From the NCBI RefSeq assembly GCF_031581265.1, contig NZ_JAVLBQ010000007.1, forward strand, positions 11,259-75,258: a stretch of 64,000 nucleotides of DNA, written 5' to 3'. The notes under the pieces were generated by a model. The model saw nothing but the letters and a program-made list of their open reading frames with translations. It had not been told where the DNA came from and did not search any database. Positions 1 through 64,000 of this stretch are shown here, piece by piece. Origin of the DNA: Gracilimonas sp. Its GTDB lineage: Bacteria > Bacteroidota > Rhodothermia > Balneolales > Balneolaceae. A program made the position numbers and the translations under genes. Within the stretch, counting starts at the first letter, position 1. Every line of letters begins with the position of its first letter.

Positions 1-520
1 CCGATTCCATGAACAATACGGGATTGTCATCACGGATGGCAGATTTCAGCAATCCTTTGGCATCATCCGGCTCCGAGGTATAAATTACTTTCAGTCCGGG
101 GAAGTGGGCGTACATAGAATCATAAGCCACGGAGTGAGTAGCTCCTAACTGACCCGCAGAGGCATTAGGCCCACGAAATACAATGGGCATCGAAATTTGT
201 CCACCGGTCATATAGCCCGCTTTGGAGGCATGGTTGATGATTTGGTCAGCTGCCAACACCGCAAAGTTGAAGGTCATGAATTCCACAATGGGACGAAGTC
301 CGTTCATTGCAGCACCCACACCAATTCCGGCAAATCCAAGTTCAGAGATCGGGGTATCGATCACGCGCTTGTAGCCGTATTTGTCTAAAAGTCCTTCGGT
401 AGCTTTGTATGCACCATTGTACTCGGCAACTTCCTCACCCATAATGAAGACTTTTTCTTCACGGGCCATTTCCTCGTCAATTGCCTCTCGTATTGCTTCT
501 CTAAATTGTAATTCAGCCAT
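1..520 (-). CDS. pdhB: Pyruvate dehydrogenase E1 component beta subunit, N-terminal part (gene runs off the window edge)
   Basis: Minus-strand translation from the ATG at 518-520 reads [49 protein letters not shown]..., a typical transketolase-like E1 beta N-terminus. It lies directly downstream of E1 alpha. Confidence 0.85.
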
Positions 521-543
521 TACTCTGTTTCTGTCTTTTAAAA

Positions 544-1644
544 TTAGGTGTGGAAATATGGATCATCTTCAGCGAACATGTCATCGTAGAGCTCAGACTC
601 ATCCGGGAATTCAGATTCATCTGCAAACTCCACGGCATCTAATACTTGCTGCTCTACCTTTTCTTCTATTTCCTCAATTTCTTTGTCTTTGAGAATCTTC
701 TCATCTTTCAGATAAGTCTTCAGTCGCTCTATCGGGTCATTCTTCTGATATTCTTCCAGCTCCTCTTTATCACGATATTTTTGAGGATCGGACATGGAGT
801 GACCGCGATAGCGATAGGTTCTGATCTCAAGGAAATACGGCTCAGAATTTTCACGAACATATTCAGAAACCTCTTTCATAGCCTCGTACACAGAAAACAC
901 ATCCATTCCGTTAACAACTTTGCTTTTCATTCCATACGCTTTGGCACGATCTACAATTTCGGTCACCGTATGTCGGCGAGCGGCAGTTCCCATAGAATAA
1001 CCGTTATTTTCAACAGCAAATATTCCGGGCAGTCCCCATAAGTTGGCAATATTAAAAGTCTCATGAAGGGCACCCTGATCTACAGCGCCGTCTCCGAAGA
1101 AAGTAGCAGTGACACGACCGGTTTGGTTGTATTTATTGGCAAAAGCAATACCGCCGCCAATGGGAATATGTCCACCTACAATTCCATAACCACCCCAGAA
1201 GTGATTTTCAGTTTTGGCAAAGTGCATGGAACCACCTTTTCCTTTCGAGCATCCGGTTTTCTTCCCAAACAGCTCCGCCATACCTTCTTTTGGGGTGATG
1301 CCTCGGCACAATCCCCACCCATGATCGCGATAAGCTGTAATGATATCATCGTCATCATTCAGGGCAAACACTGTTCCGGTTGAAACTGCTTCCTGACCTA
1401 TATAAAGGTGAAGGAACCCACCAAATTTCCCTTTCTGATATTGCTGCATGGCTCGTTCTTCAAAGCGTCGCTGAAGATACATTTGCTCATACATGGCTTT
1501 GAGGTCATCCTCACTTAGGCCAAGGGATTTATGTTTTTTTCGTGTAGGGGAGGGGAGATCAACGCCTTTTTGGACGGCACCGTCTTTTTCATTTCCAATA
1601 CCCCAAGGGGCAAAATTAATTTCGTCATTTTTCTTTTTAGCCAT
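544..1644 (-). CDS. pdhA: Pyruvate (2-oxoacid) dehydrogenase E1 component alpha subunit, TPP-dependent
   Basis: 366-aa ORF with E1-alpha motifs ([38 protein letters not shown]). Operon partner of E1 beta. Confidence 0.85.
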
Positions 1645-1945
1645 AATAATCTTTTCAAGTCAATTTTTGCGTCAAATCAAAAGGGACGCAAATATATCCA
1701 ATTTTTATGAAGATTTTGTGATTTTGATTCTGGAACTTCCACCAATTTTATTAAATAAAATATCAGCCATCTCACTTACTTTCACAAACATAGGATAATA
1801 CTTTATAAATCATGGTTAAAATTCTTCTTATCTGTTTGAGTTTTGGCAAGGACTTCTGGTACATTAGTATGAGTTTAAACCCTGAATTTTGGATTTATAA
1901 GATTGTGGATTGAAGATTTACAAGTCCATTATCAAAAGTCATCGA

Positions 1946-2455
1946 TTATCGCTCAAAATTCAATACATGTTCTTGGTTTTCGAGTAGTTCCGGTTCCCAT
2001 TCGTTAGGAGTAAAAAAGGATATCCTGATTTTTCGGTCATCTTTTCGGCTTTTCGGCTTTCCGGGTTAATTCGTTTAAGTAATCTCGATCTATATCTCCA
2101 ATCACATAGAAGTATATGGTGACGCCTTCAAGTCTGTGCACAAGGAAGCCACCTTTTCGGGATTACCGAGCCGGTTTATTACTTTTTTTAAGATTTTTTC
2201 CACCCAACAGTTTTCATTAGGAGAGTTCGCACCTTGTTAACATTGGTAAATTTTATTTATACTATTTCATATTGCCTTCGGTTCGGCTTCAATGATACCG
2301 GCTTTTTGAAGTCGGTTTAATTCCTGTGGTACGGTATTACTTGACAACTCAAATTCCCTTGATAACCCTTTGAGGTCTGATTTTAGCTCAAGATTGATGA
2401 AGAACTTTTGCAACAGCTTTACTCGTAATTGAATTGAGATTAACTTGTCGATCAT
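1946..2455 (-). pseudogene. Decayed winged-helix (ArsR-like) regulator fused to a nucleotidyltransferase-like domain
   Basis: The 62-aa ORF 2267-2455 (LRVKLLQKFF...LSREFELSSNTVPQELNRLQKAGIIE) stops early. Downstream fragments in other frames read VEKILKKVINRLGNPEKV, YFYVIGDIDRDYLNELTRKAEK and KIRISFFTPNEWE, so at least 2-3 frameshifts or stops are present. Confidence 0.5.
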
Positions 2456-2602
2456 GTAGTAGTTTTTAATCTAAGATGAATGGTTTTACCTAAAGCAAAT
2501 TTTTGAAAAATAAGTAATAAAAGTGCTCAATTTTATCTATGAGATCAAGGGGAGTTATGATATTTGATTCTATGGGAATATCTAATAATTAATAACCAAT
2601 TT

Positions 2603-3700
2603 TCAATTGATGATCTTAATCAATTGCTCACAGACTTTGTCCTGATCTTCTTCACTTAGGAAAGGATGCATGGGAAGGCTTAGTACTTCGCGGCTGGCTT
2701 TTTCAGATTTGGGAAAATCGCCGTAATTGTAGCCCAGGTTTTGAAAAACGGGCTGTTCGTGGAAGCATTTAGGGTAGTAGATTCCAACGGGGATGCCAGC
2801 TTCTTTTATTCGTGCCACCACTTCATCTCTGTGCTCTTCATTTACTCGAATGGTGTATTGGGCATAAACATGGGTATTGCCTTCGGCTATTTTTGGGGTT
2901 TTTATCTGTCCTTTTAGCAACTTACTGTATCGGGCTCCGATTTCTCCACGTGTTTGTACTTCTTTATCAAAATGTTCCCATTTGCCTAAAATTACGGCGG
3001 CTTGTAGGGTATCAAATCGGCCGTTTAGTCCAATATGAGTATGGTGGTGTCGCTTTATGCCCCCGTGGGAACGAATGGCTTTCATGATGTCGGCGAGGTC
3101 ATCATCATCGGTGAAAAGTGCTCCTCCATCACCAAAACAACCTAAGGGCTTGGCAGGAAAGAAGGAGGTGCTTCCTATCAATGAGGCGCCACAACTTCGT
3201 TTTCCATTGCGGGTGGCTCCAAAACTCTGGGCGGCATCTTCGATGACGGCAATATCGTGTTTCTCGGCAATAGCGTTTATGCGCTCCAGGGCGGGCATCT
3301 GTCCAAATAAACTGACGGGCATAATGGCTTTGGTATTTTCGGTGATAGCCTCTTCTAACAAATCAGGATCCATATTATAGGTATCTGACTCAATATCGAT
3401 GAATACCGGGTTGGCCCCAACCGCTGCAATGACTTCTGCTGTACTTATCCATGAAAAGGGTACGGTAATAACCTCATCTCCAGCTCCAATATCTAATGCC
3501 CGCAGGGCAATCTCTAGGCTGACAGTCCCGCTGGCTACGGTGATGCAGTGTTTCACTCCGACGTATTCCGCTAATACTTTTTCAAGTTCGTCAATCTCCG
3601 GTCCCATAATGAACTGACCATGATCAACAACTTCTCGCATTTTACGGTCGATTTCGTCTTTGTAGGTCTCGTATTGTGTTTTTAGGTCTATGAATTCCAT
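2603..3700 (-). CDS. DegT/DnrJ/EryC1/StrS-family PLP aminotransferase (WbpE-like UDP-3-keto-sugar aminotransferase)
   Basis: 365-aa ORF with the family-typical length and motifs (HCITVASGTVSLEIAL, SFFPAKPLGCFGDGGA). Clustered with WbpD-, WbpB- and WbpA-like genes. Confidence 0.8.
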   Translation of the reverse strand: MEFIDLKTQYETYKDEIDRKMREVVDHGQFIMGPEIDELEKVLAEYVGVKHCITVASGTVSLEIALRALDIGAGDEVITVPFSWISTAEVIAAVGANPVFIDIESDTYNMDPDLLEEAITENTKAIMPVSLFGQMPALERINAIAEKHDIAVIEDAAQSFGATRNGKRSCGASLIGSTSFFPAKPLGCFGDGGALFTDDDDLADIMKAIRSHGGIKRHHHTHIGLNGRFDTLQAAVILGKWEHFDKEVQTRGEIGARYSKLLKGQIKTPKIAEGNTHVYAQYTIRVNEEHRDEVVARIKEAGIPVGIYYPKCFHEQPVFQNLGYNYGDFPKSEKASREVLSLPMHPFLSEEDQDKVCEQLIKIIN

Positions 3701-3725
3701 TTTGGAGTCTTTGTAATAATCTTTT

Positions 3726-3769
3726 GGCTAACCGCAGTGTTGCACAGGGTTTCGCGGTGTTTTAGCGTG
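3726..3769. repeat. Intergenic motif copy X (accgcagtgt...gcggtgt) between the aminotransferase and the GxxExxY relic
   Basis: accgcagtgt at 3731-3740 equals the reverse complement of 4917-4926. Related to copies at 4171-4216 and 4898-4929. Confidence 0.5.
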
Positions 3770-3786
3770 TATTTATAATTTGTTAA

Positions 3787-4138
3787 TTACTTTTTAAGTG
3801 AGGTAACATTAAAGTTGAGGATCAACCCTACTTCTTTATTAAGTAGTTTCAAGTAGGTTAATGTCTGTGTCAGATGAAGATCATTTATACCTTTTGTGGT
3901 CTTAGTTTCTACTACAACCTCATTTTCGACAAATAAATTAACCCGATAGTCATATTCCAGTTTAATTTCTTTATAGAAAAGTGGCAAGGGTTTTTGAGCT
4001 TACATATATATGCCTGCTTCCTTTAATATATATAGACCAGGCAGTGTTCATAAGCAGACTCAATTAAACCGGGCCCTAACTCTGTATGACTTTGTAAGCT
4101 GCGTTAAGGATCTTATGTGTTATATCATTAGTTTTCAT
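3787..4138 (-). pseudogene. GxxExxY (PD-(D/E)XK-like) small protein gene, frameshifted
   Basis: The C-terminal 66-aa ORF (YRVNLFVENEVVVETKTTKGINDLHLTQTLTYLKLLNKEVGLILNF) fits the family. The N-terminus MKTNDITHKILNAAYKVIQS from the ATG at 4138 hits TAG, and ELGPGLIESAYEHCLVYI continues in another frame. Confidence 0.65.
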
Positions 4139-4170
4139 TATTTAATTACCATTAAACATTGAGTGAAAAA

Positions 4171-4216
4171 AAGCTGTGTAACTCTGTGGATTCCTCCGAG
4201 AAACTCTGTGGTTAAA
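4171..4216. repeat. Intergenic CTCTGTGG motif copy Y (two tandem half-sites)
   Basis: gtgtaactctgtgg at 4176-4189 and aaactctgtgg at 4201-4211. The 14-mer is the exact reverse complement of 4905-4918. Confidence 0.6.
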
Positions 4217-4217
4217 T

Positions 4218-4868
4218 TTAATTGGTTTTGAAATCATCATACTTTTTCTCGCCTATGGTGAGTTTATCCGGCAGTGGCATTTCTTCATCTAAATCCAAAC
4301 AACGTAGTTTTTCATCTTTTAGCTGATATCTGAATCTGGATTCGGGGCAGGTCATGATTCCGTTTTCGTCGGGGTTTTTGAGGGGATGTCCGTGTCGGCT
4401 CATCCAGCCTTTTTGTCTGCCGGGGTTGCCGAGGATGAGGGCGTAATCGGGGACGTCTTTGGTTACTACGGCTCCTGCTCCAATAAAGGAATATCGTCCT
4501 AAGGTGATCCCGCAAACAATAGTGGCATTGGCCCCTACTGTACTTCCTCTTCTGAACAGGGTTCTTTCATAGAGTGAATGCCGATTTACTTGGCTTCGGG
4601 GGTTTGTGACATTAGTAAGTACACAACTTGGTCCTAAAAAGACTTCATCCTCCAGCTCGCATCCCGTATAGATGGCCACATTATTTTGCACCTTCACCCG
4701 ATTACCTATCTTTACATCATTTGCTACAAACACATTTTGCCCGAATACGCAATTTTTACCGATATCAACCCCTTTCGAAATATGACAGAAGTGCCAGATA
4801 CTGGTACCCTCTCCTATGGATACGGGCTCATCGACATAGGCGGATTCGTGGATTTTAACGTTTTTCAT
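4218..4868 (-). CDS. Left-handed beta-helix (hexapeptide) N-acetyltransferase, WbpD-like
   Basis: 216-aa ORF with hexapeptide repeats (IGKNCVFGQNVFV, IGNRVKVQNNVAI) and the WbpD-type C-terminal extension. Located in the wbp-type cluster. Confidence 0.75.
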   Translation of the reverse strand: MKNVKIHESAYVDEPVSIGEGTSIWHFCHISKGVDIGKNCVFGQNVFVANDVKIGNRVKVQNNVAIYTGCELEDEVFLGPSCVLTNVTNPRSQVNRHSLYERTLFRRGSTVGANATIVCGITLGRYSFIGAGAVVTKDVPDYALILGNPGRQKGWMSRHGHPLKNPDENGIMTCPESRFRYQLKDEKLRCLDLDEEMPLPDKLTIGEKKYDDFKTN

Positions 4869-4897
4869 ATCTGATTTTCAATTTTTATAAAACCTTT

Positions 4898-4929
4898 CGG
4901 TTGACCACAGAGTTACACACTGCGGTCAA
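4898..4929. repeat. Intergenic CCACAGAG motif copy Z (inverted relative to copy Y)
   Basis: ccacagagttacac at 4905-4918 is the reverse complement of 4176-4189. Copies Y and Z flank the acetyltransferase gene as an inverted pair. Confidence 0.6.
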
Positions 4930-5879
4930 TCTTTCAGTTCTTGGATGCTTGGATGTACTAACCCTTTAGGATTCTGTGTAAGGTCCATAGTCCGCAACTT
5001 ATGAACCAGTTCAATAGACGGACGGGCATCTTCGATTCCGAAGCCGTTTCCTTTGAGTGTTTCTTTATACACTTTGGTATGCAGATCGGTAAAGCCACCA
5101 CTGAATTCGATTTCATCACCATCAATATCTATGGACCGAAAAGTTCGTTGAGAATTATCAGCATTATTAGGAATATCTTCAGGTTCCAATGACAGATACC
5201 ACTCAACATCAGCATTGGGAAGCTCTAAAAAACCTCCCATTCTATTATTATCTCTAACATGTAGTTCCATAGTTTGGGGTGCCCCAAATAACCACATCAA
5301 CATATCAAAAAAGTGAATACCAATATTGGTACCAATACCTCCTGACTTTTCCTTATCTCCTTTCCATGAATAATGATACCAAGTGCCGCGAGAGGTTATG
5401 TAGGTAAGTCTAATTTTGTTACGTTTCCCACTTTTCTCAACATCAATTTTTTTCTTAAGCTCAATTAATGACGGATGAACCCGAAGTTGAAGAATAGTCC
5501 AAACTCGCTGACCATATTCGTCTTCCAGCTCCTGCAGGATATCTAAGTTCCATGGATTCAATACCAATGGTTTTTCACAAATGGCATCTGCTCCCACACG
5601 CATAGCAAGCCGAATATGAGCATCATGTAAATGATTAGGAGAGCATATTGTCAGATAGTCAACACCTTCCCCATTATCTTCCCTGCGTATTTTTTCAAGA
5701 TGTCGATCAAAACGTTCAACCTCAGTAAAAAATGCAGCCTCTGGAAAAAAACTATCTATTATACCCACGGAGTCATGCGGATCTACCGCAGCAACGAGCC
5801 TGTTCCCGGTATCTTTTATCGCTTTTAAATGTCTTGGTGCAATGTAACCGGCCAATCCGGTTAGCGCGAAATTTTTCAT
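4926..5879 (-). CDS. Gfo/Idh/MocA-family NAD-dependent oxidoreductase, WbpB-like
   Basis: 317-aa ORF with an N-terminal Rossmann fold (FALTGLAGYIAPRHLKAI) and EKP motif (AICEKPL). Cluster context supports the call. Confidence 0.75.
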   Translation of the reverse strand: MKNFALTGLAGYIAPRHLKAIKDTGNRLVAAVDPHDSVGIIDSFFPEAAFFTEVERFDRHLEKIRREDNGEGVDYLTICSPNHLHDAHIRLAMRVGADAICEKPLVLNPWNLDILQELEDEYGQRVWTILQLRVHPSLIELKKKIDVEKSGKRNKIRLTYITSRGTWYHYSWKGDKEKSGGIGTNIGIHFFDMLMWLFGAPQTMELHVRDNNRMGGFLELPNADVEWYLSLEPEDIPNNADNSQRTFRSIDIDGDEIEFSGGFTDLHTKVYKETLKGNGFGIEDARPSIELVHKLRTMDLTQNPKGLVHPSIQELKD

Positions 5880-6087
5880 TGAATAAATATGGTTTATTTA
5901 ATTCTTAAACGTTTCACAATTTACCTTTTCGAAAGTACAAATTCTTGTATCCATTCGTAATAGGGTTTTGTTTGCAGATTTCAAATTTTTATTTGTGTAG
6001 TATTATTATCGTAATTTATTGACCTTTTAGACCTTTTTATGGCTCAAAGAACCGAGGTGCGGATTTGGGGCAAACAAATCTGATCAA

Positions 6088-6138
6088 GGAGATCCCGGAC
6101 CGGATTCCGACAGCTGTCGGGATTATCTGAGATGACGT
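6088..6138 (-). repeat. REP-like hairpin of the CGTCATC...CCGGGATCTCC family (reverse orientation)
   Basis: ggagatcccgg...gagatgacg. The reverse complement matches the family consensus seen at 18441, 19658, 20473 and 26138. Confidence 0.6.
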
Positions 6139-6247
6139 CCCTGTATGATTGTATGATTTGAAATCCCCTTTAAACCACGGATGAGTTCAAAGCATATTTT
6201 TCCTATCTTCAAACCTCTTAAAATTCAACACTCACACATCAGATTTA

Positions 6248-8917
6248 ATGTCTCATAAGACTTCCGCCCAGATTCGCCAAGAATTTTTTGATTTCTTTGC
6301 CGAAAAGAATCACGCTATTGTTGACAGTGCTCCTGTAGTTCCCAAAAACGACCCTACCCTTCTCTTTACTAATGCGGGGATGAACCAGTTTAAGTCTATT
6401 TTTCTGGGGGAGGAAGACGCCCTTCAACATGAAGGAAAAACATGGAAACGTGCGGCGGATACCCAAAAATGTATTCGTGTGAGCGGTAAGCATAATGACC
6501 TCGAGGAAGTTGGCCACGATACCTACCACCACACCTTATTTGAGATGCTGGGGAATTGGTCATTTGGGGATTATTTCAAAAAAGAAGCAATTGGCTGGGC
6601 TTGGGAATTACTAGTGGATAAATGGGGCCTTGATTCTGACCGATTATATGCCACCGTTTTTGAAGGTGATGAAGCTGATGGACTGCCGGTGGATGATGAA
6701 GCCATCGAACTTTGGAAAAGTGAAACGAGTATTGATCACGATCACATCCTGAAGTGTAGTAAGAAAGATAATTTTTGGGAAATGGGTGAAACCGGTCCGT
6801 GCGGACCTTGTTCTGAAGTACACATCGACCTCCGTTCCGATGAAGAACGCAAAAAGAAACCCGGTCGCGATTTGGTGAATATGGACGATCCCCGCGTCAT
6901 GGAGATCTGGAACCTGGTTTTCATTCAGTTTAACAGAAAACCGGATACCTCCCTTGAAAAACTGCCTGCCCAACACGTGGATACCGGAATGGGCTTCGAA
7001 CGAATTTGTGCAGTGCTGCAGGAAAAGACCTCTAATTACGATACCGATGTCTTCACTCCGCTGCTAAATGAAATTTCGGATATGGCGGGACTGACCTACG
7101 GCGAGGATGAAGAAAAAGATATTGCCATGCGGGTTATTTCCGATCACATTCGGGCGGTTACTTTTTCTATTGCAGATGGAGCTTCTCCCGGAAATGATGG
7201 GCGCGGTTATGTGATACGAAGAATTCTTCGTCGGGCTATTAGATATGGATGGGATGTTTTGGATTTCAAAGAGCCCTTTTTCTACAAATTGGTGGATGTG
7301 TTGGCCGAGCAGTTCAAGGATGTGTTCCTGGAAATCAAAGCTCAGAAAGAATATATCGTAAACGTGATCCGCTCTGAAGAAAAGAGCTTCCTGAAAACAC
7401 TGGGACAGGGCATTGAGTTGTTCAATGAGATGGTGGAAGGCAAAAAGAAATTATCCGGAGAGGATGCTTTCAAGCTTCACGATACTTATGGATTTCCTAT
7501 TGACTTGACCGAACTGATGGCCCGGGAACGTGGCGTTGAGGTAGATGTGGAAGGCTTCAACAAGCACATGCAAGCCCAGAAAGATCGTGCTCGCGCTGCA
7601 GGTAAGTTTTCTGTGGATCAGAGTGATTCCAAATCCTGGAATGTGCTTAAAGATACAGACGATTTTGAATTCGTAGGTTATGATGATGCCGAAGCTGAAG
7701 TTGAGATCACTGCATACCGAAAAGAAGGTGAACGTTTTGCACTGCAACTCAATCGCACTCCTTTTTATGCTGAAAGTGGAGGTCAGGTAGCAGACACTGG
7801 TCTTATTACTAATGGTGATGAATATATCAAAGTGGTGGATGTGCAGAAGTCTAACGGGCAGTTCATTCATTATGTGGACAAACTCCCTGAAGACCTTTCC
7901 GGTACCTGGACAGCTTCCATTGATTTTGACCGACGCGTTGAAATTCAAAAACATCACTCAGCTACACACTTGGTTCATGCTGCGCTTCGCGGAATTTTGG
8001 GAGATCATGTGCAACAGAAAGGCTCGCTGGTGGATGAAGAGCATCTGCGGTTTGACTTCTCCCACTTTGAAGCTATGACGGATGAGCAACTGGATGAAGT
8101 GGAGCAGTTGGTAAATGAGAAAATCCAGGAAAATATCCCGCTGCAGGAAGAGCGAAATGTGCCAATAGATGAAGCCAAAGAGCGAGGTGCCATGATGTTG
8201 TTTGGTGAAAAGTATGGTGAGTCCGTTCGGGTAATTACTTTTGACGAAGATTATTCGGTGGAATTGTGTGGGGGTACCCATGTAGGCGCTACCGGTGAGA
8301 TCGGCTATTTCCGGTTCACTAATGAAACTTCTGTGGCAGCAGGAATCCGACGAATTGAGGCGGTTTGTGGAACTCAGGCTGACAAGCTTCTCCGCAATGA
8401 AAAACATTTATTACAACAGGTGAAAGGTGCTATCGGTCAAACCCAGGACTTGGCAGCTGACATCAACAAATTGATCGAGGATAAGAAAGCCCTCGAGAAG
8501 GAGCTCGAAAAAGTACAGATGCAAAACACGGGCGCCAAGCTGGATGAACTCATACAAAGTGCCAGTTCATATGACTCGGGAATCAAACTGGTGAAAGGGG
8601 AAATCTCAGGCGCCGATATGGATGCCCTCAAACAATTAGGCTATGATGGTCTTCAGAAAGTGAAGGAGAATACCGTCATCGTACTTGGTACCAGGGATGA
8701 GGACGAAGGCAAAGTCTATTTGATGGTGGCTGTTACCGACGATCTCATCAAAGGAAAAGGATTGAAGGCCGGGGCATTGGTTGGTCAGCTTGGAAGGCTT
8801 GTTGGCGGCGGCGGCGGCGGTCAGCCTAACTTAGCAACGGCCGGTGGACGTCAGCCCGAAAAACTTGCCGAAGCCTTAGAAAAAGTGAATGAATTGATTG
8901 ATTCAGTAGATAAGTGA
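6248..8917 (+). CDS. alaS: Alanine--tRNA ligase
   Basis: 889-aa ORF with class II AlaRS motifs (FTNAGMNQFK, RVSGKHNDLEEVG, HHTLFEMLGNWSFGDYFK, editing-domain HSATHL, C-terminal GGGGGG). Confidence 0.97.
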   Translation: MSHKTSAQIRQEFFDFFAEKNHAIVDSAPVVPKNDPTLLFTNAGMNQFKSIFLGEEDALQHEGKTWKRAADTQKCIRVSGKHNDLEEVGHDTYHHTLFEMLGNWSFGDYFKKEAIGWAWELLVDKWGLDSDRLYATVFEGDEADGLPVDDEAIELWKSETSIDHDHILKCSKKDNFWEMGETGPCGPCSEVHIDLRSDEERKKKPGRDLVNMDDPRVMEIWNLVFIQFNRKPDTSLEKLPAQHVDTGMGFERICAVLQEKTSNYDTDVFTPLLNEISDMAGLTYGEDEEKDIAMRVISDHIRAVTFSIADGASPGNDGRGYVIRRILRRAIRYGWDVLDFKEPFFYKLVDVLAEQFKDVFLEIKAQKEYIVNVIRSEEKSFLKTLGQGIELFNEMVEGKKKLSGEDAFKLHDTYGFPIDLTELMARERGVEVDVEGFNKHMQAQKDRARAAGKFSVDQSDSKSWNVLKDTDDFEFVGYDDAEAEVEITAYRKEGERFALQLNRTPFYAESGGQVADTGLITNGDEYIKVVDVQKSNGQFIHYVDKLPEDLSGTWTASIDFDRRVEIQKHHSATHLVHAALRGILGDHVQQKGSLVDEEHLRFDFSHFEAMTDEQLDEVEQLVNEKIQENIPLQEERNVPIDEAKERGAMMLFGEKYGESVRVITFDEDYSVELCGGTHVGATGEIGYFRFTNETSVAAGIRRIEAVCGTQADKLLRNEKHLLQQVKGAIGQTQDLAADINKLIEDKKALEKELEKVQMQNTGAKLDELIQSASSYDSGIKLVKGEISGADMDALKQLGYDGLQKVKENTVIVLGTRDEDEGKVYLMVAVTDDLIKGKGLKAGALVGQLGRLVGGGGGGQPNLATAGGRQPEKLAEALEKVNELIDSVDK

Positions 8918-9057
8918 AAAGTTCGAAAAGTCGTAATCTTGAGGAATTGAAGCGTCTTCACAAGGTAATTACAAAAAAAAAGAGTTTTTTAAATTTATCT
9001 TTACTTAACCGAAAGCACTGTTAGCAAAATTTAAGCTCTAAAAAAGATTACTGTTAA

Positions 9058-10392
9058 ATGAATCAATTAAAAAGTCTTTTAAACAAAATAGAATACAAAA
9101 ACTACACCATAGGCATCGTAGGCTTAGGGTACGTAGGTTTACCCTTAATGTGGACCTTCCACCAAAGCGGAATGCCCGTCCTCGGTTTTGATATTGACCC
9201 AAAGAAAATCCAAAACCTGAAAAACGGTATCCCCTACATCAAGCACCTCGGAACCGAGATGATGGAAATCCTCGCCAACTCCGATAAAGCCGATGCCACC
9301 ACCGATTTCTCCCGCCTCGATGAAGCCGATGCTATTTTGTTATGTGTGCCCACGCCGCTTGACCACCACCGCGAGCCGGATATGAGCTATGTGGAGCAGA
9401 CCACTGAAACGGTCTCAAAATATTTGCGGAAGGGGCAGTTGGTGATCCTCGAATCTACTACCTGGCCGGGGACGACTGAGGAGCTGATGATCCCAATTTT
9501 GGAGAAGAACTCCGGACTGAAAGCCGGAACCGATTTTTATGTAGCCTACAGTCCCGAGCGCGAAGACCCGGGCAACCCGGATTTCAATACCGCCAAGATC
9601 CCCAAAGTGGTGGGCGGACATGGAGACGAGGCCCTGAAGCTGGCCACCGCCATGTACGATACGGCAATTGTGCAAACCGTGCCGGTCTCTGATTGCAAGA
9701 CCGCCGAGGCCACCAAGCTGACCGAAAACATCTTCCGCTCGGTTAATATTGCCCTGGTGAATGAGCTGAAGGTGGTTTACGAAGCCATGGGCATTGATGT
9801 ACACGAAGTGCTGGATGCGGCGGCTACCAAGCCGTTTGGCTTCATGAAATTTACACCCGGACCCGGGCTGGGTGGACACTGTATTCCCATTGACCCGTTC
9901 TACCTCACCTGGAAAGCCCGCGAGTTTGAGAAGCACACCCGCTTCATTGAGCTGGCCGGAGAGGTAAACACGAATATGCCCACCTACGTGGTGGACCGAA
10001 CCATGCACGCCTTAAACACCCACAAAAAAGCTATGAACGGCAGCAAGATCCTTGTGATCGGACTCGCCTACAAACCGGATGTGGACGACATGCGTGAATC
10101 CCCAACTTTCAAGATCTTTGATCTGCTCAAAGCAAAAGGAGCTGAAATTGCCTATTACGATCCGTTCATTCCTGAGGTGTTGCCAACTCGTGAACATGCA
10201 GATTGGACAGGAGCAAAATCTATTGAGTGGAATAAAGAAAATGTCTCAGGTTTTGATGCCGTGTTGATCTCCACCAATCATTCGAGCATTGATTATGTAG
10301 AGCTTGCTGAGTGGAGTGACTGCATTATTGATACGAGGAATACAATGGCGAGTGTTGAGGTCAAAAATGATATTCATATTTTTAAAGCGTGA
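9058..10392 (+). CDS. Nucleotide-sugar (UDP-N-acetyl-D-glucosamine/mannosamine) 6-dehydrogenase, WbpA-like
   Basis: 444-aa ORF with the UDP-glucose/GDP-mannose dehydrogenase family pattern (GIVGLGYVGLP, catalytic GGHCIPIDP). Confidence 0.8.
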   Translation: MNQLKSLLNKIEYKNYTIGIVGLGYVGLPLMWTFHQSGMPVLGFDIDPKKIQNLKNGIPYIKHLGTEMMEILANSDKADATTDFSRLDEADAILLCVPTPLDHHREPDMSYVEQTTETVSKYLRKGQLVILESTTWPGTTEELMIPILEKNSGLKAGTDFYVAYSPEREDPGNPDFNTAKIPKVVGGHGDEALKLATAMYDTAIVQTVPVSDCKTAEATKLTENIFRSVNIALVNELKVVYEAMGIDVHEVLDAAATKPFGFMKFTPGPGLGGHCIPIDPFYLTWKAREFEKHTRFIELAGEVNTNMPTYVVDRTMHALNTHKKAMNGSKILVIGLAYKPDVDDMRESPTFKIFDLLKAKGAEIAYYDPFIPEVLPTREHADWTGAKSIEWNKENVSGFDAVLISTNHSSIDYVELAEWSDCIIDTRNTMASVEVKNDIHIFKA

Positions 10393-10399
10393 CAGGGTA

Positions 10400-10545
10400 A
10401 TGAAAAATTAAAGATTAAAATTAGGTATAACGCCTTAAATACTATTGATCATTTTGATCACTAGAATTCGGGACTAAGAAAATATATAGTGTGATTTCAG
10501 TTCATGTATCTTAAGCAAACTAATTTCTAATCTTTAATTTTTCAT
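10400..10545. repeat. Long AT-rich inverted repeat (25/26 nt arms, about 95-nt spacer) just after the dehydrogenase stop
   Basis: atgaaaaattaaagattaaaattag (10400-10424) versus ctaatttctaatctttaatttttcat (10520-10545). They are reverse complements apart from one extra c. Confidence 0.7.
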
Positions 10546-10720
10546 TTTGAGTTCCTCAAAGAATATGAACAAAGACTCTAAAATATACACGGCAGAACAC
10601 TTTGAAGAGGCATATTACACAGTTTTAGAAAAATTGGAAGAAAACGCAACTGACTAGTTAGAGATATATGATTACTGTATAGGTTGGTTTTTTTTATCAA
10701 TTATTGATTTATTATTTAAT

Positions 10721-11441
10721 AAGGGTCAAGAAAACTTAAGCGGTTCTTAACTGATGAATGTTAACAATTTTGGAGAAATATTTTCTTTACGATAATTAAA
10801 CCGAAATTCAGACTCTTTTAGGTGCAAATAGAACGTGAACGGATACATTCCCCGACACTTAACTAATCGGGTTTAGCAAATCCCCAGAACCCTTTAATAC
10901 CATTAATATCACTGGTCGAATTGACAAATTCATTGCAAGCGTGATCAACCCAAAAGTGTTTGGCATACCCCACTCCGTTACAGCCTCTCCATCAATCGGA
11001 GTGAATAATACTTGGGACTCACTTTGCCTCGAATAACACCTTGAAGGCTTTTTTGGAAGCATTTGGAGTAATTTTTGAATACACGTTTCCATTACGTTTA
11101 AAGATACCGAAAACAATGGTTTTACCTCTGGCTACCCGGCCTCGTTTACCTTTGGTCCTGCGGCACCGAAGTAAGATTCATCGACTTCAACTTGCCCACT
11201 AAAAGGGGGCTCTCACAAAGCTGAGCAATGCGAGCACGAATCCCCTTCAAATACTTGTTTACAGAATTAGGACTCAGGTGATTCAATTCGGTTATCTGAG
11301 TGGCGGTCAAATCTAGACAAAAAAGCTTCAAAAGCTGCTTGAATTTACCCTCTGAAATTTTTGAACGGTAAACAAGTTTTTTATTGATTGGCATGCAATA
11401 ACTTACGGAATTATAAATTTCCTTAAGTTATCTTGACCCTT
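10721..11441 (-). mobile_element. IS1595-family (ISXO2-like) insertion sequence relic with intact terminal inverted repeats and a frameshifted transposase
   Basis: TIRs aagggtcaagaaaacttaag (10721-10740) and cttaagttatcttgaccctt (11422-11441) match 19/20. The N-terminal ORF 11146-11394 (FCLDLTATQITELNHLSPNSVNKYLKGIR) is followed by out-of-frame fragments GKTIVFGIFKRNGNVYSKI, IHSD.WRG, GYAKHF.VDH and INGIKGFWGFAK. Confidence 0.75.
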
Positions 11442-11463
11442 TAAAAATACCAATAACGAAACT

Positions 11464-11490
11464 GTAACCTTTTCCCCTGGGATGAGTGTA
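11464..11490 (+). promoter_or_regulatory. ECF-type promoter candidate (GTAAC-N17-GTGTA) upstream of the ECF sigma gene
   Basis: gtaac at 11464-11468, a 17-nt T/C-rich spacer, then gtgta at 11486-11490. It is 36/43 identical to the motif at 13181 and has the same architecture as the one at 14969. Confidence 0.6.
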
Positions 11491-11551
11491 TAAGTATGAA
11501 AACACAAAACCCGGGATAGAAAAGTTGGATTCAACATCGGATAAAGCACTT

Positions 11552-12088
11552 ATGATGAAGGTAAAAAAAGGAGACCTCGATAAGTTAGGTTTGCTTTTTG
11601 AACGGTATAACCGGCCGTTGTTCAGTTTTTTCTATCGGATGTGTAAATGCACTGACACCAGCGAAGATCTTGTGCAGTCCGTATTTGAACGAATCCTGAA
11701 ATACCGAGAGACCTATACCGGCGATGGTAAATTCAGTACCTGGATATTCAGCATAGCCCGAAATGCACACATCGATCATTATCGAAAGAAGCAAAGAGAG
11801 GCCGTGCCGGTTGAAATTTATGAAAACCGGTTGGAGTCAGAAGAGACCGAAGAGCCGGAAGTGATAAACAAAAAAGAGAAAAAAGAATTACTCGAAATTG
11901 CCCTCGATCGTCTGGATGATGAGAAAAGAGAAGTTGTGATATTGAGTCGCTTTGAAGGACTCAAATATAAAGAAATTGCTCAAATCCTGGACACCACGGA
12001 AGGGGCCATCAAAACAAAGATGTTTAGGGCATTAAAAGAGATCAAAGATTTGGTAAACATGTTAAGTGAGGAATGCAGCTATGAATAA
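11552..12088 (+). CDS. RNA polymerase ECF (group IV) sigma-70 factor
   Basis: Region 2 (LVQSVFERILKYRETY, FSTWIFSIARNAHIDHYRK) and region 4 (REVVILSRFEGLKYKEIAQILDTTEGAIKTKMFRALKEI). I moved the start to the ATG at 11552 because the ORF-track GTG at 11486 coincides with the putative -10. Confidence 0.85.
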   Translation: MMKVKKGDLDKLGLLFERYNRPLFSFFYRMCKCTDTSEDLVQSVFERILKYRETYTGDGKFSTWIFSIARNAHIDHYRKKQREAVPVEIYENRLESEETEEPEVINKKEKKELLEIALDRLDDEKREVVILSRFEGLKYKEIAQILDTTEGAIKTKMFRALKEIKDLVNMLSEECSYE

Positions 12089-12872
12089 GAACTATGAACA
12101 ACTTATAGCCGATTATATATCCGGAAACCTGGAACAAGCCGGTAAGAATAGAGTGGAGGAACTTATTGCAAACGGTGAAATTGACTTTACCGAGTTTCGT
12201 GAGCTGGAAAAGATGTATGATGATCTGGATACGATTTCAACTCCCAAACCATCCGATGAGCTGAGTACCCGCTTTTATACGATGCTCGAAAAGGAAAAGA
12301 AGGCTAAAGCAAAATCATGGAGTGAATACCTTATTCACCACATACAAAATGTGGCAGCAGAAATTACGATGCCGCGATTGGCCTACACGGTGGTACTGTT
12401 ATTGATAGGTGGATTTGCCGGGACATTGTTAAATAATAATAACCAAACTCAAATTGAACAGCTGAGTCAGGAGATGCAGGCCATGAAGGAAATGATGATG
12501 GTAAATATGCTCGAAGGCTCATCCGCCGCCGATCGGCTGAAAGCCGTGAATATCAGCACCGAACTCCCCTCAGCCGACACCGAAGCCATACAAGCCCTGC
12601 TTTTCACACTCAATAAAGATTCCAGCGTAAATGTTCGCGTACAGGCTATTGAGGCCTTAAAGCGATTGGGAGATAATGAGTATGTACGCGAGGGATTAGT
12701 ACGCTCCATCGCCAAACAAGAATCCCCTATTGTGATCATTGAACTTGCGGACGCCATGATTGAACTGGAACTCAAAAACGGAGCCTCAGAATTCGAACGT
12801 CTCCTGCAGGAGAGAGAATTCGACTACACCGTAGAACAAAAACTCCAAAGCAGCATCGCTGTACTAATGTAA
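12081..12872 (+). CDS. Membrane anti-sigma factor with a C-terminal HEAT-like repeat domain
   Basis: The ATG at 12081 overlaps the sigma stop (ATGAATAA). It has one TM segment (LAYTVVLLLIGGFAGTLL) and a C-terminus with HEAT-like helices (VNVRVQAIEALKRLGD, PIVIIELADAMIEL). Confidence 0.6.
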   Translation: MNKNYEQLIADYISGNLEQAGKNRVEELIANGEIDFTEFRELEKMYDDLDTISTPKPSDELSTRFYTMLEKEKKAKAKSWSEYLIHHIQNVAAEITMPRLAYTVVLLLIGGFAGTLLNNNNQTQIEQLSQEMQAMKEMMMVNMLEGSSAADRLKAVNISTELPSADTEAIQALLFTLNKDSSVNVRVQAIEALKRLGDNEYVREGLVRSIAKQESPIVIIELADAMIELELKNGASEFERLLQEREFDYTVEQKLQSSIAVLM

Positions 12873-12927
12873 TCCCTCTCTTCAAAAAACCCCCGTCATT
12901 GCTATTACTAAATTAACTTCCAACAAC

Positions 12928-13078
12928 TTGTCACCCAGAGCAGGAAATGAGTTAGGGAGGAATAGATAGTATTACGCGATGGGTCTCAAATATTGATCTG
13001 GCAAGTAGTTTTATTATTTGAGATCCCTCGCGATAAACAACGAGCTCACCATAATTTACGAGCGACTCGGGATGACAA
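12928..13078. repeat. Double-stem palindromic element, copy 1
   Basis: The outer arms are ttgtcacccagagc (12928-12941) and gcgactcgggatgacaa (13062-13078). The inner arms are cgcgatgggtctcaaat (12975-12991) and atttgagatccctcgcg (13016-13032). Confidence 0.7.
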
Positions 13079-13158
13079 TTCTTGGGTAGCATTGTTTTAA
13101 AAAGCCCGGAAAAATACCCTTCGACATTGAATATTCCTCTGTTCAATATTCGATATTC
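13069..13158. repeat. About 90-nt dispersed repeat ending in gaatattcctctgttcaatatt
   Basis: gggatgaca..ttgggtagc.t.gttttaaaaagcccgg...ttcga..gaatattcctctgttcaatattcgatattc parallels 20027-20113, with a 22-nt identical core. Confidence 0.65.
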
Positions 13159-13181
13159 AAATCCCCAACCCCAAAAACCCT

Positions 13182-13208
13182 GTAACCTTTTCTTCTGACA
13201 TCAGTGTA
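13182..13208 (+). promoter_or_regulatory. ECF-type promoter candidate (GTAAC-N17-GTGTA) upstream of the DUF4097 gene pair
   Basis: gtaac at 13182-13186, a 17-nt spacer, then gtgta at 13204-13208. Confidence 0.6.
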
Positions 13209-13254
13209 TAACAATGAAAACACTATAAACGGGAATAGAATAAAGTAATTAATT

Positions 13255-14142
13255 ATGAATTGGATAATACCGTTATTGATATGGGGACTTGGATTTACTA
13301 GTGCCGAACAGCAACCAAGTTCAACGAGCTCATCGTCTGAAGATGTAGAAATGCGAATTCCGGCTTCCGAGTTTAATGCAAAGACCATCTTTCATTTAAA
13401 GAACATAAACGGGACTTTAGAGGCGGTCGGATAGAATGGTGATAACATTCTGATTACCGGTGAGAAGATTATTAAAGACAAATCAGGCAATAGCGGAATA
13501 AATCCCGATGAAATTTACCTGGATCGATTGAGTGGGCAGAACAACCTTTTTGTTTTTGTAAGACACCCTGATGCCGAAATAAAATTAGAAGGAAATGAAC
13601 TGCATTACTCTTTCCACCGAAAGAAAAGGAATCACAGCTATGATGAAAATGAACTCAATTTTGAATTCAACTTACAGATTAAAATTCCGAGAGAAATGAC
13701 GTCGGAACTTTCAACCATTAACGGGAAGGAAGTCAGTATTACCGGTATGTTCAATGGCGCCAGCGCAGGAAATATAAATGGAAATGTGTTTGTAAGTGAA
13801 GTAAGGGGACCTGTCAAAGCTAAAACCATTAACGGGGATGTGAAGGTGGAATATGCAGAAGCTCCCTCAGGAGAAGCAGATTTTGGAACCATTAATGGCT
13901 CTATCGAGGTCATTGCTCCAAAAAATTTATCAGCCCTTGTAACCTTTAAGAGTTTACGCGGTGAATTATATACCGACTTCGAACAAATCAAACATGTATC
14001 AAACCGAAAGAAACGTAATACGGATGGGATGAAACGGTTCAGCATTGACGTTTCCGATGCCATACAATTTGGCGAAGGCGGACCTGAACTGCGTTTCGAA
14101 TTACTAAATGGAAACGCCTACATCAAAAAAATTAAATCATAA
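13255..14142 (+). pseudogene. DUF4097-like (putative adhesin, beta-rich) secreted protein interrupted by one in-frame TAG
   Basis: The ATG at 13255 gives MNWIIPLLIWGLGFTSAEQQ...HLKNINGTLEAVG, then TAG at 13432-13434. The same frame continues NGDNILITGEK... into the 204-aa ORF 13528-14142 (INGNVFV, INGDVKV and INGSIEV repeats). Confidence 0.6.
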
Positions 14143-14153
14143 AAATAACTACC

Positions 14154-14966
14154 ATGAAGAAATTAAAAACAACAATCCTTTTAGGAATCATTATAAGTGC
14201 TTTAACCATCCCGGCACTTGCTCAAAACAGCATTGACGTGCCTCTTTCAAACCCCGGAGAGCCCGGAAAGCTCGTGATCAGTGCCATGTTCTCAGATGAA
14301 ATTGAGGTGCGAACCCATAACCAAAATAACGTGATTGTTAATTATAATGGGGAAGAGCAGCATGAAGACGACAGTGAAGCCATGAAAGACGGGCTTCGCA
14401 GAATTTCCGGGGGCGGACTCGGCCTTGAGGTCACCGAAGAAGATAATGAAGTCCATATAACAACCGGCCCTATGCCCAATGGCGATCTGGAGATGCTGGT
14501 TTTAGTTCCCCGAAACTTTGGGTTGAAGTTGAATACGGTACAGGGAGATGTAAAAGTTTCCGGACTTCGCGGAGAGATGGAAATAAGTGCTGTGAACGGT
14601 GATATTGAGGTGTCCGATGTTGCAGGTACGGTACTGGTCAATAGCGTTAACGGCGATATGAATATAGATTTCACCGCCATCAATCAAGAAAACCCGATGT
14701 CTTTTACCGGGGTGAATGGAGATATGGAGGTCTCATTTCCTGAGGATGCAGCCTTTACAGCAAAAATGAAAACCGAATGGGGCGATGTGTACACCAACTT
14801 TGATATGGATATAGACCGAAGCAGCTCAAAGTCTGAGTCTGACGATGATAATGAGTTTAAAATTGCCATCAATAAATGGATTATAGGACAAGTAAACGGG
14901 GGCGGACCTGAGTTTCTGTTTAAAACATTGCATGGCGATATTTCCATCAGGAAAAAAGAAAATTAA
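14154..14966 (+). CDS. DUF4097-like secreted protein (second paralog)
   Basis: 270-aa ORF with a signal peptide (ALTIPALAQ) and repeated V.GDV.V / VNGDI.V / VNGDM strands. Confidence 0.6.
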   Translation: MKKLKTTILLGIIISALTIPALAQNSIDVPLSNPGEPGKLVISAMFSDEIEVRTHNQNNVIVNYNGEEQHEDDSEAMKDGLRRISGGGLGLEVTEEDNEVHITTGPMPNGDLEMLVLVPRNFGLKLNTVQGDVKVSGLRGEMEISAVNGDIEVSDVAGTVLVNSVNGDMNIDFTAINQENPMSFTGVNGDMEVSFPEDAAFTAKMKTEWGDVYTNFDMDIDRSSSKSESDDDNEFKIAINKWIIGQVNGGGPEFLFKTLHGDISIRKKEN

Positions 14967-14968
14967 GG

Positions 14969-14995
14969 GTAACTTTTTCTTCTGCTCTTCGTGTA
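14969..14995 (+). promoter_or_regulatory. ECF-type promoter candidate (GTAAC-N17-GTGTA) upstream of the DUF5916 gene
   Basis: gtaac at 14969-14973, a 17-nt T/C-rich spacer, then gtgta at 14991-14995. Confidence 0.55.
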
Positions 14996-15082
14996 AGAAA
15001 AAAAATCGTTGGGAGCTGTAATCATTTACCATATAGGTGGTTACAGGGATAGGACTCCTTTCTAACTAAACAAAATATCACT

Positions 15083-17797
15083 ATGAGATTTGTATGCTTA
15101 ACCCTGGGATTACTGTGTTTTGCCATTAGCACACAGGCCCAAAATTCTTATCAAAACACGAGAATAATTGACTCTTTAAAGGAGAAAAATATCAGGTCAG
15201 GTCGCGCAGATTCGCCCTCCCTAAATGCCTTTAAATTAGATAATGATGCACAACTGGAGCTGGATGGTTTAGTGAATGAAGAAGTATGGAATAACCTGCC
15301 AACAGCCACCCATTTTACACAGCGTGCTCCCGATGATGGCGCCCGCGCTACCAAAAGAACAGAGGCAAAAGTACTCTACACCAATTCACATATATATGTA
15401 GGCATAAATGCTTATGATTCTGCCCCTGATTCCATTGTGGCTCCTTTATTTCGAAGAGATGGAAACGAGTCAAGTGATTGGGTCACCGTGGGATTTGACA
15501 GCTACAATGATCAACGAACCGGATTTGTTTTTGGAGTGAACCCCCGGGGCGTTCAAAGAGATTTTATGATTATAAATGATACCAACGAAGATTTTAGTTG
15601 GAATGCCGTTTGGGAAGCAAAAGCTCAAATAACGGACTTCGGCTGGTCTGCCGAAATGAAGATTCCGTTATCGCAGCTTCGCTTTAATGCAAAGGCTGAT
15701 GAACAACAGTGGGGAGTTAATTTCCAGCGTAGTATCGCGCGAACCGGGGAGGATATATTTTGGAAACCCACTCCTCAGTCGGCCTCCGGGATAGTATCAA
15801 ACTTCGCTGAGCTGAATGGAATCAAAAATTTATCTGAGCCAAGACGACTGGAGGTGATGCCATACGTTTCCGCTGATTTAACACGGGTACCTAATCAAAA
15901 TACGGCAAACCCTTATTATGAGCATAACGATTTTGCTGGCCGCCTCGGTGCCGATATAAAATATGGTATAACTTCGGATATGACATTATCAGCTACCATC
16001 AATCCTGATTTTGGGCAGGTGGAAGCGGATCCTGCTGTCATAAATTTAACAGCAAATGAGAATTTCTTTTCCGAAAAACGTCCGTTCTTTTTGGAGGGGA
16101 GGGATATTTTTCAGTTTGGGGAAACAAAAACATTTATGAGATACAACGCTCCAAGGCCTTTCTACTCAAGAAGGATTGGTCGTTCTCCACAGGGTTCTCC
16201 AAGCCGGGCAGACATGAATTCTGAGTATAGCGATGTACCTGACTTTACAACCATTGCTACAGCAGCCAAATTAAGTGGTAAAACTAAGAATGGTTGGTCA
16301 GTTGGGTTATTAGATGCCTACACAGTCCAAGAAAATGCGGATTATACCCTTGGCAATGGAAACAATGGATCTATCGCAGTAGAACCGGCCACCAACTACT
16401 TAGTGGGACGGGTTAAAAAGGATTTCAACAAAGGGAATACCTATGTGGGTGGATTTGCTACAGCAGTAAACCGCTCTCTGGATGGACGCTATTTTGAAGA
16501 TTTCATGCATAGTTCTGCCTATGTTGTTGGAGCGGATTATGAACACCAGTTTGCAGATCAAAAATGGGTAGCAAGCGGAGCATTATCTGTAAGCAGCGTG
16601 CAAGGGAGTCCTGATGCAATCGCAAGAACCCAGCGTTCCCCCGTTCGATATTTCAACAGGGTGGATTCCGATGTATTGTCCGTGGATGAAGATGAAACAG
16701 CCCTTCAGGGGTTTTCAACGGAACTAAGCCTCAAAAAACAAGGCGGCGATGATCCCTGGCTTGCAGCTGTAACCTACTCCCAAACGTCTCCCGGATATGA
16801 GGTCAATGACCTGGGTTTCCAAACCCGTGCAGACTTGAAATGGGTAGGGGGCGTATTGGTATATCGTGAAACAGATCCTGATTTTCTTCGTTATTATGAA
16901 GTTTTTCTTGGCCATGACAGAGGTTGGAATTATGATGGAGATCAAATTCGAAATAGCGTGATGAATGGGGGGTACTTTTCGTTCAATAACCAATGGTCAT
17001 TTAGGTACAATCTTGGTTATAACTTTAAGCAGTACAATGATCGCATTAGTCGAGGCGGGCCTGTTATAGAACGACCTAAGGACTGGAATTTACGTGGGGA
17101 TATCAATACAGATCGCAGTAAAGACATCAGCTTTAACCTCGGTGGAAATATCCGACGGGAAGTAGCCGGTGAATTTGATAATGCAATTTGGGCAAATGTA
17201 AATTATCGTCCAACGAGTTTTATTCAGCTTAGTTTTGGCCCACAATACACCCACCAAGCAGACATAGATCAGTATATTACGGCAGTTGAAGATGACAATG
17301 CCACACATACCTATGGAAAGCGGTATGTCTTTTCAGATATCGAACAGCATACCATTAGTGCCAATCTGCGCCTGAATTGGACTTTTAGTCCCACAATGAG
17401 TTTGCAGACCTACATCAGGCCCTTTGTCTCCACTGGTGATTTCACCTCCTTTAAGGAAGTGGCTCAACCCCGAACCTATAACTATGATGTATACGGGGAA
17501 GATATTGGCTCTATCGAAGAGCAGAATGGAACGTACACTATTGATCCCGATGGCAGCGGAAGTTCTTCTTCATTCAGCTTTGCAGATCCGGACTTCAACT
17601 TCCGTTCTGTACAAGGAAATGCCGTATTCCGTTGGGAATATACCCCCGGTTCAACCCTGTATTTAGTATGGCAACAACAGCGCGAAGACTATTCCCAAAT
17701 CGGCGCCTTTAATCTTGGCGACCAGCTCAACGACCTCTTCGATGCCAAACCAACCAACGTATTCTTAGTAAAACTAAGCTACTGGTTCGGCAGGTAA
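15083..17797 (+). CDS. CBM9-like plus DUF5916 outer-membrane beta-barrel protein
   Basis: 904-aa ORF with a signal peptide. The N-terminus resembles a family 9 carbohydrate-binding module (LDG.VNEEVWN, FTQR.PDDG) and the C-terminal region is long and beta-rich, ending in an aromatic residue plus GR. Confidence 0.7.
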   Translation: MRFVCLTLGLLCFAISTQAQNSYQNTRIIDSLKEKNIRSGRADSPSLNAFKLDNDAQLELDGLVNEEVWNNLPTATHFTQRAPDDGARATKRTEAKVLYTNSHIYVGINAYDSAPDSIVAPLFRRDGNESSDWVTVGFDSYNDQRTGFVFGVNPRGVQRDFMIINDTNEDFSWNAVWEAKAQITDFGWSAEMKIPLSQLRFNAKADEQQWGVNFQRSIARTGEDIFWKPTPQSASGIVSNFAELNGIKNLSEPRRLEVMPYVSADLTRVPNQNTANPYYEHNDFAGRLGADIKYGITSDMTLSATINPDFGQVEADPAVINLTANENFFSEKRPFFLEGRDIFQFGETKTFMRYNAPRPFYSRRIGRSPQGSPSRADMNSEYSDVPDFTTIATAAKLSGKTKNGWSVGLLDAYTVQENADYTLGNGNNGSIAVEPATNYLVGRVKKDFNKGNTYVGGFATAVNRSLDGRYFEDFMHSSAYVVGADYEHQFADQKWVASGALSVSSVQGSPDAIARTQRSPVRYFNRVDSDVLSVDEDETALQGFSTELSLKKQGGDDPWLAAVTYSQTSPGYEVNDLGFQTRADLKWVGGVLVYRETDPDFLRYYEVFLGHDRGWNYDGDQIRNSVMNGGYFSFNNQWSFRYNLGYNFKQYNDRISRGGPVIERPKDWNLRGDINTDRSKDISFNLGGNIRREVAGEFDNAIWANVNYRPTSFIQLSFGPQYTHQADIDQYITAVEDDNATHTYGKRYVFSDIEQHTISANLRLNWTFSPTMSLQTYIRPFVSTGDFTSFKEVAQPRTYNYDVYGEDIGSIEEQNGTYTIDPDGSGSSSSFSFADPDFNFRSVQGNAVFRWEYTPGSTLYLVWQQQREDYSQIGAFNLGDQLNDLFDAKPTNVFLVKLSYWFGR

Positions 17798-17840
17798 TGT
17801 TGGCATAAGTTTCAGTGAGTTAGATTCACAAAATAGAAAA

Positions 17841-17867
17841 GGACATACAACTTGTATGTCCTTTTTT
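17841..17867 (+). terminator. Rho-independent terminator of the DUF5916 gene
   Basis: ggacatacaacttgtatgtcc hairpin followed by tttttt. Confidence 0.8.
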
Positions 17868-17928
17868 ACTTTACGCAATAGCGAGTTGGAAAAATATCAC
17901 CACCAACCCATAAAAACCCCATCATTGC

Positions 17929-18234
17929 TGTAGATGTTAGATAATTCGTTGACACCTACTAGTTAGTTTTTCAAATAATACGTTAAAGTCCTCCCTTGAA
18001 GGAGGTGCCTGACTGAGCAGATGCGAAGTCTGGCGGTGGGTGTTGAAGCTAAGGGCAACACGTCTTTTATTATCTCATTATCTCCATTAATTTTGATTCT
18101 GAGCTGTATCAGACTACATTTTCCTTGGCACCAACACCCCTCAAAATCAGTCAGGAACAACTGACTGATTTATCTCCCCTCCAGGGGAGACTTCACTTTC
18201 CTAAACTTTTGTCAACGAATTATCTAACACCTAC
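17929..18234. mobile_element. 306-bp non-coding MITE-like element with 25-nt TIRs shared with the GIY-YIG cassette
   Basis: TIRs at 17930-17954 and 18210-18234 match 24/25. The interior is a long imperfect palindrome. The element interrupts a CGTCATTGC^GAGG repeat arm. Confidence 0.7.
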
Positions 18235-18342
18235 AATTTCGAGGAAACGTCAAAGTATAATGTCGATTTGGTAAATATAACGACGAAACAATCTCCTGGA
18301 CACAGGCTTGATGTTCACCAACGCGCCCTTAGCAAGTAAGTG

Positions 18343-18417
18343 CCCCAATGGCAGGAGACCCAGCATCTCCATGTTTATTCCGTGCGGGATGACAGCCTCT
18401 AGGTAGTTTCGTTTAAA
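18343..18417. repeat. Dispersed repeat (ccccaatggc.ggagaccc...ccgtgcgggatgacagcc...ggtag.ttcgttt)
   Basis: About 75 nt closely parallel to 19981-20056. Confidence 0.7.
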
Positions 18418-18440
18418 TCTACTCTGAACTCCATAAATGT

Positions 18441-18493
18441 CCGTCATCCCGGAAAAGACGAAATGAAATGGAGTCGCCGATCCGGGATCTCCC
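18441..18493 (+). repeat. REP-like hairpin CCGTCATCCCGG...CCGGGATCTCCC
   Basis: Differs from 26138-26191 at only 4 positions. The terminal arms catcccgg and ccgggatc are complementary. Confidence 0.75.
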
Positions 18494-18514
18494 TAACACC
18501 TAACACCTAACACC
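18494..18514 (+). repeat. Tandem heptamer (taacacc) x3
   Basis: Three exact tandem copies directly abutting the stop codon of the DUF2892 gene. Confidence 0.8.
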
Positions 18515-18718
18515 CTACTCCACCTTACACGTACTCAACCCAAAAGGAGCGTAAAGAGGGCAAAAACTCACCAAGCTGGTAAGCACAAACACACCGGCCA
18601 AGACAATCAACACGATTCCGGCAGTGCCAGTAACCGTTCCGGTAAAGTAAAGAGCCACAAAAATAGCAGCCAGGATAAAACGAATTATTTTGTCAGCAGA
18701 GCCCATATTCTTTTTCAT
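18515..18718 (-). CDS. DUF2892 (YgaP-like) small membrane protein
   Basis: MKKNMGSADKIIRFILAAIFVALYF...SLVSFCPLYAPFGLSTCK. I moved the start to the internal Met, since the upstream 18 codons look like read-through of AT-rich DNA. Confidence 0.75.
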   Translation of the reverse strand: MKKNMGSADKIIRFILAAIFVALYFTGTVTGTAGIVLIVLAGVFVLTSLVSFCPLYAPFGLSTCKVE

Positions 18719-18922
18719 AATAACCTCATTATTAGAATTAAAAAATTGAATCAAATAGAAATACCAAACCAATAATAATCAGTACGCAAAGTACACAAAC
18801 CGCTATAAGTTTTAGTATTTTCATCACACAATAAACATTAACTTTGAAGGTTTTGTGAAGTTAATAGAAGCTTCACAGGGCCAATTGAATCTTAACTAAT
18901 TTTACTGAGAAAAAGAAAATAG

Positions 18923-19615
18923 ATGAATACACACCAATTAACAGCCGAGCAGGTCAAATCCATACAGGTAAGTTTTATAAATAAGGTATACGGTTGGATG
19001 GCCCTGGCCCTTGCTATTACCGGTTTTGTAGCACTCAGAACAGCCAATACAGGTTTAATTGATATTATAGCCGGTAACCAGATTCTGTTTTTTGGAATTA
19101 TCATTGCAGAATTGGGATTGGTAGTGTGGCTATCGGGGCGCATAGATAGCATGAACGCGACCAAAGCAATTTCCCTTTTCTTATTGTATTCTGCTTTAAA
19201 CGGACTCACTTTTTCCATTTTATTTTTGGTATATACGGCGGGATCTATTGCTTCAACATTTTTTATTACCGCCGGTAATTTTGGGGTGATGAGTGCCTAT
19301 GGCTACTTCACTAAAACGGATCTCACATCCATAGGAAATATTGCCTTCATGGGACTTATTGGAATCATTATTGCGAGCGTAGTAAATATATTTTGGCATA
19401 ATGAGACGCTCTATTGGGCCATTACCTACATTGGGGTGTTAGTCTTTGTGGGACTGACAGCATACGATACCCAAAAAATTAAAAAAATGAGCCTTGAGCT
19501 GGACATAAACAGTGAAGAGGGAAGTAAAGGGGCTATCATGGGCGCATTAGCCCTGTATCTCGATTTCATCAATCTCTTCATCATGCTGCTCCGCATATTC
19601 GGTGATCGTAAGTGA
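18923..19615 (+). CDS. BAX inhibitor-1/YccA-family membrane protein
   Basis: 230-aa, 7-TM ORF with family motifs (FINKVYGWMALAL, AYDTQKIK, GALALYLDFINLF). Confidence 0.85.
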   Translation: MNTHQLTAEQVKSIQVSFINKVYGWMALALAITGFVALRTANTGLIDIIAGNQILFFGIIIAELGLVVWLSGRIDSMNATKAISLFLLYSALNGLTFSILFLVYTAGSIASTFFITAGNFGVMSAYGYFTKTDLTSIGNIAFMGLIGIIIASVVNIFWHNETLYWAITYIGVLVFVGLTAYDTQKIKKMSLELDINSEEGSKGAIMGALALYLDFINLFIMLLRIFGDRK

Positions 19616-19657
19616 TTTAGTGTTCTAAAAAACTACCTCCGAACCACATAAAAAACC

Positions 19658-19710
19658 CCGTCATCCCTGACAAGATGCAGCAAAGCGAAATTGCAGAACC
19701 GGGATCTCCC
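19658..19710 (+). repeat. REP-like hairpin CCGTCATCCC...CCGGGATCTCCC
   Basis: Same termini as 18441 and 20473 with a different loop. Confidence 0.65.
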
Positions 19711-19980
19711 TGATTCGGCTTGGGATGTGAAACAGCGAGACAGAGGATATTGCATTGCTATGATTAAACAGATTGCCGCAGGCTGTATTCGCTATCGCTC
19801 AAGTCAGCCTTCGCAATGACGGGTTGGTGGAGGGGTTTTTAAAATACCACTTTAAAACCCATGAAAACCCGTCATTGCGAGGCGGAAACAACATATAACG
19901 TAGGTGGGGATACTCTAACAACGAAGCAATCCCCCTAATACAACTTGTGTTGTTCAACAACGTCCCATTGGTAAATAAAT

Positions 19981-20113
19981 CCCCAATGGCGGGAGACCCC
20001 ACATTTCCATGTTCATTCCGTGCGGGATGACAGCCTTTGGGTAGCTTCGTTTTAAAAAACCCGGACAACTACACTTCGATATAGAATATTCCTCTGTTCA
20101 ATATTGAATATTC
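19981..20113. repeat. Composite dispersed repeat (paralog of 18343-18417 and of 13069-13158)
   Basis: The ccccaatggcgggagaccc...gggatgacagcc...gttttaaaaaacccgg...gaatattcctctgttcaatattgaatattc sequence parallels both loci. Confidence 0.7.
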
Positions 20114-20179
20114 TTCCTTACCGTAATCCCAGCGGATTGAAATGCGCTAATTTTTTGTAATACATATCAAAACAAAGAT

Positions 20180-20434
20180 ATGGCAAAGCACAAAAAACTC
20201 AGTAAAGCTGATAAAAGCAGAATCATTGAAATGGCATGGGAAGACCGTACCCCTTTCGATGCGATAGAATTCCAGTTTGGACTAAATGAAAAAGATACCA
20301 TTGAGCTCATGCGATCTGAAATGAAATCCTCAAGCTTCAAAATGTGGCGAAAACGTGTTTCCGGCCGGTATACCAAACACCGCAAAAAACGCAAAGATGA
20401 AGTAAACAGATTCGTAAGCCCCAACCAGTATTGA
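20180..20434 (+). CDS. TIGR03643/DUF2805-family small protein
   Basis: 84-aa ORF with the family signature (IIEMAWEDRTPFDAIEFQFGL.E..I.LMR..MK.SSFKMWRKRV.GR.TKH). Confidence 0.75.
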   Translation: MAKHKKLSKADKSRIIEMAWEDRTPFDAIEFQFGLNEKDTIELMRSEMKSSSFKMWRKRVSGRYTKHRKKRKDEVNRFVSPNQY

Positions 20435-20472
20435 CACGTATTGTTCAAAACAACTTCCTATGTAATAATAGT

Positions 20473-20526
20473 CCGTCATCCCGGACAAGTCGGAGCGCAT
20501 GCGTAGACGCCGATCCGGGATCTCCC
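20473..20526 (+). repeat. REP-like hairpin CCGTCATCCCGG...CCGGGATCTCCC
   Basis: Family termini conserved with a loop-specific interior. Confidence 0.65.
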
Positions 20527-20543
20527 TAATACTGGCTACAGTA

Positions 20544-20599
20544 ATTTTAAATGTTAAATGCCTACCATTTAACATTTAAAATTCAACATTTAACATTTC
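20544..20599. repeat. TAAATGTTAAAT palindromic repeat, copy 1
   Basis: attttaaatgttaaatgcctaccatttaacatttaaaattcaacatttaacatttc. A 31-nt stretch is identical (in reverse orientation) to 39849-39879. It overlaps the last 7 codons of the oxidoreductase gene. Confidence 0.75.
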
Positions 20600-21685
20600 A
20601 ACCATTTTCTCCGCACACCCCCAACTCAAAGTAACCCCGGCACCGCCATGGCCATAATTATGAATAATCAATTTGTCGCCCAATTTTTCCTTTTCAAGCC
20701 GAAGTCCATTTTGATTTTTACGCACATAACGATACCCCATTTTTGTAGAAACAGGTTCAAATTCAGCCGTATTAATACCAAAAGAATGCTCTATAATTTC
20801 TTTATTGAGTTGTGATATTTCTACAGGCACATCATGACCATCAATCGAATGTGTTTCCCCTTTATTATCTTCAATATCCCATGAACCGGAATCTGAAAGA
20901 ATGCCCCTTTGCCTACTGCCACCCCAAACCCAACCATCAGATCGTGAGTAACAATACACATCTTGCTGAAAACCACTTTCACTTTGAAAAATATCGCCAC
21001 CCGGTGAGAAATTATAGGAAACTCGTTTTCCTTCCGGGTTTGTAAGAGTGGGTGCTCCAGGGATTTTTAAAATATGTCCCCGATAGATTATGGCATGAGG
21101 GTCATTAAATAATTCAATTGCGCCAATTTCAGTACAGTTGACAATAATTTCAGATGGAAGGGCAGTTAGGTCATCTCGGTTCAGTTTTTGTACTATTATA
21201 TCAATACCGGACTTTTTAACCTCTTCTAACAAGGCAGGGAAGTATTGACTCCAATCAGCAAAATAGCAGTCAAATTTCCAGCCTGTCAAAATCTCGATAT
21301 CGGGATGATGAGGGTAAAAACCTTTTTTAAAGGTAGAAAAGGATTCAAAATGATCCATTTGAGTTGCATAATGAGGGACGTCTCTGTAGTGGCCAAATAG
21401 CTCATAATGCTCGTCAATTTTAACTCCCGGAAATCCTTGTTCATGAAGTTTTTTAAAATAGGCCTTACTGCCGGCGAAAAGTTCCTCCGAAATATCAGAG
21501 CTTAGAGTGTGAGGAATAATGGAAGCAGCCGGTATTAAACTGGCAAATTCAGGATTTTTAGAGACCTGCTCTGGATGCTCTTTGGTGATAATAGTCACAT
21601 TCCACCCCTTGTTATGGAGCAGTAAAGCACAGCTGAGGCCACTGACACCACATCCAATTACAAATACATTTTTTGAATGCTTCAT
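20576..21685 (-). CDS. FAD-dependent oxidoreductase (D-amino-acid oxidase-like)
   Basis: 369-aa ORF with an N-terminal dinucleotide-binding motif (VFVIGCGVSGLSCAL) and a C-terminal HNYGHGGAGVTLSWG motif typical of the DAO family. Confidence 0.75.
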   Translation of the reverse strand: MKHSKNVFVIGCGVSGLSCALLLHNKGWNVTIITKEHPEQVSKNPEFASLIPAASIIPHTLSSDISEELFAGSKAYFKKLHEQGFPGVKIDEHYELFGHYRDVPHYATQMDHFESFSTFKKGFYPHHPDIEILTGWKFDCYFADWSQYFPALLEEVKKSGIDIIVQKLNRDDLTALPSEIIVNCTEIGAIELFNDPHAIIYRGHILKIPGAPTLTNPEGKRVSYNFSPGGDIFQSESGFQQDVYCYSRSDGWVWGGSRQRGILSDSGSWDIEDNKGETHSIDGHDVPVEISQLNKEIIEHSFGINTAEFEPVSTKMGYRYVRKNQNGLRLEKEKLGDKLIIHNYGHGGAGVTLSWGCAEKMVEMLNVEF

Positions 21686-21786
21686 AGATGATAAAAAAAG
21701 TGTTTTAGCTGAAATTACAAATTAACAAGGTTGTATAAAGGTGCTTATTTCGGTAATATCAGTATATCATATTACAGGCCGTAACC

Positions 21787-22671
21787 GTGCAAAAAACAGT
21801 TTATTTAGCAGTTTTCTTAAGTTTTGGTATCGCATTTTCCTCATGTGATCTACTCACAGTACAAGAAGACTATGGAGGATACCCCACCCGCATTTCCCCC
21901 CTTGAAAAACCTGAGTTAGAAGCATTGAACGAAGAATATCATGCAGCAAACAATGGTCAATTATGTTCAACCCTAAATGAATATGGTTTAACAGGTTTTA
22001 GTGAGGTTTTGTTTGAAGATGGGGAAAATCCTTGTGAGCCGGCTAATAGAGAGATAGTTAGGATAGAAGTTACTAGAACGGATACACTTTTAACGGCAGC
22101 AAAAGAAATTCTACTGAAAAACAGTTCATACACGGGTGTTGATGATACCACCGAATTGGTATTAAAAGAAATGGTTCCACTTCCGGGGTGCATAAATTGT
22201 GGCCGCCCCGATGAGTATAGTGCAAATATTGAATGGAAACTGACATTTGAAAATCAAACCATAGATTCTGTAGAAGTCTTAGATACTGAAATAACGGTTT
22301 TTGTGGATGCAGAAGGTGTAAATAGAATATGGGGAAATTGGTATAAGGATGTAATGATACCGCAATTTGTGAACTATGGATACCTTGAAGTACAAGCAGG
22401 TTTAGTGGACTGGCAGATTGATATGCGACGTTTCACGGGAGAAGATGAAATTTATGTCGTTCAAGAAGATGATGTTACAGAGAGGCCCCAAAAAGTAATA
22501 CTTCCTTTTAAAAATGATGAAGATGATATAATAGAGATTAGATATTGCTGGGCCGTTCCCATTAATTATTCCGGAGAAAATTTTGAGGGTTGGATAGCTT
22601 TTATTGATATTGAGGAAGGATTTTTTGTTGAACTAAAATCGATAAAAATGGTTCAGGAAAAATATCAATAA
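21787..22671 (+). CDS. Hypothetical lipoprotein
   Basis: 294-aa ORF with a GTG start, a signal peptide and a lipobox (AFSSC). I recognise no family. Confidence 0.5.
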   Translation: MQKTVYLAVFLSFGIAFSSCDLLTVQEDYGGYPTRISPLEKPELEALNEEYHAANNGQLCSTLNEYGLTGFSEVLFEDGENPCEPANREIVRIEVTRTDTLLTAAKEILLKNSSYTGVDDTTELVLKEMVPLPGCINCGRPDEYSANIEWKLTFENQTIDSVEVLDTEITVFVDAEGVNRIWGNWYKDVMIPQFVNYGYLEVQAGLVDWQIDMRRFTGEDEIYVVQEDDVTERPQKVILPFKNDEDDIIEIRYCWAVPINYSGENFEGWIAFIDIEEGFFVELKSIKMVQEKYQ

Positions 22672-22771
22672 CAAAATATTCGATAAAATTTTGTAACAAA
22701 ACAGTTCTTTGCTACTCTATTATATATAACTAAAATAAGTATTAAACATACCAAGACATTTAGGTAATACA

Positions 22772-23143
22772 TTGGCTGATTCTAAAGGAAAGGTACTCAT
22801 TGTAGAAGATGATATGATTATTGCACTCGTGGTCGAAAATATGATCAAAAAATTGGGGTATACCTTAGTTGGAAAAGCTGCATCCGGAGCAGAAAGTATA
22901 AATCTTGCTAAAGAACATGAACCTGAGATTATACTCATGGATATTCGCTTAAAAGGGGAGATGGATGGTATTGAGGCTATTAATGAAATTAAAAATCACA
23001 TTGATACAAATGTGATTTATCTAACCGGAAATTCTGATAAAGTAAATTATGATCGTGCCAAACAAAGCGGTTGTATTGACCTTGTATCCAAACCATTTAC
23101 CATTGGTGAGCTTACCCGATCGCTTGATTTGATTCCCTCCTGA
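22772..23143 (+). CDS. Single-domain response regulator (CheY-like receiver)
   Basis: 123-aa ORF with a TTG start. It has the acidic pocket (VEDD), the phospho-acceptor context (IILMDIRL) and the conserved K (SKPF). Confidence 0.8.
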   Translation: MADSKGKVLIVEDDMIIALVVENMIKKLGYTLVGKAASGAESINLAKEHEPEIILMDIRLKGEMDGIEAINEIKNHIDTNVIYLTGNSDKVNYDRAKQSGCIDLVSKPFTIGELTRSLDLIPS

Positions 23144-23202
23144 GATTGTATCTTTTCTTTCTTTTATTCGTAATATAGCGTGTTGAACAAAAGGGCTACT
23201 TT

Positions 23203-23979
23203 ATGAGTACAAAATTCAAGAATTTAAAGAATGATTTAGAGGACCTCGAGCAAGGCCGAAATCTCGATATCAATGAGCGTTCGGGAAATTCCGGGGGATC
23301 CTCAACGTCAAATATTGCGAATTATATATTGCTATTTGCCTTCCTCGCTACGTTGATTTTTTACACCGGATCAAGGCTGAACTTTTCTAACATTGTCTTT
23401 AATCCGGTTGACAATATTGTTCAAACCCTAAATCAGCCGGATGAAGAAATTTTGACGGGCATGGGCGAATGGATGGAGGAAATGGGATATGGAACCCTCA
23501 CCCGTGAGGAACTTATTGATTTAAGAAACGAAGGCGTTACCGCTACATTTACCAGTAATGTAAGAGAAGCCGGCTTTCCCGATGTAACCCTTGACCAGAT
23601 GGTAGAATTGGGAAATGCAGGAGTAAGCTCTTCATACATTGCCGGAATAAAAGAAGTCGGTTATCCTGATATCACCATAGATCAACTTATAGAACTTGAG
23701 AATGCCGGAGTCAGTGTTACTTTCACAAGAATGATGAAAGAATTGGGATACGAACTTTCTGTTCAAGATTTATTAGATCTTGAAAATGCAGGTGTAACGG
23801 CTTATTTCACCAGCAATATGTTGGATCTTGGATACACTTTAGAAGAACTTACCAAAGAAAACCTGACAAGAATGCGTGAATTTGGGGTTACACACCAAAG
23901 AGCTGAACAATTGATGAATGAAAGAGGGGAACGCCCAACCATAGATGAACTGGTACGCGACAGAATCAGTAACCAGTAA
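23203..23979 (+). CDS. Membrane-anchored protein with about 4.5 tandem 37-aa repeats
   Basis: 258-aa ORF with one TM segment (ILLFAFLATLIFY). It carries repeats of the form L.[DE]L.N.GV[TS]..[FY].....E.G[YF].[DL][IV][TS][IL]DQ[LM]. Confidence 0.6.
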   Translation: MSTKFKNLKNDLEDLEQGRNLDINERSGNSGGSSTSNIANYILLFAFLATLIFYTGSRLNFSNIVFNPVDNIVQTLNQPDEEILTGMGEWMEEMGYGTLTREELIDLRNEGVTATFTSNVREAGFPDVTLDQMVELGNAGVSSSYIAGIKEVGYPDITIDQLIELENAGVSVTFTRMMKELGYELSVQDLLDLENAGVTAYFTSNMLDLGYTLEELTKENLTRMREFGVTHQRAEQLMNERGERPTIDELVRDRISNQ

Positions 23980-24035
23980 TGTTATTTCAGCCGGACTAAC
24001 ATTTTATTTCTAAGTCAGAAACACCTATTTTTGGA

Positions 24036-24066
24036 GCCCGCAACCGATGAAGGTGCGGGCTTTTTT
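24036..24066 (+). terminator. Rho-independent terminator
   Basis: gcccgcaaccgatgaaggtgcgggc hairpin followed by tttttt. Confidence 0.85.
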
Positions 24067-24093
24067 ATTTGAACTTAATCACCAATACCTAAA

Positions 24094-25017
24094 ATGGCGG
24101 AAATTACCCTTCCTGAAGTTGAACTCAATATCTACTCTCCCAAAGATCCAACTGAGATTACTGTTGTAGAAAACTATATTTGTACCAAAGAAAGCAGCCC
24201 AAATTTTGTACGACACATGACTTTCGATGTCTCTGGAACCGATTTGGAGGGAAGGGTTCGGATTGGTCAGTCAATTGGAATATTGCCTCCCGGTGAAAAC
24301 GAAAGGGGAAGACCTCATAAACTTCGTCTATACTCTGTTTCTTCGCCCACGGAAGGAGAAGACGGGAAGTCTCACCTTATTTCAACCACAGTTAAAAGAA
24401 CCATTGAGGAGCTTGATGGTAAATTATACACCGGAGTTTGTTCCAATTACCTTGCTGACTTAAAACCCGGTGACACGGTAAAGGCCACAGGGCCCAGCGG
24501 AAAGCGATTTTTGTTACCCGAAAATCCAAAAGATTTTAATTACGTTTTTTTTGCAACCGGAACCGGAATTGCACCATTTCGGGGAATGATTATGGAGCTG
24601 CTTGACTCGGGTTTCCAAGGACACATCGCATTAGTTTTTGGTGCAGCCTACAGAACCGATCTCATTTATCCCGATTATTTCATGGAAATGGAAAAGCAGC
24701 ATGATAATTTTCACTATATCGCAAAAATATCGAGAGAAGATCGTCGTCCTGATGGTTCTAAATATTATGTGCAAACCGCCATCGAAGATGAGGCAGAAAT
24801 CCTTGATCCCATCCTAAAACAAGAAAACACGCTTATTTATATTTGTGGTATCAAGGGGATGGAAAATGGCATCTACAAAAGCTTGTCCAAGAAAGGTTAT
24901 CCTGAGTATCTACTCATTAAAGGAGATTATATGGATATGCATCCCGATGAATGGGATTGGGATGAAATGCGCCGTAAAGTTAAACCCGGCGACCGCACTT
25001 TTGAGGAAGTCTATTAA
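24094..25017 (+). CDS. Ferredoxin--NADP+ reductase (plant-type FNR fold)
   Basis: 307-aa ORF with FAD motif (RLYSVSS), NADP motif (FFATGTGIAPFRG) and the ICG.KGM motif. Confidence 0.8.
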   Translation: MAEITLPEVELNIYSPKDPTEITVVENYICTKESSPNFVRHMTFDVSGTDLEGRVRIGQSIGILPPGENERGRPHKLRLYSVSSPTEGEDGKSHLISTTVKRTIEELDGKLYTGVCSNYLADLKPGDTVKATGPSGKRFLLPENPKDFNYVFFATGTGIAPFRGMIMELLDSGFQGHIALVFGAAYRTDLIYPDYFMEMEKQHDNFHYIAKISREDRRPDGSKYYVQTAIEDEAEILDPILKQENTLIYICGIKGMENGIYKSLSKKGYPEYLLIKGDYMDMHPDEWDWDEMRRKVKPGDRTFEEVY

Positions 25018-25047
25018 CTCGTTTACCGGTTAGTAATTTTATCTGGA

Positions 25048-25119
25048 GAACCTGCGAGCGTCTGTAAGTCCTCGTAGTGTTTTGCTTTCTGGTAAGAATC
25101 CCGTAACGCTCGCAGGTTC
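25048..25119. repeat. 14-bp perfect inverted repeat between convergent genes
   Basis: gaacctgcgagcgt (25048-25061) pairs with acgctcgcaggttc (25106-25119). The outer ctggagaa/ttctccag pairing extends it. Confidence 0.6.
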
Positions 25120-25188
25120 TTCGGACGCTGCGAGGTTACTTTGCTCAGAGGTTTCTCCAGGCTATTTTTAATCGGTAAACACGTTCTA

Positions 25189-25770
25189 TTAATCATTTTG
25201 GGTATGTATTTTGGTAACACCACCCGATACAATAAACCGCATAAAGTTTGTGGAATCGGTTTTAATAGGGGTTACCTTTTCCTTAGGTACGATGTATAAA
25301 TTTCCCGAAAAATTATAGGAGTGGGGACAGTAAACGGCTACTTCATCCCTTAAACCAAACTGCCCAAGCGATTCTTCGGTGATAAAACCGAGTCGTTTCA
25401 TGCCTCCGGGCTCACTGAATTCTATAGAAACCGGTTTAGTGAATTTCTTTTTATCGCCTACAAATGCTTCAGTCAAATCTTTAAGGGAGGCATAAACAAT
25501 ATTAACTAAAGGCGTTTTAGCCAAAAGTTTTTCAAATAAGTGTAGAAGGGGGCGGGCATATTTTTGAGTAAGAATAAACCCAACCAAAGTAATGGCAAAA
25601 AATCCAGTTAAGATGCCAAGGCCGGGGATTTCAAGATCAAACCAGCTGTAGAATAAGTCATTAAATAGATTATTTATTGATACCAGCGTGATATATACCA
25701 AGTACACTGTTGCCGTGACCGGCAAAATCACGAGCATTCCTCTAAAGAAGTAATTTAAAATCGTTTTCAT
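25189..25770 (-). CDS. DUF502-family membrane protein
   Basis: 193-aa ORF with two N-terminal TM segments and family-typical segments (FFRGMLVILPV, PGLGILTGF, YCPHSYNFSGNLYIVP). Confidence 0.7.
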   Translation of the reverse strand: MKTILNYFFRGMLVILPVTATVYLVYITLVSINNLFNDLFYSWFDLEIPGLGILTGFFAITLVGFILTQKYARPLLHLFEKLLAKTPLVNIVYASLKDLTEAFVGDKKKFTKPVSIEFSEPGGMKRLGFITEESLGQFGLRDEVAVYCPHSYNFSGNLYIVPKEKVTPIKTDSTNFMRFIVSGGVTKIHTQND

Positions 25771-26137
25771 AGGAGAGATGATTTATAAGTTTTAAAGAAT
25801 CTACCATGAAAACTTTAAAGATGTGAAGCTACAGGGTAATTTTCATTTCATACAGTAGTAGTAGCCCGTCATCCCGGATTTGGTTCAGGAGATAGTACAA
25901 AGAGTCTTTGGCAAAAATAAAAGCGAAGCAGTTCGATTAGCGCGTCAATTTCCGAAAACATCGGGAAAGTATAGTTAATTGAACTTTAGATCAGTTAAGT
26001 AATCAATTCAAAATAGTCCAAAACGTATGCGATTTAATGTTTTCTTGAGTTTTTGGTTCGTTTTGGGTCAAGCCAAAATGAACAAAGAAAGCAGCCATTG
26101 GAATTTTCGTTTAAACCACCTCCGAACCCTATAAACC

Positions 26138-26191
26138 CCCATCATCCCAGAAAAGACAAAATGAAATGGAGTCGCCAATCCGGGATCTCCC
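26138..26191 (+). repeat. REP-like hairpin, near-identical copy of 18441-18493
   Basis: cccatcatcccagaaaagacaaaatgaaatggagtcgccaatccgggatctccc. Confidence 0.75.
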
Positions 26192-26333
26192 ACCAAGGCT
26201 CAAACTGCATTAATCCGTCCTTGTGCTAAAAAAAAATTTCCATTAAACTTATCCCAAATATTTCCGTAATTGACTAAATAACTTTAACCAAATTATATTC
26301 AATGAGATCCTATTTACATTTACTGCTTCCTAT

Positions 26334-26768
26334 ATGTTTAATTGCTTTCTGTACTACCGATTTGCAAGCCAGTCCTCTGCAGAAGAACAGGTAAAAGCCA
26401 CAATAGAAACTTTATTTGAGGGAATGTTAGAAGCCAACGGTGAAAAAGTATCAGGTACATTTTACAATAATGCAATTATGCAGACCATCGTTAAAAATGA
26501 AGCAGGAGAAGTAATGGTGCGTGAGGGGAGTTTAGAAGCATTTGTAAACAGCATCAATGGCGCAGAATCGGCTCGACTGAACGAAAAAATTAAAGGATAC
26601 GAAATAAAAATTGACGGTGAACTCGCATCAGCGTGGACGCCCTATGAATTTTATGTAGGCGAGGAATTCTCACATTGCGGTGCAAATTCTTTTCAGCTTA
26701 TGAAAACAGCAGACGGCTGGAAAATCTTCCACATTGTAGATACTCGCCGCCAAGAAAACTGTAGTTGA
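26334..26768 (+). CDS. NTF2-like/SnoaL-like fold protein (DUF4440-type), with its likely signal peptide encoded out of frame upstream
   Basis: 144-aa ORF. An ATG at 26302 encodes MRSYLHLLLPICLIAFCTTDLQAS in the +1 frame and stops at 26392-26394. Confidence 0.55.
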   Translation: MFNCFLYYRFASQSSAEEQVKATIETLFEGMLEANGEKVSGTFYNNAIMQTIVKNEAGEVMVREGSLEAFVNSINGAESARLNEKIKGYEIKIDGELASAWTPYEFYVGEEFSHCGANSFQLMKTADGWKIFHIVDTRRQENCS

Positions 26769-26795
26769 GAGCTGAAGCCTGAAAGCTGACAGGTC

Positions 26796-27092
26796 TTAAA
26801 TCGAGCTCAAAAGCTTATCAATTAACTTTGCCTTATCCGGATCTACATACTTTCCATAGGAAATGATAAGTGTTCCCTTAATACCGGAATCGGCTTCGAT
26901 AGCATATAAAGTGGCTTCGGAGGCGGGATCGGTACCCTGATCAAACTCATGCGTTTCTTTGATTGTGAGCTTGTCAGCTCCATATTCAGTGTCTAACGTT
27001 TTGCAGGTAATACAGTTTTTACCAAGCTCAAATGTGTGATCAAATCCTTTTTCTTTAAGGGCTTCAGTAGCTTCGGCTAAGTCTCTGTACAT
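26796..27092 (-). CDS. Conserved hypothetical small protein
   Basis: 98-aa ORF (ATEALKEKGFDHTF...CITCK...ATLYAIEADSGIKGTLI). It resembles a small family common in Bacteroidota. Function is unknown. Confidence 0.55.
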   Translation of the reverse strand: MYRDLAEATEALKEKGFDHTFELGKNCITCKTLDTEYGADKLTIKETHEFDQGTDPASEATLYAIEADSGIKGTLIISYGKYVDPDKAKLIDKLLSSI

Positions 27093-27134
27093 GAGGATCT
27101 TACTTTAATTGATTTTCATTTATATAATACAAAA

Positions 27135-27161
27135 TAAAAAAGCCGCTCGTTCAAGCGGCTT
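27135..27161 (-). terminator. Rho-independent terminator of the histone-like gene
   Basis: aagccgctcgttcaagcggctt hairpin, followed on the minus strand by a T-run. Confidence 0.8.
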
Positions 27162-27193
27162 TAATTATATCGTAAAAAACGCAGAACTATAAA

Positions 27194-27370
27194 TTAGCCG
27201 TTGTTTTTAATATCCTGAATTTCCAGGCGGATTTCCTGGGCTAATTTTTTTAATTCCTGAAGGCCTTTGCGTGCACGGGTTCCGGCAGCTTTATTGCCTT
27301 TGTCGTAGAATTTTTCCATTTCAACTGCGGTTTCATCTACGAGATTTTTGATTTCTTCAACTCTGCTCAT
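27194..27370 (-). CDS. Histone H1-like (Hc1-like) nucleoid protein, 58 aa
   Basis: It falls below the ORF-track length cutoff. The translation is MSRVEEIKNLVDETAVEMEKFYDKGNKAAGTRARKGLQELKKLAQEIRLEIQDIKNNG, which fits the small histone H1-like family of Bacteroidota. The gene has its own terminator. Confidence 0.75.
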   Translation of the reverse strand: MSRVEEIKNLVDETAVEMEKFYDKGNKAAGTRARKGLQELKKLAQEIRLEIQDIKNNG

Positions 27371-27498
27371 TTATAGCTCCGTTAAATTATTTATTGATTA
27401 AGTGTATTGTTATTAGAAGTGCGTTGAAGCTATTCAATTGGGGGTATTGAGTCAAATAAAAAGTGAGTTTTTTTATAAATTATTTTTTCCCGCTGATT

Positions 27499-28143
27499 TT
27501 ACTGTATAGCAGTCACTTTTTTTAAATCAGGCCAGTTACTGAAATCACTTGCAGTTGTGACTTTAACCGGTTGCCCGTAATTCTTGAATTCTTCGGGAAT
27601 AGTCTCTTCTGAGACGGTAGATGGTAATTTATTCCAGGTAAATTCATCTTCTGATTCAGAAATTATAATCTCATCCTTTTCATTTTTTGAGAATAACAGC
27701 ACTTCTGCATTGGTAAAAGTGCCGGAGAGTGAGTTAATAAAGTCGGGCAGTGGGATATGTTCAGGCTCTCCATTCTTGTCCACCAGGTTTGAAATCAATA
27801 AATTAGGAGCAGAATGGAGTTTATTTAATCCTTCTATATCAACGTGGAGGAAAGTACTTTTTTTAGTGATTAGCCCCTTTTGGAATCCATGAAGACCAAT
27901 GGTTGGAATTCCCTGATCTGCAAAAAGACCGATCAAGCGTTTGTTTAAATCTTTGATGGCTCTGAGCCTGGCATCTTCACGCATCATCCCGGTTTGAATG
28001 AGCCGGTCGGTATAGGGACTGTCTCCATGTACGACCAATCCTTTTCGGTCTCCAAGATTTGACAGTGAACGTGCGAATGCAGTTAAGAATACGGAATTGT
28101 CTAAGTGTTCATGATCCAGAACGGCAATAAATTGAATGGACAT
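27499..28143 (-). CDS. Hypothetical protein with weak amino-acid-kinase-like N-terminal half
   Basis: 214-aa ORF. LVVHGDSPYTDRLIQTG...RLIGLFADQGIPTIGLHG resembles the acetylglutamate kinase core but lacks the glycine-rich motifs. Confidence 0.4.
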   Translation of the reverse strand: MSIQFIAVLDHEHLDNSVFLTAFARSLSNLGDRKGLVVHGDSPYTDRLIQTGMMREDARLRAIKDLNKRLIGLFADQGIPTIGLHGFQKGLITKKSTFLHVDIEGLNKLHSAPNLLISNLVDKNGEPEHIPLPDFINSLSGTFTNAEVLLFSKNEKDEIIISESEDEFTWNKLPSTVSEETIPEEFKNYGQPVKVTTASDFSNWPDLKKVTAIQ

Positions 28144-28228
28144 CTATAATTGGATTTCTAAAGGAAGAATTAAAATTTTTGTAGTACTGTAATAACTATA
28201 TACCGGGAATAATAATTTGGTAAAGTAA

Positions 28229-28933
28229 TCACTTCTGAAGAATTGAAGATTTAAAATTAAGGGGCAACAAGTCTATAGTGATGTGTTCAGATACGGTATC
28301 ATCAGAATGGTGAAGAGTTATGTTATTATAGGGAAGGTGCTCGGCAATGACCTGCCGGCAAGCACCACAGGGACTGCTGACCTCACCTTTTTTGGTATGC
28401 ACTTCAATCCCCGTAAATGATCGGAAACCGGCTGCAATAGCTTTTGATATGGCAACACGCTCAGCACATAGACCTTGACTCCAGTCACTAACTTCAACGT
28501 TTACTCCCTCAAAATATCCGTTTTCAGTGAAGAGTAAGCAAGAAACCGGGAAATCAGAATTTGGGACGACAGCCTGACCTAAAAGATCTTTTAAATGTTG
28601 AGATACATTCATGTCAGGGTTTAAAGTATGCAGCAGATTTGCCGTTGGTTTATTTGGAAGCCCCTCCGTTTCTATAACTTCAAGATTGAATTCATGTACC
28701 CAAAAATGAAATTGAGAAAGCGGTTGGTTTTGAACATATACTTTTGATGGAATTTCTCCCTCGCTCAAACAAATGGAACAAGCAGCTTGTATGGCTGATA
28801 TGGTGATTGGGTACGAAATATTTTCAACCCGAACTCCGACATAGAGATTTCCTTTTTCACTTTCCACTACACAAGCTTTCGGTGATTTTGAATAAGGGGT
28901 GTACGCTTTATCTAAAATGGATTTCCAATTCAT
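28229..28933 (-). CDS. cdd: Two-domain cytidine deaminase (degenerate N-terminal domain, catalytic C-terminal domain)
   Basis: 234-aa ORF. The C-terminal half has CAERVAI and PCGACRQ zinc motifs. The N-terminal half keeps AYTPYSK and ENISY but lacks zinc ligands. Confidence 0.75.
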   Translation of the reverse strand: MNWKSILDKAYTPYSKSPKACVVESEKGNLYVGVRVENISYPITISAIQAACSICLSEGEIPSKVYVQNQPLSQFHFWVHEFNLEVIETEGLPNKPTANLLHTLNPDMNVSQHLKDLLGQAVVPNSDFPVSCLLFTENGYFEGVNVEVSDWSQGLCAERVAISKAIAAGFRSFTGIEVHTKKGEVSSPCGACRQVIAEHLPYNNITLHHSDDTVSEHITIDLLPLNFKSSILQK

Positions 28934-28938
28934 ACTGA

Positions 28939-31836
28939 CTAATCTATGATTGCAGAGTAAGCTGCATCGGCAACTTCAGCTCTGATTCGGCTAATTCTAC
29001 TTCCGTACGAGCGGTTAGGGAAGGTACGGTTTGTCAACAAAATAACAGCCATATTCTTCTTCCGGTCAATCCAGAAACTGGTACCTGTAAAGCCAAGATG
29101 ACCAAAAGTATCGGAACCGGACAGACTTCCGGCGGTAGTAAATCCTTCAGCGCTTCTACGGTCAAAACCAAGTCCGCGCCCGCTGTGTTCAGATTGTTTG
29201 GTAGTAAATAGTTCTACGGTTTCACTATCTAAATAACGCTGATCTCCATAGACCCCTTCATTCAAAAGCATAGTTGCGAATTTGGCAATATCTGCTGCCG
29301 ATGAAAAAAGTCCGGCATGTCCGGCAACTCCATCCATATAATATGCCCGTTCATCATGAACTTTGGCATGCACCAAACCGCGATCATATACGGTGTCAAT
29401 TTCAGTGGGAGGGATACGATTTACCAACCATCGACTCTGGCTATGGGGATTGAAGAATGTACTGTACATACCCATGGGATAATAAAATTCGCTTCTGGAA
29501 TACACATCCAATGGTTTACCAGAAACTTCATGGATAATTTCGCCCAATAAAATCATTCCCAAGTCACTGTACACATAATCCGTGCCTGTTTCATAAGTCA
29601 AAGGTTCATTTTTGATGGCATTGATGATTTCCGGTCGGGTTCGGATAGAATCTACATAGACCCTGAAAGGGGGAAGTCCCGATTGATGCAGCAAAATATC
29701 CCGAATCGTAATTTTTCGTTTTTCATCGGTATCAAATTCAGGGAAGAAATAAGCGATTCGGTCATCCAGTGAAAGCTTACCCTCGTCAATTAATTTCATG
29801 GTTGAGGCAGTGGTAGCCATCACTTTTGTTATCGAGGCAAGATCGTAAACATCAGTAGGCTGAACAGCTTCGGTTTTTGTATAATCTTGATAGCCATATC
29901 CCCGATTGTAAGCTAAAACGCCATCCTTCATAATACCAACAACCGCTCCCGGAAATACAGAATCCCTGATGGCATCATTAATGATATCATCAACTTTAAA
30001 CAACTCTTTAGGGTCAAGACCAACTTCCTCCGGTGAGCCATAGCGAAGAGCGGTATGTTCGAAAGAAAGTCCATCGCCAATCTCATATAAATTAGGAATA
30101 TCTATGGGTAGTTTCGCATCAACTTTAGAAGCCCCAAAAAGAGCTGCTGTTACTCCATCGATTTGTTCGTTCGTATTAGCCCAACCCTGAATATGGACAT
30201 CAGCCTCTTCCAGGTCAGATACTATGTAAGGATTACCAAAAGAAACAAGTACTGACTTATTGTTACGATTAAGAACTTGTTTAAGAAAGGCCAATTTCTC
30301 TCCTGTCAGGTGGATAGGTTGGGCAAAACGGAGATAGATAAATGAGCCGATAATGACAAGGTCAGCTTCAGCCGCTTCTCTGAGAATTTCTTGTTTTTCC
30401 TTTTCACTCGTTCTGTTGTCATACACTCTGTAATTGACGTCAGGGTGATAGTCTCTTAATGCTCGTGCAAAAGTGCTTCCTGTCCGGCCATCTTCATCGT
30501 CTGATACAGCGAGCATCATCACCTCAGGATATTCCTTAGCTTGTATAGGTAGAATCTGATCTTCATTCTTCAATACGGAAATGGACTCTCGGGCAATCCT
30601 TGCTGCTTCTGCCTGATGAAAAGACGTATTAATTTTGGTATCAAGATCATTAAGTACGATCTGATTGTTAGAATCGAAAAGCCCATGAATCTGCTTCCAA
30701 ACCATCAATTTGGCAAAGGATTTATTGATCCGTTCCTCACTTAATTCCCCGTTATTTACTGCGGCTTCTACTTCATTAATAGCAGTGAAGGTATCAGGAC
30801 TGATTAGCATGATATCGGCCCCGGCTTTTAAAGCCCTTACCACGGCCTGTCCGGGAGAAAATTGAGACGTAATACCCCGCATATCAAGTCCATCGGTTAC
30901 AACCATGCCGTTAAATTTTAAAGAATCTTGCAGAACATCTCCCAAAATCAGGGAATCTAAGGTTGCCAGAAGGTTCTGTCCGTTATTAATTTTAGGGAAG
31001 GCTATATGGGCACTCATGATGCTGGGCATACCTTTATTGATAGCCGCTCTGAAAGGTTTAAGTTCTACTGAATCAAGACTGCTGTAGTTATGGTCGATGA
31101 TGGGGAAGTCGAGATGTGAATCAACATCGGTATCGCCATGGCCCGGAAAATGCTTGCCGGTAGGGATAATTTGTTCACTTTGAACCCCCTGCATAAAGGC
31201 CGTACCAAAATCACCTACAATATCAGGATCTGCTGAAAAAGAGCGGACATTAATCACCGGGTTCTCGGGGTTGTTGTTGACATCCAGCACCGGGGCAAAT
31301 ATTTGATGGACTCCCAAAGCTTTTGCTTCAATGGCCGTGATTTTGCCCATCATAAAAGCATTTCTCTTATCGCCGGTGGCAGCCACTCCCATAGCCGGAG
31401 TGAATCGGGTAGTTCGGCTGATCCGCATAGCTGCACCAAATTCCATATCCTGGGTGATCCATAAAGGGAATTTTGCCATTTGCTGGAGTTTGTTATTCAG
31501 AACAGCCTGCCCATAAATTTCACCCTGCATAAAAATGAGGCCGCCCACATGGTAATCGGTTACCATTTTCTCAAGTTCATGAAAGCTTTGAGAATATCTT
31601 GGAGTGAATTCACCTTCAGCCCGCACAAAAAATAGTTGACCAATTTTTTCCTTCAGTGGAGTATGAGCGACTAAGGAATCAATATATTTTTCATATTCAT
31701 CGTCAATACTACGTGCAGATATATTATTTTCAGCTTCACCGGAAAAGGACCACGGAAAATTTTGAGCTGATGCAGGATTCGTGAGTAAAAGCGATAAGCT
31801 AAGTAACAGAAAGAAAACGTTGAAGACTGGTTTCAT
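28939..31836 (-). CDS. Fusion protein: glycoside hydrolase family 3 (NagZ-like) N-terminal domain plus serine beta-lactamase/PBP-like C-terminal domain
   Basis: The GH3 region has KHFPGHGDTDVDSH and VVTDGLDM. The C-terminal region has the SxxK motif (ASITKVM) and YSD. I moved the start to MKPVFNVFFLLLSL (signal peptide). Confidence 0.8.
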   Translation of the reverse strand: MKPVFNVFFLLLSLSLLLTNPASAQNFPWSFSGEAENNISARSIDDEYEKYIDSLVAHTPLKEKIGQLFFVRAEGEFTPRYSQSFHELEKMVTDYHVGGLIFMQGEIYGQAVLNNKLQQMAKFPLWITQDMEFGAAMRISRTTRFTPAMGVAATGDKRNAFMMGKITAIEAKALGVHQIFAPVLDVNNNPENPVINVRSFSADPDIVGDFGTAFMQGVQSEQIIPTGKHFPGHGDTDVDSHLDFPIIDHNYSSLDSVELKPFRAAINKGMPSIMSAHIAFPKINNGQNLLATLDSLILGDVLQDSLKFNGMVVTDGLDMRGITSQFSPGQAVVRALKAGADIMLISPDTFTAINEVEAAVNNGELSEERINKSFAKLMVWKQIHGLFDSNNQIVLNDLDTKINTSFHQAEAARIARESISVLKNEDQILPIQAKEYPEVMMLAVSDDEDGRTGSTFARALRDYHPDVNYRVYDNRTSEKEKQEILREAAEADLVIIGSFIYLRFAQPIHLTGEKLAFLKQVLNRNNKSVLVSFGNPYIVSDLEEADVHIQGWANTNEQIDGVTAALFGASKVDAKLPIDIPNLYEIGDGLSFEHTALRYGSPEEVGLDPKELFKVDDIINDAIRDSVFPGAVVGIMKDGVLAYNRGYGYQDYTKTEAVQPTDVYDLASITKVMATTASTMKLIDEGKLSLDDRIAYFFPEFDTDEKRKITIRDILLHQSGLPPFRVYVDSIRTRPEIINAIKNEPLTYETGTDYVYSDLGMILLGEIIHEVSGKPLDVYSRSEFYYPMGMYSTFFNPHSQSRWLVNRIPPTEIDTVYDRGLVHAKVHDERAYYMDGVAGHAGLFSSAADIAKFATMLLNEGVYGDQRYLDSETVELFTTKQSEHSGRGLGFDRRSAEGFTTAGSLSGSDTFGHLGFTGTSFWIDRKKNMAVILLTNRTFPNRSYGSRISRIRAEVADAAYSAIID

Positions 31837-32133
31837 AGAATTATGTGCCGTAAATGATAGTCGTTGACTTTCGAAATGTACGTTATACAAACAGTCTAAA
31901 CCAATGAATTATTTCAAGTTTTGTAAACAGTGAATATGGAAATGGTAGTTCCGGTACAAAGTCGTCTAAGTTTTTGAATATGATTGAAAATGAATGAATT
32001 TATAATTTTGACCTGAGTTCGATTTATATTGATTTGCAAATAACCTTAGTTGTCACTCTTGTAGATATTAGATAATTCGATGACAAAAATGAGGTTGCCC
32101 TAATACTTCCAAAACTAATACTACATTCCCAAA

Positions 32134-32295
32134 AGTTGTCATCCCGAGTGCCCCATAAAAATCAAAAGATTATAATTATATAAGTGAACACGAGGGATCT
32201 CAACGTCTTATTAGGGATGTCGTTCAAACCTTGAGATCCATCGCGTTCACCATAACAGGCCCCATGCAACCCGCCGGGCGCTTTGGATGACAACT
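32134..32295. repeat. Double-stem palindromic element, copy 2 (inside the GIY-YIG cassette)
   Basis: The outer arms are agttgtcatcccgag and ggatgacaact. The inner arms are cgagggatctcaa and ttgagatccatcg. Confidence 0.65.
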
Positions 32296-32306
32296 ATTGA
32301 GGGTAT

Positions 32307-32597
32307 TCAAGAAAACCAATCCTTAGCGAGATCTTCCCAGTTAGGGTTCATACTTTCAATAAGCTCAATTTTCTTTTTTCGACTCCACCCTTTAATCTCC
32401 TTCTCTCTTTGTATAGCATATCCAACATCGTCCGTCCAGTCGTAATAGACCAATGAGTGTAGGTTATATTTTTTGGTAAAGCCTTCTACTAACTTATTCT
32501 TATGCTCATAGATTCTTCGCTCAAGATTACCGGTCATCCCGGTATAGATCATTTTGGAGGTATTACCTAGCATATAAACATAAAAACGCTTTTTCAT
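32307..32597 (-). CDS. Stand-alone GIY-YIG nuclease-domain protein (96 aa)
   Basis: FYVYML....MIYTGMTGNLERRIYEHK...YYDWTDDVGYAIQREKEIKGWSR matches the GIY-YIG/URI domain pattern (GIY...YTG...R..EH...E..IK). Confidence 0.85.
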   Translation of the reverse strand: MKKRFYVYMLGNTSKMIYTGMTGNLERRIYEHKNKLVEGFTKKYNLHSLVYYDWTDDVGYAIQREKEIKGWSRKKKIELIESMNPNWEDLAKDWFS

Positions 32598-32674
32598 ACT
32601 TGTTAGAGCGATGAGAATACAATTGCTTACAAATTTTTTTATTTGTCATCGAATTGCATAACATCTACCACTCT

Positions 32675-32823
32675 GAGCGTACCGAAAGTTTCAATTAGTA
32701 TCGATGTGTAACGCGAAGAGTCTCAAAAGAACACCAACATCGTTAGCATTTAAGGGTTTTGAGATCCTTCGCGTTAAGGAACTATTTTTTTAAAATGCAT
32801 TCTAAGCGCTCAGAATGACAACT
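32675..32823. repeat. Double-stem palindromic element, copy 3 (left arm split by the GIY-YIG cassette; the remainder of the arm is at 32048-32059)
   Basis: The inner arms are aacgcgaagagtctcaaaa (32710-32728) and ttttgagatccttcgcgtt (32757-32775). The right outer arm is gcgctcagaatgacaact (32806-32823). A further outer pair lies at 32011-32024 and 32837-32850. Confidence 0.65.
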
Positions 32824-32890
32824 TCTTGAAACTTTTAATCGAACTCAGGTTTTTACTTTATTTCCAGTTTCTAAATGCTCATTATTGACC

Positions 32891-34897
32891 ATGATCAGTG
32901 ACGAAAAAAAAGAGGAAGTCAGGGCCGCTGCAGATATTGTAGAAGTGGTGCAAGATTATGTTAAACTTAAGCGCTCGGGTAGCAGTTTTGTAGGGTTGTG
33001 TCCCTATCATGATGAAAAAACGCCATCCTTTAACGTCACTCCGAGACTCCAAATTTTTAAATGCTTCGGCTGTGGCGAATCGGGTGATGTATTTAAGTTT
33101 GTGATGGATCAGGAAGGAGTGGGATTCACGGAAGCCATTCGGCAGCTTGCTGAGCGCTATGGGGTGTACATCCCGGAGGAAGAAGATGACGAGCATACGG
33201 AAGATAAACAGCTTCGGGAAGGAATTTTACATGCACTGAAATTTGCAGGTGTTTTCTTCTATCGAAATTTGATTGAAAATTCTGAAGCCGAAAAAGCGCT
33301 CACCTATTTGGAGGGGCGAAGATATTCCGGAAAAGTGTTCAAAAAGTATGGCTTGGGCTACGCACCTTCCGGAGGTGAAGAATTATTGAAAGCCGCTAAA
33401 AATGCAGGCATCGATGAAAAATACCTGGTAGAAGCGGACTTAATAAAACCAAGTAACAGGGGTAGTGGATATTACGATACATTTCGGGGACGATTGATGT
33501 TCCCAATTTTTAATCCCACCGGAAAGGTAATCGCGTTTGCCGGAAGAGTGTTGGGAAATGAAAAAACGGCCAAGTACATCAATTCCTCGCAGACCAAAGT
33601 ATATAATAAAAGTGAAGTAGTGTATGGGGTGAATTTTGCGAAAAATGAGATTCGTAAACACAAAGAAGTAATTCTTGTGGAAGGTTATACGGATGTTATT
33701 ACACTGATGGAGCATGGCATAGGCAATGTAGTAGCAAGCAGTGGAACCTCACTTACTCCGGGACAAATGAAGATCTTGCACCGATACGGAGAACGCATTG
33801 TGATGATATACGACTCCGACAGTGCCGGGCAAACCGCCATGAAGCGCGGCATTAATATTGCACTGGCAGAAGGCATGGAAGTAGAGTTGCTTGAACTGCC
33901 CGAAGATCAGGACCCGGATTCATTCGTCAAACAGTTTGGAAAGGAATCTTTTGAAGACCTTAAAAAAGAAGAAGCCTGTGACTTCGTCGATTTCTTGCTC
34001 ATGAAAGCCGGGGAAGAAGGCCGCCTCGATAAGCCTACTGAGAAACCGAAAGTTATAACTGAGATTTTGGAATCTATAGCCAATATCGAAGATTCCATAC
34101 AGCGACAGGTCTACGTACAATATTTTCATCAGAAAATTCAAAAGTTCCAGAAAGTAAAAGAGAAAGATCTGTTTGAGCAATTAGAGCGCATCATGAATGA
34201 TAAGCGTTGGGAAGAAAAGCGTTCGAAAAGGAGAGAAGAGGCGAGAAAGAAAGTTCAGCAACAAGCTAATAATGACGAGCGGAGTGAGACAGATGAAGAA
34301 CCACCTCACCCCGGCACAAAGACCGCTGCTGTGGCATCAAAAAAGAAGCCGCATTATGAGAAAGAGTTGATTCGCCTGATGATCAGTTATGGGCGCAATA
34401 TGGTGGAATACATATGCTCTTTTACCAATGCCAAACTTTTTGAAGATGATGAACTGCGGATGTTTTACAACGACATCATCGAAAAATATAAAGCCGAAAA
34501 AGACTTTTCCCTGAGTGCGTATTCCGGAGCAGAAGCTCCTTTCCCTCGATTGGTTGGAGATGTGTCCCTTGAGCAGCATACCGCCAGCGATCGGCATGAA
34601 GAGAAAATTGGAATGAAATATGAAAAGGATAAAAATCCCTATAAAACTGCAAAAAGTTCGATCCGTGCAGCCCAGATAAGTTTTTATCGCCGAAAGGTCA
34701 ACGAACTGGCCGACCGGATCGGGAGTGTTAGCGGAGATGAAAAACTTGAGCTGATGAAGCGGCAAAAGGATGTGAAGTCAAAGTTAACAAGAAGAGAAAC
34801 TACGGATCCCGATGACTTATTTCCTGACCCCGAAACAGGCCTTTACGATGAAGTCAATGAAAACGTATTCCAATACAAAATGAAAGGGGATAAGTGA
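32891..34897 (+). CDS. dnaG: DNA primase
   Basis: It has the zinc-ribbon CPYHDEKTPSFNV..FKCFGCG, the TOPRIM motif (EGYTDV, DSDSAGQ) and a long charged C-terminal domain. Confidence 0.95.
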   Translation: MISDEKKEEVRAAADIVEVVQDYVKLKRSGSSFVGLCPYHDEKTPSFNVTPRLQIFKCFGCGESGDVFKFVMDQEGVGFTEAIRQLAERYGVYIPEEEDDEHTEDKQLREGILHALKFAGVFFYRNLIENSEAEKALTYLEGRRYSGKVFKKYGLGYAPSGGEELLKAAKNAGIDEKYLVEADLIKPSNRGSGYYDTFRGRLMFPIFNPTGKVIAFAGRVLGNEKTAKYINSSQTKVYNKSEVVYGVNFAKNEIRKHKEVILVEGYTDVITLMEHGIGNVVASSGTSLTPGQMKILHRYGERIVMIYDSDSAGQTAMKRGINIALAEGMEVELLELPEDQDPDSFVKQFGKESFEDLKKEEACDFVDFLLMKAGEEGRLDKPTEKPKVITEILESIANIEDSIQRQVYVQYFHQKIQKFQKVKEKDLFEQLERIMNDKRWEEKRSKRREEARKKVQQQANNDERSETDEEPPHPGTKTAAVASKKKPHYEKELIRLMISYGRNMVEYICSFTNAKLFEDDELRMFYNDIIEKYKAEKDFSLSAYSGAEAPFPRLVGDVSLEQHTASDRHEEKIGMKYEKDKNPYKTAKSSIRAAQISFYRRKVNELADRIGSVSGDEKLELMKRQKDVKSKLTRRETTDPDDLFPDPETGLYDEVNENVFQYKMKGDK

Positions 34898-35042
34898 TAA
34901 AGTGAAGAGTGATCAAGTAAGCCTTATTTAGCAACTACCCTCTTCAAACGGCCAGTTCTATAAGTTTTTTTATTATCTAAAGGATAATATTTAGAAATAG
35001 AAAAATAGCCAAAGCCTACTTCATCACTCTTCACTTTATCAC
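34894..35042. repeat. 29-nt inverted repeat (27/29) spanning the convergent stops of dnaG and the DUF4159 gene
   Basis: gtgataaagtgaagagtgatcaagtaagc (34894-34922) pairs with gcctacttcatcactcttcactttatcac (35014-35042). Confidence 0.8.
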
Positions 35043-35704
35043 TTCGTCAAAGCATAAATAAGAATATTCGCCCCCATCTGAAAAGCCTGTTGCCGGAGTG
35101 TCTCAGGTGTATTATGAACTCTGGCATCAGCCCATCCATCCCCGAGATTAGATTCATAGGTATAAAATACAACCATTCTACCCTCATGAAAGATGGCAAA
35201 TCCCTGAGGAGGCTGGTTATCGTGTTCATGGATTTTAGGTAATCCATTCTCGAAGGTATACAGTTGATCGTAAATTGAATGGTTAAAGGGGACTTCTATA
35301 AACTCTTCATCAGGAAAAACCTGCTCTATTACCGGGCGGATGTATTCATCCAATCCGTAATCATCATCCACGTACAGAAACCCTCCATTTTGCAGGTATT
35401 CTCTTACATTGCGGGTTTCAGAGGAATTAAGAGTGATGTTGCCATGTCCTGTAAGAAATACGAAAGGATAAGAGTGAAGGTCGGCACTACCCAGTGAAAC
35501 ATCAGTATAGGATTCTGAAATCGGTACAGGTGCGTTGGCCTTGGTAAATTGAATTAGGTTTTGGAGGGCGGAAGGATCGTTATACCAATCGCCACCGCCC
35601 CGATACTTAGCACGGGCAATTTCAAACTCTCCGGAGGTTTGAGCCATTATAGGACTACCAAATATTAAGAGTGTAAGAACAAGGAGTGTAGAGTGTTTGA
35701 TCAT
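35039..35704 (-). CDS. DUF4159-family protein
   Basis: GGGDWYNDPSAL, YPFVFLTGHGN and NGGFLYVDDDYG fit the family. I set the start at MIKHSTLLVL (signal peptide), which avoids overlap with the upstream gene. Confidence 0.75.
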   Translation of the reverse strand: MIKHSTLLVLTLLIFGSPIMAQTSGEFEIARAKYRGGGDWYNDPSALQNLIQFTKANAPVPISESYTDVSLGSADLHSYPFVFLTGHGNITLNSSETRNVREYLQNGGFLYVDDDYGLDEYIRPVIEQVFPDEEFIEVPFNHSIYDQLYTFENGLPKIHEHDNQPPQGFAIFHEGRMVVFYTYESNLGDGWADARVHNTPETLRQQAFQMGANILIYALTK

Positions 35705-35705
35705 T

Positions 35706-36611
35706 TTAAAGAACCGGTAATTCAACAAAAGTTTTTACTGTATCAGTTGCTAACGAACCAAAGATACCTATTCCGCCATTCATACGATAAATAACATTTT
35801 GTATTTGTCCTGGAGAAAAGGTGCTTCCACCTAACTGAGTTTCTTGAGAACGTATAAAATCATAAATATTGTCATCGATGGTATTAGCTACTATAAAATT
35901 CTCTTGATAGAAAGCAATTCCAATCCACGGAAAGTCGAATGTAAATGAACCATTAGGATTAAGCTCAAAATTTCCCTCGTTGATAATTCCGGAGCTATTG
36001 TTGGAAAAGCTTTCCAACTCTTGTTCAGGTGTTTCACTTTCATCATACACTTCTTTGTAAAACGGAGTCAGGTTTTGTGGTATAATATTTTGAGCCAGAG
36101 CGTTAAATACGTAAATATTCTGCCGTCCCGGGTAACTGCTTTGTGTTAAAGTGAGTTCCAATTGTTCGGGTGATTGATATTCAACCGTATCTTGTACTTC
36201 TCCAACAACTCTAAATGTATCAGGCACTACAGTGTATGCAGTTACAATATCATCGGAATACGGAAATGTAATTTTAAGTTGATACGTGCGGGTGGGAAGT
36301 ACTTTATGGTTAGGGTTAGGAATATAGATACCGGGCAATTGATTTTGATAAGTAAATATTTGCTCGGGAGCACTATTAGGTCCTGATTCAAGCAGTTGAA
36401 CTTCAATACTGGCATTGTTGATGGATTGTTCTTCAAAATCATATAAAACATCAGCACGAACAGTTTTAGAGAGCAAAATTGACGGTAATTGACGGTTAGC
36501 TACCAAATAAGCTTCAACCACATATTGCTCCTGATATTCATCCTGAGGATAAGTTTCGCATGAAGCAACTATACCGGTAAGAAATAAAACAATTAAAAGT
36601 TGTTTATGCAT
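35706..36611 (-). CDS. DUF4249-family lipoprotein (partner of the TonB-dependent receptor)
   Basis: 301-aa ORF with a lipobox (VASC). Its position immediately downstream of a CarboxypepD_reg TonB receptor is typical of the family. Confidence 0.65.
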   Translation of the reverse strand: MHKQLLIVLFLTGIVASCETYPQDEYQEQYVVEAYLVANRQLPSILLSKTVRADVLYDFEEQSINNASIEVQLLESGPNSAPEQIFTYQNQLPGIYIPNPNHKVLPTRTYQLKITFPYSDDIVTAYTVVPDTFRVVGEVQDTVEYQSPEQLELTLTQSSYPGRQNIYVFNALAQNIIPQNLTPFYKEVYDESETPEQELESFSNNSSGIINEGNFELNPNGSFTFDFPWIGIAFYQENFIVANTIDDNIYDFIRSQETQLGGSTFSPGQIQNVIYRMNGGIGIFGSLATDTVKTFVELPVL

Positions 36612-36615
36612 AGGA

Positions 36616-38883
36616 CTAAAAATTTACGGTATATGAAATTGAAGGTAATATGGGTAACAAATTTGCTTCTGTTCGTAGCACAGGGTTTTCACTAAAATCA
36701 AAATTGTAGAACCATACGTTTCGACGTGAGTATACATTTATAACTTGAAGCTGAAGAATAGATTCTGCAATTCCGAAAAAGGATCCGGTCCTGGAAAGAG
36801 AAAGGTCCAATCGGTGATAGTTAGGTAAGCGGGATGCATTTACTTTACCTACTGTGAATACATTTCGGTTATCATTGGTCCATGGTAACTCAAATTGAGC
36901 ATAGCGACCAAGTACTTTGGTGTAAGACTGACCGGTCGCAAAATTGAACGATGATGTTAGCTTCCACCGATCTGTAATTTGATAGTTGGCAACAATATTA
37001 ATGTCATGTCGGCGATCATACTTTGGAGGATAAAATCGGGCATTTTCAGAATCGGCACCAATGGGGGAATTGAACCCGGGAAATTTACGCCAGGTGTATC
37101 CCAGGGTATATCCGATAAAGCCAGAGAAATCACCTTGTCGTTTTTCAAAAAAAACCTCCATTCCGTACGCATATCCTTCTCCAAAGCGGAATACATCTTG
37201 ATAAGGCAAGCCGGCTACATCAGGTAAGAAAGGATCTAGTTCAAAGAGATCAATCATATTTCGGTAGTAGAGTTCCACATCGAATCCATAGCCTTCAAAT
37301 GGGATCGTTTTGGCTCCAATAATGTATTGATCTCCATAAGCCGGAGAGACACCTTCTGCTGAAGTAAGCCACACATCAAAACCAGAAAATGCTTCGTTCG
37401 AAATCAGGGTTAAAAACTGATTATAGCGACCATAGGCTGCTTGGAGACGTACTTTACTGTTTGGCTGATGCTCTACAGACAGGCGGGGAGCCAGGCGCAG
37501 GTAATCGCCATCGGAAAAGTAATTTAGACGAAGTCCCGGAGTGATAATCCATCTTTCAGCCGGCCTCCATTCATCTTGAACATACAGTGATGCATATTGA
37601 TTTTGAATACGGTTGGTAAAATTGTTGGAGTCATCAAACCTATCCCGAAGTTTGAAAGTAAAGTTACCGGCCCAAAAACCGGTTTTAACCAAATTTTTTT
37701 GATTTGGGATGTACTCTAAATCAGATTTAAGAGAAAAATCATAGAGGATGTTATTGCGCTGAAAATTAGTGCCGGCTATTTCAAATTCGGGATAGTTGAA
37801 GTATCTGGAACCGGTGAGTACAAAATTTGAAAAAAGTTTTTCAGAAAATATATGGGTCCAATTTCCACTGATGGTTTGATTTCCATAATCAAGTTCAAAT
37901 TCTGCATCTTCACTAAAAGGAAAGGTTACCCGGTCTTGTCCTGCGTAGATAGCGAGTGAAAATTTATCGGAATCTGATGCGTCAAAATTAATTTTACTGT
38001 TTATATCATAAAAGTAAAATTTACTTGGTACGTTTTCTTCCGATTGCCGAATGGCAGCAAGCAGCGGCTCAATGGTAGAACGTCGTGCAGCAATCATCCA
38101 GGAACCTTTGCTATAAGGACCTTCAATGGAGGCACGGGAAGCAAGTAAACTGGCCGTGACTGTACCTTCCATTTCGTTTCTATTTCCGTCTTTGTTATAG
38201 ATAGTGAGAACCGAGCCTAAGCGTCCCCCATACTCTGAGGGATATCCCCCTTTGTAAAGCCGGACATCCTTTATGGCATCCGGATTAAAGGTAGAAAAGA
38301 AACCAAAAAAGTGGCTGGGATTATATACAGTGGTTCGGTCAAGGAGGATTAAGGTTTGGTCAGGGCTCCCGCCTCGAATATATAAGCCACTTGAGAAATC
38401 AGAAGCGGCTTTTACGCCTGGAAGCAATTGAATTGAACGAAATACATCGGCCTCAAAAACAGCAGGAAGTTCTTTGATAAGCTCTGTCTCCACCTGACTT
38501 ATACTAATATTTTTAAGCTCTTGTTCTTCCCGGAAAGAACGCACTTCAATTTCTCCTAACTGAACACTCTGTGGATCAAGCTCAATATCAAGCCTGATAT
38601 TTTGTCCTTCTTCCAGCGTAATTTGTTGTCTAAATGTTTCATATCCAACGTAAGTACCCACTATGGTGTAGGTGCCGGGTTTAATATTTGTAATTGTGTA
38701 GTATCCCAGGGAGTTGGTGGCTGCTCCACGGTTCAATTCAAGAAAGCCTACACTGGCACTGATTAAGGTTTCACCAGATTCACTATCGGTTACATAACCA
38801 CTTATTGATGCAGCCTCTTGCGCAGATGCATTTTTTGCCCCCATAAAAGTAAGTAATAAAATAAATCTCAAAATATACTTCAT
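36616..38883 (-). CDS. TonB-dependent receptor with an N-terminal carboxypeptidase-regulatory-like domain
   Basis: 755-aa ORF with a signal peptide, SGYVTDSESGETLISASV (CarboxypepD_reg), a plug region and a C-terminal aromatic residue. Confidence 0.85.
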   Translation of the reverse strand: MKYILRFILLLTFMGAKNASAQEAASISGYVTDSESGETLISASVGFLELNRGAATNSLGYYTITNIKPGTYTIVGTYVGYETFRQQITLEEGQNIRLDIELDPQSVQLGEIEVRSFREEQELKNISISQVETELIKELPAVFEADVFRSIQLLPGVKAASDFSSGLYIRGGSPDQTLILLDRTTVYNPSHFFGFFSTFNPDAIKDVRLYKGGYPSEYGGRLGSVLTIYNKDGNRNEMEGTVTASLLASRASIEGPYSKGSWMIAARRSTIEPLLAAIRQSEENVPSKFYFYDINSKINFDASDSDKFSLAIYAGQDRVTFPFSEDAEFELDYGNQTISGNWTHIFSEKLFSNFVLTGSRYFNYPEFEIAGTNFQRNNILYDFSLKSDLEYIPNQKNLVKTGFWAGNFTFKLRDRFDDSNNFTNRIQNQYASLYVQDEWRPAERWIITPGLRLNYFSDGDYLRLAPRLSVEHQPNSKVRLQAAYGRYNQFLTLISNEAFSGFDVWLTSAEGVSPAYGDQYIIGAKTIPFEGYGFDVELYYRNMIDLFELDPFLPDVAGLPYQDVFRFGEGYAYGMEVFFEKRQGDFSGFIGYTLGYTWRKFPGFNSPIGADSENARFYPPKYDRRHDINIVANYQITDRWKLTSSFNFATGQSYTKVLGRYAQFELPWTNDNRNVFTVGKVNASRLPNYHRLDLSLSRTGSFFGIAESILQLQVINVYSRRNVWFYNFDFSENPVLRTEANLLPILPSISYTVNF

Positions 38884-38952
38884 CGAAGGAATGATTTAAA
38901 TGCAGGCACTTTCACGAATGAAATGGTAAAAAGGTTCGATATAAAGTACATA

Positions 38953-39840
38953 TTACAACTCAAGACTTCCTTGCATATCATCATTGGGAATTTTCAAATT
39001 AGTTCCAAGTTTCTTGTTGATTCCTTTTATAAAGTGAGCAGAAAGTAACGGTGATTCTTTTTCTACATTTTGATGAACAAAGAAATAAATTTTTTCTAAT
39101 CCGCTATCATTCCAAAAATGAAGTCTTTCAATCCAGTCATCGAGCCTGGAATAGTCGCTTGGGTGATTTGCTCCCACATATCTGACGAATGCCACTGGGG
39201 TGGTAAGTCGCATATGTAATAAATCTCTTCGGCCGGCTGTATCTGTAATTATGTTTGTAACCTTATTCTCTTCAAATAGCTTATATAATTGATTGGATAC
39301 CACGTCATCATTATACCAATCACTATGCCTTAATTCGACGGCAAGGGGGATATCATCCGGCCAAATTTCTACCAAACGCTGAATACGATCAAAATTTTTG
39401 GGTTTAAAATCATCGCGAAGCTGTAAGAAAACCATTTCCAGTTGATCTTCAAAGCCACGCATGCCATGCAGGTATTCTTCAAGAGAAGCTTCAATGTTTT
39501 TTAATCGCTTAAAATGACTAATGGAATTTACCACCTTGGGAAAGAACTTGAAGTCATCGGGTGTTTTTTCTGCCCATGCTTTTGTCTGTTCCGGACTTTT
39601 TCTACCATAAAATGTGGCATTCAGCTCAATAGAATTAAACTGACGGGAATAGTACTCCAATTCATCTTTAGTCCCTCGCGGATAAAACCCCTTCAGGTCT
39701 TTTTTGTTCCATTTGGCACAGCCAACATAGGTATCCAAATTTTCTCCGCCTTTTTGATGCAGAATTTTAAGTGTATCGGGATGATCAGGAGGGAGGGTGA
39801 AATCAATATTTTCGGGATTATCTACCTTACCGAATTTCAT
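38953..39840 (-). CDS. DUF72-family protein
   Basis: 295-aa ORF with YVGCAKW....G.FYP and NSIELNATFY motifs typical of DUF72. Confidence 0.75.
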   Translation of the reverse strand: MKFGKVDNPENIDFTLPPDHPDTLKILHQKGGENLDTYVGCAKWNKKDLKGFYPRGTKDELEYYSRQFNSIELNATFYGRKSPEQTKAWAEKTPDDFKFFPKVVNSISHFKRLKNIEASLEEYLHGMRGFEDQLEMVFLQLRDDFKPKNFDRIQRLVEIWPDDIPLAVELRHSDWYNDDVVSNQLYKLFEENKVTNIITDTAGRRDLLHMRLTTPVAFVRYVGANHPSDYSRLDDWIERLHFWNDSGLEKIYFFVHQNVEKESPLLSAHFIKGINKKLGTNLKIPNDDMQGSLEL

Positions 39841-39845
39841 AACTG

Positions 39846-39914
39846 GAATGTTAAATGTTGAATTTTAAATGTTAAATAGCGGATGCAATTTAACATTTAA
39901 CACTTAACATTTAG
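39846..39914. repeat. TAAATGTTAAAT palindromic repeat, copy 2
   Basis: gaatgttaaatgttgaattttaaatgttaaatagcggatgcaatttaacatttaacacttaacatttag. Confidence 0.75.
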
Positions 39915-40010
39915 AATCTAAATTAGTGAAAGACAGAAAATTATTACGCAGTATTACAGTCAAATAAAAAGCTTAGTTTTTCGTATATTAAATCAGTTCA
40001 TTGACGTATT

Positions 40011-40374
40011 GGGGGTGTTCTGGATTCGACGGGTTGAGTATCACCGTTGGTTGCATGTCGAGATTGTCCAATGATTCTCGTAATAACAATCATTATGGTT
40101 CAAAAGTAATTGACAATAATTACTCATACCGCTTAGCAGCTTAAACTGTTGAGCCGTCCCGCTGGTTAAGTGCCTATCATTGCCAGCCCGGACGTCATAC
40201 AAGATAGGATAGCGTTAAAGTGCTTTCTGTCGCTTTAGCGTAAAACTAAAACAGAATAGTTTGAAGTCGCTTAGGTACTGGGCTCGGCTTCAGGCGAATG
40301 TCAATCAGTACCTACACATGTAGATGCTAACAGGTCTACCTTCCCGGACCGGGGTTCGACTCCCCGCACCTCCA
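40011..40374 (+). ncRNA. ssrA: tmRNA (SsrA)
   Basis: The 5-prime gggggtgttctggattcgacggg pairs with the 3-prime ggttcgactccccgcacctcca, including a G3:U acceptor pair. An internal reading frame ends ...NNYSYRLAA then TAA (40142-40144). Confidence 0.92.
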
Positions 40375-40384
40375 CTATAATTTA

Positions 40385-40418
40385 AGCCAACTCAGAATTC
40401 TGAGTTGGCTTTTTTTTT
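40385..40418 (+). terminator. Rho-independent terminator of ssrA
   Basis: agccaactcagaattctgagttggct hairpin followed by tttttttt. Confidence 0.9.
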
Positions 40419-40557
40419 AAAAAATTTGGCTTGTTCAGGTACTTATATGGGGGAGGCTAAATTTTACATAGTCATCAAGTGTAAAAAAGATTACATTTCT
40501 TTGAATTTGTTAAATAACTCACATTTTATAATTCGATCACAATAACTTTGCAAGCAC

Positions 40558-41472
40558 ATGAAAATTAAAAAAGAGATAAAAGCCACTGAAGAAGATATCG
40601 AAAGTCTTGAAATGCATTCGGTTATAAATATTATATCCGTCATTAGTAGTCAGTTACAATTGATGCAGATGGATAGTGATCATCCGGAATTACTTGATCC
40701 TGCTATAAAGAAAGCTTCAGAATTTGGTGATGCCGCACACTCAAAGAATAAATCATTTTTTAACGAAGAATCGCTTCAGGAATTTGAAGAATTAATTAAA
40801 GAATCCGTAAATAATCTGAGGAAAGATCAGCCGGTTTTGAATGACGGGACGGCGGTTGATGAGTATCTGAAAATCTTTGGTAATGTTTTTGATGTGTTTG
40901 AAGTACGACTCAAAGAGATTATTAATCGATGGGAGGCCCCTAATAAATGGGTTCCTTTTAAGGTGGAAAACTTTGTTAATGATTTTAAGGAGTTCTTTTA
41001 TGCTATGGAAAAGAACAGCAAAGGCAGGTACCATATTATATACAATATTGCAGAGCAGGAAGACAAAGATTATCTGGTTAATTTTGCCATCAATAGCGAA
41101 GGCAACGACATTATTTACATGCCCCTGATCTTGAAGGATGTCATAAGAGATCTGATTGCAAATGCCCGTAAGTATACTCCTCCGGGAGGTGAAATCACCA
41201 TAGGAATCTCACAAAAAGAGAAGGTATTTAAGTTTGTTGTTGAAGACACAGGGCTTGGTATTCCTAAAAATGAAATTGAGCAAGTAGTTGAATACGGATA
41301 TCGTGGAAGCAATGTTAAAGATGTTGTACGTACTATGGGTGGGGGATTTGGATTGACCAAAGCATATCATGTGATTAGGGAACTGAATGGGGAGTTATGG
41401 ATTGAATCAGAAAAAGGGGAGGGCACTAAAATAACTGTAGAAATACCCATTCCTGATAGAGTTAAAATCTAA
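40558..41472 (+). CDS. Cytoplasmic sensor histidine kinase (HATPase_c domain)
   Basis: 304-aa ORF with no TM segment. It has the N box (DLIANARKYT), G1 (VEDTGLGIP) and G2 (GGGFGLT), plus a candidate phospho-His in HSVINIISVI. Confidence 0.75.
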   Translation: MKIKKEIKATEEDIESLEMHSVINIISVISSQLQLMQMDSDHPELLDPAIKKASEFGDAAHSKNKSFFNEESLQEFEELIKESVNNLRKDQPVLNDGTAVDEYLKIFGNVFDVFEVRLKEIINRWEAPNKWVPFKVENFVNDFKEFFYAMEKNSKGRYHIIYNIAEQEDKDYLVNFAINSEGNDIIYMPLILKDVIRDLIANARKYTPPGGEITIGISQKEKVFKFVVEDTGLGIPKNEIEQVVEYGYRGSNVKDVVRTMGGGFGLTKAYHVIRELNGELWIESEKGEGTKITVEIPIPDRVKI

Positions 41473-41649
41473 TAACACTCCAAACTACTTATTTGCTTTT
41501 CACTAAAAATAAACCTCGACAAGTATTTCATGATAGGCAAGGAAGAGTCCCAATCTTGGAAGGTGTTGTTAGCTTAGTCTGCACAGAATTACTAATAAAT
41601 TTTTTAATACTTCTCTGTCTATGGAATCACAACCCAAAAAAGACAGCCT

Positions 41650-42705
41650 ATGAAAGCAATTACATTTGAAGGAATAAGGAAGATTAAGATTGCTGAAGTA
41701 CCGGAACCTCGGATTCAGGATTCAAGGGATGTAATTATAAGGGTGGAACGAGGTGCCCTTTGTGGTTCGGATATGCACGTGTATAACGGGAGGGAAACGG
41801 GTATTGATGAGGGAACGGTGATGGGGCATGAATTCACCGGAACCGTTATGGAGACAGGAAAAGAAGTTTCAAATTTTAAGCAAGGGGACAGGGTTGCTTC
41901 ACCTTTTACTCTCAACTGTGGGGATTGTTTTTATTGTAAAAAAGGACTATCGGCCCGCTGCGAAAAGAGCCGGTTATTTGGCTGGGTTGAAAATGGGATT
42001 GGGTTGCAAGGTGTCCATACCAAATATGTAAGAGTTCCATTCGGAGACTCAACCTTGGTGAAACTTCCGGATGAAATCAGCTGGGAGACGGGCGTATTGA
42101 TGGGCGATAATTTTCCAACCGGATACTTTTGTGCTGAAATGGCTGAGATAAAACCGGATCAAACGTACATAGTAATTGGAGTAATTGGATGCGGTCCGAT
42201 TGGTTTGATGACTATTATCTCAACGTTTCTGCAGGGAGCTGAAAACGTGTTTGCTGTTGATTTGCTGCAAAACAGGCTGAAAAAAGCAAAGCAGCTGGGA
42301 GCGATACCCATCAACACAAATGACAAAAGCTGGAAGGAAGTTGTTAACGAGTACACCGAAGGTCGTGGGTTTGACGGGGTGATGGAAGCCGTGGGCAGTG
42401 CAGCAACGATGAAGCTTGCATTTGATATGGTACGGCCGGGAGGTATTCTTGCCTCGGTTGGAGTTCAGGCCTATGAGCAGCTTCCATTCAATCCTCCGGG
42501 ATTATATGACAAGAATATTACCATGAAATTCGGACGCTGCCCGGCGCGATCTTATATGGAAAAGCTTATTCCTCTTGTGCAAAAAGAACAATTGGATTTA
42601 ACAACCGTCATCACGCATACATTTTCCTTGGAGGAAGGGGTGGAGGCCTATCGGTTGTTTGATGAGCAAAAAGATGAATGCATTAAGGTCTTGTTAAAGC
42701 CATAG
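41650..42705 (+). CDS. Zinc-dependent alcohol/formaldehyde dehydrogenase family (MDR)
   Basis: 351-aa ORF with the catalytic zinc site (CGSDMH, GHEFTG), the structural zinc cluster (CGDCFYCKKGLSARC) and a Rossmann motif (GCGPIG). Confidence 0.85.
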   Translation: MKAITFEGIRKIKIAEVPEPRIQDSRDVIIRVERGALCGSDMHVYNGRETGIDEGTVMGHEFTGTVMETGKEVSNFKQGDRVASPFTLNCGDCFYCKKGLSARCEKSRLFGWVENGIGLQGVHTKYVRVPFGDSTLVKLPDEISWETGVLMGDNFPTGYFCAEMAEIKPDQTYIVIGVIGCGPIGLMTIISTFLQGAENVFAVDLLQNRLKKAKQLGAIPINTNDKSWKEVVNEYTEGRGFDGVMEAVGSAATMKLAFDMVRPGGILASVGVQAYEQLPFNPPGLYDKNITMKFGRCPARSYMEKLIPLVQKEQLDLTTVITHTFSLEEGVEAYRLFDEQKDECIKVLLKP

Positions 42706-42882
42706 CATTCGGGGTAAATCATTTCATTTAGAATTGCGATTAACCCATGGACGATAGATCAATTTTCCAATGAAGTTCCTCGCAAAGTCCAACCTTTGGT
42801 ATCCACCAAAACAAAAAAGCCCCACCATAATGATGAGGCTTAAAAGTATCAGAAAACTATTTCGATTTGTCGTTAAATAGGT

Positions 42883-43569
42883 TTAATCATCGTCATCATC
42901 TTCTTCTTCACCTTCGGCTTCAAAAGAATTTTCTATGTTTTGCTCAATTTGTTCCCGGTTAGATGACTCATTGGGATCAAGGGGATTGCCATTTTCATCA
43001 ACAAACCATCCGGAAGTATCAAGACTGACAGTAATTGCAGCAGAGGAGGTAGTTTCCGAAATTTCTAAAACAGGATTTAGATCCAGTTCAATCTCAAAAT
43101 CTTCCGCAGATCGAAACATGAATTCTTCACCGTTGTAAACTCCTTTAACCACAAAAGAATAGTTAGTATCTCCATCAGTAAAATCAGGGTTTGATATGGA
43201 ATTGTTGTCGTCGTCATATTCAATTTCTATACTGAATTCATCATATATTCCGACAGGAATTTCACTTGTAGTTAGCTGAACGGAATCACCTGTGACCGGA
43301 ATGTTGATGATGAAATTTTCAACTTCGAAATCTGAAGAATCATCATTTACACTTTCCAGTTCCAATTCCTCAACAAGCAGTTTGATTTCCGTGAGGGAAT
43401 CAAGACTAACAGCTTTAGATTTAGCAGCGGTGTTAGTTTTAACCTGCATATTCACTGCCACTGATTTCGACTTGTCACCATCGTTGTTTGAAGTGGTAAT
43501 ATCACATCCGGTTAAAAAGGCAAAGGAAGTAATTAGTATCGTAGTAACAAATAGTTTTAATAGTTTCAT
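42883..43569 (-). CDS. Hypothetical lipoprotein with an acidic C-terminal tail
   Basis: 228-aa ORF with a lipobox (LTGC) that ends EGEEEDDDDD. Confidence 0.5.
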   Translation of the reverse strand: MKLLKLFVTTILITSFAFLTGCDITTSNNDGDKSKSVAVNMQVKTNTAAKSKAVSLDSLTEIKLLVEELELESVNDDSSDFEVENFIINIPVTGDSVQLTTSEIPVGIYDEFSIEIEYDDDNNSISNPDFTDGDTNYSFVVKGVYNGEEFMFRSAEDFEIELDLNPVLEISETTSSAAITVSLDTSGWFVDENGNPLDPNESSNREQIEQNIENSFEAEGEEEDDDDD

Positions 43570-43730
43570 TTTGGTTTTTTTATTTAATGGTTCTATCCCT
43601 TAAACACGCAAAGATCAGATATGTTCCCGGGAAAAGTTTTGTGTTTAAGACATAAATGGAAGTATCGAATATCCAATAACGAATAGCCAACTCACAATAT
43701 CCAAGTACAATGAATTACTTTATCTATAAA

Positions 43731-45401
43731 TCACTCCAAAAATAAAGAAGGATGTTTATCGTGATGGTCTGTTGCCTCCTGATAGGCCTTAGCTACAGCA
43801 AGCAATGTAGCCTCATCAAATAAATCTCCGGTAAAAGTGATGCTGGTAGGCTGACTATTATCTGTAAAACCATTTGGTAAAACCACACTCGGATGGCCGG
43901 TCAAATTCGTTACCAATAAGTTTCCTCCACCAAAAGCAGGGGAGATATACACATCCACTTCCTGGAAAACAGAATCCATACGTTGAATAAGTTCATAGCG
44001 AGCCCGGTTGGCGTTGATGTATTCAGTGGCGGGTATGAAATGTGCTGCCCTAAATGTATTTGGCCAGGCATTCGGCTCTTGCCAGTGCATAAGGTCATCC
44101 TGATTCGATAGAGTTAGCTGATCAAAGGCAGCGGCGGCTTCTGCATTTAAAATAAGACGGAGAGGAGATACATCGTAATCAGGTAATTCTATAGGAATAA
44201 GTTCAACCCCTAAATCTCGGTATGTTTCCAATACCAGGCTGTCTCGCTTTTTATTCCAGTAGTTTTGTTCAAAAGCTGATTTTAGGTATCCAATTTTTAC
44301 TGTAGACAGATCCAGTTCTGCATTATAATTAAAGGGTAAATCGATGATGGTTTGGTCTACACCGTCCGGGCCGTACATTGCATTGAAAACCAAGGCTGCA
44401 TCTTCAATACTTCGGGTAATGGGGCCAATTTTATCCATGCTCCAGCTCAAAGCCATGGCTCCCGTTCTTGATACCCGACCATACGTAGGTCGTAATCCGG
44501 TGGTGCCGTTGCGGGTAGAAGGAGATACAATGGAACCTAATGTCTCCGTGCCAATGGCAAAAGGGAATAGACCTGCCGAAGTGCCTGCCGCTGATCCTGC
44601 TGAAGAACCGCTTGATCCTTGTTCCAAATTCCAGGGATTGTTGGTGCGTCCACCAAACCAAATGTCGCCATAAGCCAATGCTCCCAAAGTAGTTTTTGCA
44701 ATGAGTACGGCTCCGGCTTCATCCAATTTTTGAACCACACTGGCCGTTTGGTCAATAGTTTGATTCTTATAAGGTTCTGCTCCCCATGTCGTTTTGTATC
44801 CTTCCACAGCCAACAGATCTTTGGCACCATAGGGTATTCCGTGCAAGGGACCTCTATAAATACCATTTTCCAGTTCAGCATCCATTTGTTGGGCTTTTTC
44901 TAAGGCACGTTCGCGGGTTATCGTTATAATAGCTTCCAGTTTTTCATCATACTTCTCAATACGATCAAGGAAAAACTCAGTAAGCTCAAGGGAGGTAATT
45001 TTCCGGTCTTTGATGAGGGAGGCTAATTCGCCAATGGTATAGAAGGCCAGGTCAGCTCTGTTTTCAGGTAACTCTATATTTTCCGGTAAATCCCAGGTTT
45101 GAGATCTTTGTTGAAAATCAAATCTTTTACCCACCGGTATGGGGTTAAAGTTGATAGCAGGAGGTATCGAGTTATCAAGTTTGAGATCTCTGATACTTTG
45201 CAGATCCTCTCGGGTATTTTCAAGAGCTTGTATCATGGTATCACGCTCTGTTTCTGTAAACTCCAGTCCGATCACCGTAGCAGCATCTGCGATCATTTCT
45301 GAAGTAATGGGAGCATCTTTATCTTTAATGATTGTAAATGCCAGTAGGAACCCAAGTGTTATTCCTCCAGCGAAAAGCATGATTTTATTAAACTTTTTCA
45401 T
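43731..45401 (-). CDS. Amidase-signature family amidase
   Basis: 556-aa ORF with a GSSGGS-like signature (GSSGSSAGSAAG), the GTETLGSIV.P motif and a secretion signal or TM segment at the N-terminus. Confidence 0.85.
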   Translation of the reverse strand: MKKFNKIMLFAGGITLGFLLAFTIIKDKDAPITSEMIADAATVIGLEFTETERDTMIQALENTREDLQSIRDLKLDNSIPPAINFNPIPVGKRFDFQQRSQTWDLPENIELPENRADLAFYTIGELASLIKDRKITSLELTEFFLDRIEKYDEKLEAIITITRERALEKAQQMDAELENGIYRGPLHGIPYGAKDLLAVEGYKTTWGAEPYKNQTIDQTASVVQKLDEAGAVLIAKTTLGALAYGDIWFGGRTNNPWNLEQGSSGSSAGSAAGTSAGLFPFAIGTETLGSIVSPSTRNGTTGLRPTYGRVSRTGAMALSWSMDKIGPITRSIEDAALVFNAMYGPDGVDQTIIDLPFNYNAELDLSTVKIGYLKSAFEQNYWNKKRDSLVLETYRDLGVELIPIELPDYDVSPLRLILNAEAAAAFDQLTLSNQDDLMHWQEPNAWPNTFRAAHFIPATEYINANRARYELIQRMDSVFQEVDVYISPAFGGGNLLVTNLTGHPSVVLPNGFTDNSQPTSITFTGDLFDEATLLAVAKAYQEATDHHDKHPSLFLE

Positions 45402-45574
45402 GGTAGATTGGAAGGTTTATTAATTTATTACGTAACAATTAAAAGGGGCTCAATTATTGGTAGAATCGAGGACTAAGTCAATGCCATTAACAAGAATTTG
45501 AGGTGTACTATAATTCTTTTGATAACTGTAGAAAAGAAATATTTGAATTAATTGAGATACTGTTTAGTTTCTTA

Positions 45575-45790
45575 GCCGATTAATGATGGTCTTTGGATAT
45601 TTTTTGATCCGAAGTTAAAAGGGAATCTCGTGAAAACCGAGAACTGTTCCCGCAACTGTAATCCGAATCCGCCGTTTGGTGGATCACTTGCAGCCTTACC
45701 TTTGCCACTGTTCCGGAAGGGACGGGAAGGCGCTGCCAACGGAAAGTCAGGAGACCTGCCATCATCGAACCGTAGCACCTCTTTCGGGTA
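45575..45790 (+). promoter_or_regulatory. Cobalamin (B12) riboswitch
   Basis: aaaagggaatctcgtgaaaaccgagaactgttcccgcaactgtaa...gccactg...gggaaggc...agtcaggagacctgcc (B12 box). P1 pairs atgatgg (45583-45589) with ccatcat (45759-45765). It lies upstream of a TonB-dependent receptor. Confidence 0.9.
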
Positions 45791-45949
45791 AAAAGACGTG
45801 CCGTAATTATTTTCATGTTCTACACACCATCAAAGAATAGCTATATCGTATCTGAACGTTCATAAGTTCTTGGAATAGCTATACCTGATTGTATTGTAGA
45901 TCTTCTTTTACCCGCCATAATCTAAATTCAAACTTAAAAAAACAGATAC

Positions 45950-47806
45950 ATGAAGTATCCAATTACCATAATTACTACTGTTCTATTGGCGGTCACACAA
46001 CTGGTTCACGCACAAGTTGCCGACACCCTCGATCTTGGGGAAATTGTAATCACGGCATCAAAAACCCCTACTACCGAACGGGAAACTACCAAACCGGTTA
46101 CCGTTATAAGTAGGGCTGAAATTGAGCAACAACCCAGTGCTTCCGTTGCAGAATTACTAAATCAACAAAATGGGCTAATGATAAATGGAGCGGTTTCAAG
46201 CCCTGGAAAAGATAAATCTGTATACCTTCGCGGGGCATCAACACAGTACACCCTGATATTAATTGATGGATATCCCGTTACCGATCCTTCCAGCGAGGGT
46301 GGAGCGTTTGATCTACGCTTAATGTCGCTCGAAAATGTAGAACGAATAGAAATTGTAAAAGGAAGTATGAGTACGCTTTACGGCTCTGATGCTATCTCAG
46401 GGGTCATTAATATCATAACCAAAAAACCTGAAGCAGGAGCCTTTAACTTATACGCCAAGGCAGCCTATGGTTCGTTCAATACCAATGAATTATCACTGGG
46501 AGCAAACGGGAATGCAGGTATTGCAAGCTATAAAGTGAATGTATCCCGTGATTTTACGGAAGGAATTTCTGAGGCAGAATCAACCGATGGACCCGAATTC
46601 GGTAAAGATGGATACGAGCGAATATATACTTCAGCTGAAATTGGTATAGAGCCATTAAGGAATTTCAATATCACCCCTTTTGTAAATTATTCTACCTATG
46701 ATGGGGATTATGATGACGGTGCATTTGCTGATGCCAATAATAGCTACGAAGCCTCTTTGCTGAATACCGGTGCTCGGTTTCAGTTTACTTCAGGTCATTT
46801 CAACATAAAAGAAGCTGTTACTTTTACACAAACCGAGCGTAAGTTTACCGATCAGTATGGGGTATTTAATCCAAAGGCGTCATTATTAAACTCAGATTTA
46901 CATGCCACCTATAACCGATTTAATTCGGTTAGATTTTTAGCAGGATTCAGTTACCAAAATCTTGGATTTGAACTGGATGGAATTGATGAAAGTACATCTT
47001 TGGTAAGTCCATATTTGACGGTTTACCTAAAATCAAATGTTGGTTTGAATGCGGAATTAGGACTTCGGGTGAATAATCACAGCGAGTACGGTTCAAATTG
47101 GACCTTCAACGTTGCACCTGTATTTAATGTGAATGAGGAGATTAAGCTTTTGGCGTCTGTGAGTTCCGGTTTCAAAGCTCCTACATTGAACGAGTTGTTT
47201 GGCCCCTTTGGATCAAACATCAGCTTAGAACCTCAAAAAAGTCTGACTTTTGACGGGGGGATAGAATACCGTCATTCAGCATCCGGCTTTAAGGGAAGTG
47301 TCATCTATTTTAAGCGACAAATAGAAGATTTGATTTCCTACGATTCTAACTTAGGCTACATCAACATAAATGAGCAAGATGATTACGGAGTGGAAGTACA
47401 GGCTGAGTATAATTGGGCAGGCTCCCGGGCAGAAGTTTTCTATAATTTCCTGGAAGGAGCTATCACCCAAAACGGAGAAGAAACCGACAACCTGATTCGT
47501 CGCCCGGACCATGCTTTTGGGGTAAACCTATTTCGGCAGCTAACTTCCAATTGGAGTTTAAAATTACATGGCAAATATGTAGGCGAACGAAAGGATCTTT
47601 ACTTCAACATGAATACATTTACAAATGAGTCCGTTACGCTCGATTCTTACGTTCTCATCAATATCGGTTCGGCATACACTTTGCTAAATGGTAGCCTCAC
47701 TTTGTTTACTGATATAGAAAATTTACTGGATGCTGATTATACAGAAGTTTATGGATTCAATACTCCCGGCATCCATTTCAAGGGTGGTATAAGACTTAAT
47801 TACTAA
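45950..47806 (+). CDS. btuB: TonB-dependent vitamin B12/cobalamin outer-membrane receptor
   Basis: 618-aa ORF with a signal peptide, a TonB box region (DTLDLGEIVITAS), a plug and a C-terminal ...GIRLNY. It is preceded by a cobalamin riboswitch. Confidence 0.8.
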   Translation: MKYPITIITTVLLAVTQLVHAQVADTLDLGEIVITASKTPTTERETTKPVTVISRAEIEQQPSASVAELLNQQNGLMINGAVSSPGKDKSVYLRGASTQYTLILIDGYPVTDPSSEGGAFDLRLMSLENVERIEIVKGSMSTLYGSDAISGVINIITKKPEAGAFNLYAKAAYGSFNTNELSLGANGNAGIASYKVNVSRDFTEGISEAESTDGPEFGKDGYERIYTSAEIGIEPLRNFNITPFVNYSTYDGDYDDGAFADANNSYEASLLNTGARFQFTSGHFNIKEAVTFTQTERKFTDQYGVFNPKASLLNSDLHATYNRFNSVRFLAGFSYQNLGFELDGIDESTSLVSPYLTVYLKSNVGLNAELGLRVNNHSEYGSNWTFNVAPVFNVNEEIKLLASVSSGFKAPTLNELFGPFGSNISLEPQKSLTFDGGIEYRHSASGFKGSVIYFKRQIEDLISYDSNLGYININEQDDYGVEVQAEYNWAGSRAEVFYNFLEGAITQNGEETDNLIRRPDHAFGVNLFRQLTSNWSLKLHGKYVGERKDLYFNMNTFTNESVTLDSYVLINIGSAYTLLNGSLTLFTDIENLLDADYTEVYGFNTPGIHFKGGIRLNY

Positions 47807-47946
47807 GAGAATTATTATTCTATGTACGATTTAAGATTGACTAATTATTGATTAACATCATTTAAGAATTATTAATTAATATGATATTATAAAAACTGTG
47901 ATATTAATTTATATATAATTAATTCACAAAGACACTAAAACCAAAT

Positions 47947-48164
47947 TGTGGATAACTTTTGCAAAGTAGTTTGCAAAGAATACCATTCTAAAAAAGCCCT
48001 TAAAGTGTATTTTGAGGGCTTTTTTATTGTTTGGGATTATTTCGTAAGAATAATTTCAATTAGAAAATTCAATAAAAAATATAATATGAAAAAAAGAGAA
48101 CTAAGCTTTGCAGAAATTTTATTTCCTAATGTGGATAAGTATTCAAATTTGTGGAAAAGTATTC
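47947..48164 (+). promoter_or_regulatory. Cluster of three co-oriented DnaA-box sequences upstream of nrdJ
   Basis: tgtggataa at 47947-47955 and 48130-48138 is the perfect complement of TTATCCACA. tgtggaaaa at 48150-48158 has one mismatch. The last two sit inside a 15-nt direct repeat, tgtgga[ta]aagtattc, spaced 20 nt apart. Confidence 0.55.
47995..48026 (+). terminator. Candidate rho-independent terminator downstream of btuB
   Basis: The agccct and agggct stem has flanking A and T runs, a 14-nt loop and tttttt after the stem. Confidence 0.5.
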
Positions 48165-48302
48165 GATTTTTAACTTGCTGTCATACCTCTACTCGTCTAT
48201 ATTATTCCGTACTTCTTTAGGAGATAACTCTGCAATCGGGTATTAAAATTGTCTCTCATCTACGAAGGTTATTAAAAATTTTAATTCAAACGAAGTACGC
48301 CA

Positions 48303-51300
48303 ATGAAATTTACTCGCTTCTACACCAATCCGGACTGGAAAACACCATTTGATGAAATCAAATTTGCAACGCGCACCTCTGAAATAAAAAATCCTGACGG
48401 TTCCCAGGTTTTCCATATGGAAAACGTTGTGGTACCGGAAGATTGGAGTCAGGTATCTACAGATGTCATTGCACAAAAATATTTCCGGAAAGCCGGAGTG
48501 CCTGCAAAACTCAAAAAGGTAAAAGAAAAGGGCGTGCCTACATGGTTGCAAAGATCCGTTCCTGATGAAAAAGCCCTCAAAGAGTTACCGGAAGAAAAAC
48601 GGTACGGACATGAAATTGACAGTAAGCAAGTGTTTCACCGATTGGCGGGCTGTTGGACTTATTGGGGATGGAAGCATGATTATTTTGAAAGTGAAGAGGA
48701 TGCAAAGGTATTTTATGATGAATTAGCATATATGCTGGCCACGCAGATGGCGGCTCCGAACAGTCCGCAGTGGTTTAACACCGGCCTTCATTGGGCCTAT
48801 GGAATTAACGGTCCGGCTCAAGGACATTATTATGTGGATGGCAAGACCGGGGAATTGAAGCGATCCGAAGATGCCTATACGCATCCACAACCACATGCAT
48901 GTTTCATTCAAAGCGTGGATGATGATCTCGTAAATGAAGGTGGAATTATGGATCTGTGGACTAGAGAAGCTCGTCTCTTCAAATATGGATCCGGTACCGG
49001 AAGTAACTTTTCCAAAATTCGCGGAGCCGATGAACCTTTAAGTGGCGGTGGAAGAAGTTCCGGATTAATGAGCTTCCTCAAAATTGGCGACCGTGCTGCC
49101 GGTGCTATTAAATCTGGTGGAACTACCCGGCGTGCAGCGAAAATGGTAACCCTCGATCTGGATCACCCCGATATCGAAGAATACATCAACTGGAAAGTTC
49201 GGGAAGAGCAGAAAGTAGCCGCGTTGGTAGCCGGTTCAAAGACGGTTCAAAGGCGACTTAAGAATATTATCAAGTTGTGCCACACACCGGTTGAGATTGA
49301 AGGACGTACTTTTAACGGGGCGATGAGCCGTGATCCGCTGAAAAACAAAAAGCTGGCAGAAGAAATCCGTAAGGCAAAAAGAGATCAGATACCTCTTAAT
49401 TATATAGAGCGTGTCATTCAGCTTGCAGCTCAGGGATTCACTGACTTAGAATTTGATACCTACGATACAGACTGGAATTCCGAAGCCTATTCTACGGTAA
49501 GCGGACAAAATTCCAACAACTCCGTACGAGTACCAAACTCCTTCATGAAAGCGGTGAAGGAAGATAGTGATTGGCATTTATATGGTCGTGTTGAGAAAAA
49601 ACGAGCGGCCAAAGAAGGACGTGAGCCCGAGCCAATGAAATCTATGAAAGCCCGTGAACTTTGGGATGACATTGCCTATGCAGCTTGGTCCTGTGCCGAC
49701 CCCGGAACGCAGTATCATGACACCATCAACGAATGGCACACCTGCCCCGAGGATGGCCCGATCAATGCGAGTAATCCTTGTTCGGAATATATGTTCCTCG
49801 ACAACACTGCGTGTAACCTTGCCTCTCTGAACCTGATGAAATACTTCGAAGGTGATGGCGAGTACAGGAAGTTTGATGTGGAGTCATTGAAATATGCTTC
49901 CCGTTTATGGACGGTAGTCCTTGAAATTTCTGTGCTGATGGCTCAGTTCCCATCCAAAGAAATTGCGGATCTTTCCTACAAATTCCGCACGCTGGGACTT
50001 GGATATGCCAATATTGGAGCGGCTCTTATGGTGCAAGGGCTTCCTTACGACAGTGAAGAAGGAGCCGCTGTAGCCGGAGCCGTTACCGCTACCATGCACA
50101 TGACGTCCTATGCAACTTCAGCCGAGATGGCGAAAGAGCTGGGATCTTTTGAGCGATACGAAGCCAACAAAGAACATATGTTGAAGGTGATCCGAAATCA
50201 CCGAAGGGCAGCTTACAATGCTGATCCTGAGGAGTACGAAGGATTGACCGTGAAGCCGATGGGAATCGATGCGTCGCTGTGTCCGGATTATCTGGTGAAA
50301 GCCGCCAAAAAAGCTTCAGATAAAGCACTCAAGCTTGGTGAAAAACACGGATATAGAAATGCGCAGGTTACCGTTCTTGCCCCAACCGGAACCATTGGTC
50401 TGGTCATGGATTGTGATACGACCGGAATCGAGCCTGATTTCGCCTTGGTAAAATTCAAGAAACTGGCCGGTGGCGGATATTTCAAGATCATCAATCAAGC
50501 CGTGCCGAAAGCGCTGAAAAACCTTGGCTATTCCAAAAAAGAATCTCAGGAGATCATTGACTATGCAAAAGGTTCAGGATCACTTGAGGGATGTCCACAC
50601 ATCAATCCTGAAACCCTGATGGATAAAGGATTCACCAAAGAGAAAATTGATGCGGTGAATCAGGCGCTTCCAGGAAGTTTCGATATCAAATTTGCATTCA
50701 ACCAGTGGACGCTGGGAGAAGATTTCTGTAAAGAAGTACTGGAAATTTCTGAAGAGCAGCTCAACGATATGAATTTCGATATGCTGCGTTTCCTTGGTTT
50801 TAGCCATGAGCAGATCCAGGAAGCCAATGATTACGTATGTGGAACCATGACCGTGGAAGGTGCACCGCATCTGAAAGAGGAAGATTACGCTGTATTCGAT
50901 TGCGCAAACCGATGCGGGAGAATTGGAACGCGTTTCATTTCAGCCAAAGGACATATTCGCATGATGGCTGCTGCCCAGCCATTCTTGTCCGGCGCGATTT
51001 CAAAAACCATCAACCTTCCAAACGAAGCGACTATCGAAGATATGAAGGACGCTTACATGGATTCATGGGAGATGATGCTGAAGGCTAATGCCTTGTATCG
51101 TGACGGCTCAAAATTAAGTCAGCCGCTGAATTCCATGGCCGATGTACTTGAGGAAATCGTGGATGAGGAAGATGAGGAGTCCGTAGATGCAGAAACTTCA
51201 CAAGCTCAGGACAAAGTACTTGAAGTAGCCGAGCGAATCATTCACAAATATGTGGCTCGTCGTCAGCGACTTCCATTCCGTCGTGAAGGTTACACGCAAA

Positions 51301-51974
51301 AAGTGAAGATCGGCGGACAGAGTGTCTATCTCAGAACAGGTGAATATGAAAACGGTCAATTGGGTGAAATCTTTATTGATATGCACCGTGAAGGGGCCGC
51401 TTTCAGAAGCTTGTTGAACTGTTTTGCTATTTCAATTTCCCTTGGATTACAGCACGGCGTTCCATTGGAAGAATTTGTGGATGCCTTTGTATTCACCAAA
51501 TTCGAGCCAAGCGGAATGGTAAATGGCAACCCGCATGTGAAGATGAGTACCTCAGTTATTGACTACATTTTCCGTGAGCTTGCAGTTACTTATCTCGGCC
51601 GAGAAGATTTAGCACACGTGCCGGCTGAGGAAATTGAAACTCGGAATTTACGTCCTACGGCAGAAGCCAACCCGGATGTGGACAGTGCTGAATTTGATAA
51701 AGGTAGCACTGATACTAAAACAACAGCACGTGCACCTGAACCGGAGCCTGAAGTAGCCCCGTCGATGTCAGATCCATCACAAACGGCTGCTGAATCTCAA
51801 GCCCAAACACAACAAAAAGCGGTGAAGTCAGACAGTTACGAAAGTGACTATGACAAAGCCAAACAAATGGGCTACACCGGTGAAGCCTGCCCCGAATGCG
51901 GCAGCATGACCATGGTCAGAAACGGAACCTGTATGAAGTGTATTACTTGTGGATCTACCACGGGTTGTAGTTGA
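48303..51974 (+). CDS. nrdJ: Adenosylcobalamin-dependent ribonucleoside-diphosphate reductase (class II)
   Basis: 1223-aa ORF with class II RNR motifs ([21 protein letters not shown], thiyl-loop region) and a C-terminal zinc ribbon (CPECGS...[14 protein letters not shown]). Confidence 0.92.
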
Positions 51975-52047
51975 TTCGTTAATCGTTGGAATCGAATTAA
52001 CGAATCACCATTAAACAAATATCGAATTTTGTAGAGAACATTAGAAA

Positions 52048-52081
52048 GCCCTGATTGGTGAGTAACTGATCGGGGTTTTTA
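52048..52081 (+). terminator. Rho-independent terminator of nrdJ
   Basis: The gccctgat and atcggggt stem (with G-U pairs) is followed by ttttt. Confidence 0.65.
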
Positions 52082-52106
52082 GTTTCTATGATTTTAGGTG
52101 TAGAAA

Positions 52107-52338
52107 GCTATTTTGGCTTTGGCAACAACACCTCTCACAATAAATACAGGAACAATTGCATTTATTGACCTCTCCTCAAGGAGAGACTATTCGTTGAAGC
52201 ATAAAAGATTTGAAGCTGAATTGTTTAACGGATATTGATTTGTCACAAGGCTAAGTCCTCCCTTGAGGGAAGTGCCTTCATTTTTAACTTGTTAAAATGA
52301 GCGGTGGGTGTTCGTACTAAGGTTTAACTATTTTTTCT
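52107..52338. repeat. 232-bp palindromic insert flanked by a 10-bp direct repeat
   Basis: ggtgtagaaa occurs at 52097-52106 and 52339-52348. The interior carries arms related to the 17929 element (gtcctcccttgagggaagtgcc, gcggtgggtgtt, cctctcctcaaggagagac) in inverted order. Confidence 0.6.
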
Positions 52339-52356
52339 GGTGTAGAAAAAACCGTA

Positions 52357-52806
52357 TCATAAATTCTCTAAGTCATCCAAGTCCCGATGTCTTCCTGAAG
52401 CTCGTTTATTCTTTTTTAAATCATTAAGAGATATAAAATTGACGTCTATATCATCTACAACAGCTTCTTTTTTAGAAGAATAAGCTTCATCAAACTCAAC
52501 TCCATCAATTTCATTAATAATATCTATGCGGTGAGGAGGATAGCCTATTTGAATTATTGAGTCAGGTTTTGAAAAATCATCAGGTGATAGATTTAAAGAA
52601 CCCATTACAAAAGCCTCCAGTACTCGAACTAATTTTTGAGCATTTTTAGGTGAGGACTTAACCCAGAAATCAATGTCACCGGTGTACCGAGGGTGCCCAT
52701 AAAAGGCTACAGCGTAACCACCGGTAATCAGGTATTTAACCTCGTTCTCGTTTAACAACTCTACAAACTCTTTGAAGTCGGGTGGGAAGACCTTTGAGTC
52801 GGACAT
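52357..52806 (-). CDS. Nucleotidyltransferase-fold protein (small MNT/DUF6036-like)
   Basis: 149-aa ORF. FKEFVELLNENEVKYLITGGYAVAFYGHPRYTGDIDFWV matches the GG...G..R.T.D.D NTase core. Confidence 0.65.
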   Translation of the reverse strand: MSDSKVFPPDFKEFVELLNENEVKYLITGGYAVAFYGHPRYTGDIDFWVKSSPKNAQKLVRVLEAFVMGSLNLSPDDFSKPDSIIQIGYPPHRIDIINEIDGVEFDEAYSSKKEAVVDDIDVNFISLNDLKKNKRASGRHRDLDDLENL

Positions 52807-52921
52807 ATTGTTGCCTCAGGGTTTCAAGAGCGGCAAGTCGTTCTTCCGGAGACTTATTCATCCAGTAATCACGGTCACTTTTTTGCTCTTGTTTTGTTAT
52901 GATTTTTATTGATTTGTCCAT
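52736..52921 (-). CDS. Small upstream partner protein (61 aa) overlapping the NTase gene by 71 nt
   Basis: MDKSIKIITKQEQKSDRDYWMNKSPEERLAALETLRQQYV... I chose the ATG at 52919-52921. A palindrome overlaps this start. Confidence 0.45.
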   Translation of the reverse strand: MDKSIKIITKQEQKSDRDYWMNKSPEERLAALETLRQQYVRLKGLPTRLQRVCRVVKRERG

Positions 52922-53177
52922 GGATAAATATACATTTTTATCCATAAAATTTCTGAATCTCAATCAACTGGTTCAAGCGTCTCGCTTGGACCATACATTG
53001 TCTAATTCATCACGCGGACCGGGAGGTCCTACCAGGCGTTCCCAACGGGGACGTTTGGGAACGATGAATAAGTGTTCATCCGTCGATGTTCATTGTTGGA
53101 TGTTCTGATGTTCCTAAAGCATCTCTCCACCAATACTTTTACCTTTCGGATGAACTTGAATTACAGCCTATAACATC

Positions 53178-53795
53178 ATGGCAAACTTTCCCAACCCATT
53201 CTTTCGCTGGAGACCCCATCCTTGGCACGGACTCGAAGTTGGCTCCAATCAACCCAAAAATGTAAACGCCTTTATTGAGCTTACCCCGTTTGATACCATC
53301 AAATATGAAGTAGATAAAAAAACAGGGTATATGCGGGTTGATCGCCCACAACGGAGTTCGTCACTTCCACCATCATTGTATGGATTTATACCTCGAACGT
53401 ATTGTGGAGATGAAGTTGGAGCCCTCTCATCTCAAGATGTGCAGGGAGATGGAGATCCGCTGGATATTTGTGTGCTGAGTGAGCGTCCCATTGACCGCAA
53501 TGAGGTAATTTTAAGTGCCAGAGTAATTGGCGGATTGCACATGGTTGATAAGGGAGAGGCCGATGATAAAATCATCTCCGTACTCGATAACGATACCTAT
53601 TACGCAGATATAGAAAGCGTAAATGATTTGCCTCCGGTATTATTGGAACGATTGCGGCACTATTTTGGGACATACAAATTGATTCCGGGAAAAGAATCGA
53701 ATGATGTATATGTAGAGGGTATTTTTGATGAGAACCACGCATATAAAGTGATCGAAGCAGCCATCAAAGATTACGAAACTATGTTCGGAGAGTAA
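53178..53795 (+). CDS. ppa: Inorganic pyrophosphatase (family I)
   Basis: 205-aa ORF with EL.P....KYE.DK, the [10 protein letters not shown] active-site motif and DDKIISV. Confidence 0.9.
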
Positions 53796-53828
53796 TAAGC
53801 CAGCATTGAATATTGAACGGACTATCGT

Positions 53829-54818
53829 ATGACAAAGGGTAAAGAGAATATCCGGGTACAGAAATTTATTGTGGCCATTGCAGTGATTCTCTTTGCACTC
53901 AAGATGGGAGCTTGGTATTTGACCGGTTCGGTAGCAGTTCTCACAGATGGACTCGAAAGCATTGTCAATGTCATTTCGGGATTCATTGGGCTCTACAGTC
54001 TTTATCTGTCCGCAAAGCCCAAAGATGCCAATCACCCCTATGGACACGGGAAAGTTGAGTTCATTTCAGCAGGTATTGAAGGTACGCTGATAACCATAGC
54101 CGGGCTTTTTATTATTTATGAAGCTGTTCGAAGTTTCATACATCCTGAGCCGCTACAGAAACTTGACCTGGGGATCATATTGATAGCAATTTCAGCTGTT
54201 ATTAACTATGGATTTGGATGGTGGGCTTATCAAACCGGGAAAGAAAATGATTCCTTGGCATTACAAGCCAGTGGCCGTCATCTTCAAACAGATACTTACA
54301 CCACCATTGGTATTATAGCCGGATTGATCCTTATCAGATTTACCAATATTCTTTGGCTGGATGGGGCCGTAGCCATTGTATTTGCACTATTTATAATGAG
54401 AACAGGGTACCGGATATTAAGAGTTGCCGTGGCAGGTATTATGGATGAAACAGATGAAGATTTGCTGGAAGATTTGATCAGTTTTTTGCAGGAAAACCGA
54501 GATCCAAAATGGATTGATCTCCATAATCTCAGGATCATCAAATATGGCCGAATTCTGCATGTTGATTGCCACCTAACGTTGCCATGGTACCTCACTGTAA
54601 AAGAAGCTCATGCTGAGTTGGATAAGATCGAAGCCTTGATTACAGATAAATTTGGAGATCGCATAGAGATCTTCATTCACACCGATTATTGTATGGAGTT
54701 TTCGTGCCGAATATGTCAGGTGACAAACTGCGAAGTTCGTCAACATCAGTTTGAAGAAGAAATTACCTGGACGGTTGAAAATGTAGCCTCAGATGGGAAA
54801 CATCAGCTTGGTAATTAA
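53829..54818 (+). CDS. Cation diffusion facilitator (CDF) family metal efflux transporter
   Basis: 329-aa ORF with 6 TM segments, LTDGLESIVN and HLQTD motifs, a cytoplasmic C-terminal domain and a Cys-rich tail (CMEFSCRICQVTNC). Confidence 0.85.
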   Translation: MTKGKENIRVQKFIVAIAVILFALKMGAWYLTGSVAVLTDGLESIVNVISGFIGLYSLYLSAKPKDANHPYGHGKVEFISAGIEGTLITIAGLFIIYEAVRSFIHPEPLQKLDLGIILIAISAVINYGFGWWAYQTGKENDSLALQASGRHLQTDTYTTIGIIAGLILIRFTNILWLDGAVAIVFALFIMRTGYRILRVAVAGIMDETDEDLLEDLISFLQENRDPKWIDLHNLRIIKYGRILHVDCHLTLPWYLTVKEAHAELDKIEALITDKFGDRIEIFIHTDYCMEFSCRICQVTNCEVRQHQFEEEITWTVENVASDGKHQLGN

Positions 54819-54836
54819 ATTAAAAAGTTCACGAGT

Positions 54837-55988
54837 TTAAATATAATCACTCAAGTCAATATCTAACTTTGCAGAATATTGTCTAAGCAATTCTATTTTG
54901 TAATCAGGAACCAACTCTGTCTCACCAGCAATGATCTCTTTAGCCAGCCTTTTGGGCAGTATAAATGACTTTGCGTGTGTACCAAAATCTTCAGCAATGC
55001 TATTTTGAATGGGCTTCATGAGCTTATCTTTCATATTGTTGATGTGGCTTTGACGGTGGCGCATTGCCAGGTAATCTTCTTTACTGAGATCATATGAGGC
55101 TTTTTTAGTCTTCGATAAATTTCTGGATTCTGCCTCATTGATACTTTTTTGTAATTCTTGCTGCAACTGTTTTTGAAAACCGGAGTTTTTGATTTTGCCA
55201 AATATCCCTTTAGTATTCTGCCAAGACGAAATGTTGTTTGGATTTTTGGCAAGTTCTTCCACAAGCTCCTTCTTTATAATCTGGTAGAAGGGCTTGTTAT
55301 ACTTTTCTGCAATACCGTCGAAAAAGTCCATCAAATGACAATAAATATGCCATTCATACATCGTCATATTATTCTTTTCCTTTTCTTTGACCGGATTGTT
55401 ATGATCAAGATCGCTGTAATCTAATTGGTCAAAGATCGAATTTTCCTGCAATATCCAATCCAGTAGATTTTGTTTTCGGGCTTGATCTTCTAAAGCATTT
55501 TTAAAATCAAGCAGGTATATAACATCATCGGCGGCATATTGTATTTGCTTGTCTGTCAATGGCCGCTTATACCAATTACTTTGTTGGGATGAGCTGTTAA
55601 CCTCAATATCCAGAACCTCACTAATGAGATTTGTCAGTGAAGCCGGTTCATAATTCAACAAACTTGTGGCAATGTCCAAGTCGAAGATATTTTTTGGAAA
55701 ACAATCGAGGGAATGAAAGAGTCGCAAATCCTCCCCAAATGCAAAAACGACTTTCTGAATATCTGGATTTTGGATAGGAGGGAAGATCGTCGAGATGGAT
55801 AATGAATCACTGAGTGGATCCACTATATAACAATCCTCACCATCATAAATCTGCATCAGGCACATATCAAAACCGTAGCGGTATCGGTTACGGTCAAATT
55901 CCAAATCAATGGAAAATTGCTTTCTTGTATTCAATTTAGAACTCAGATTTTCTAAATCATGTTCTTCTTTAATGATATGTACTGACAT
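54837..55988 (-). CDS. 3-prime-5-prime exonuclease, RNase D-like (DEDDy) with a helical C-terminal region
   Basis: 383-aa ORF with ExoI (SIDLEFD), ExoII (KVVFAFGEDL) and ExoIII (QIQYAADDVIYL). Confidence 0.75.
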   Translation of the reverse strand: MSVHIIKEEHDLENLSSKLNTRKQFSIDLEFDRNRYRYGFDMCLMQIYDGEDCYIVDPLSDSLSISTIFPPIQNPDIQKVVFAFGEDLRLFHSLDCFPKNIFDLDIATSLLNYEPASLTNLISEVLDIEVNSSSQQSNWYKRPLTDKQIQYAADDVIYLLDFKNALEDQARKQNLLDWILQENSIFDQLDYSDLDHNNPVKEKEKNNMTMYEWHIYCHLMDFFDGIAEKYNKPFYQIIKKELVEELAKNPNNISSWQNTKGIFGKIKNSGFQKQLQQELQKSINEAESRNLSKTKKASYDLSKEDYLAMRHRQSHINNMKDKLMKPIQNSIAEDFGTHAKSFILPKRLAKEIIAGETELVPDYKIELLRQYSAKLDIDLSDYI

Positions 55989-56051
55989 TGGGTTATTTAA
56001 AATGAAAAAGTTGAGCTAAAGTATTAATAATAATGTTGAAATGTGAGATAT

Positions 56052-56939
56052 TTAGCGGTGTTTTGAATAATGATTAGATGCTAAAACGGATGAAAGTTTC
56101 TCCAAAGTTTCCTCTGAGACCGGATCATCAAAATGTTGAATTATATCACGCAATTGCTCATTGGTTCTAATACCCAACACTGCCGAAGCCACAGCGGTAT
56201 GTTGTAATACATACTGAATGGAAAGAGCAGTAGGATTCCCCATTTTCTTGATTTCACTTTGAAGTTTACCAAAGTCTGCTACACTATAATTCAGATATTC
56301 TTTGGGAGACTTATTAATCAATAAGCCTTTAGCAAGTGTACCCCTCGTTATTACACTAATGTCATTTTCAGCCAGTAGATCCAAAATTTCTTCTTCAGGT
56401 CTTTTATCCAAAAGGCTATACTGCATCATCACACAATCCATGTTAGAGCGTTTTACCCATTCACGGATTGTATTTGGTCTGATGGATGAAATGCCATATG
56501 CGCGAATTTTGCCTTGCTTCTTGAGTCGTTCAAATGCCTCGATGGTTTCATCAATAGGGTCGTCTATAGTGCCTCCATGTAGCATATATAGATCGATGTA
56601 ATCAGTTTGTAATCTGCGCAGACTTTCATTTACTGCAGTGAGAATGTGTTCCTTTGACGGATTCCAATCCCAACCCGAACCATTTTCCTTCCACTCATTT
56701 CCCACTTTTGTTGAAATTAGTGTGTTCTCCCGAAAAGGGTTTAGCGCTGTACCAACCACCTTTTCATTTAATCCTTTGTCATACAAATCAGCTGTGTCAA
56801 AAAAGTTAATGCCCGATTTATATGCTTTCCGTATCAATTTGGAATTGTGGTCTAGCCCTTTGTCGATTTCAAGCGACATACAACCAAAACTGATTTCACT
56901 GACTTTAATGTTTGTACTTCCCAACTGTGTGTACTTCAT
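56052..56939 (-). CDS. Aldo/keto reductase
   Basis: 295-aa ORF with INFFDTADLY, LISTKVG, YIDLYMLH and GKIRAYGIS motifs. Confidence 0.88.
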   Translation of the reverse strand: MKYTQLGSTNIKVSEISFGCMSLEIDKGLDHNSKLIRKAYKSGINFFDTADLYDKGLNEKVVGTALNPFRENTLISTKVGNEWKENGSGWDWNPSKEHILTAVNESLRRLQTDYIDLYMLHGGTIDDPIDETIEAFERLKKQGKIRAYGISSIRPNTIREWVKRSNMDCVMMQYSLLDKRPEEEILDLLAENDISVITRGTLAKGLLINKSPKEYLNYSVADFGKLQSEIKKMGNPTALSIQYVLQHTAVASAVLGIRTNEQLRDIIQHFDDPVSEETLEKLSSVLASNHYSKHR

Positions 56940-57106
56940 AAATACCTGTCATCTTAAAATGGATTAGTATAAGTAAAAGAATTCATGAATGATTCCATTC
57001 AGCAGTTAAGCTATGAAAGCACACATCTGATAACCTTTTAATCTTAAAATGAATAAGATGTGCAAAGTTTTTGCAAGTTTTGAGATATGATCAGGACAAT
57101 AATTCC

Positions 57107-58036
57107 CTAAAAAGTAGTATTCCGGATCAGGAACTTTCCATTGAAAGTCAATGGAGTTGCTTTTCCTTTATAAAGTAAAGAATCTGGTTTTGGGTTCTCA
57201 TTTTTTGGAATCTTTACACCATGGATATGCAAGTGAGGCTCTGTGGTATTTCCTGTATTGCCAACCTCTGCGATAGGTTGATTGGCTTCAATTTTGTCCC
57301 CTTTCTCGACCTTGATACTTCCTTGTTTTAGATGAGCTAATACGATATATAAACTATCTTTTTTAATCCAGATATGATTCCCGGTAGGTTGTTCTGAAAC
57401 TGTTTTGGGTGGAATTTGATCCGGTAAACTGTCTTTTGCATCTACGATAGTACCTGATAAAGGGCTGTAAACCGTTTTTCCAAAAATACTATATTTGTGT
57501 AGCTGTTTTGGAAATAGCCCTTCAGCTCGAAATCCCCAGTCATTTAGTTTAACAATATCGAGAGCATATTTTTGTTGGTCAGCAATTCCATGGTAATTCA
57601 AAGCAATTGTACTACCACCATGTATTACGTAATTAGTTTCTCCTTTTAAAGGATAAGTTAAGTCCAATTTTTTTTGCTTAGTTCCAGTCCCCAATAAACT
57701 CCAAAGTAGTATTACAACAAATAGCAGTATTTCAGAAATTTTCCCCCAACTCAACTTCATCTTTTTACTGTTATATGTGGGCAGATCTTTTACTTGGAGG
57801 AAGGAAGATAATGCTGCTATCAAGAAAAATGTATTCAGCCAATATCTCAATCCATATCCAATTACATCCCAGCGAAATACAAAAAATAGAGTAGCTAATA
57901 AAAGTAAAAAATGGACAAAGGATACTGTCCAGTTGACTTTTAATTCAAAATTAGATTTCCATAACCGGTAAATTAAATACAGAGGCATCCCAACTTGAAT
58001 AATTGGTATCAAAGCAAAGAGTAGAGGAAATAGCAT
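57107..58036 (-). CDS. Membrane-anchored M23-family metallopeptidase
   Basis: 309-aa ORF with four N-terminal TM segments and a C-terminal LytM domain (HLKQGSI.V..GD.I, GNTGNTTEPHLHIH). Confidence 0.8.
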   Translation of the reverse strand: MLFPLLFALIPIIQVGMPLYLIYRLWKSNFELKVNWTVSFVHFLLLLATLFFVFRWDVIGYGLRYWLNTFFLIAALSSFLQVKDLPTYNSKKMKLSWGKISEILLFVVILLWSLLGTGTKQKKLDLTYPLKGETNYVIHGGSTIALNYHGIADQQKYALDIVKLNDWGFRAEGLFPKQLHKYSIFGKTVYSPLSGTIVDAKDSLPDQIPPKTVSEQPTGNHIWIKKDSLYIVLAHLKQGSIKVEKGDKIEANQPIAEVGNTGNTTEPHLHIHGVKIPKNENPKPDSLLYKGKATPLTFNGKFLIRNTTF

Positions 58037-58060
58037 GTTTTTGGCACTTTTTAATTGACT

Positions 58061-58099
58061 AAAAAACCAGGATTAATTATTTCAAAAGAAATTAATCCT
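58061..58099 (-). terminator. Rho-independent terminator of the 58161-59186 gene
   Basis: The aggattaatt and aattaatcct stem is followed on the minus strand by tttttt. Confidence 0.75.
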
Positions 58100-58160
58100 A
58101 TTGGTTAAAATTAAATTCACCTTCTCACATTTGTTCTATAACCTGCAGTAATAGACCAGT

Positions 58161-59186
58161 TTATTCTTTTAAGTGAAATATCGCATACTCTTCAGGGTAA
58201 TGTAATGTCATTTGGAAAAATTGAAATACAGACCCACCTAAAGCACCAATTATCTCTTTATCCATCATTGAAGCCATATGTTCCCTAAAAACTTGATCTG
58301 GGCGAGTTGTAAACCAAACTGGTCCAACTGTGTGACCTGCAATTCTAATTTCTGGAACTTTTATATAGTTGGCGCCGGTAAATTTTTCTCCTTTTTTTAT
58401 TACTTGCCAGTTTGGATTCTCCTCATGCCATTTTTCAAATTTAGATTGCGTTATATAACTTGCCCCTCGTGTAGGGGGTAAATTATCATCCATTTTCTTA
58501 TGAGCATTGTTACTTACAAAAGTGGTAGCACCTGTATCAAGTAGAAAATTTAGTCGTTCTCCATTTACATATGCTTGAATTCTTGGTAAGTGAGTTTTGT
58601 GCCTATTACGATCATCTTTTGAAAAGAAAAGATCTACCATATGTTCTTGACGTAAGTTATCTGAGTTAAATGAATTATGCAGTAAAAGCTCTTCTTCCCC
58701 ATATTTAATGGTCCAAATGCGGGTAGCAAACCAATCTTGGCCAAGCATTCCCTCATCAATAACTCCCTCTTCTTGTAGCTTCTTATTCATGCCGGTTGCG
58801 GGTGGCATCACTAACATTTTGTTAGCAAATAAATCTTTTTTTCTATTTAGGACTGTCTCTTTTGCTGAATCAAAATCATAATGCATAAAAGGAATTTTAT
58901 AGTTTGACTGTAATTCTGGTATATCTGCTACCATTAATTGTCTTCCTCCAGCTTTCTCTTTCTCTATTTTAAGATCCAAATTATCAGCAAGTTGTTGAGT
59001 GATAAAAATTCCACCTCCGCCCGTATCTGTAAAAAATTTAATAGTATCTTTTTCCATAGTAACCGTCTCTATATAAATTTGATTTGCTTCAAATTTAGCT
59101 GGAAGTTTCTGGTAGTTAGATTGTGAAAAAAGTAAATCAGCAGGAAAGATCAGTGCAATTATGAAAATTATAGTAGTAAATTTCAT
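58161..59186 (-). CDS. Secreted protein with two retropepsin-like DTG motifs (putative single-chain aspartic peptidase)
   Basis: 341-aa ORF with a signal peptide. It has FFTDTGGGGIFI in the N-terminal half and FLLDTGATTFV in the C-terminal half. Confidence 0.5.
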   Translation of the reverse strand: MKFTTIIFIIALIFPADLLFSQSNYQKLPAKFEANQIYIETVTMEKDTIKFFTDTGGGGIFITQQLADNLDLKIEKEKAGGRQLMVADIPELQSNYKIPFMHYDFDSAKETVLNRKKDLFANKMLVMPPATGMNKKLQEEGVIDEGMLGQDWFATRIWTIKYGEEELLLHNSFNSDNLRQEHMVDLFFSKDDRNRHKTHLPRIQAYVNGERLNFLLDTGATTFVSNNAHKKMDDNLPPTRGASYITQSKFEKWHEENPNWQVIKKGEKFTGANYIKVPEIRIAGHTVGPVWFTTRPDQVFREHMASMMDKEIIGALGGSVFQFFQMTLHYPEEYAIFHLKE

Positions 59187-59411
59187 GATTTTGTTAGAAT
59201 ATTATGATCGATTTGTGAAAATTACGTGCGTAAAAACAATTAGTTACGCCAATAATTTCAAAGAATGTAAATCATAGATTATCATTTTATTTGACTCTGG
59301 TAATTAAAATATCAATCGCATTTTGATTCATCCTTTTCTGATTTCCATTTGATTCATTCCTGCAAATACTGCATACTAAGCGGGAAATAAAACCTATGGA
59401 GGTCAAACACA

Positions 59412-59672
59412 ATGTCGGAAAGGGACTTAGAAGGATATTGGAAAAAAAATTTAAGCTACCTGGGGATACTACTCAGTATCTGGTTTGTAGTTTCATATGG
59501 ATTTGGAATTTTATTAGCCCCTGCATTAAATGAGATTCAAATTGCCGGGTTTAAACTTGGGTTTTGGTTTGCCCAACAAGGCTCCATCTATACTTTTGTG
59601 ATCCTCATCTTCGTGTACGTGTATTTAATGAATAATCTGGATAAGGAATTCAACGTGCGGGAGGACGACTAA
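59412..59672 (+). CDS. DUF4212 small membrane subunit of a sodium:solute symporter
   Basis: 86-aa, 2-TM ORF (YWKKNL, GFKLGFWFAQQGSIY) immediately upstream of the SSS gene. Confidence 0.8.
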   Translation: MSERDLEGYWKKNLSYLGILLSIWFVVSYGFGILLAPALNEIQIAGFKLGFWFAQQGSIYTFVILIFVYVYLMNNLDKEFNVREDD

Positions 59673-59674
59673 TC

Positions 59675-61441
59675 ATGGATGTTCAAGTTTGGACCTATAT
59701 TTTAGTTGGAATCACATTCGCTCTTTACATTGGAATTGCGATTTGGGCGAAAGCCGCTACCACCAGCGATTTTTATATAGCAGGTGCACATGTAAGTCCC
59801 CTGACTAACGGTATGGCCACGGCCGCAGACTGGATGTCGGCCGCTTCTTTTCTTTCCATGGCAGGGCTCATTTCTTTTATGGGCTACGACGGTTCCGTAT
59901 ATTTGATGGGGTGGACCGGAGGGTATGTATTGCTAGCGTTATTATTGGCTCCATATCTACGCAAGTTTGGTAAATTTACTATTCCTGATTTTATCGGGGA
60001 TCGCTACTATTCAAATTTCGCCCGAACCATTGCTGTTATTTGTGCGGTGATTGTATCCTTCACCTATGTAGCAGGGCAGATGCGAGGAGTAGGCCTTGTA
60101 TTCTCTAAATTCCTGGAAGTGAATATTGATATGGGAGTTCTAATTGGGATGGCTATCGTATTTTTCTATGCGGTTTTAGGGGGAATGAAAGGTATTACCT
60201 ACACGCAGGTCGCCCAATATTGCGTACTTATCTTTGCTTTTATGGTACCCGCTTTTTTTATCTCCTTTCAGCTAACCGGAAATCCTGTTCCTCAACTTGG
60301 GTTCGGCTCTACTTTAGCTGATGGCTCGGGACAATTTCTACTCGAAAAGTTGGATGAGTTGCATACAGAACTTGGCTTTGCCGCCTATACCAGTGGGACT
60401 AAAAGTACTGTGGATGTCTTTTTCATTACAGCTGCTTTGATGATAGGTACGGCCGGACTCCCTCATGTGATTGTGCGATTTTTTACTGTTCCCAAAGTAC
60501 GTGATGCCCGAATTTCAGTGGGATATGCACTCATTTTCATTGCGATACTATACACCACAGCACCGGCTATTGCTGCTTTCGCCAAATACAATTTAATGGA
60601 AACCGTAAGCGAGGAAGAATACACCGAAATGCCGCCTTGGTTTAATACTTGGGAAGAAACAGGACTCCTCACTTGGGTTGACAAAAATGATGATGGCATT
60701 ATCACCTATGCACCTGGTGAAGCTATTGAGGGCTTACCTGATATACAGCGAACTGAAGAAGGGGAAGTTCTCCGTGGAGCATTCGGTGAAGTGCTTGTCA
60801 ATAATCCTCCGGCAGAGGGTGAGAATGAACTGTATGTAGATCGGGATATTATGGTATTGGCCAATCCCGAAATAGCGAATTTACCGGCTTGGGTTGCCGG
60901 TTTGGTAGCCGCCGGTGGACTTGCTGCCGCCCTCTCAACGGCAGCCGGGTTACTCTTGGTGATATCCACAGCAGTTTCTCATGATCTAATCAAAAAGCAG
61001 ATTCAGACTGATATTTCAGATAAAGCAGAATTGATGTGGGCACGAATTTCTGCTGCGGGTGCGGTATTGGTAGCCGGATATTTTGGGATTAATCCGCCCG
61101 GTTTTGTGGCAGAGGTAGTGGCCATTGCCTTTGGGCTTGCTGCGGCTTCATTTTTCCCTGCTATAATCCTTGGTATTTTCTATAAGAAGATGAACCGACA
61201 GGGAGCCATTGCGGGAATGATTGCCGGATTGTTGTTTACGTTGGCTTATGTAGTTTTCTTCAAGATTGCTTTCCCGGAATATAATACACCGGAATATTGG
61301 TGGTTTGGAATCTCTCCGGAGGGTATTGGAACACTTGGAATGCTACTGAACTTGGTAGTTTCGTATGCGGTTGGAATGATTTTTCCTGAGCCGCCTGAAG
61401 ACGTACAGGAACTGGTAGAAGGTATTCGGTATCCTCAATAA
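59675..61441 (+). CDS. Sodium:solute symporter family transporter (VC_2705-type, acetate/monocarboxylate-like)
   Basis: 588-aa multi-TM ORF with SSF motifs (AADWMSAASFL, GGMKGITYTQVAQY). It is paired with DUF4212. Confidence 0.85.
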   Translation: MDVQVWTYILVGITFALYIGIAIWAKAATTSDFYIAGAHVSPLTNGMATAADWMSAASFLSMAGLISFMGYDGSVYLMGWTGGYVLLALLLAPYLRKFGKFTIPDFIGDRYYSNFARTIAVICAVIVSFTYVAGQMRGVGLVFSKFLEVNIDMGVLIGMAIVFFYAVLGGMKGITYTQVAQYCVLIFAFMVPAFFISFQLTGNPVPQLGFGSTLADGSGQFLLEKLDELHTELGFAAYTSGTKSTVDVFFITAALMIGTAGLPHVIVRFFTVPKVRDARISVGYALIFIAILYTTAPAIAAFAKYNLMETVSEEEYTEMPPWFNTWEETGLLTWVDKNDDGIITYAPGEAIEGLPDIQRTEEGEVLRGAFGEVLVNNPPAEGENELYVDRDIMVLANPEIANLPAWVAGLVAAGGLAAALSTAAGLLLVISTAVSHDLIKKQIQTDISDKAELMWARISAAGAVLVAGYFGINPPGFVAEVVAIAFGLAAASFFPAIILGIFYKKMNRQGAIAGMIAGLLFTLAYVVFFKIAFPEYNTPEYWWFGISPEGIGTLGMLLNLVVSYAVGMIFPEPPEDVQELVEGIRYPQ

Positions 61442-61462
61442 TAATTATGGATTAATTGAAGT

Positions 61463-61490
61463 AAGCCCACTTTTGTAAGGTGGGCTTTAT
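61463..61490 (+). terminator. Candidate terminator between convergent genes
   Basis: The aagcccac and gtgggctt stem has only a short T-run. Confidence 0.5.
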
Positions 61491-61523
61491 CCTCAATATC
61501 TAATTTAAGATAGTGGCAGGATA

Positions 61524-62030
61524 TTATTCATCAACGGCCCAGGGAAAGTATTTTTTGATGTGCTTGTCTTTCCCCTTGAACCGGATGTTCTCATTTCCCT
61601 TAATTTTGTTGGCGATATGCTCAACCGGCTTTCCAAATTCACTGTATAAATTACCAAGTGATATCGTTTTTCTCCCGCTTTTGATATTTACCAGCATCAC
61701 ATCAACAAAAATTTCATCTATCTCATCAATATCAAAACTGAAAGAACCAAAGAGTCCTTTTTTAGAAAGTGTATTTTCAGATATACTTATTTCGTATTGA
61801 GCGGTATAAATTATCGACAAAATCGAGGCGATAAATAAGAGACTAAAGAATATAGGAATCCAGGTTTCAACATCTTCCTTAATATTGAAGACCACAAAGT
61901 TGACTTGAAATAAGGAACCGATCACAATATCGAGTGAAACAACGGCGAGGAAAAGAGCACAGATATAGCTAATCCCTTTCCAAATTGGTTTAAGAGAAGT
62001 GCTGTAAGTGGTAGTATTCATTGGACCCAT
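61524..62030 (-). CDS. Hypothetical membrane protein (2 TM plus a small C-terminal domain)
   Basis: 168-aa ORF. I recognise no family. Confidence 0.45.
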   Translation of the reverse strand: MGPMNTTTYSTSLKPIWKGISYICALFLAVVSLDIVIGSLFQVNFVVFNIKEDVETWIPIFFSLLFIASILSIIYTAQYEISISENTLSKKGLFGSFSFDIDEIDEIFVDVMLVNIKSGRKTISLGNLYSEFGKPVEHIANKIKGNENIRFKGKDKHIKKYFPWAVDE

Positions 62031-62099
62031 TTTATTTTATTCATTTTAACGAAACAAATAAATAATAAAATGGAACCTATATCAAGAAAGAATATTTAC

Positions 62100-62540
62100 T
62101 TAGAACCAGCCGGTGCCTAAACCACGGAAAGGCCATGGGATGGAAGCTATCATGATTAGCAACCCAATTCCGTAGGTAATAGCAATTCGCTTGTGTTTAG
62201 ATAAAGACCGATCCATTTTTTTGGCGGTGCTAAATCCAAAGGTGATGAGGCCAATGGCAATAAGCATCATGGTGATATGTTCAACGGTATAAAAGCGTAG
62301 TACAGAACTTTCCATCACACCGGATTCAAAAGAAACCTTAGGACTGATGAAATAAAGTACTAAGCCGATCAATAATTGAATATGCGTAAATATAAGAGCA
62401 AGAAGAGCGGCTAATTGATCTGATTTCTGATATTGTTTTTCCCCGGTCCAGCCGGAAATAGCTTTATATATAGCCCAAATAATTAAGACCAAAACGATCC
62501 ATCGAAGTCCAGAGTGTGCGTGAATTAAGCCGGTGTACAT
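62100..62540 (-). CDS. Hypothetical 4-TM membrane protein
   Basis: 146-aa ORF. Its N-terminal GLIHAHSGLRW motif is reminiscent of small heme-binding membrane proteins, but this is not firmly assigned. Confidence 0.5.
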   Translation of the reverse strand: MYTGLIHAHSGLRWIVLVLIIWAIYKAISGWTGEKQYQKSDQLAALLALIFTHIQLLIGLVLYFISPKVSFESGVMESSVLRFYTVEHITMMLIAIGLITFGFSTAKKMDRSLSKHKRIAITYGIGLLIMIASIPWPFRGLGTGWF

Positions 62541-62671
62541 ATTTGAAATATTTAGTTCTGATTTTTAAGGAATATAGGGAAAATTGACTGATTTGGTTAA
62601 TGGTGAAATTGGTATTGGTAATTTGTTTCGAATACAATTTCGGCGTATCGAAAAAACCAATAACGAATACC

Positions 62672-63037
62672 CTATATTTTCGACTCCAGTTTCCTGAAGA
62701 TACGTTTTACCCGACGTTTATTAACACCGAGATCATAAGCTCCAAGCCGACTTGCACTGCGAATGAAAACTGTAGTTTTATCACTATCTTCATCCAGAAT
62801 TACATCCACATCATCTTTAAATCCAAATAGCGGGATTCGATATACGGAATGGACTTCAAAGTGATCAGAATCAATTACTTCAAAACTGTGGGCTTCCTTT
62901 GCGAAAATATTCTTTAAAGCTTCAAAAACTACATCGGCTTTAGCTTTATAAACTTTGGAAGTCCGAATACAATTTGGAGTAACAGGGCAGGGTGGAAGTG
63001 GGTTGTTCTTAGAATTTTGAGCCATGAAGCGTGCCAT
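62672..63037 (-). CDS. DUF1499-family protein
   Basis: 121-aa ORF with CP.TPNC near the N-terminus and DD.D....D.......RSASRLG..D.GVN..R, which are typical of DUF1499. Confidence 0.7.
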   Translation of the reverse strand: MARFMAQNSKNNPLPPCPVTPNCIRTSKVYKAKADVVFEALKNIFAKEAHSFEVIDSDHFEVHSVYRIPLFGFKDDVDVILDEDSDKTTVFIRSASRLGAYDLGVNKRRVKRIFRKLESKI

Positions 63038-63066
63038 TTAGGTTGTAGATCATATTGGCAATTAAA

Positions 63067-63618
63067 TCAATCTAGCTCAAAAAATCGTTCCAGCTGCTTT
63101 AAGCAGGATTCCAGATCATCACAAACATGGAAGAGGGAAAGGCTTTCCTTGTGGATGAATTCATGCTTCACGGCATTCTCGGTGTACTTTATGAGTCCGT
63201 CAAAATACCCATCCGCATTCAGCAAAAAGATAGGCTTATTGTGGAGCCCGAGCTGACGTCAAGTCAGGATTTCAAAGAATTCATCGAGGGTGCCAAAGCC
63301 TCCGGGAAGTACAAGGAAAGCGTCTGAAAGAGATTCCATCAACGCTTTGCGGGTATGCATATCCTGGGTTTCGTGCAGATCAGTCAGCCCTTTATGAGCT
63401 ACTTCAAGTTCTTTGAGGTGAGTCGGAATAACTCCAAAAACTTTACCACCTTCAGTAAGGGCGGCATTGGCTAACTCTCCCATCATCCCGATTCTACCAC
63501 CGCCATAAACGATACCCCAGTCGCGGCGGGCTATTTGCCGTCCTGATTCTTTAGCTAATTCAGGAAATTTTGGGTTGTTACCTTTTTTGGAACCACAATA
63601 CACACAAATATTTTTCAT
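63067..63618 (-). pseudogene. LOG-family (TIGR00730) nucleotide phosphoribohydrolase interrupted by an in-frame TGA at the conserved Trp codon
   Basis: The 119-aa ORF ends ...[15 protein letters not shown], then TGA (63259-63261). The same frame continues [25 protein letters not shown]... to the stop at 63067-63069. The family consensus at this point is ..TW.QLG.H.KP. Confidence 0.75.
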
Positions 63619-64000
63619 CAGGCTACCGTAAACATTCGGTTAAGAACTTTATTCAGTTTTTCCACAAAATAATGGACGTCTTCTTCTGTATTTTGCTTTC
63701 CAAAACTGATTCGAATGCTTGAGTTTGCTAACCCTGCTTCCATGCCGATACCATTTAGCACATGAGAAGGTTCAACTGCTCCAGAAGTACAGGCAGAGCC
63801 ATTGGAAACACAAATTCCTTCAATATCTAAATTGAGTAAAAGCATTTCACCGTCAATGTAATTTTCCTGATCATCACTAAACGAAAGATTTATGATATGC
63901 GGAACTCCCTTTTCGTCAGGTCCATTGACTTGGAATTTAAAGTCAAGATTTTGATTTAGTTCCTTGAGAAGTAATGAACGTAGATTTTTATAGTGATTCA
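63618..64000 (-). CDS. Cysteine desulfurase (class V aminotransferase, NifS/IscS-like), C-terminal part (gene runs off the window edge)
   Basis: It has ...LLLNLDIEGICVSNGSACTSGAVEPSHVL (active-site Cys loop). Its stop overlaps the LOG start by 1 nt (TGATG). Confidence 0.85.
   Translation of the reverse strand, partial: NHYKNLRSLLLKELNQNLDFKFQVNGPDEKGVPHIINLSFSDDQENYIDGEMLLLNLDIEGICVSNGSACTSGAVEPSHVLNGIGMEAGLANSSIRISFGKQNTEEDVHYFVEKLNKVLNRMFTVA

Follow-up and report, generated by a model that had tools for sequence, protein, structure and literature searches.

Among described mobile elements, those closest to the ones reported here belong to the IS481 family, with which they have in common one rve-type DDE open reading frame (ORF) of ~330 amino acids in ~1 kb, TGT...ACA termini, and non-autonomous deletion derivatives with common ends. 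Most IS481 members duplicate 6 bp of the target, against 5 bp here; the latter falls within the range of 2 to 15 bp reported for the family (PMC10045372). Further differences are a strict position specificity for a hairpin repeat, inverted repeats (TIRs) that are near-invariant across several phyla, and a transposase whose score does not reach the curated family cut-off and whose identity to the IS481 transposases annotated on plasmids is only ~27%. The REP-targeting IS, among them IS1397/ISKpn1 and ISPsy8 (IS3) and IS621, ISPpu9/10 and ISPa11 (IS110), likewise enter palindromic repeats that abound between genes, always at the same place, and the survey of these elements covers five families (IS3, IS110, IS4, IS256 and IS5), from which IS481 is absent (PMC1525189). 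Because the place is fixed and the repeats are abundant, copies of such IS accumulate in repeat clusters. Unlike the RAYT-linked REPs, however, the target described here consists of NTS/SRM hairpins linked to Ssn, whose stems are entered in the 5' arm, directly behind GTC-N5, and 5 bp are duplicated.

These hairpins were described by Chenal et al. (2025), who reported the Neisseria NTS, CGTCATTCCCGCGMAVGCGGGAATCYRG, and a broader class of Ssn-related motifs (SRM) (PMC11893778). NTS/SRM repeats flank ssn genes, whose products are small single-domain GIY-YIG nucleases (~95 amino acids, cd10448) that cut single-stranded DNA beside the motif, and SsnA cuts single-stranded DNA only, a few nucleotides upstream of the motif (PMC11893778). 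Neither the TIRs analyzed below nor any DDE element is mentioned in that paper, and searches of the literature on GIY-YIG with REP or MITE, and on IS481 with MITE and palindromic repeats, found nothing relevant.

We analyzed a window of Gracilimonas DNA (the whole stretch, 64,000 nucleotides long) in which a 307-bp element interrupts an intergenic hairpin repeat. We conclude that this element is very probably a MITE of a ~1046-bp IS481-like IS, moved in trans into GTC-N5 hairpin sites, and that a GIY-YIG cassette in the same window is its sister element. A MITE is an ordinary kind of element; the target of this one is unusually precise and newly relevant.

The element and its interrupted host repeat

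The MITE extends from position 17929 to 18235 of the window, has TGT...ACA tips and lies downstream of a DUF5916 gene. The features of the element and its surroundings are the following:

17875-17928, + strand: left part of the interrupted host SRM-like repeat; its alignment to 19811-19878 crosses the element boundary
17924-17928, + strand: left target-site duplication, ATTGC, with ATC on its left (17921-17923) in place of the GTC of the paralog and of the family target
17929-17954, + strand: left TIR, TGTAGATGTTAGATAATTCGTTGACA, 26 bp, IRL type, with 1 difference when set against the IRL consensus (34 full-length elements)
18210-18235, - strand: right TIR, also of IRL type, matching the left TIR at 25/26 positions
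18236-18240, + strand: right target-site duplication, ATTTC, matching the left copy at 4/5 positions
18241-18420, + strand: right part of the host SRM-like repeat, with 78.7% identity to 19916-20055
19871-19882, + strand: uninterrupted paralogous target, GTC-ATTGC-GAGG

The inverted repeats on which the original prediction of a MITE-like element was based are real. Neither end, over its 26 positions, has more than 2 departures from the IRL consensus of the 34 full-length copies (among the matches listed), and the TIR pattern at up to three mismatches has three matches in the window, namely the two MITE ends and the left end of the cassette at 32060, compared with an expectation of 0.00 from 100 shuffles. 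The right end of the cassette (32644-32669) is a more diverged TIR with five mismatches, and the two elements have ends of one family, as had been proposed. The boundaries had been drawn slightly differently: what was taken for an extra t before the left TIR is base 1 of the TGT...ACA repeat, and the duplication, predicted to be 6 bp, is the 5-bp pair ATTGC/ATTTC, its counterpart in the cassette being ACTCT/ACTCT.

Analysis of inverted pairs bore out an interior that is an imperfect palindrome. Folded as single-stranded DNA, the interior reaches -57.9 kcal/mol (z = -8.1); its ORFs are at most 65 amino acids long, and a Pfam search with them gave no match. The left subterminal stretch ACTAGTTA matches the 5' leader of a Balneola element. 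With its small size and want of transposase coding capacity, its TIRs, a duplication of the parent's length, shared ends and dispersed copies, the element has the properties by which MITEs are recognized, although the 64-kb window holds one copy only. A plasmid collection contained no DNA match to the MITE, and a search of sequencing runs for reads of the same strain yielded only 5-7% word share. The right TIR together with the duplication (18209-18237) forms an outward promoter-like site, TTGTCA-17-TACAAT; since targets usually start with AT, the TACA/AT junction would recur, and the count of promoter-like sites at the TIR/duplication junction was not above the shuffle expectation.

When the element is excised, 17860-18440 aligns with 19800-20075 across both boundaries, the downstream flank being 78.7% identical over 141 nt (E = 1e-27), and the insertion site reads GTC-ATTGC^GAGG (the caret marks the insertion point). 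The proposal that the second locus is an empty site therefore stands insofar as flank homology to an uninterrupted copy runs through both ends, but that copy is a paralog and not an ortholog. In the three closest relatives (Bax1-I 91-95% identical), the interval between DUF5916 and ygaP is without the whole ~640-bp block 17875-18510, from which it follows that the block is lineage-specific and that the MITE is nested within it. The closest homologs of the GIY-YIG and Bax1-I proteins of the window come from Gracilimonas or Balneolaceae. Signs of ageing in the window copy are one TIR mismatch, one duplication mismatch and the change of GTC to ATC, and to judge from these the copy looks aged and not fresh.

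SRM-like hairpin blocks at 17875-18510 and ~19640-20075 are both absent from the orthologous intergenic regions of the Gracilimonas relatives L122, L123 and L125, so the blocks themselves would have spread recently in the lineage. Elsewhere in the window, a tmRNA gene (40011-40377, tag DNNYSYRLAA) and a cobalamin riboswitch (45570-45777), both ordinary, stand upstream of a region that includes a class II ribonucleotide reductase.

The IS481-like partner and its hairpin target

We scanned 185,579 species genomes for GTAGRTRTTAKRYAATTCGNNGACA, a pattern derived from the window TIRs themselves and thus yielding a biased sample, and obtained at least 112 loci. Among the matches listed, the hosts are Balneola, Gracilimonas, other Balneolaceae and many Dehalococcoidia, and further Thermodesulfobacteriota, Patescibacteria, Ignavibacteriae, Dadabacteria, Bacteroidales and proteobacterial MAGs. 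Pairing of the ends gave 61 TIR-bounded elements, and ~35 elements of 1042-1052 bp, each filled by a single ORF of 328-343 amino acids, span Balneolaceae, Dehalococcoidia and other phyla (again among the matches listed).

The ORF is a single rve-core DDE frame, uninterrupted by a frameshift, that matches Pfam rve, rve_3 and rve_2 and in which the motifs HIDTH, SDNGPEF and TNGKIERFW are visible. It scores 190-196 bits against the NCBIfam IS481 model (NF033577) versus 75-78 bits against IS3, and the full-length termini, TGTAGA...TCTACA, and the 5-bp duplication also agree with the IS481 family. As IS481 is the best-matching family but the score stays under its curated cut-off (190-196 versus 224 bits), we refer to the partner as IS481-like. 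In metagenomes, a cut-off of E below 1e-30 gave at least 2997 clusters of the transposase (90% identity), for which "integrase core domain" is the only annotation; most of these clusters lie on contigs of ~1040 bp, a length characteristic of multi-copy repeats that have collapsed. Internal-deletion derivatives of the ordinary kind include an element of 557 bp with transposase remnants (L097) and one of 167 bp (L049). One Balneola chromosome bears three identical full copies (L008, L075 and L103) together with a 335-bp MITE (L081), and a full copy (L064) is present in a Gracilimonas assembly; within the 64-kb window, neither a full-length copy nor a transposase was found. Sharing its ends with autonomous, transposase-encoding elements, the MITE must be mobilized in trans, as the original prediction had supposed; the autonomous driver, which its title implied to be the GIY-YIG cassette, is to be replaced by the ~1046-bp IS481-like DDE elements that bear the common ends.

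Two further arrangements of these elements were observed. TIR copies are nested or in tandem on one strand at L033 (5405-6156), L014, L040, L059 and L117, which suggests insertions into hairpins carried by another element, or solo ends. At L009, L055, L068 and L033, GTC-N5 flanks the element to the left and N5'-GAC to the right, and a duplication is absent; the entire inside of a hairpin repeat seems here to have given way to the element, possibly through recombination between two insertions.

The target site is defined by the elements with enough flank, 37 of 60 of which have perfect 5-bp duplications and 8 more a 4/5 match (among the matches listed), a 5/5 match being expected by chance once in 1024. 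GTC precedes the left copy or GAC follows the right copy in all but ~3 of the 45 elements with a duplication of at least 4/5, nearly all elements of the census stand directly after GTC-N5, and this position rule holds in more than 40 independent insertions (all three statements among the matches listed). The fixed position in the repeat arms that had been noticed at two loci is thus general to the family. The duplicated 5-mers are ATTCC, ATCCC, ATCCT, GTTCC, ATTCT, ACTCT and ATTGC. In 31 of 45 empty sites reconstructed from the matches listed, the reverse complement of the duplicated 5-mer follows no more than 75 nt downstream, mostly at 10-13 nt, which places the insertion in the 5' arm of hairpins that read GTC-N5-...-N5'-C. 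CGTCATTCC^CGCGAAAGCGGGAATC is the sequence at many sites, the NTS form that was matched is CGTCATTCC^CGCG...GGAATC, and many target sites fit the NTS consensus CGTCATTCCCGCG...GCGGGAATC. Only 4 of the 45 reconstructed sites (among the matches listed), and none in the window, conform to the strict published SRM pattern, and for this reason we call the target NTS/SRM-type and not SRM; the Gracilimonas repeats are a long-looped variant. Relative to GTC, the transposase is oriented one way in 23 cases and the other way in 7 (among the matches listed), and since both orientations occur, recognition is not strictly asymmetric. An Ssn nick was considered as the insertion site and rejected, the reported Ssn cut being upstream of the motif, ~12 nt from the insertion point. 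At L166 (2161-2709, - strand), a bacterial RNase P RNA (210.7 bits) has an insertion of ~190 nt that contains GTCATCCTGAAC...GTTTCAGGATC hairpins, which means that this class of hairpin repeat has entered an essential RNA gene.

The GIY-YIG cassette and the paired hairpin modules

The cassette consists of the following features:

32060-32669, + strand: sister non-autonomous element with common TIRs, 610 bp
32307-32597, minus strand: gene for a GIY-YIG (Ssn-like) protein of 96 amino acids
32055-32059 and 32670-32674: target-site duplication ACTCT/ACTCT (5/5), after GTC at 32052-32054

The kinship between MITE and cassette that had been proposed lies in the common TIRs, whereas BLAST finds no homology between the two beyond 26-29 nt. 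The cassette contains one nested hairpin repeat unit, and in contig L001, from a metagenome, a cassette 88% identical to it occupies a different locus, where its neighbors are an SLT gene and recQ and its GCAAT/GCAAT duplication lies beside GAC. Three loci of a single Balneola chromosome, and Balneola sp. EhC07 as well, contain a second TIR-bounded cassette, which is 522 bp long and whose GIY-YIG protein shares only 40% identity. Mobile insertion cassettes (MICs), for example MIC231 of Bacillus cereus, are IS ends around passenger genes. The GIY-YIG cassette is like them in that IS ends enclose a non-transposase passenger in multiple copies with duplications, but here the passenger is a nuclease that belongs with the IS's own target repeat.

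The cassette protein matches Pfam GIY-YIG (E = 1.3e-12 over 96 amino acids), and its residues Y6, Y18 and E65 line up with Y6, Y17 and E64, which were mutated in SsnA, the alignment resting on published positions. Its only relative of solved structure is the UPF0213 protein BH0048, a weak match. Homologs 76-78% identical (a Balneolaceae MAG and Gracilimonas sp. Q87) are without TIRs and are flanked by tandem nested palindromes of 170-190 bp, GTCATCCTGAGCG...CGAAGGATATC...GATATCCTTCG...CGCTCAGGATGAC; homologs in Alkaliphilus and Anaerolineales have hairpins of the same GTC type at their flanks, and GTCATCCTGAG...GGATC units flank the homologs in Balneolaceae, Gracilimonas, Alkaliphilus and Anaerolineales alike. 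Because its homologs are flanked by GTC-hairpin repeats, we consider the cassette gene Ssn-like and the "repeat arms" of the original prediction its repeats. The cassette protein would thereby be a candidate member of the described Ssn group (PMC11893778), small single-domain GIY-YIG proteins whose genes are flanked by such repeats. The differences are that TIR elements and a DDE transposase are absent from the published description, that the Gracilimonas repeats are long-looped and fall outside the strict SRM pattern, and that the MITE itself encodes nothing.

In TIR-less relatives a hairpin repeat stands before the gene, and a comparison of 32598-32669 with L005 (1915-2003) showed that in the cassette the 3' end of this repeat is replaced by the gene-proximal TIR. 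At the junction, GATGACAA is common to the cassette and these relatives, whose leaders are homologous from this point as far as the ATG; the junction may be a microhomology footprint of cassette formation. Capture of ssn genes by the element is plausible, given that these genes are embedded in its preferred targets.

The interior of the MITE carries two modules, and a second pair of them lies elsewhere in the window:

17985-18054, + strand: module A, with a hairpin CCTCC-N6-GGAGG, a variable hairpin and then GGTGGGTGTTG...CTAAGG
18123-18193, + strand: module B, an inverted, diverged copy of A, whose minus strand resembles Rfam whalefall-1
52115-52325, + strand: second B/A pair, permuted (B then A), without TIRs

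Each module is laid out as GTC, a conserved first hairpin, a variable second hairpin and, after these, a G-rich or C-rich strand; the two strands, G-rich in A and C-rich in B, pair with each other. A 10-bp direct repeat, GGTGTAGAAA, stands on both sides of the permuted pair (52097-52106 and 52339-52348); it could be an insertion duplication of the module pair, or chance. A scan of metagenomes for the A hairpin found 51 loci, and among the A units at other loci 42 are distinct and keep the pairing of the second hairpin across different stem sequences. In 5 of the 51 loci the module pair is enclosed by the MITE's TIRs in the order repeat-A-B-repeat, each after a different GTC-N5, and these five metagenome copies make up a MITE family of 78% mean column identity. 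Most module loci are free of TIRs and consist of A..B pairs (15), B..A pairs or single units, and the modules lie mostly between convergent genes. No gene linked to the A/B modules was found across the 51 loci; a link to the GIY-YIG gene, which is present in only 1 of the 51, was considered and dropped. Other short elements of this IS likewise carry internal GTC...GAC palindromes.

At the gathering threshold, no Rfam match was obtained in or near the element. Below it, module B matches whalefall-1 with 21.2 bits (E = 0.0056, against a gathering score of 37), and both window copies are under the threshold. To our knowledge, whalefall-1 was previously known only from whale-fall metagenomes; it also occurs above threshold (38.2 bits versus 37) in a marine metagenome contig with an A/B pair (L169, 2533-2588, - strand). 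The minus strand of module B has in common with the described motif (RF01762; Weinberg et al., 2010; PMC2864571) the two-hairpin layout with a conserved first hairpin. It differs in its low score and in being one half of an inverted pair within a dispersed DNA repeat family. A circularly permuted ribozyme was considered for the A..B and B..A orders and was rejected in favor of BIME/REPIN-like units in alternating orientation, B being A in inverted and diverged form. On the basis of these sequence features, we interpret the modules as a putative family of REP/BIME-like hairpin repeats that is related to whalefall-1 and resembles SRMs in miniature.

Rival readings, mechanism and wider meaning

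Three other explanations were weighed against a MITE mobilized by an IS481-like transposase. It is highly improbable that the cassette's GIY-YIG (Ssn-like) nuclease mobilizes the TIR elements, with the cassette as the autonomous element and the MITE as its derivative. The ends and target position common to both, the recurrence of TIR-bounded GIY-YIG cassettes in two gene families as diverged as 40% identity, one of them at three loci of a single chromosome, and a target drawn from the hairpin family that Ssn proteins recognize (PMC11893778) all speak for such a driver. Yet only ~8 of ~65 TIR-bounded elements have the GIY-YIG gene, compared with ~35 that encode the DDE transposase (among the matches listed), and close homologs of the nuclease do without any TIRs. 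Moreover, the hallmarks of a DDE element, TGT...ACA tips and a duplication fixed at 5 bp, are present, and the restriction of SsnA to single-stranded DNA, cut upstream of the motif, does not place a cut at the insertion point. Some possibility, though in our view a rather unlikely one, attaches to a decayed and immobile MITE that has persisted, in a genome without active transposase, through a repeat block spread by duplication. The mismatches in TIR and duplication, the change of the target GTC to ATC, the empty search for a transposase within the 64-kb window, the identity of only ~78% among family members and the lineage-specific repeat block agree with this fossil state; TIRs that still match at 25/26, ends within two positions of the consensus of active-looking copies, and full-length copies in the genus (L064) and the family argue against it.

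That the A/B pair is itself the functional unit, as a structured small RNA or a protein-recognized element of single-stranded DNA (whalefall-1-like) for which the TIRs are one vehicle, seems improbable. In Rfam the window copies stay under the threshold, both orders of the modules occur, mostly between convergent genes as with REP/BIME-like DNA repeats, and the 51 module loci provide no linked gene, the GIY-YIG gene being present in only one; all this weighs against a function of the pair, even though dozens of contigs have conserved modules, mostly free of TIRs, with second hairpins that pair through many different stem sequences, and each of them starts as GTC-N5-loop-N5', like a miniature SRM. 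The whalefall-1 matches, sub-threshold at both window copies and above threshold in one module-bearing contig, likewise count in its favor.

We therefore retain the explanation by trans-mobilization, in which the MITE is a non-coding, non-autonomous derivative of the ~1046-bp IS whose single DDE (rve-fold) ORF is closest to IS481. By analogy with the chemistry of the DDE/IS481 family, the transposase, supplied in trans, would bind the 26-bp TIRs, cut at the TGT...ACA tips and join the ends to a target cut with a 5-bp stagger, repair of which would leave the 5-bp duplication. Insertion takes place directly behind GTC-N5, at a depth of 5 bp in the 5' arms of the NTS/SRM-type hairpins that accompany Ssn nucleases. 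Anatomy, common ends, duplication length, common target and the presence of autonomous copies in related genomes are what we observed; the chemistry, the mode of hairpin recognition and any continued mobility of the aged window copy are what we infer. The cargo is an inverted pair of conserved two-hairpin modules that are also found TIR-free elsewhere, and the cassette at 32060-32669 is a second non-autonomous element of the same IS, with the ssn-like gene as passenger and not as driver.

On a wider scale, we tentatively consider it possible, if doubtful, that an IS481-like clade has specialized on Ssn-related NTS/SRM hairpins at one phosphodiester 5 bp into the stem, repeatedly picking up ssn genes and hairpin modules, and serves as a cross-phylum vehicle for Ssn/SRM systems and whalefall-1-like modules; such a clade may recognize the extruded hairpin and not the duplex. 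The MITE exposes an IS clade that is very common in metagenomes, with near-invariant ends across phyla and specificity for a single position in a hairpin. This clade is a concrete candidate route for the movement of ssn genes and their repeats, and a natural system for how a DDE transposase reads a hairpin-forming target. It also provides a rule for annotating intergenic repeats in Balneolaceae and Dehalococcoidia: TGTAGATGT... ends of 26 bp, with a 5-bp duplication, after GTC-N5.

Follow-up and report, generated by a model that had tools for sequence, protein, structure and literature searches.

Positions 32060-32669 of the 64-kb stretch of DNA analysed here (the window) hold a 610-bp cassette without a transposase gene, which most probably derives from an IS481-like insertion sequence (IS), carries a small GIY-YIG gene of the Ssn type as cargo and was moved in trans; we put the probability of this reading at roughly 0.85. 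The cassette possesses the same ends as the parent IS, lies at the same GTC target and is flanked by the same 5-bp duplication. It fits the known class of mobile insertion cassettes (MICs) and MITEs, as an unusual member.

The ends of the cassette were defined by comparison with 50+ related copies, TGTAG...CTACA, and the element extends from TIR tip to TIR tip. The left TIR (TGTAGATATTAGATAATTCGATGACAAA, 32060-32087, plus strand) belongs to a sequence family common to the ends of full-length IS copies, including those at loci L004, L001 and L018, and the right TIR (32642-32669, minus strand) carries a mutated terminal base, so that the non-autonomous element reads TGTAG...CTACC. Both TIRs form an inverted repeat of 27 nt with 85% complementarity (32061-32087 and 32642-32668), and no match to either 25-mer TIR appeared in 100 shuffles. 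ACTCT flanks the cassette in two perfect copies, at 32055-32059, where a conserved GTC precedes it (32052-32054), and at 32670-32674. The first-pass annotation had described a 609-bp cassette with a 6-bp duplication. Its TIRs, 96-aa ORF, internal palindrome, CACTCT flanks and excision match were all recovered within 1 nt, and the cassette itself stands, with its size corrected to 610 bp and its duplication to 5 bp. CACTCT is present on both sides (32054-32059 and 32669-32674); however, the sixth base does not belong to the duplication, since on the right the C at 32669 is the final TIR base, which has changed from A to C, and on the left the C is part of the conserved GTC of the target. The loss of the terminal CA-3' suggests that the transposase is probably unable to cut the window copy, which would now be immobile. 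One terminal base is mutated in both known copies of the cassette (the window and L116), and its present mobility is therefore doubtful. The GIY-YIG gene is the only domain-bearing ORF within the cassette. A tblastn search with the IS transposase detected no transposase gene in the 64 kb, and no full-length IS copy was found there.

The element that took the insertion is palindromic. Its severed left arm (AGTTGTCACTCT, 32048-32059, plus strand) is separated by the cassette from the rest of the element, which begins with the duplicated ACTCT and extends as far as the right arm GCGCTCAGAATGACAACT (32670-32823, plus strand). In-silico excision yields AGTTGTCACTCTGAGCG, identical at 16 of 17 positions to the reverse complement of 32806-32823, and restores a 161-nt element that folds like the intact ones as a double stem (z=-5.2), with the stems GTC-ACTCT/AGAGT-CTCA (5/5) and GTC-ATTCT/AGGAT-CTCA (4/5). 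A complete palindromic element, an inverted pair of SRM-like hairpins, lies inside the cassette at 32134-32295 and is also present in the L116 copy. It adopts a double-stem hairpin fold (z=-5.9), and its hairpins read GTC-ATCCC...GGGAT-CTCA and GTC-ATCCA...TGGAT-CTCA. Covariation is seen in the 5-nt hairpin stems, where 29 of 30 positions pair. A search of Rfam with the palindromes and the TIRs produced nothing credible, the sole hit being a miRNA family (E=0.31).

Palindrome and cassette are enclosed in an outermost composite of 840 bp (32011-32850), which has a perfect inverted repeat of 14 nt at its boundaries (ACCTGAGTTCGATT; arms 32011-32024 and 32837-32850). The GH3/beta-lactamase-dnaG spacer measures 994 bp here and 229-235 bp at the orthologous position of three related Gracilimonas genomes, from which the whole 840-bp block is missing. 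The nearest DnaG orthologues are 86-88% identical, and the empty site in these genomes corresponds to the whole composite, not to the cassette alone. Three layers of selfish or semi-selfish DNA are thus nested within one 1-kb spacer.

The first-pass annotation had proposed a search for further copies of the TIR in other genomes, and the scan of a genome collection with the TIR pattern yielded more than 115 loci. Among the matches listed, 32 loci possess end pairs 1042-1049 bp apart around one ORF of 323-342 aa. With a length of about 1045 bp, the autonomous element has 26-nt ends (TGTAGATGTTAGRTAATTCGTTGACA) and a single gene, encoding a DDE (rve-fold) transposase. The transposase matches Pfam rve and rve_3, its best NCBIfam match is the IS481 family NF033577 (E=5.6e-56), and its nearest annotated plasmid matches are IS481-family transposases. 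The assignment of the parent to the IS481 family by sequence is approximate, because the score of 190 bits lies under the NCBIfam cut-off of 224 and identity to named IS481 members is only about 27%. Full-length copies were found in other Balneolaceae (L004, L072, L082 and L112 among the matches listed), Dehalococcoidia, Patescibacteria, Proteobacteria and other groups. The Balneola MAG OZ244140.1 harbours at least four copies encoding identical transposases, plus a MITE. The Balneola transposase is encoded at L004 5563-6549.

Members of the IS481 family are about 1 kb long, with TGT...ACA termini and a short duplication of 2-15 bp, mostly 6 bp (PMC10045372). Similar to them, the parent encodes in one ORF a DDE/rve transposase of about 330 aa, and it has a length of 1042-1049 bp, TGTAG...CTACA ends and a short duplication of fixed length. 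However, this duplication is of 5 bp, and the parent is strictly specific, in sequence and in orientation, for a hairpin repeat. Flanking duplications at other copies, which the first-pass annotation had regarded as decisive, were perfect over 5 bp in 27 of the 32 full-length copies among the matches listed. Its claim of insertion into GTCAY arms of the REP-like repeats of the genome was likewise borne out by a target consensus of GTC/AYYCY (the slash marks the insertion point). Seventy-four of 174 flanks end in GTCAYYCY and 52 in the complementary GRRAT, and the transposase gene is oriented opposite to the repeat in 24 of 26 copies. In Dehalococcoidia, the reconstructed empty sites read CGTCATTCCCGCGAAAGCGGGAATCC, which is the NTS motif published in PMC11893778.

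The parent also resembles REP-targeting insertion sequences, as it inserts almost exclusively into short repeated intergenic hairpins, a "safe haven" strategy. Such REP-targeting elements were reportedly treated by Tobes and Pareja in 2006. Examples are IS1397/ISKpn1 of the IS3 family, and ISPpu9 and IS621 of the IS110 family (PMC8450116, PMC12288879), while the IS1202 subgroup targets XerCD sites (bioRxiv 10.1101/2022.12.17.520857). The parent differs from these in its transposase lineage, in the conservation of its ends and target across many phyla, and in its target, a GTCAT-headed Ssn-related hairpin instead of RAYT-type REPs or dif-like sites. No description of an IS481-like lineage homing to Ssn-associated hairpins, with fixed GTC/NNNNN site, a strong orientation bias and ends that are conserved between Patescibacteria and relatives of the Bacteroidota, was found in the searchable literature.

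In the mechanism that we propose, the DDE transposase would recognise both ends. Insertion separates GTC from the five bases that follow it (AYYCY), at the 5' base of a GTCAT-headed hairpin, and duplicates those five. The cassette retains only about 28 bp per end and, between them, one full palindromic repeat and the 96-aa GIY-YIG gene. A transposase acting in trans would then have moved it into the left arm of another repeat copy, upstream of dnaG; autonomous partners that may have provided the enzyme are known from other Balneolaceae and from other phyla.

A mobile or recently mobile cassette had been claimed from the window only, and a second locus confirms it. In a Gracilimonas-like contig (L116, 2906-3515), DNA identity of 86-90% to the cassette extends precisely from one TIR tip to the other. 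This copy (L116/L117) sits between a lytic transglycosylase gene and recQ and possesses its own duplication, GCAAT; the window has no locus orthologous to that insertion site. The same 610-bp unit is thus present at two loci with different duplications, and the cassette has transposed as a discrete unit. This refutes the view, to which we give almost no credence, that a resident GIY-YIG gene happens to lie between unrelated solo IS ends of two separate insertions and that the unit was never mobile. It could appeal to locus L097, where a related GIY gene is accompanied by one recognisable TIR only, and to the frequent occurrence of the IS at less than 300 nt from GIY genes (L095, L068, L006, L004). 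Nonetheless, the perfect duplication around the cassette, the palindrome arm restored by excision and the orthologous dnaG spacers of three relatives, which lack the cassette, also speak against it.

Other non-autonomous relatives of the same IS were found. The window harbours a non-coding MITE of 307 bp at 17929-18235, with 26-nt TIRs (96%) and the flanks ATTGC/ATTTC (4/5). The first-pass annotation had attributed it to the same TIR family, which holds, and had placed it at 17929-18234 with 306 bp, which is one base short. ORF-less elements with the same ends, including this MITE and those at L089, L104 and L023, also carry duplications. A second cassette lineage (L024, L065, L097) possesses the same TIRs and a GIY-YIG gene with 42% identity. 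When other TIR-bounded MITEs were searched with a profile for decayed GIY-YIG genes, none appeared beyond L024 and L065, and the idea that all such MITEs descended from ssn cassettes is unsupported. The GIY-YIG gene of L083 was rejected as a relative; it is of another subfamily, and its repeats differ as well. With the 26-nt end sequence and the rule of a 5-bp duplication, many MITEs that now go unrecognised could be masked automatically.

The passenger gene (32307-32597, minus strand) encodes a single-domain GIY-YIG protein of 96 aa, probably of the Ssn family, in which the match to Pfam PF01541 (E=1.3e-12) covers residues 5-76. We found 3172 homologues, 60-70% identical across phyla, and 23 homologues conserve the residues Y6, Y8, Y18, R28 and E65. 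In the PDB, a single relative was found, the UPF0213 protein 1zg2 (E=0.0014). An exact-sequence look-up of the protein returned no match, because databases carry an 88-aa version starting at Met9. The gene is under purifying selection, with a dN/dS of 0.08 between the cassette gene and the L116 copy. Its 5' region (32606-32633, minus strand) includes, at 32606-32622, a degenerate arm of the repeat (GAGCGATGAGAATACAA) and, at 32620-32633, a conserved upstream motif (CAATTGCTTACAAA; reverse complement TTTGTAAGCAATTG), which is possibly the promoter of the gene. The same motif (TTTGTAAGGAATT) is found upstream of GIY genes at L116, L024, L095, L097, L004 and L122.

Judged by its size, its domain and its association with the repeats, the protein appears to belong to the Ssn family, and it would accordingly be predicted to act as a site-specific ssDNA nuclease. 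The Ssn family, CDD model cd10448, comprises site-specific ssDNA nucleases with NTS/SRM repeats (Chenal 2025, PMC11893778). The first-pass annotation had linked the nuclease to GTCAY arms; the link is real, but its reason is a different one and already published, namely Ssn with its SRM/NTS hairpin repeats (PMC11893778). This nuclease family is associated with GTCAY repeats: at 80 metagenome homologue loci, the sequence within 250 nt of the gene shows a 10.7-fold enrichment of GTCAYYCY, with at least one copy at 75 of the loci and copies on both sides at 60. The window copy of the gene has a full repeat pair on its 3' side and the degenerate arm on its 5' side, and homologues without TIRs lie among the same palindromes at L118, L121, L122, L124 and L126. 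The REP-like palindromes of the genome are hairpin repeats of the kind found alongside ssn genes, arranged as inverted pairs.

Similar to published Ssn systems, the gene encodes a single-domain GIY-YIG protein of about 94-96 aa and has hairpins of the form GTCAT... ...AT-C beside it, in most cases to its left and right and inverted relative to each other. Copies of the repeats are scattered over the genome, and those found here share the GTC-stem-loop-stem-C plan. However, their loops are long (about 42-48 nt) and their inverted pairs of about 150 nt are REPIN-like, and the gene lies inside an IS-derived cassette, a context on which PMC11893778 is silent. The published SRM pattern, HGTCWYN(0-2)YYVSBRHN(0-5)WNVSBRGN(0-2)RNCYNB, gave 0 matches in the window and 0 in the 80 homologue loci; it does recover the canonical NTS, and in the IS-selected loci it matches 65 sites. 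With their covarying 5-nt stems and their long-loop doublet form, the repeats broaden the published motif definition, which overlooks a whole subfamily. As in RAYT/REPIN systems (PMC3116915, PMC3337134), a single-copy nuclease gene lies between its associated palindromes and the repeats occur as inverted doublets, whereas the enzyme here is a GIY-YIG protein and theirs an HUH/Y1 transposase. This analysis gave no sign that the GIY-YIG protein propagates the repeats. Literature searches linking GIY-YIG with REP, RAYT, REPIN or MITE, and those on UPF0213/COG2827/YhbQ and the arm sequences, returned nothing relevant.

The first-pass annotation had proposed the GIY-YIG protein as the candidate mobility nuclease of a new TIR-bounded class, which would cut the TIRs or the GTCAY arms. 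The gene is indeed the sole ORF between the TIRs, intact and under purifying selection, its protein family is tightly tied to the repeats that serve as insertion target, and the second cassette lineage combines the same TIRs with a diverged GIY-YIG gene. Nonetheless, this reading is largely refuted, and we consider it very improbable. The TIRs belong to an IS481-like element with its own DDE transposase, and the same TIRs, target and duplication are found in 30+ DDE copies without a GIY-YIG gene and in ORF-less MITEs; the gene is missing from most TIR-bounded elements. Such ends were detected at two of 91 GIY-selected loci and are absent from the other 89, which comes close to the outcome that the annotation itself had named as fatal, homologues never associated with the TIRs. 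Staggered 5-bp duplications and TG...CA ends are hallmarks of DDE transposition in the IS3 and IS481 families. The characterised Ssn relatives cut ssDNA only and do not join DNA (PMC11893778). Since so few homologue loci possess the TIRs, and ORF-less copies are flanked by duplications too, we infer that a DDE transposase acting in trans is the mobility enzyme. The GIY-YIG protein is conserved cargo, not a transposase, and the tempting but wrong idea of a GIY-YIG transposon is removed.

The architecture had also been regarded as that of an undescribed element class; it fits that of a MIC or MITE. Examples of MICs are the IS231-derived MIC231, the Tn3-family MICs in Xanthomonas (PMC4337579) and the qnrS2 MIC of Aeromonas (PMC5444012). 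As in these elements, two IS-type TIRs enclose a passenger without a role in transposition, the transposase gene is absent and mobilisation would occur in trans. The ends of the cassette match those of the 32 full-length transposase-encoding copies among the matches listed, and its duplication length and GTC target equal those of the parent IS. The cassette differs from known MICs and MITEs in its IS481-like parent, in carrying one repeat pair, and in that the cognate repeats of the passenger nuclease are themselves the target of the parent.

As for the mode of capture, the IS lands repeatedly beside ssn genes, because it homes to exactly the hairpin repeats that accompany them, and at least two times it has come to enclose one. 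No description of a transposon-borne spread of ssn genes was found in the searchable literature. An origin from a composite transposon, with two IS flanking the gene, was rejected; the complete, GTC-retaining inner repeats 6-46 nt inside the TIRs could not be derived in this way. A possible, though doubtful, alternative is that an independently mobile or homing unit of ssn and hairpins entered a pre-existing IS481-like MITE, and that the DDE transposase later moved the chimera. Inverted pairs of GTCAY hairpins lie just inside the IS ends in short elements of five phyla (L089, L087/L104, L023, L019, L024/L065) and are absent from full-length IS copies, which favours such an entry. Likewise, ssn genes occur between near-identical repeats (L121), tandem duplications take in the 3' end of the gene (L122), and the authors of PMC11893778 likened the NTS-ssnA-NTS architecture to an IS. 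However, there is no known mechanism for Ssn-driven insertion, the other MITEs revealed no GIY remnants, and the variable distance of 6-46 nt between TIR and inner repeat indicates no defined entry site. The question concerns the origin of the cassette, and an entry of this kind is compatible with DDE-mediated mobility.

Under the preferred reading of an IS-derived cassette with cargo, it is conceivable, but in our estimation unlikely, that the IS481-like element and the Ssn/repeat system are functionally coupled and not merely co-located. If so, the hairpins would be orientation-specific landing pads for the IS, possibly when extruded or nicked by Ssn. The cassette would bring to new loci and genomes a nuclease that maintains or spreads the sequences needed by the IS, a two-element mutualism. 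Such coupling would also account for the inverted hairpin pairs just inside the IS ends in the MITEs of five phyla.

The cassette sits in the spacer, 994 bp long, that separates dnaG (32885-34897, plus strand) from a GH3/beta-lactamase gene (28939-31890, minus strand). The terminal inverted repeats (TIRs) described in the first-pass annotation are present as a 27-nt inverted repeat with 85% complementarity (32061-32087 and 32642-32668), and neither TIR 25-mer occurred in 100 shuffles of the window. The cassette also harbours the 96-aa GIY-YIG ORF (32307-32597, minus strand; Pfam GIY-YIG match, E=1.3e-12), and the palindrome at 32134-32295 was confirmed as a double-stem hairpin (fold z=-5.9). 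CACTCT flanks both sides; the proposed duplication thus exists, but it measures 5 bp (ACTCT) instead of 6, giving an element of 610 bp at 32060-32669; the base counted sixth is the terminal position of the right end, where A is mutated to C. As also proposed, in-silico excision of the element and one repeat copy left 161 nt folding like the intact palindromes (z=-5.2). The same ends recur as a second pair around a 307-bp non-coding element (17929-18235; flanks ATTGC and ATTTC).

The GIY-YIG protein has its closest homologue, at 91% identity, on two JGI metagenome contigs. There the gene sits between recQ and a lytic transglycosylase gene, in a cassette of the same layout: end, conserved upstream motif, gene, palindrome, and end. 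The two cassettes share 86-90% DNA identity with boundaries exactly at the TIR tips. Around the metagenome copy the 5-bp duplication is instead GCAAT, and GAC follows it; this is the same target in the opposite reading orientation. The second locus, with its own duplication and homology ending at the TIR tips, bears out the idea of a mobile unit that moved as a whole. Each copy is mutated at the terminal base of one end, the two copies differing in which end; therefore, both may now be immobile. Between the copies, the GIY-YIG gene has a dN/dS of 0.08 at dS=0.49, and thus the cargo gene was kept functional.

The parent of the cassette is an IS481-like insertion sequence (IS). A scan with the TIR query GTAGRTRTTANNNAATTCGNTGACA, using one genome per species, revealed more than 115 loci among the matches listed, with hosts in Balneolaceae (Balneola, Gracilimonas, and Rhodohalobacter), Dehalococcoidia, several Patescibacteria lineages, Alpha- and Gammaproteobacteria (including Legionella steelei), Flavobacteriales, one actinobacterium, and others. 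With mismatches allowed, many listed loci possess two inverted ends spaced 1042-1049 bp, always with a single ORF (323-342 aa) between them, whose product has an rve/rve_3 integrase core. By far the top NCBIfam match of this transposase is the IS481 family (E=5.6e-56), with a score below the curated cut-off, and among annotated plasmid genes, those nearest to it encode IS481-family transposases (~27% identity). The ends, TGTAG...CTACA, fit the TGT...ACA termini of IS481 elements (PMC10045372). Four or more copies, encoding identical transposases, are present on one Balneola chromosome. Metagenomes contain the family in abundance, typically on ~1040-bp contigs, as expected because assemblies break at repeats. 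In some Dehalococcoidia copies (e.g. locus L001, 1645-2838) the transposase frame stays open through the whole IS and continues past its right end into adjacent DNA (397 aa in L001), and in the Balneola copies the stop codon TAA lies inside the terminal repeat.

A perfect 5-bp direct repeat flanks 27 of 32 full-length IS copies, and two more match at four of five positions. Among 174 flanks, GTCAYYCY was found at the end of 74 and the complementary GRRAT at the end of 52, the remainder being mostly near variants; insertion therefore occurs at GTC|AYYCY, with AYYCY duplicated, in agreement with the earlier view that the cassette targets GTCAY arms of repeats. Empty sites reconstructed in Dehalococcoidia read CGTCATTCCCGCGAAAGCGGGAATCC. 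Of the 26 full-length copies whose duplication is perfect, 24 have the transposase gene antiparallel to the interrupted GTCAT hairpin (both exceptions are in one Balneola genome), which indicates recognition of an asymmetric target and suggests strand- or structure-specific target capture.

The first-pass annotation had proposed the GIY-YIG protein as the candidate mobility nuclease. Ends, target and duplication are instead explained by the DDE transposase known from full-length copies in other genomes, and elements without any ORF, or with a truncated transposase gene as the only one, show the same behaviour. IS ends were found at only two of 91 nuclease-selected loci, both representing the same cassette. 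Therefore, the elements do not need the nuclease gene, which is not usually linked to them. The link that exists arises because the IS homes to repeats flanking ssn genes, and IS copies lie within ~300 nt of such genes at L095, L068, L006, L004, and L097. Another lineage of such cassettes (L024; L065 is a deletion derivative) has a 42%-identical gene between 26-nt hairpin repeats, inside IS ends.

The cargo protein is a probable, not proven, member of the Ssn family. Ssn nucleases are ~94-aa single-domain GIY-YIG proteins (CDD cd10448) that bind NTS/SRM hairpins starting CGTCAT and cut adjacent ssDNA, and 71% of ssn genes have nearby repeats (PMC11893778). Public annotation starts the cassette gene at Met9 (88 aa; P0001); alignment with 22 homologues shows, however, that the upstream ATG at 32597 (96 aa) is required to include the conserved N-terminal YVY ('GIY') strand. 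Thousands of homologues exist, 60-70% identical across phyla, and outside cassettes they lie among the same repeats as the cassette's palindromes. Gracilimonas and Balneolaceae genes are flanked by complete ~150-nt palindromes, the Alkaliphilus metalliredigens ORF lies between the arms of a 28-nt inverted repeat, GTCATCCTGAGCAAAGCGAAGGATCTTA, and the arms of an Anaerolineales homologue are 15-16 nt off the start and stop codons. In 80 metagenome loci selected solely by protein (L127-L206), GTCAYYCY reached a density of 6.73 per kb up to 250 nt from the gene and 0.63 per kb beyond. At least one copy was near the gene in 75 of the 80, and copies were on both sides in 60, usually on the plus strand upstream and the minus strand downstream, in agreement with the published picture (PMC11893778). 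Half-palindromes in the window are built as GTC-5mer-loop-5mer'-CTCA, with five different 5-mers complemented at 29 of 30 positions; the palindromes are thus long-loop, SRM-like hairpins arranged as inverted pairs. Neither the window palindromes nor the 80 homologue loci matched the degenerate SRM pattern as published, whereas the GTCAYYCY head is near 75 of the 80 genes; the published motif therefore under-detects long-loop and GAG-type variants. Downstream of an ssn homologue in Gracilimonas GCA_040220595.1 (L122, 2790-3660), a unit comprising the ORF's final ~30 nt and one complete palindrome is tandemly repeated in three to four copies, a hint that these repeats undergo replication slippage or recombination.

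In short TIR-bounded elements from five phyla, an inverted GTCAT hairpin pair lies 6-46 nt inside the IS ends (L089, L087/L104, L023, L019, and L024/L065). Hosts of these hairpin-carrying MITEs are Paceibacterota, Patescibacteria, Gamma- and Alphaproteobacteria, and Balneola. Full-length IS copies contained no such pair inside their ends, and a search of the short TIR-bounded elements for decayed nuclease genes was negative beyond L024 and L065. This recurrent nesting may reflect invasion of MITEs by hairpin-bounded units or, though improbable, a functional tie between IS and hairpin/nuclease systems.

The element meets the definition of mobile insertion cassettes (MICs; PMC4337579, PMC5444012), and its parent has a target habit similar to that of REP-targeting IS3 and IS110 elements (PMC8450116), and Xer-site-targeting IS1202 elements (bioRxiv 10.1101/2022.12.17.520857). 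With a cargo assigned in all likelihood to Ssn, every component is of a known kind, and the suggestion of an undescribed element class was not sustained. No description of the combination or of the SRM-specific IS lineage was found in the searchable literature.

The interrupted palindrome and cassette are enclosed by a perfect 14-nt inverted repeat, ACCTGAGTTCGATT (32011-32024 and 32837-32850). The orthologous GH3-dnaG spacer of three related Gracilimonas genomes, whose DnaG is 86-87% identical, measures only 229-235 bp, and the whole 840-bp block 32011-32850 is missing from all three. The block is a third, outer insertion layer, possibly with the duplication TTT/ATTT. A second GTCAT-headed hairpin family, CCGTCATCCCGGA-loop-TCCGGGATCTCC, is present at 18441-18494, 19658-19711, 20465-20532, and 26139-26192; it clusters at 18 to 26 kb with longer repeats of 75-92 nt (18343-18417/19981-20055 and 13068-13158/20023-20113), probably as another SRM-like type in the same genome. 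The window also holds an AT-rich 34-nt inverted repeat (97%), ATTTAACATTTAAAATTCAACATTTAACATTTCA, with arms 19 kb apart (20567-20600 and 39844-39877), and a 34-nt hairpin (91%; 34892-34925/35011-35044) directly downstream of dnaG.
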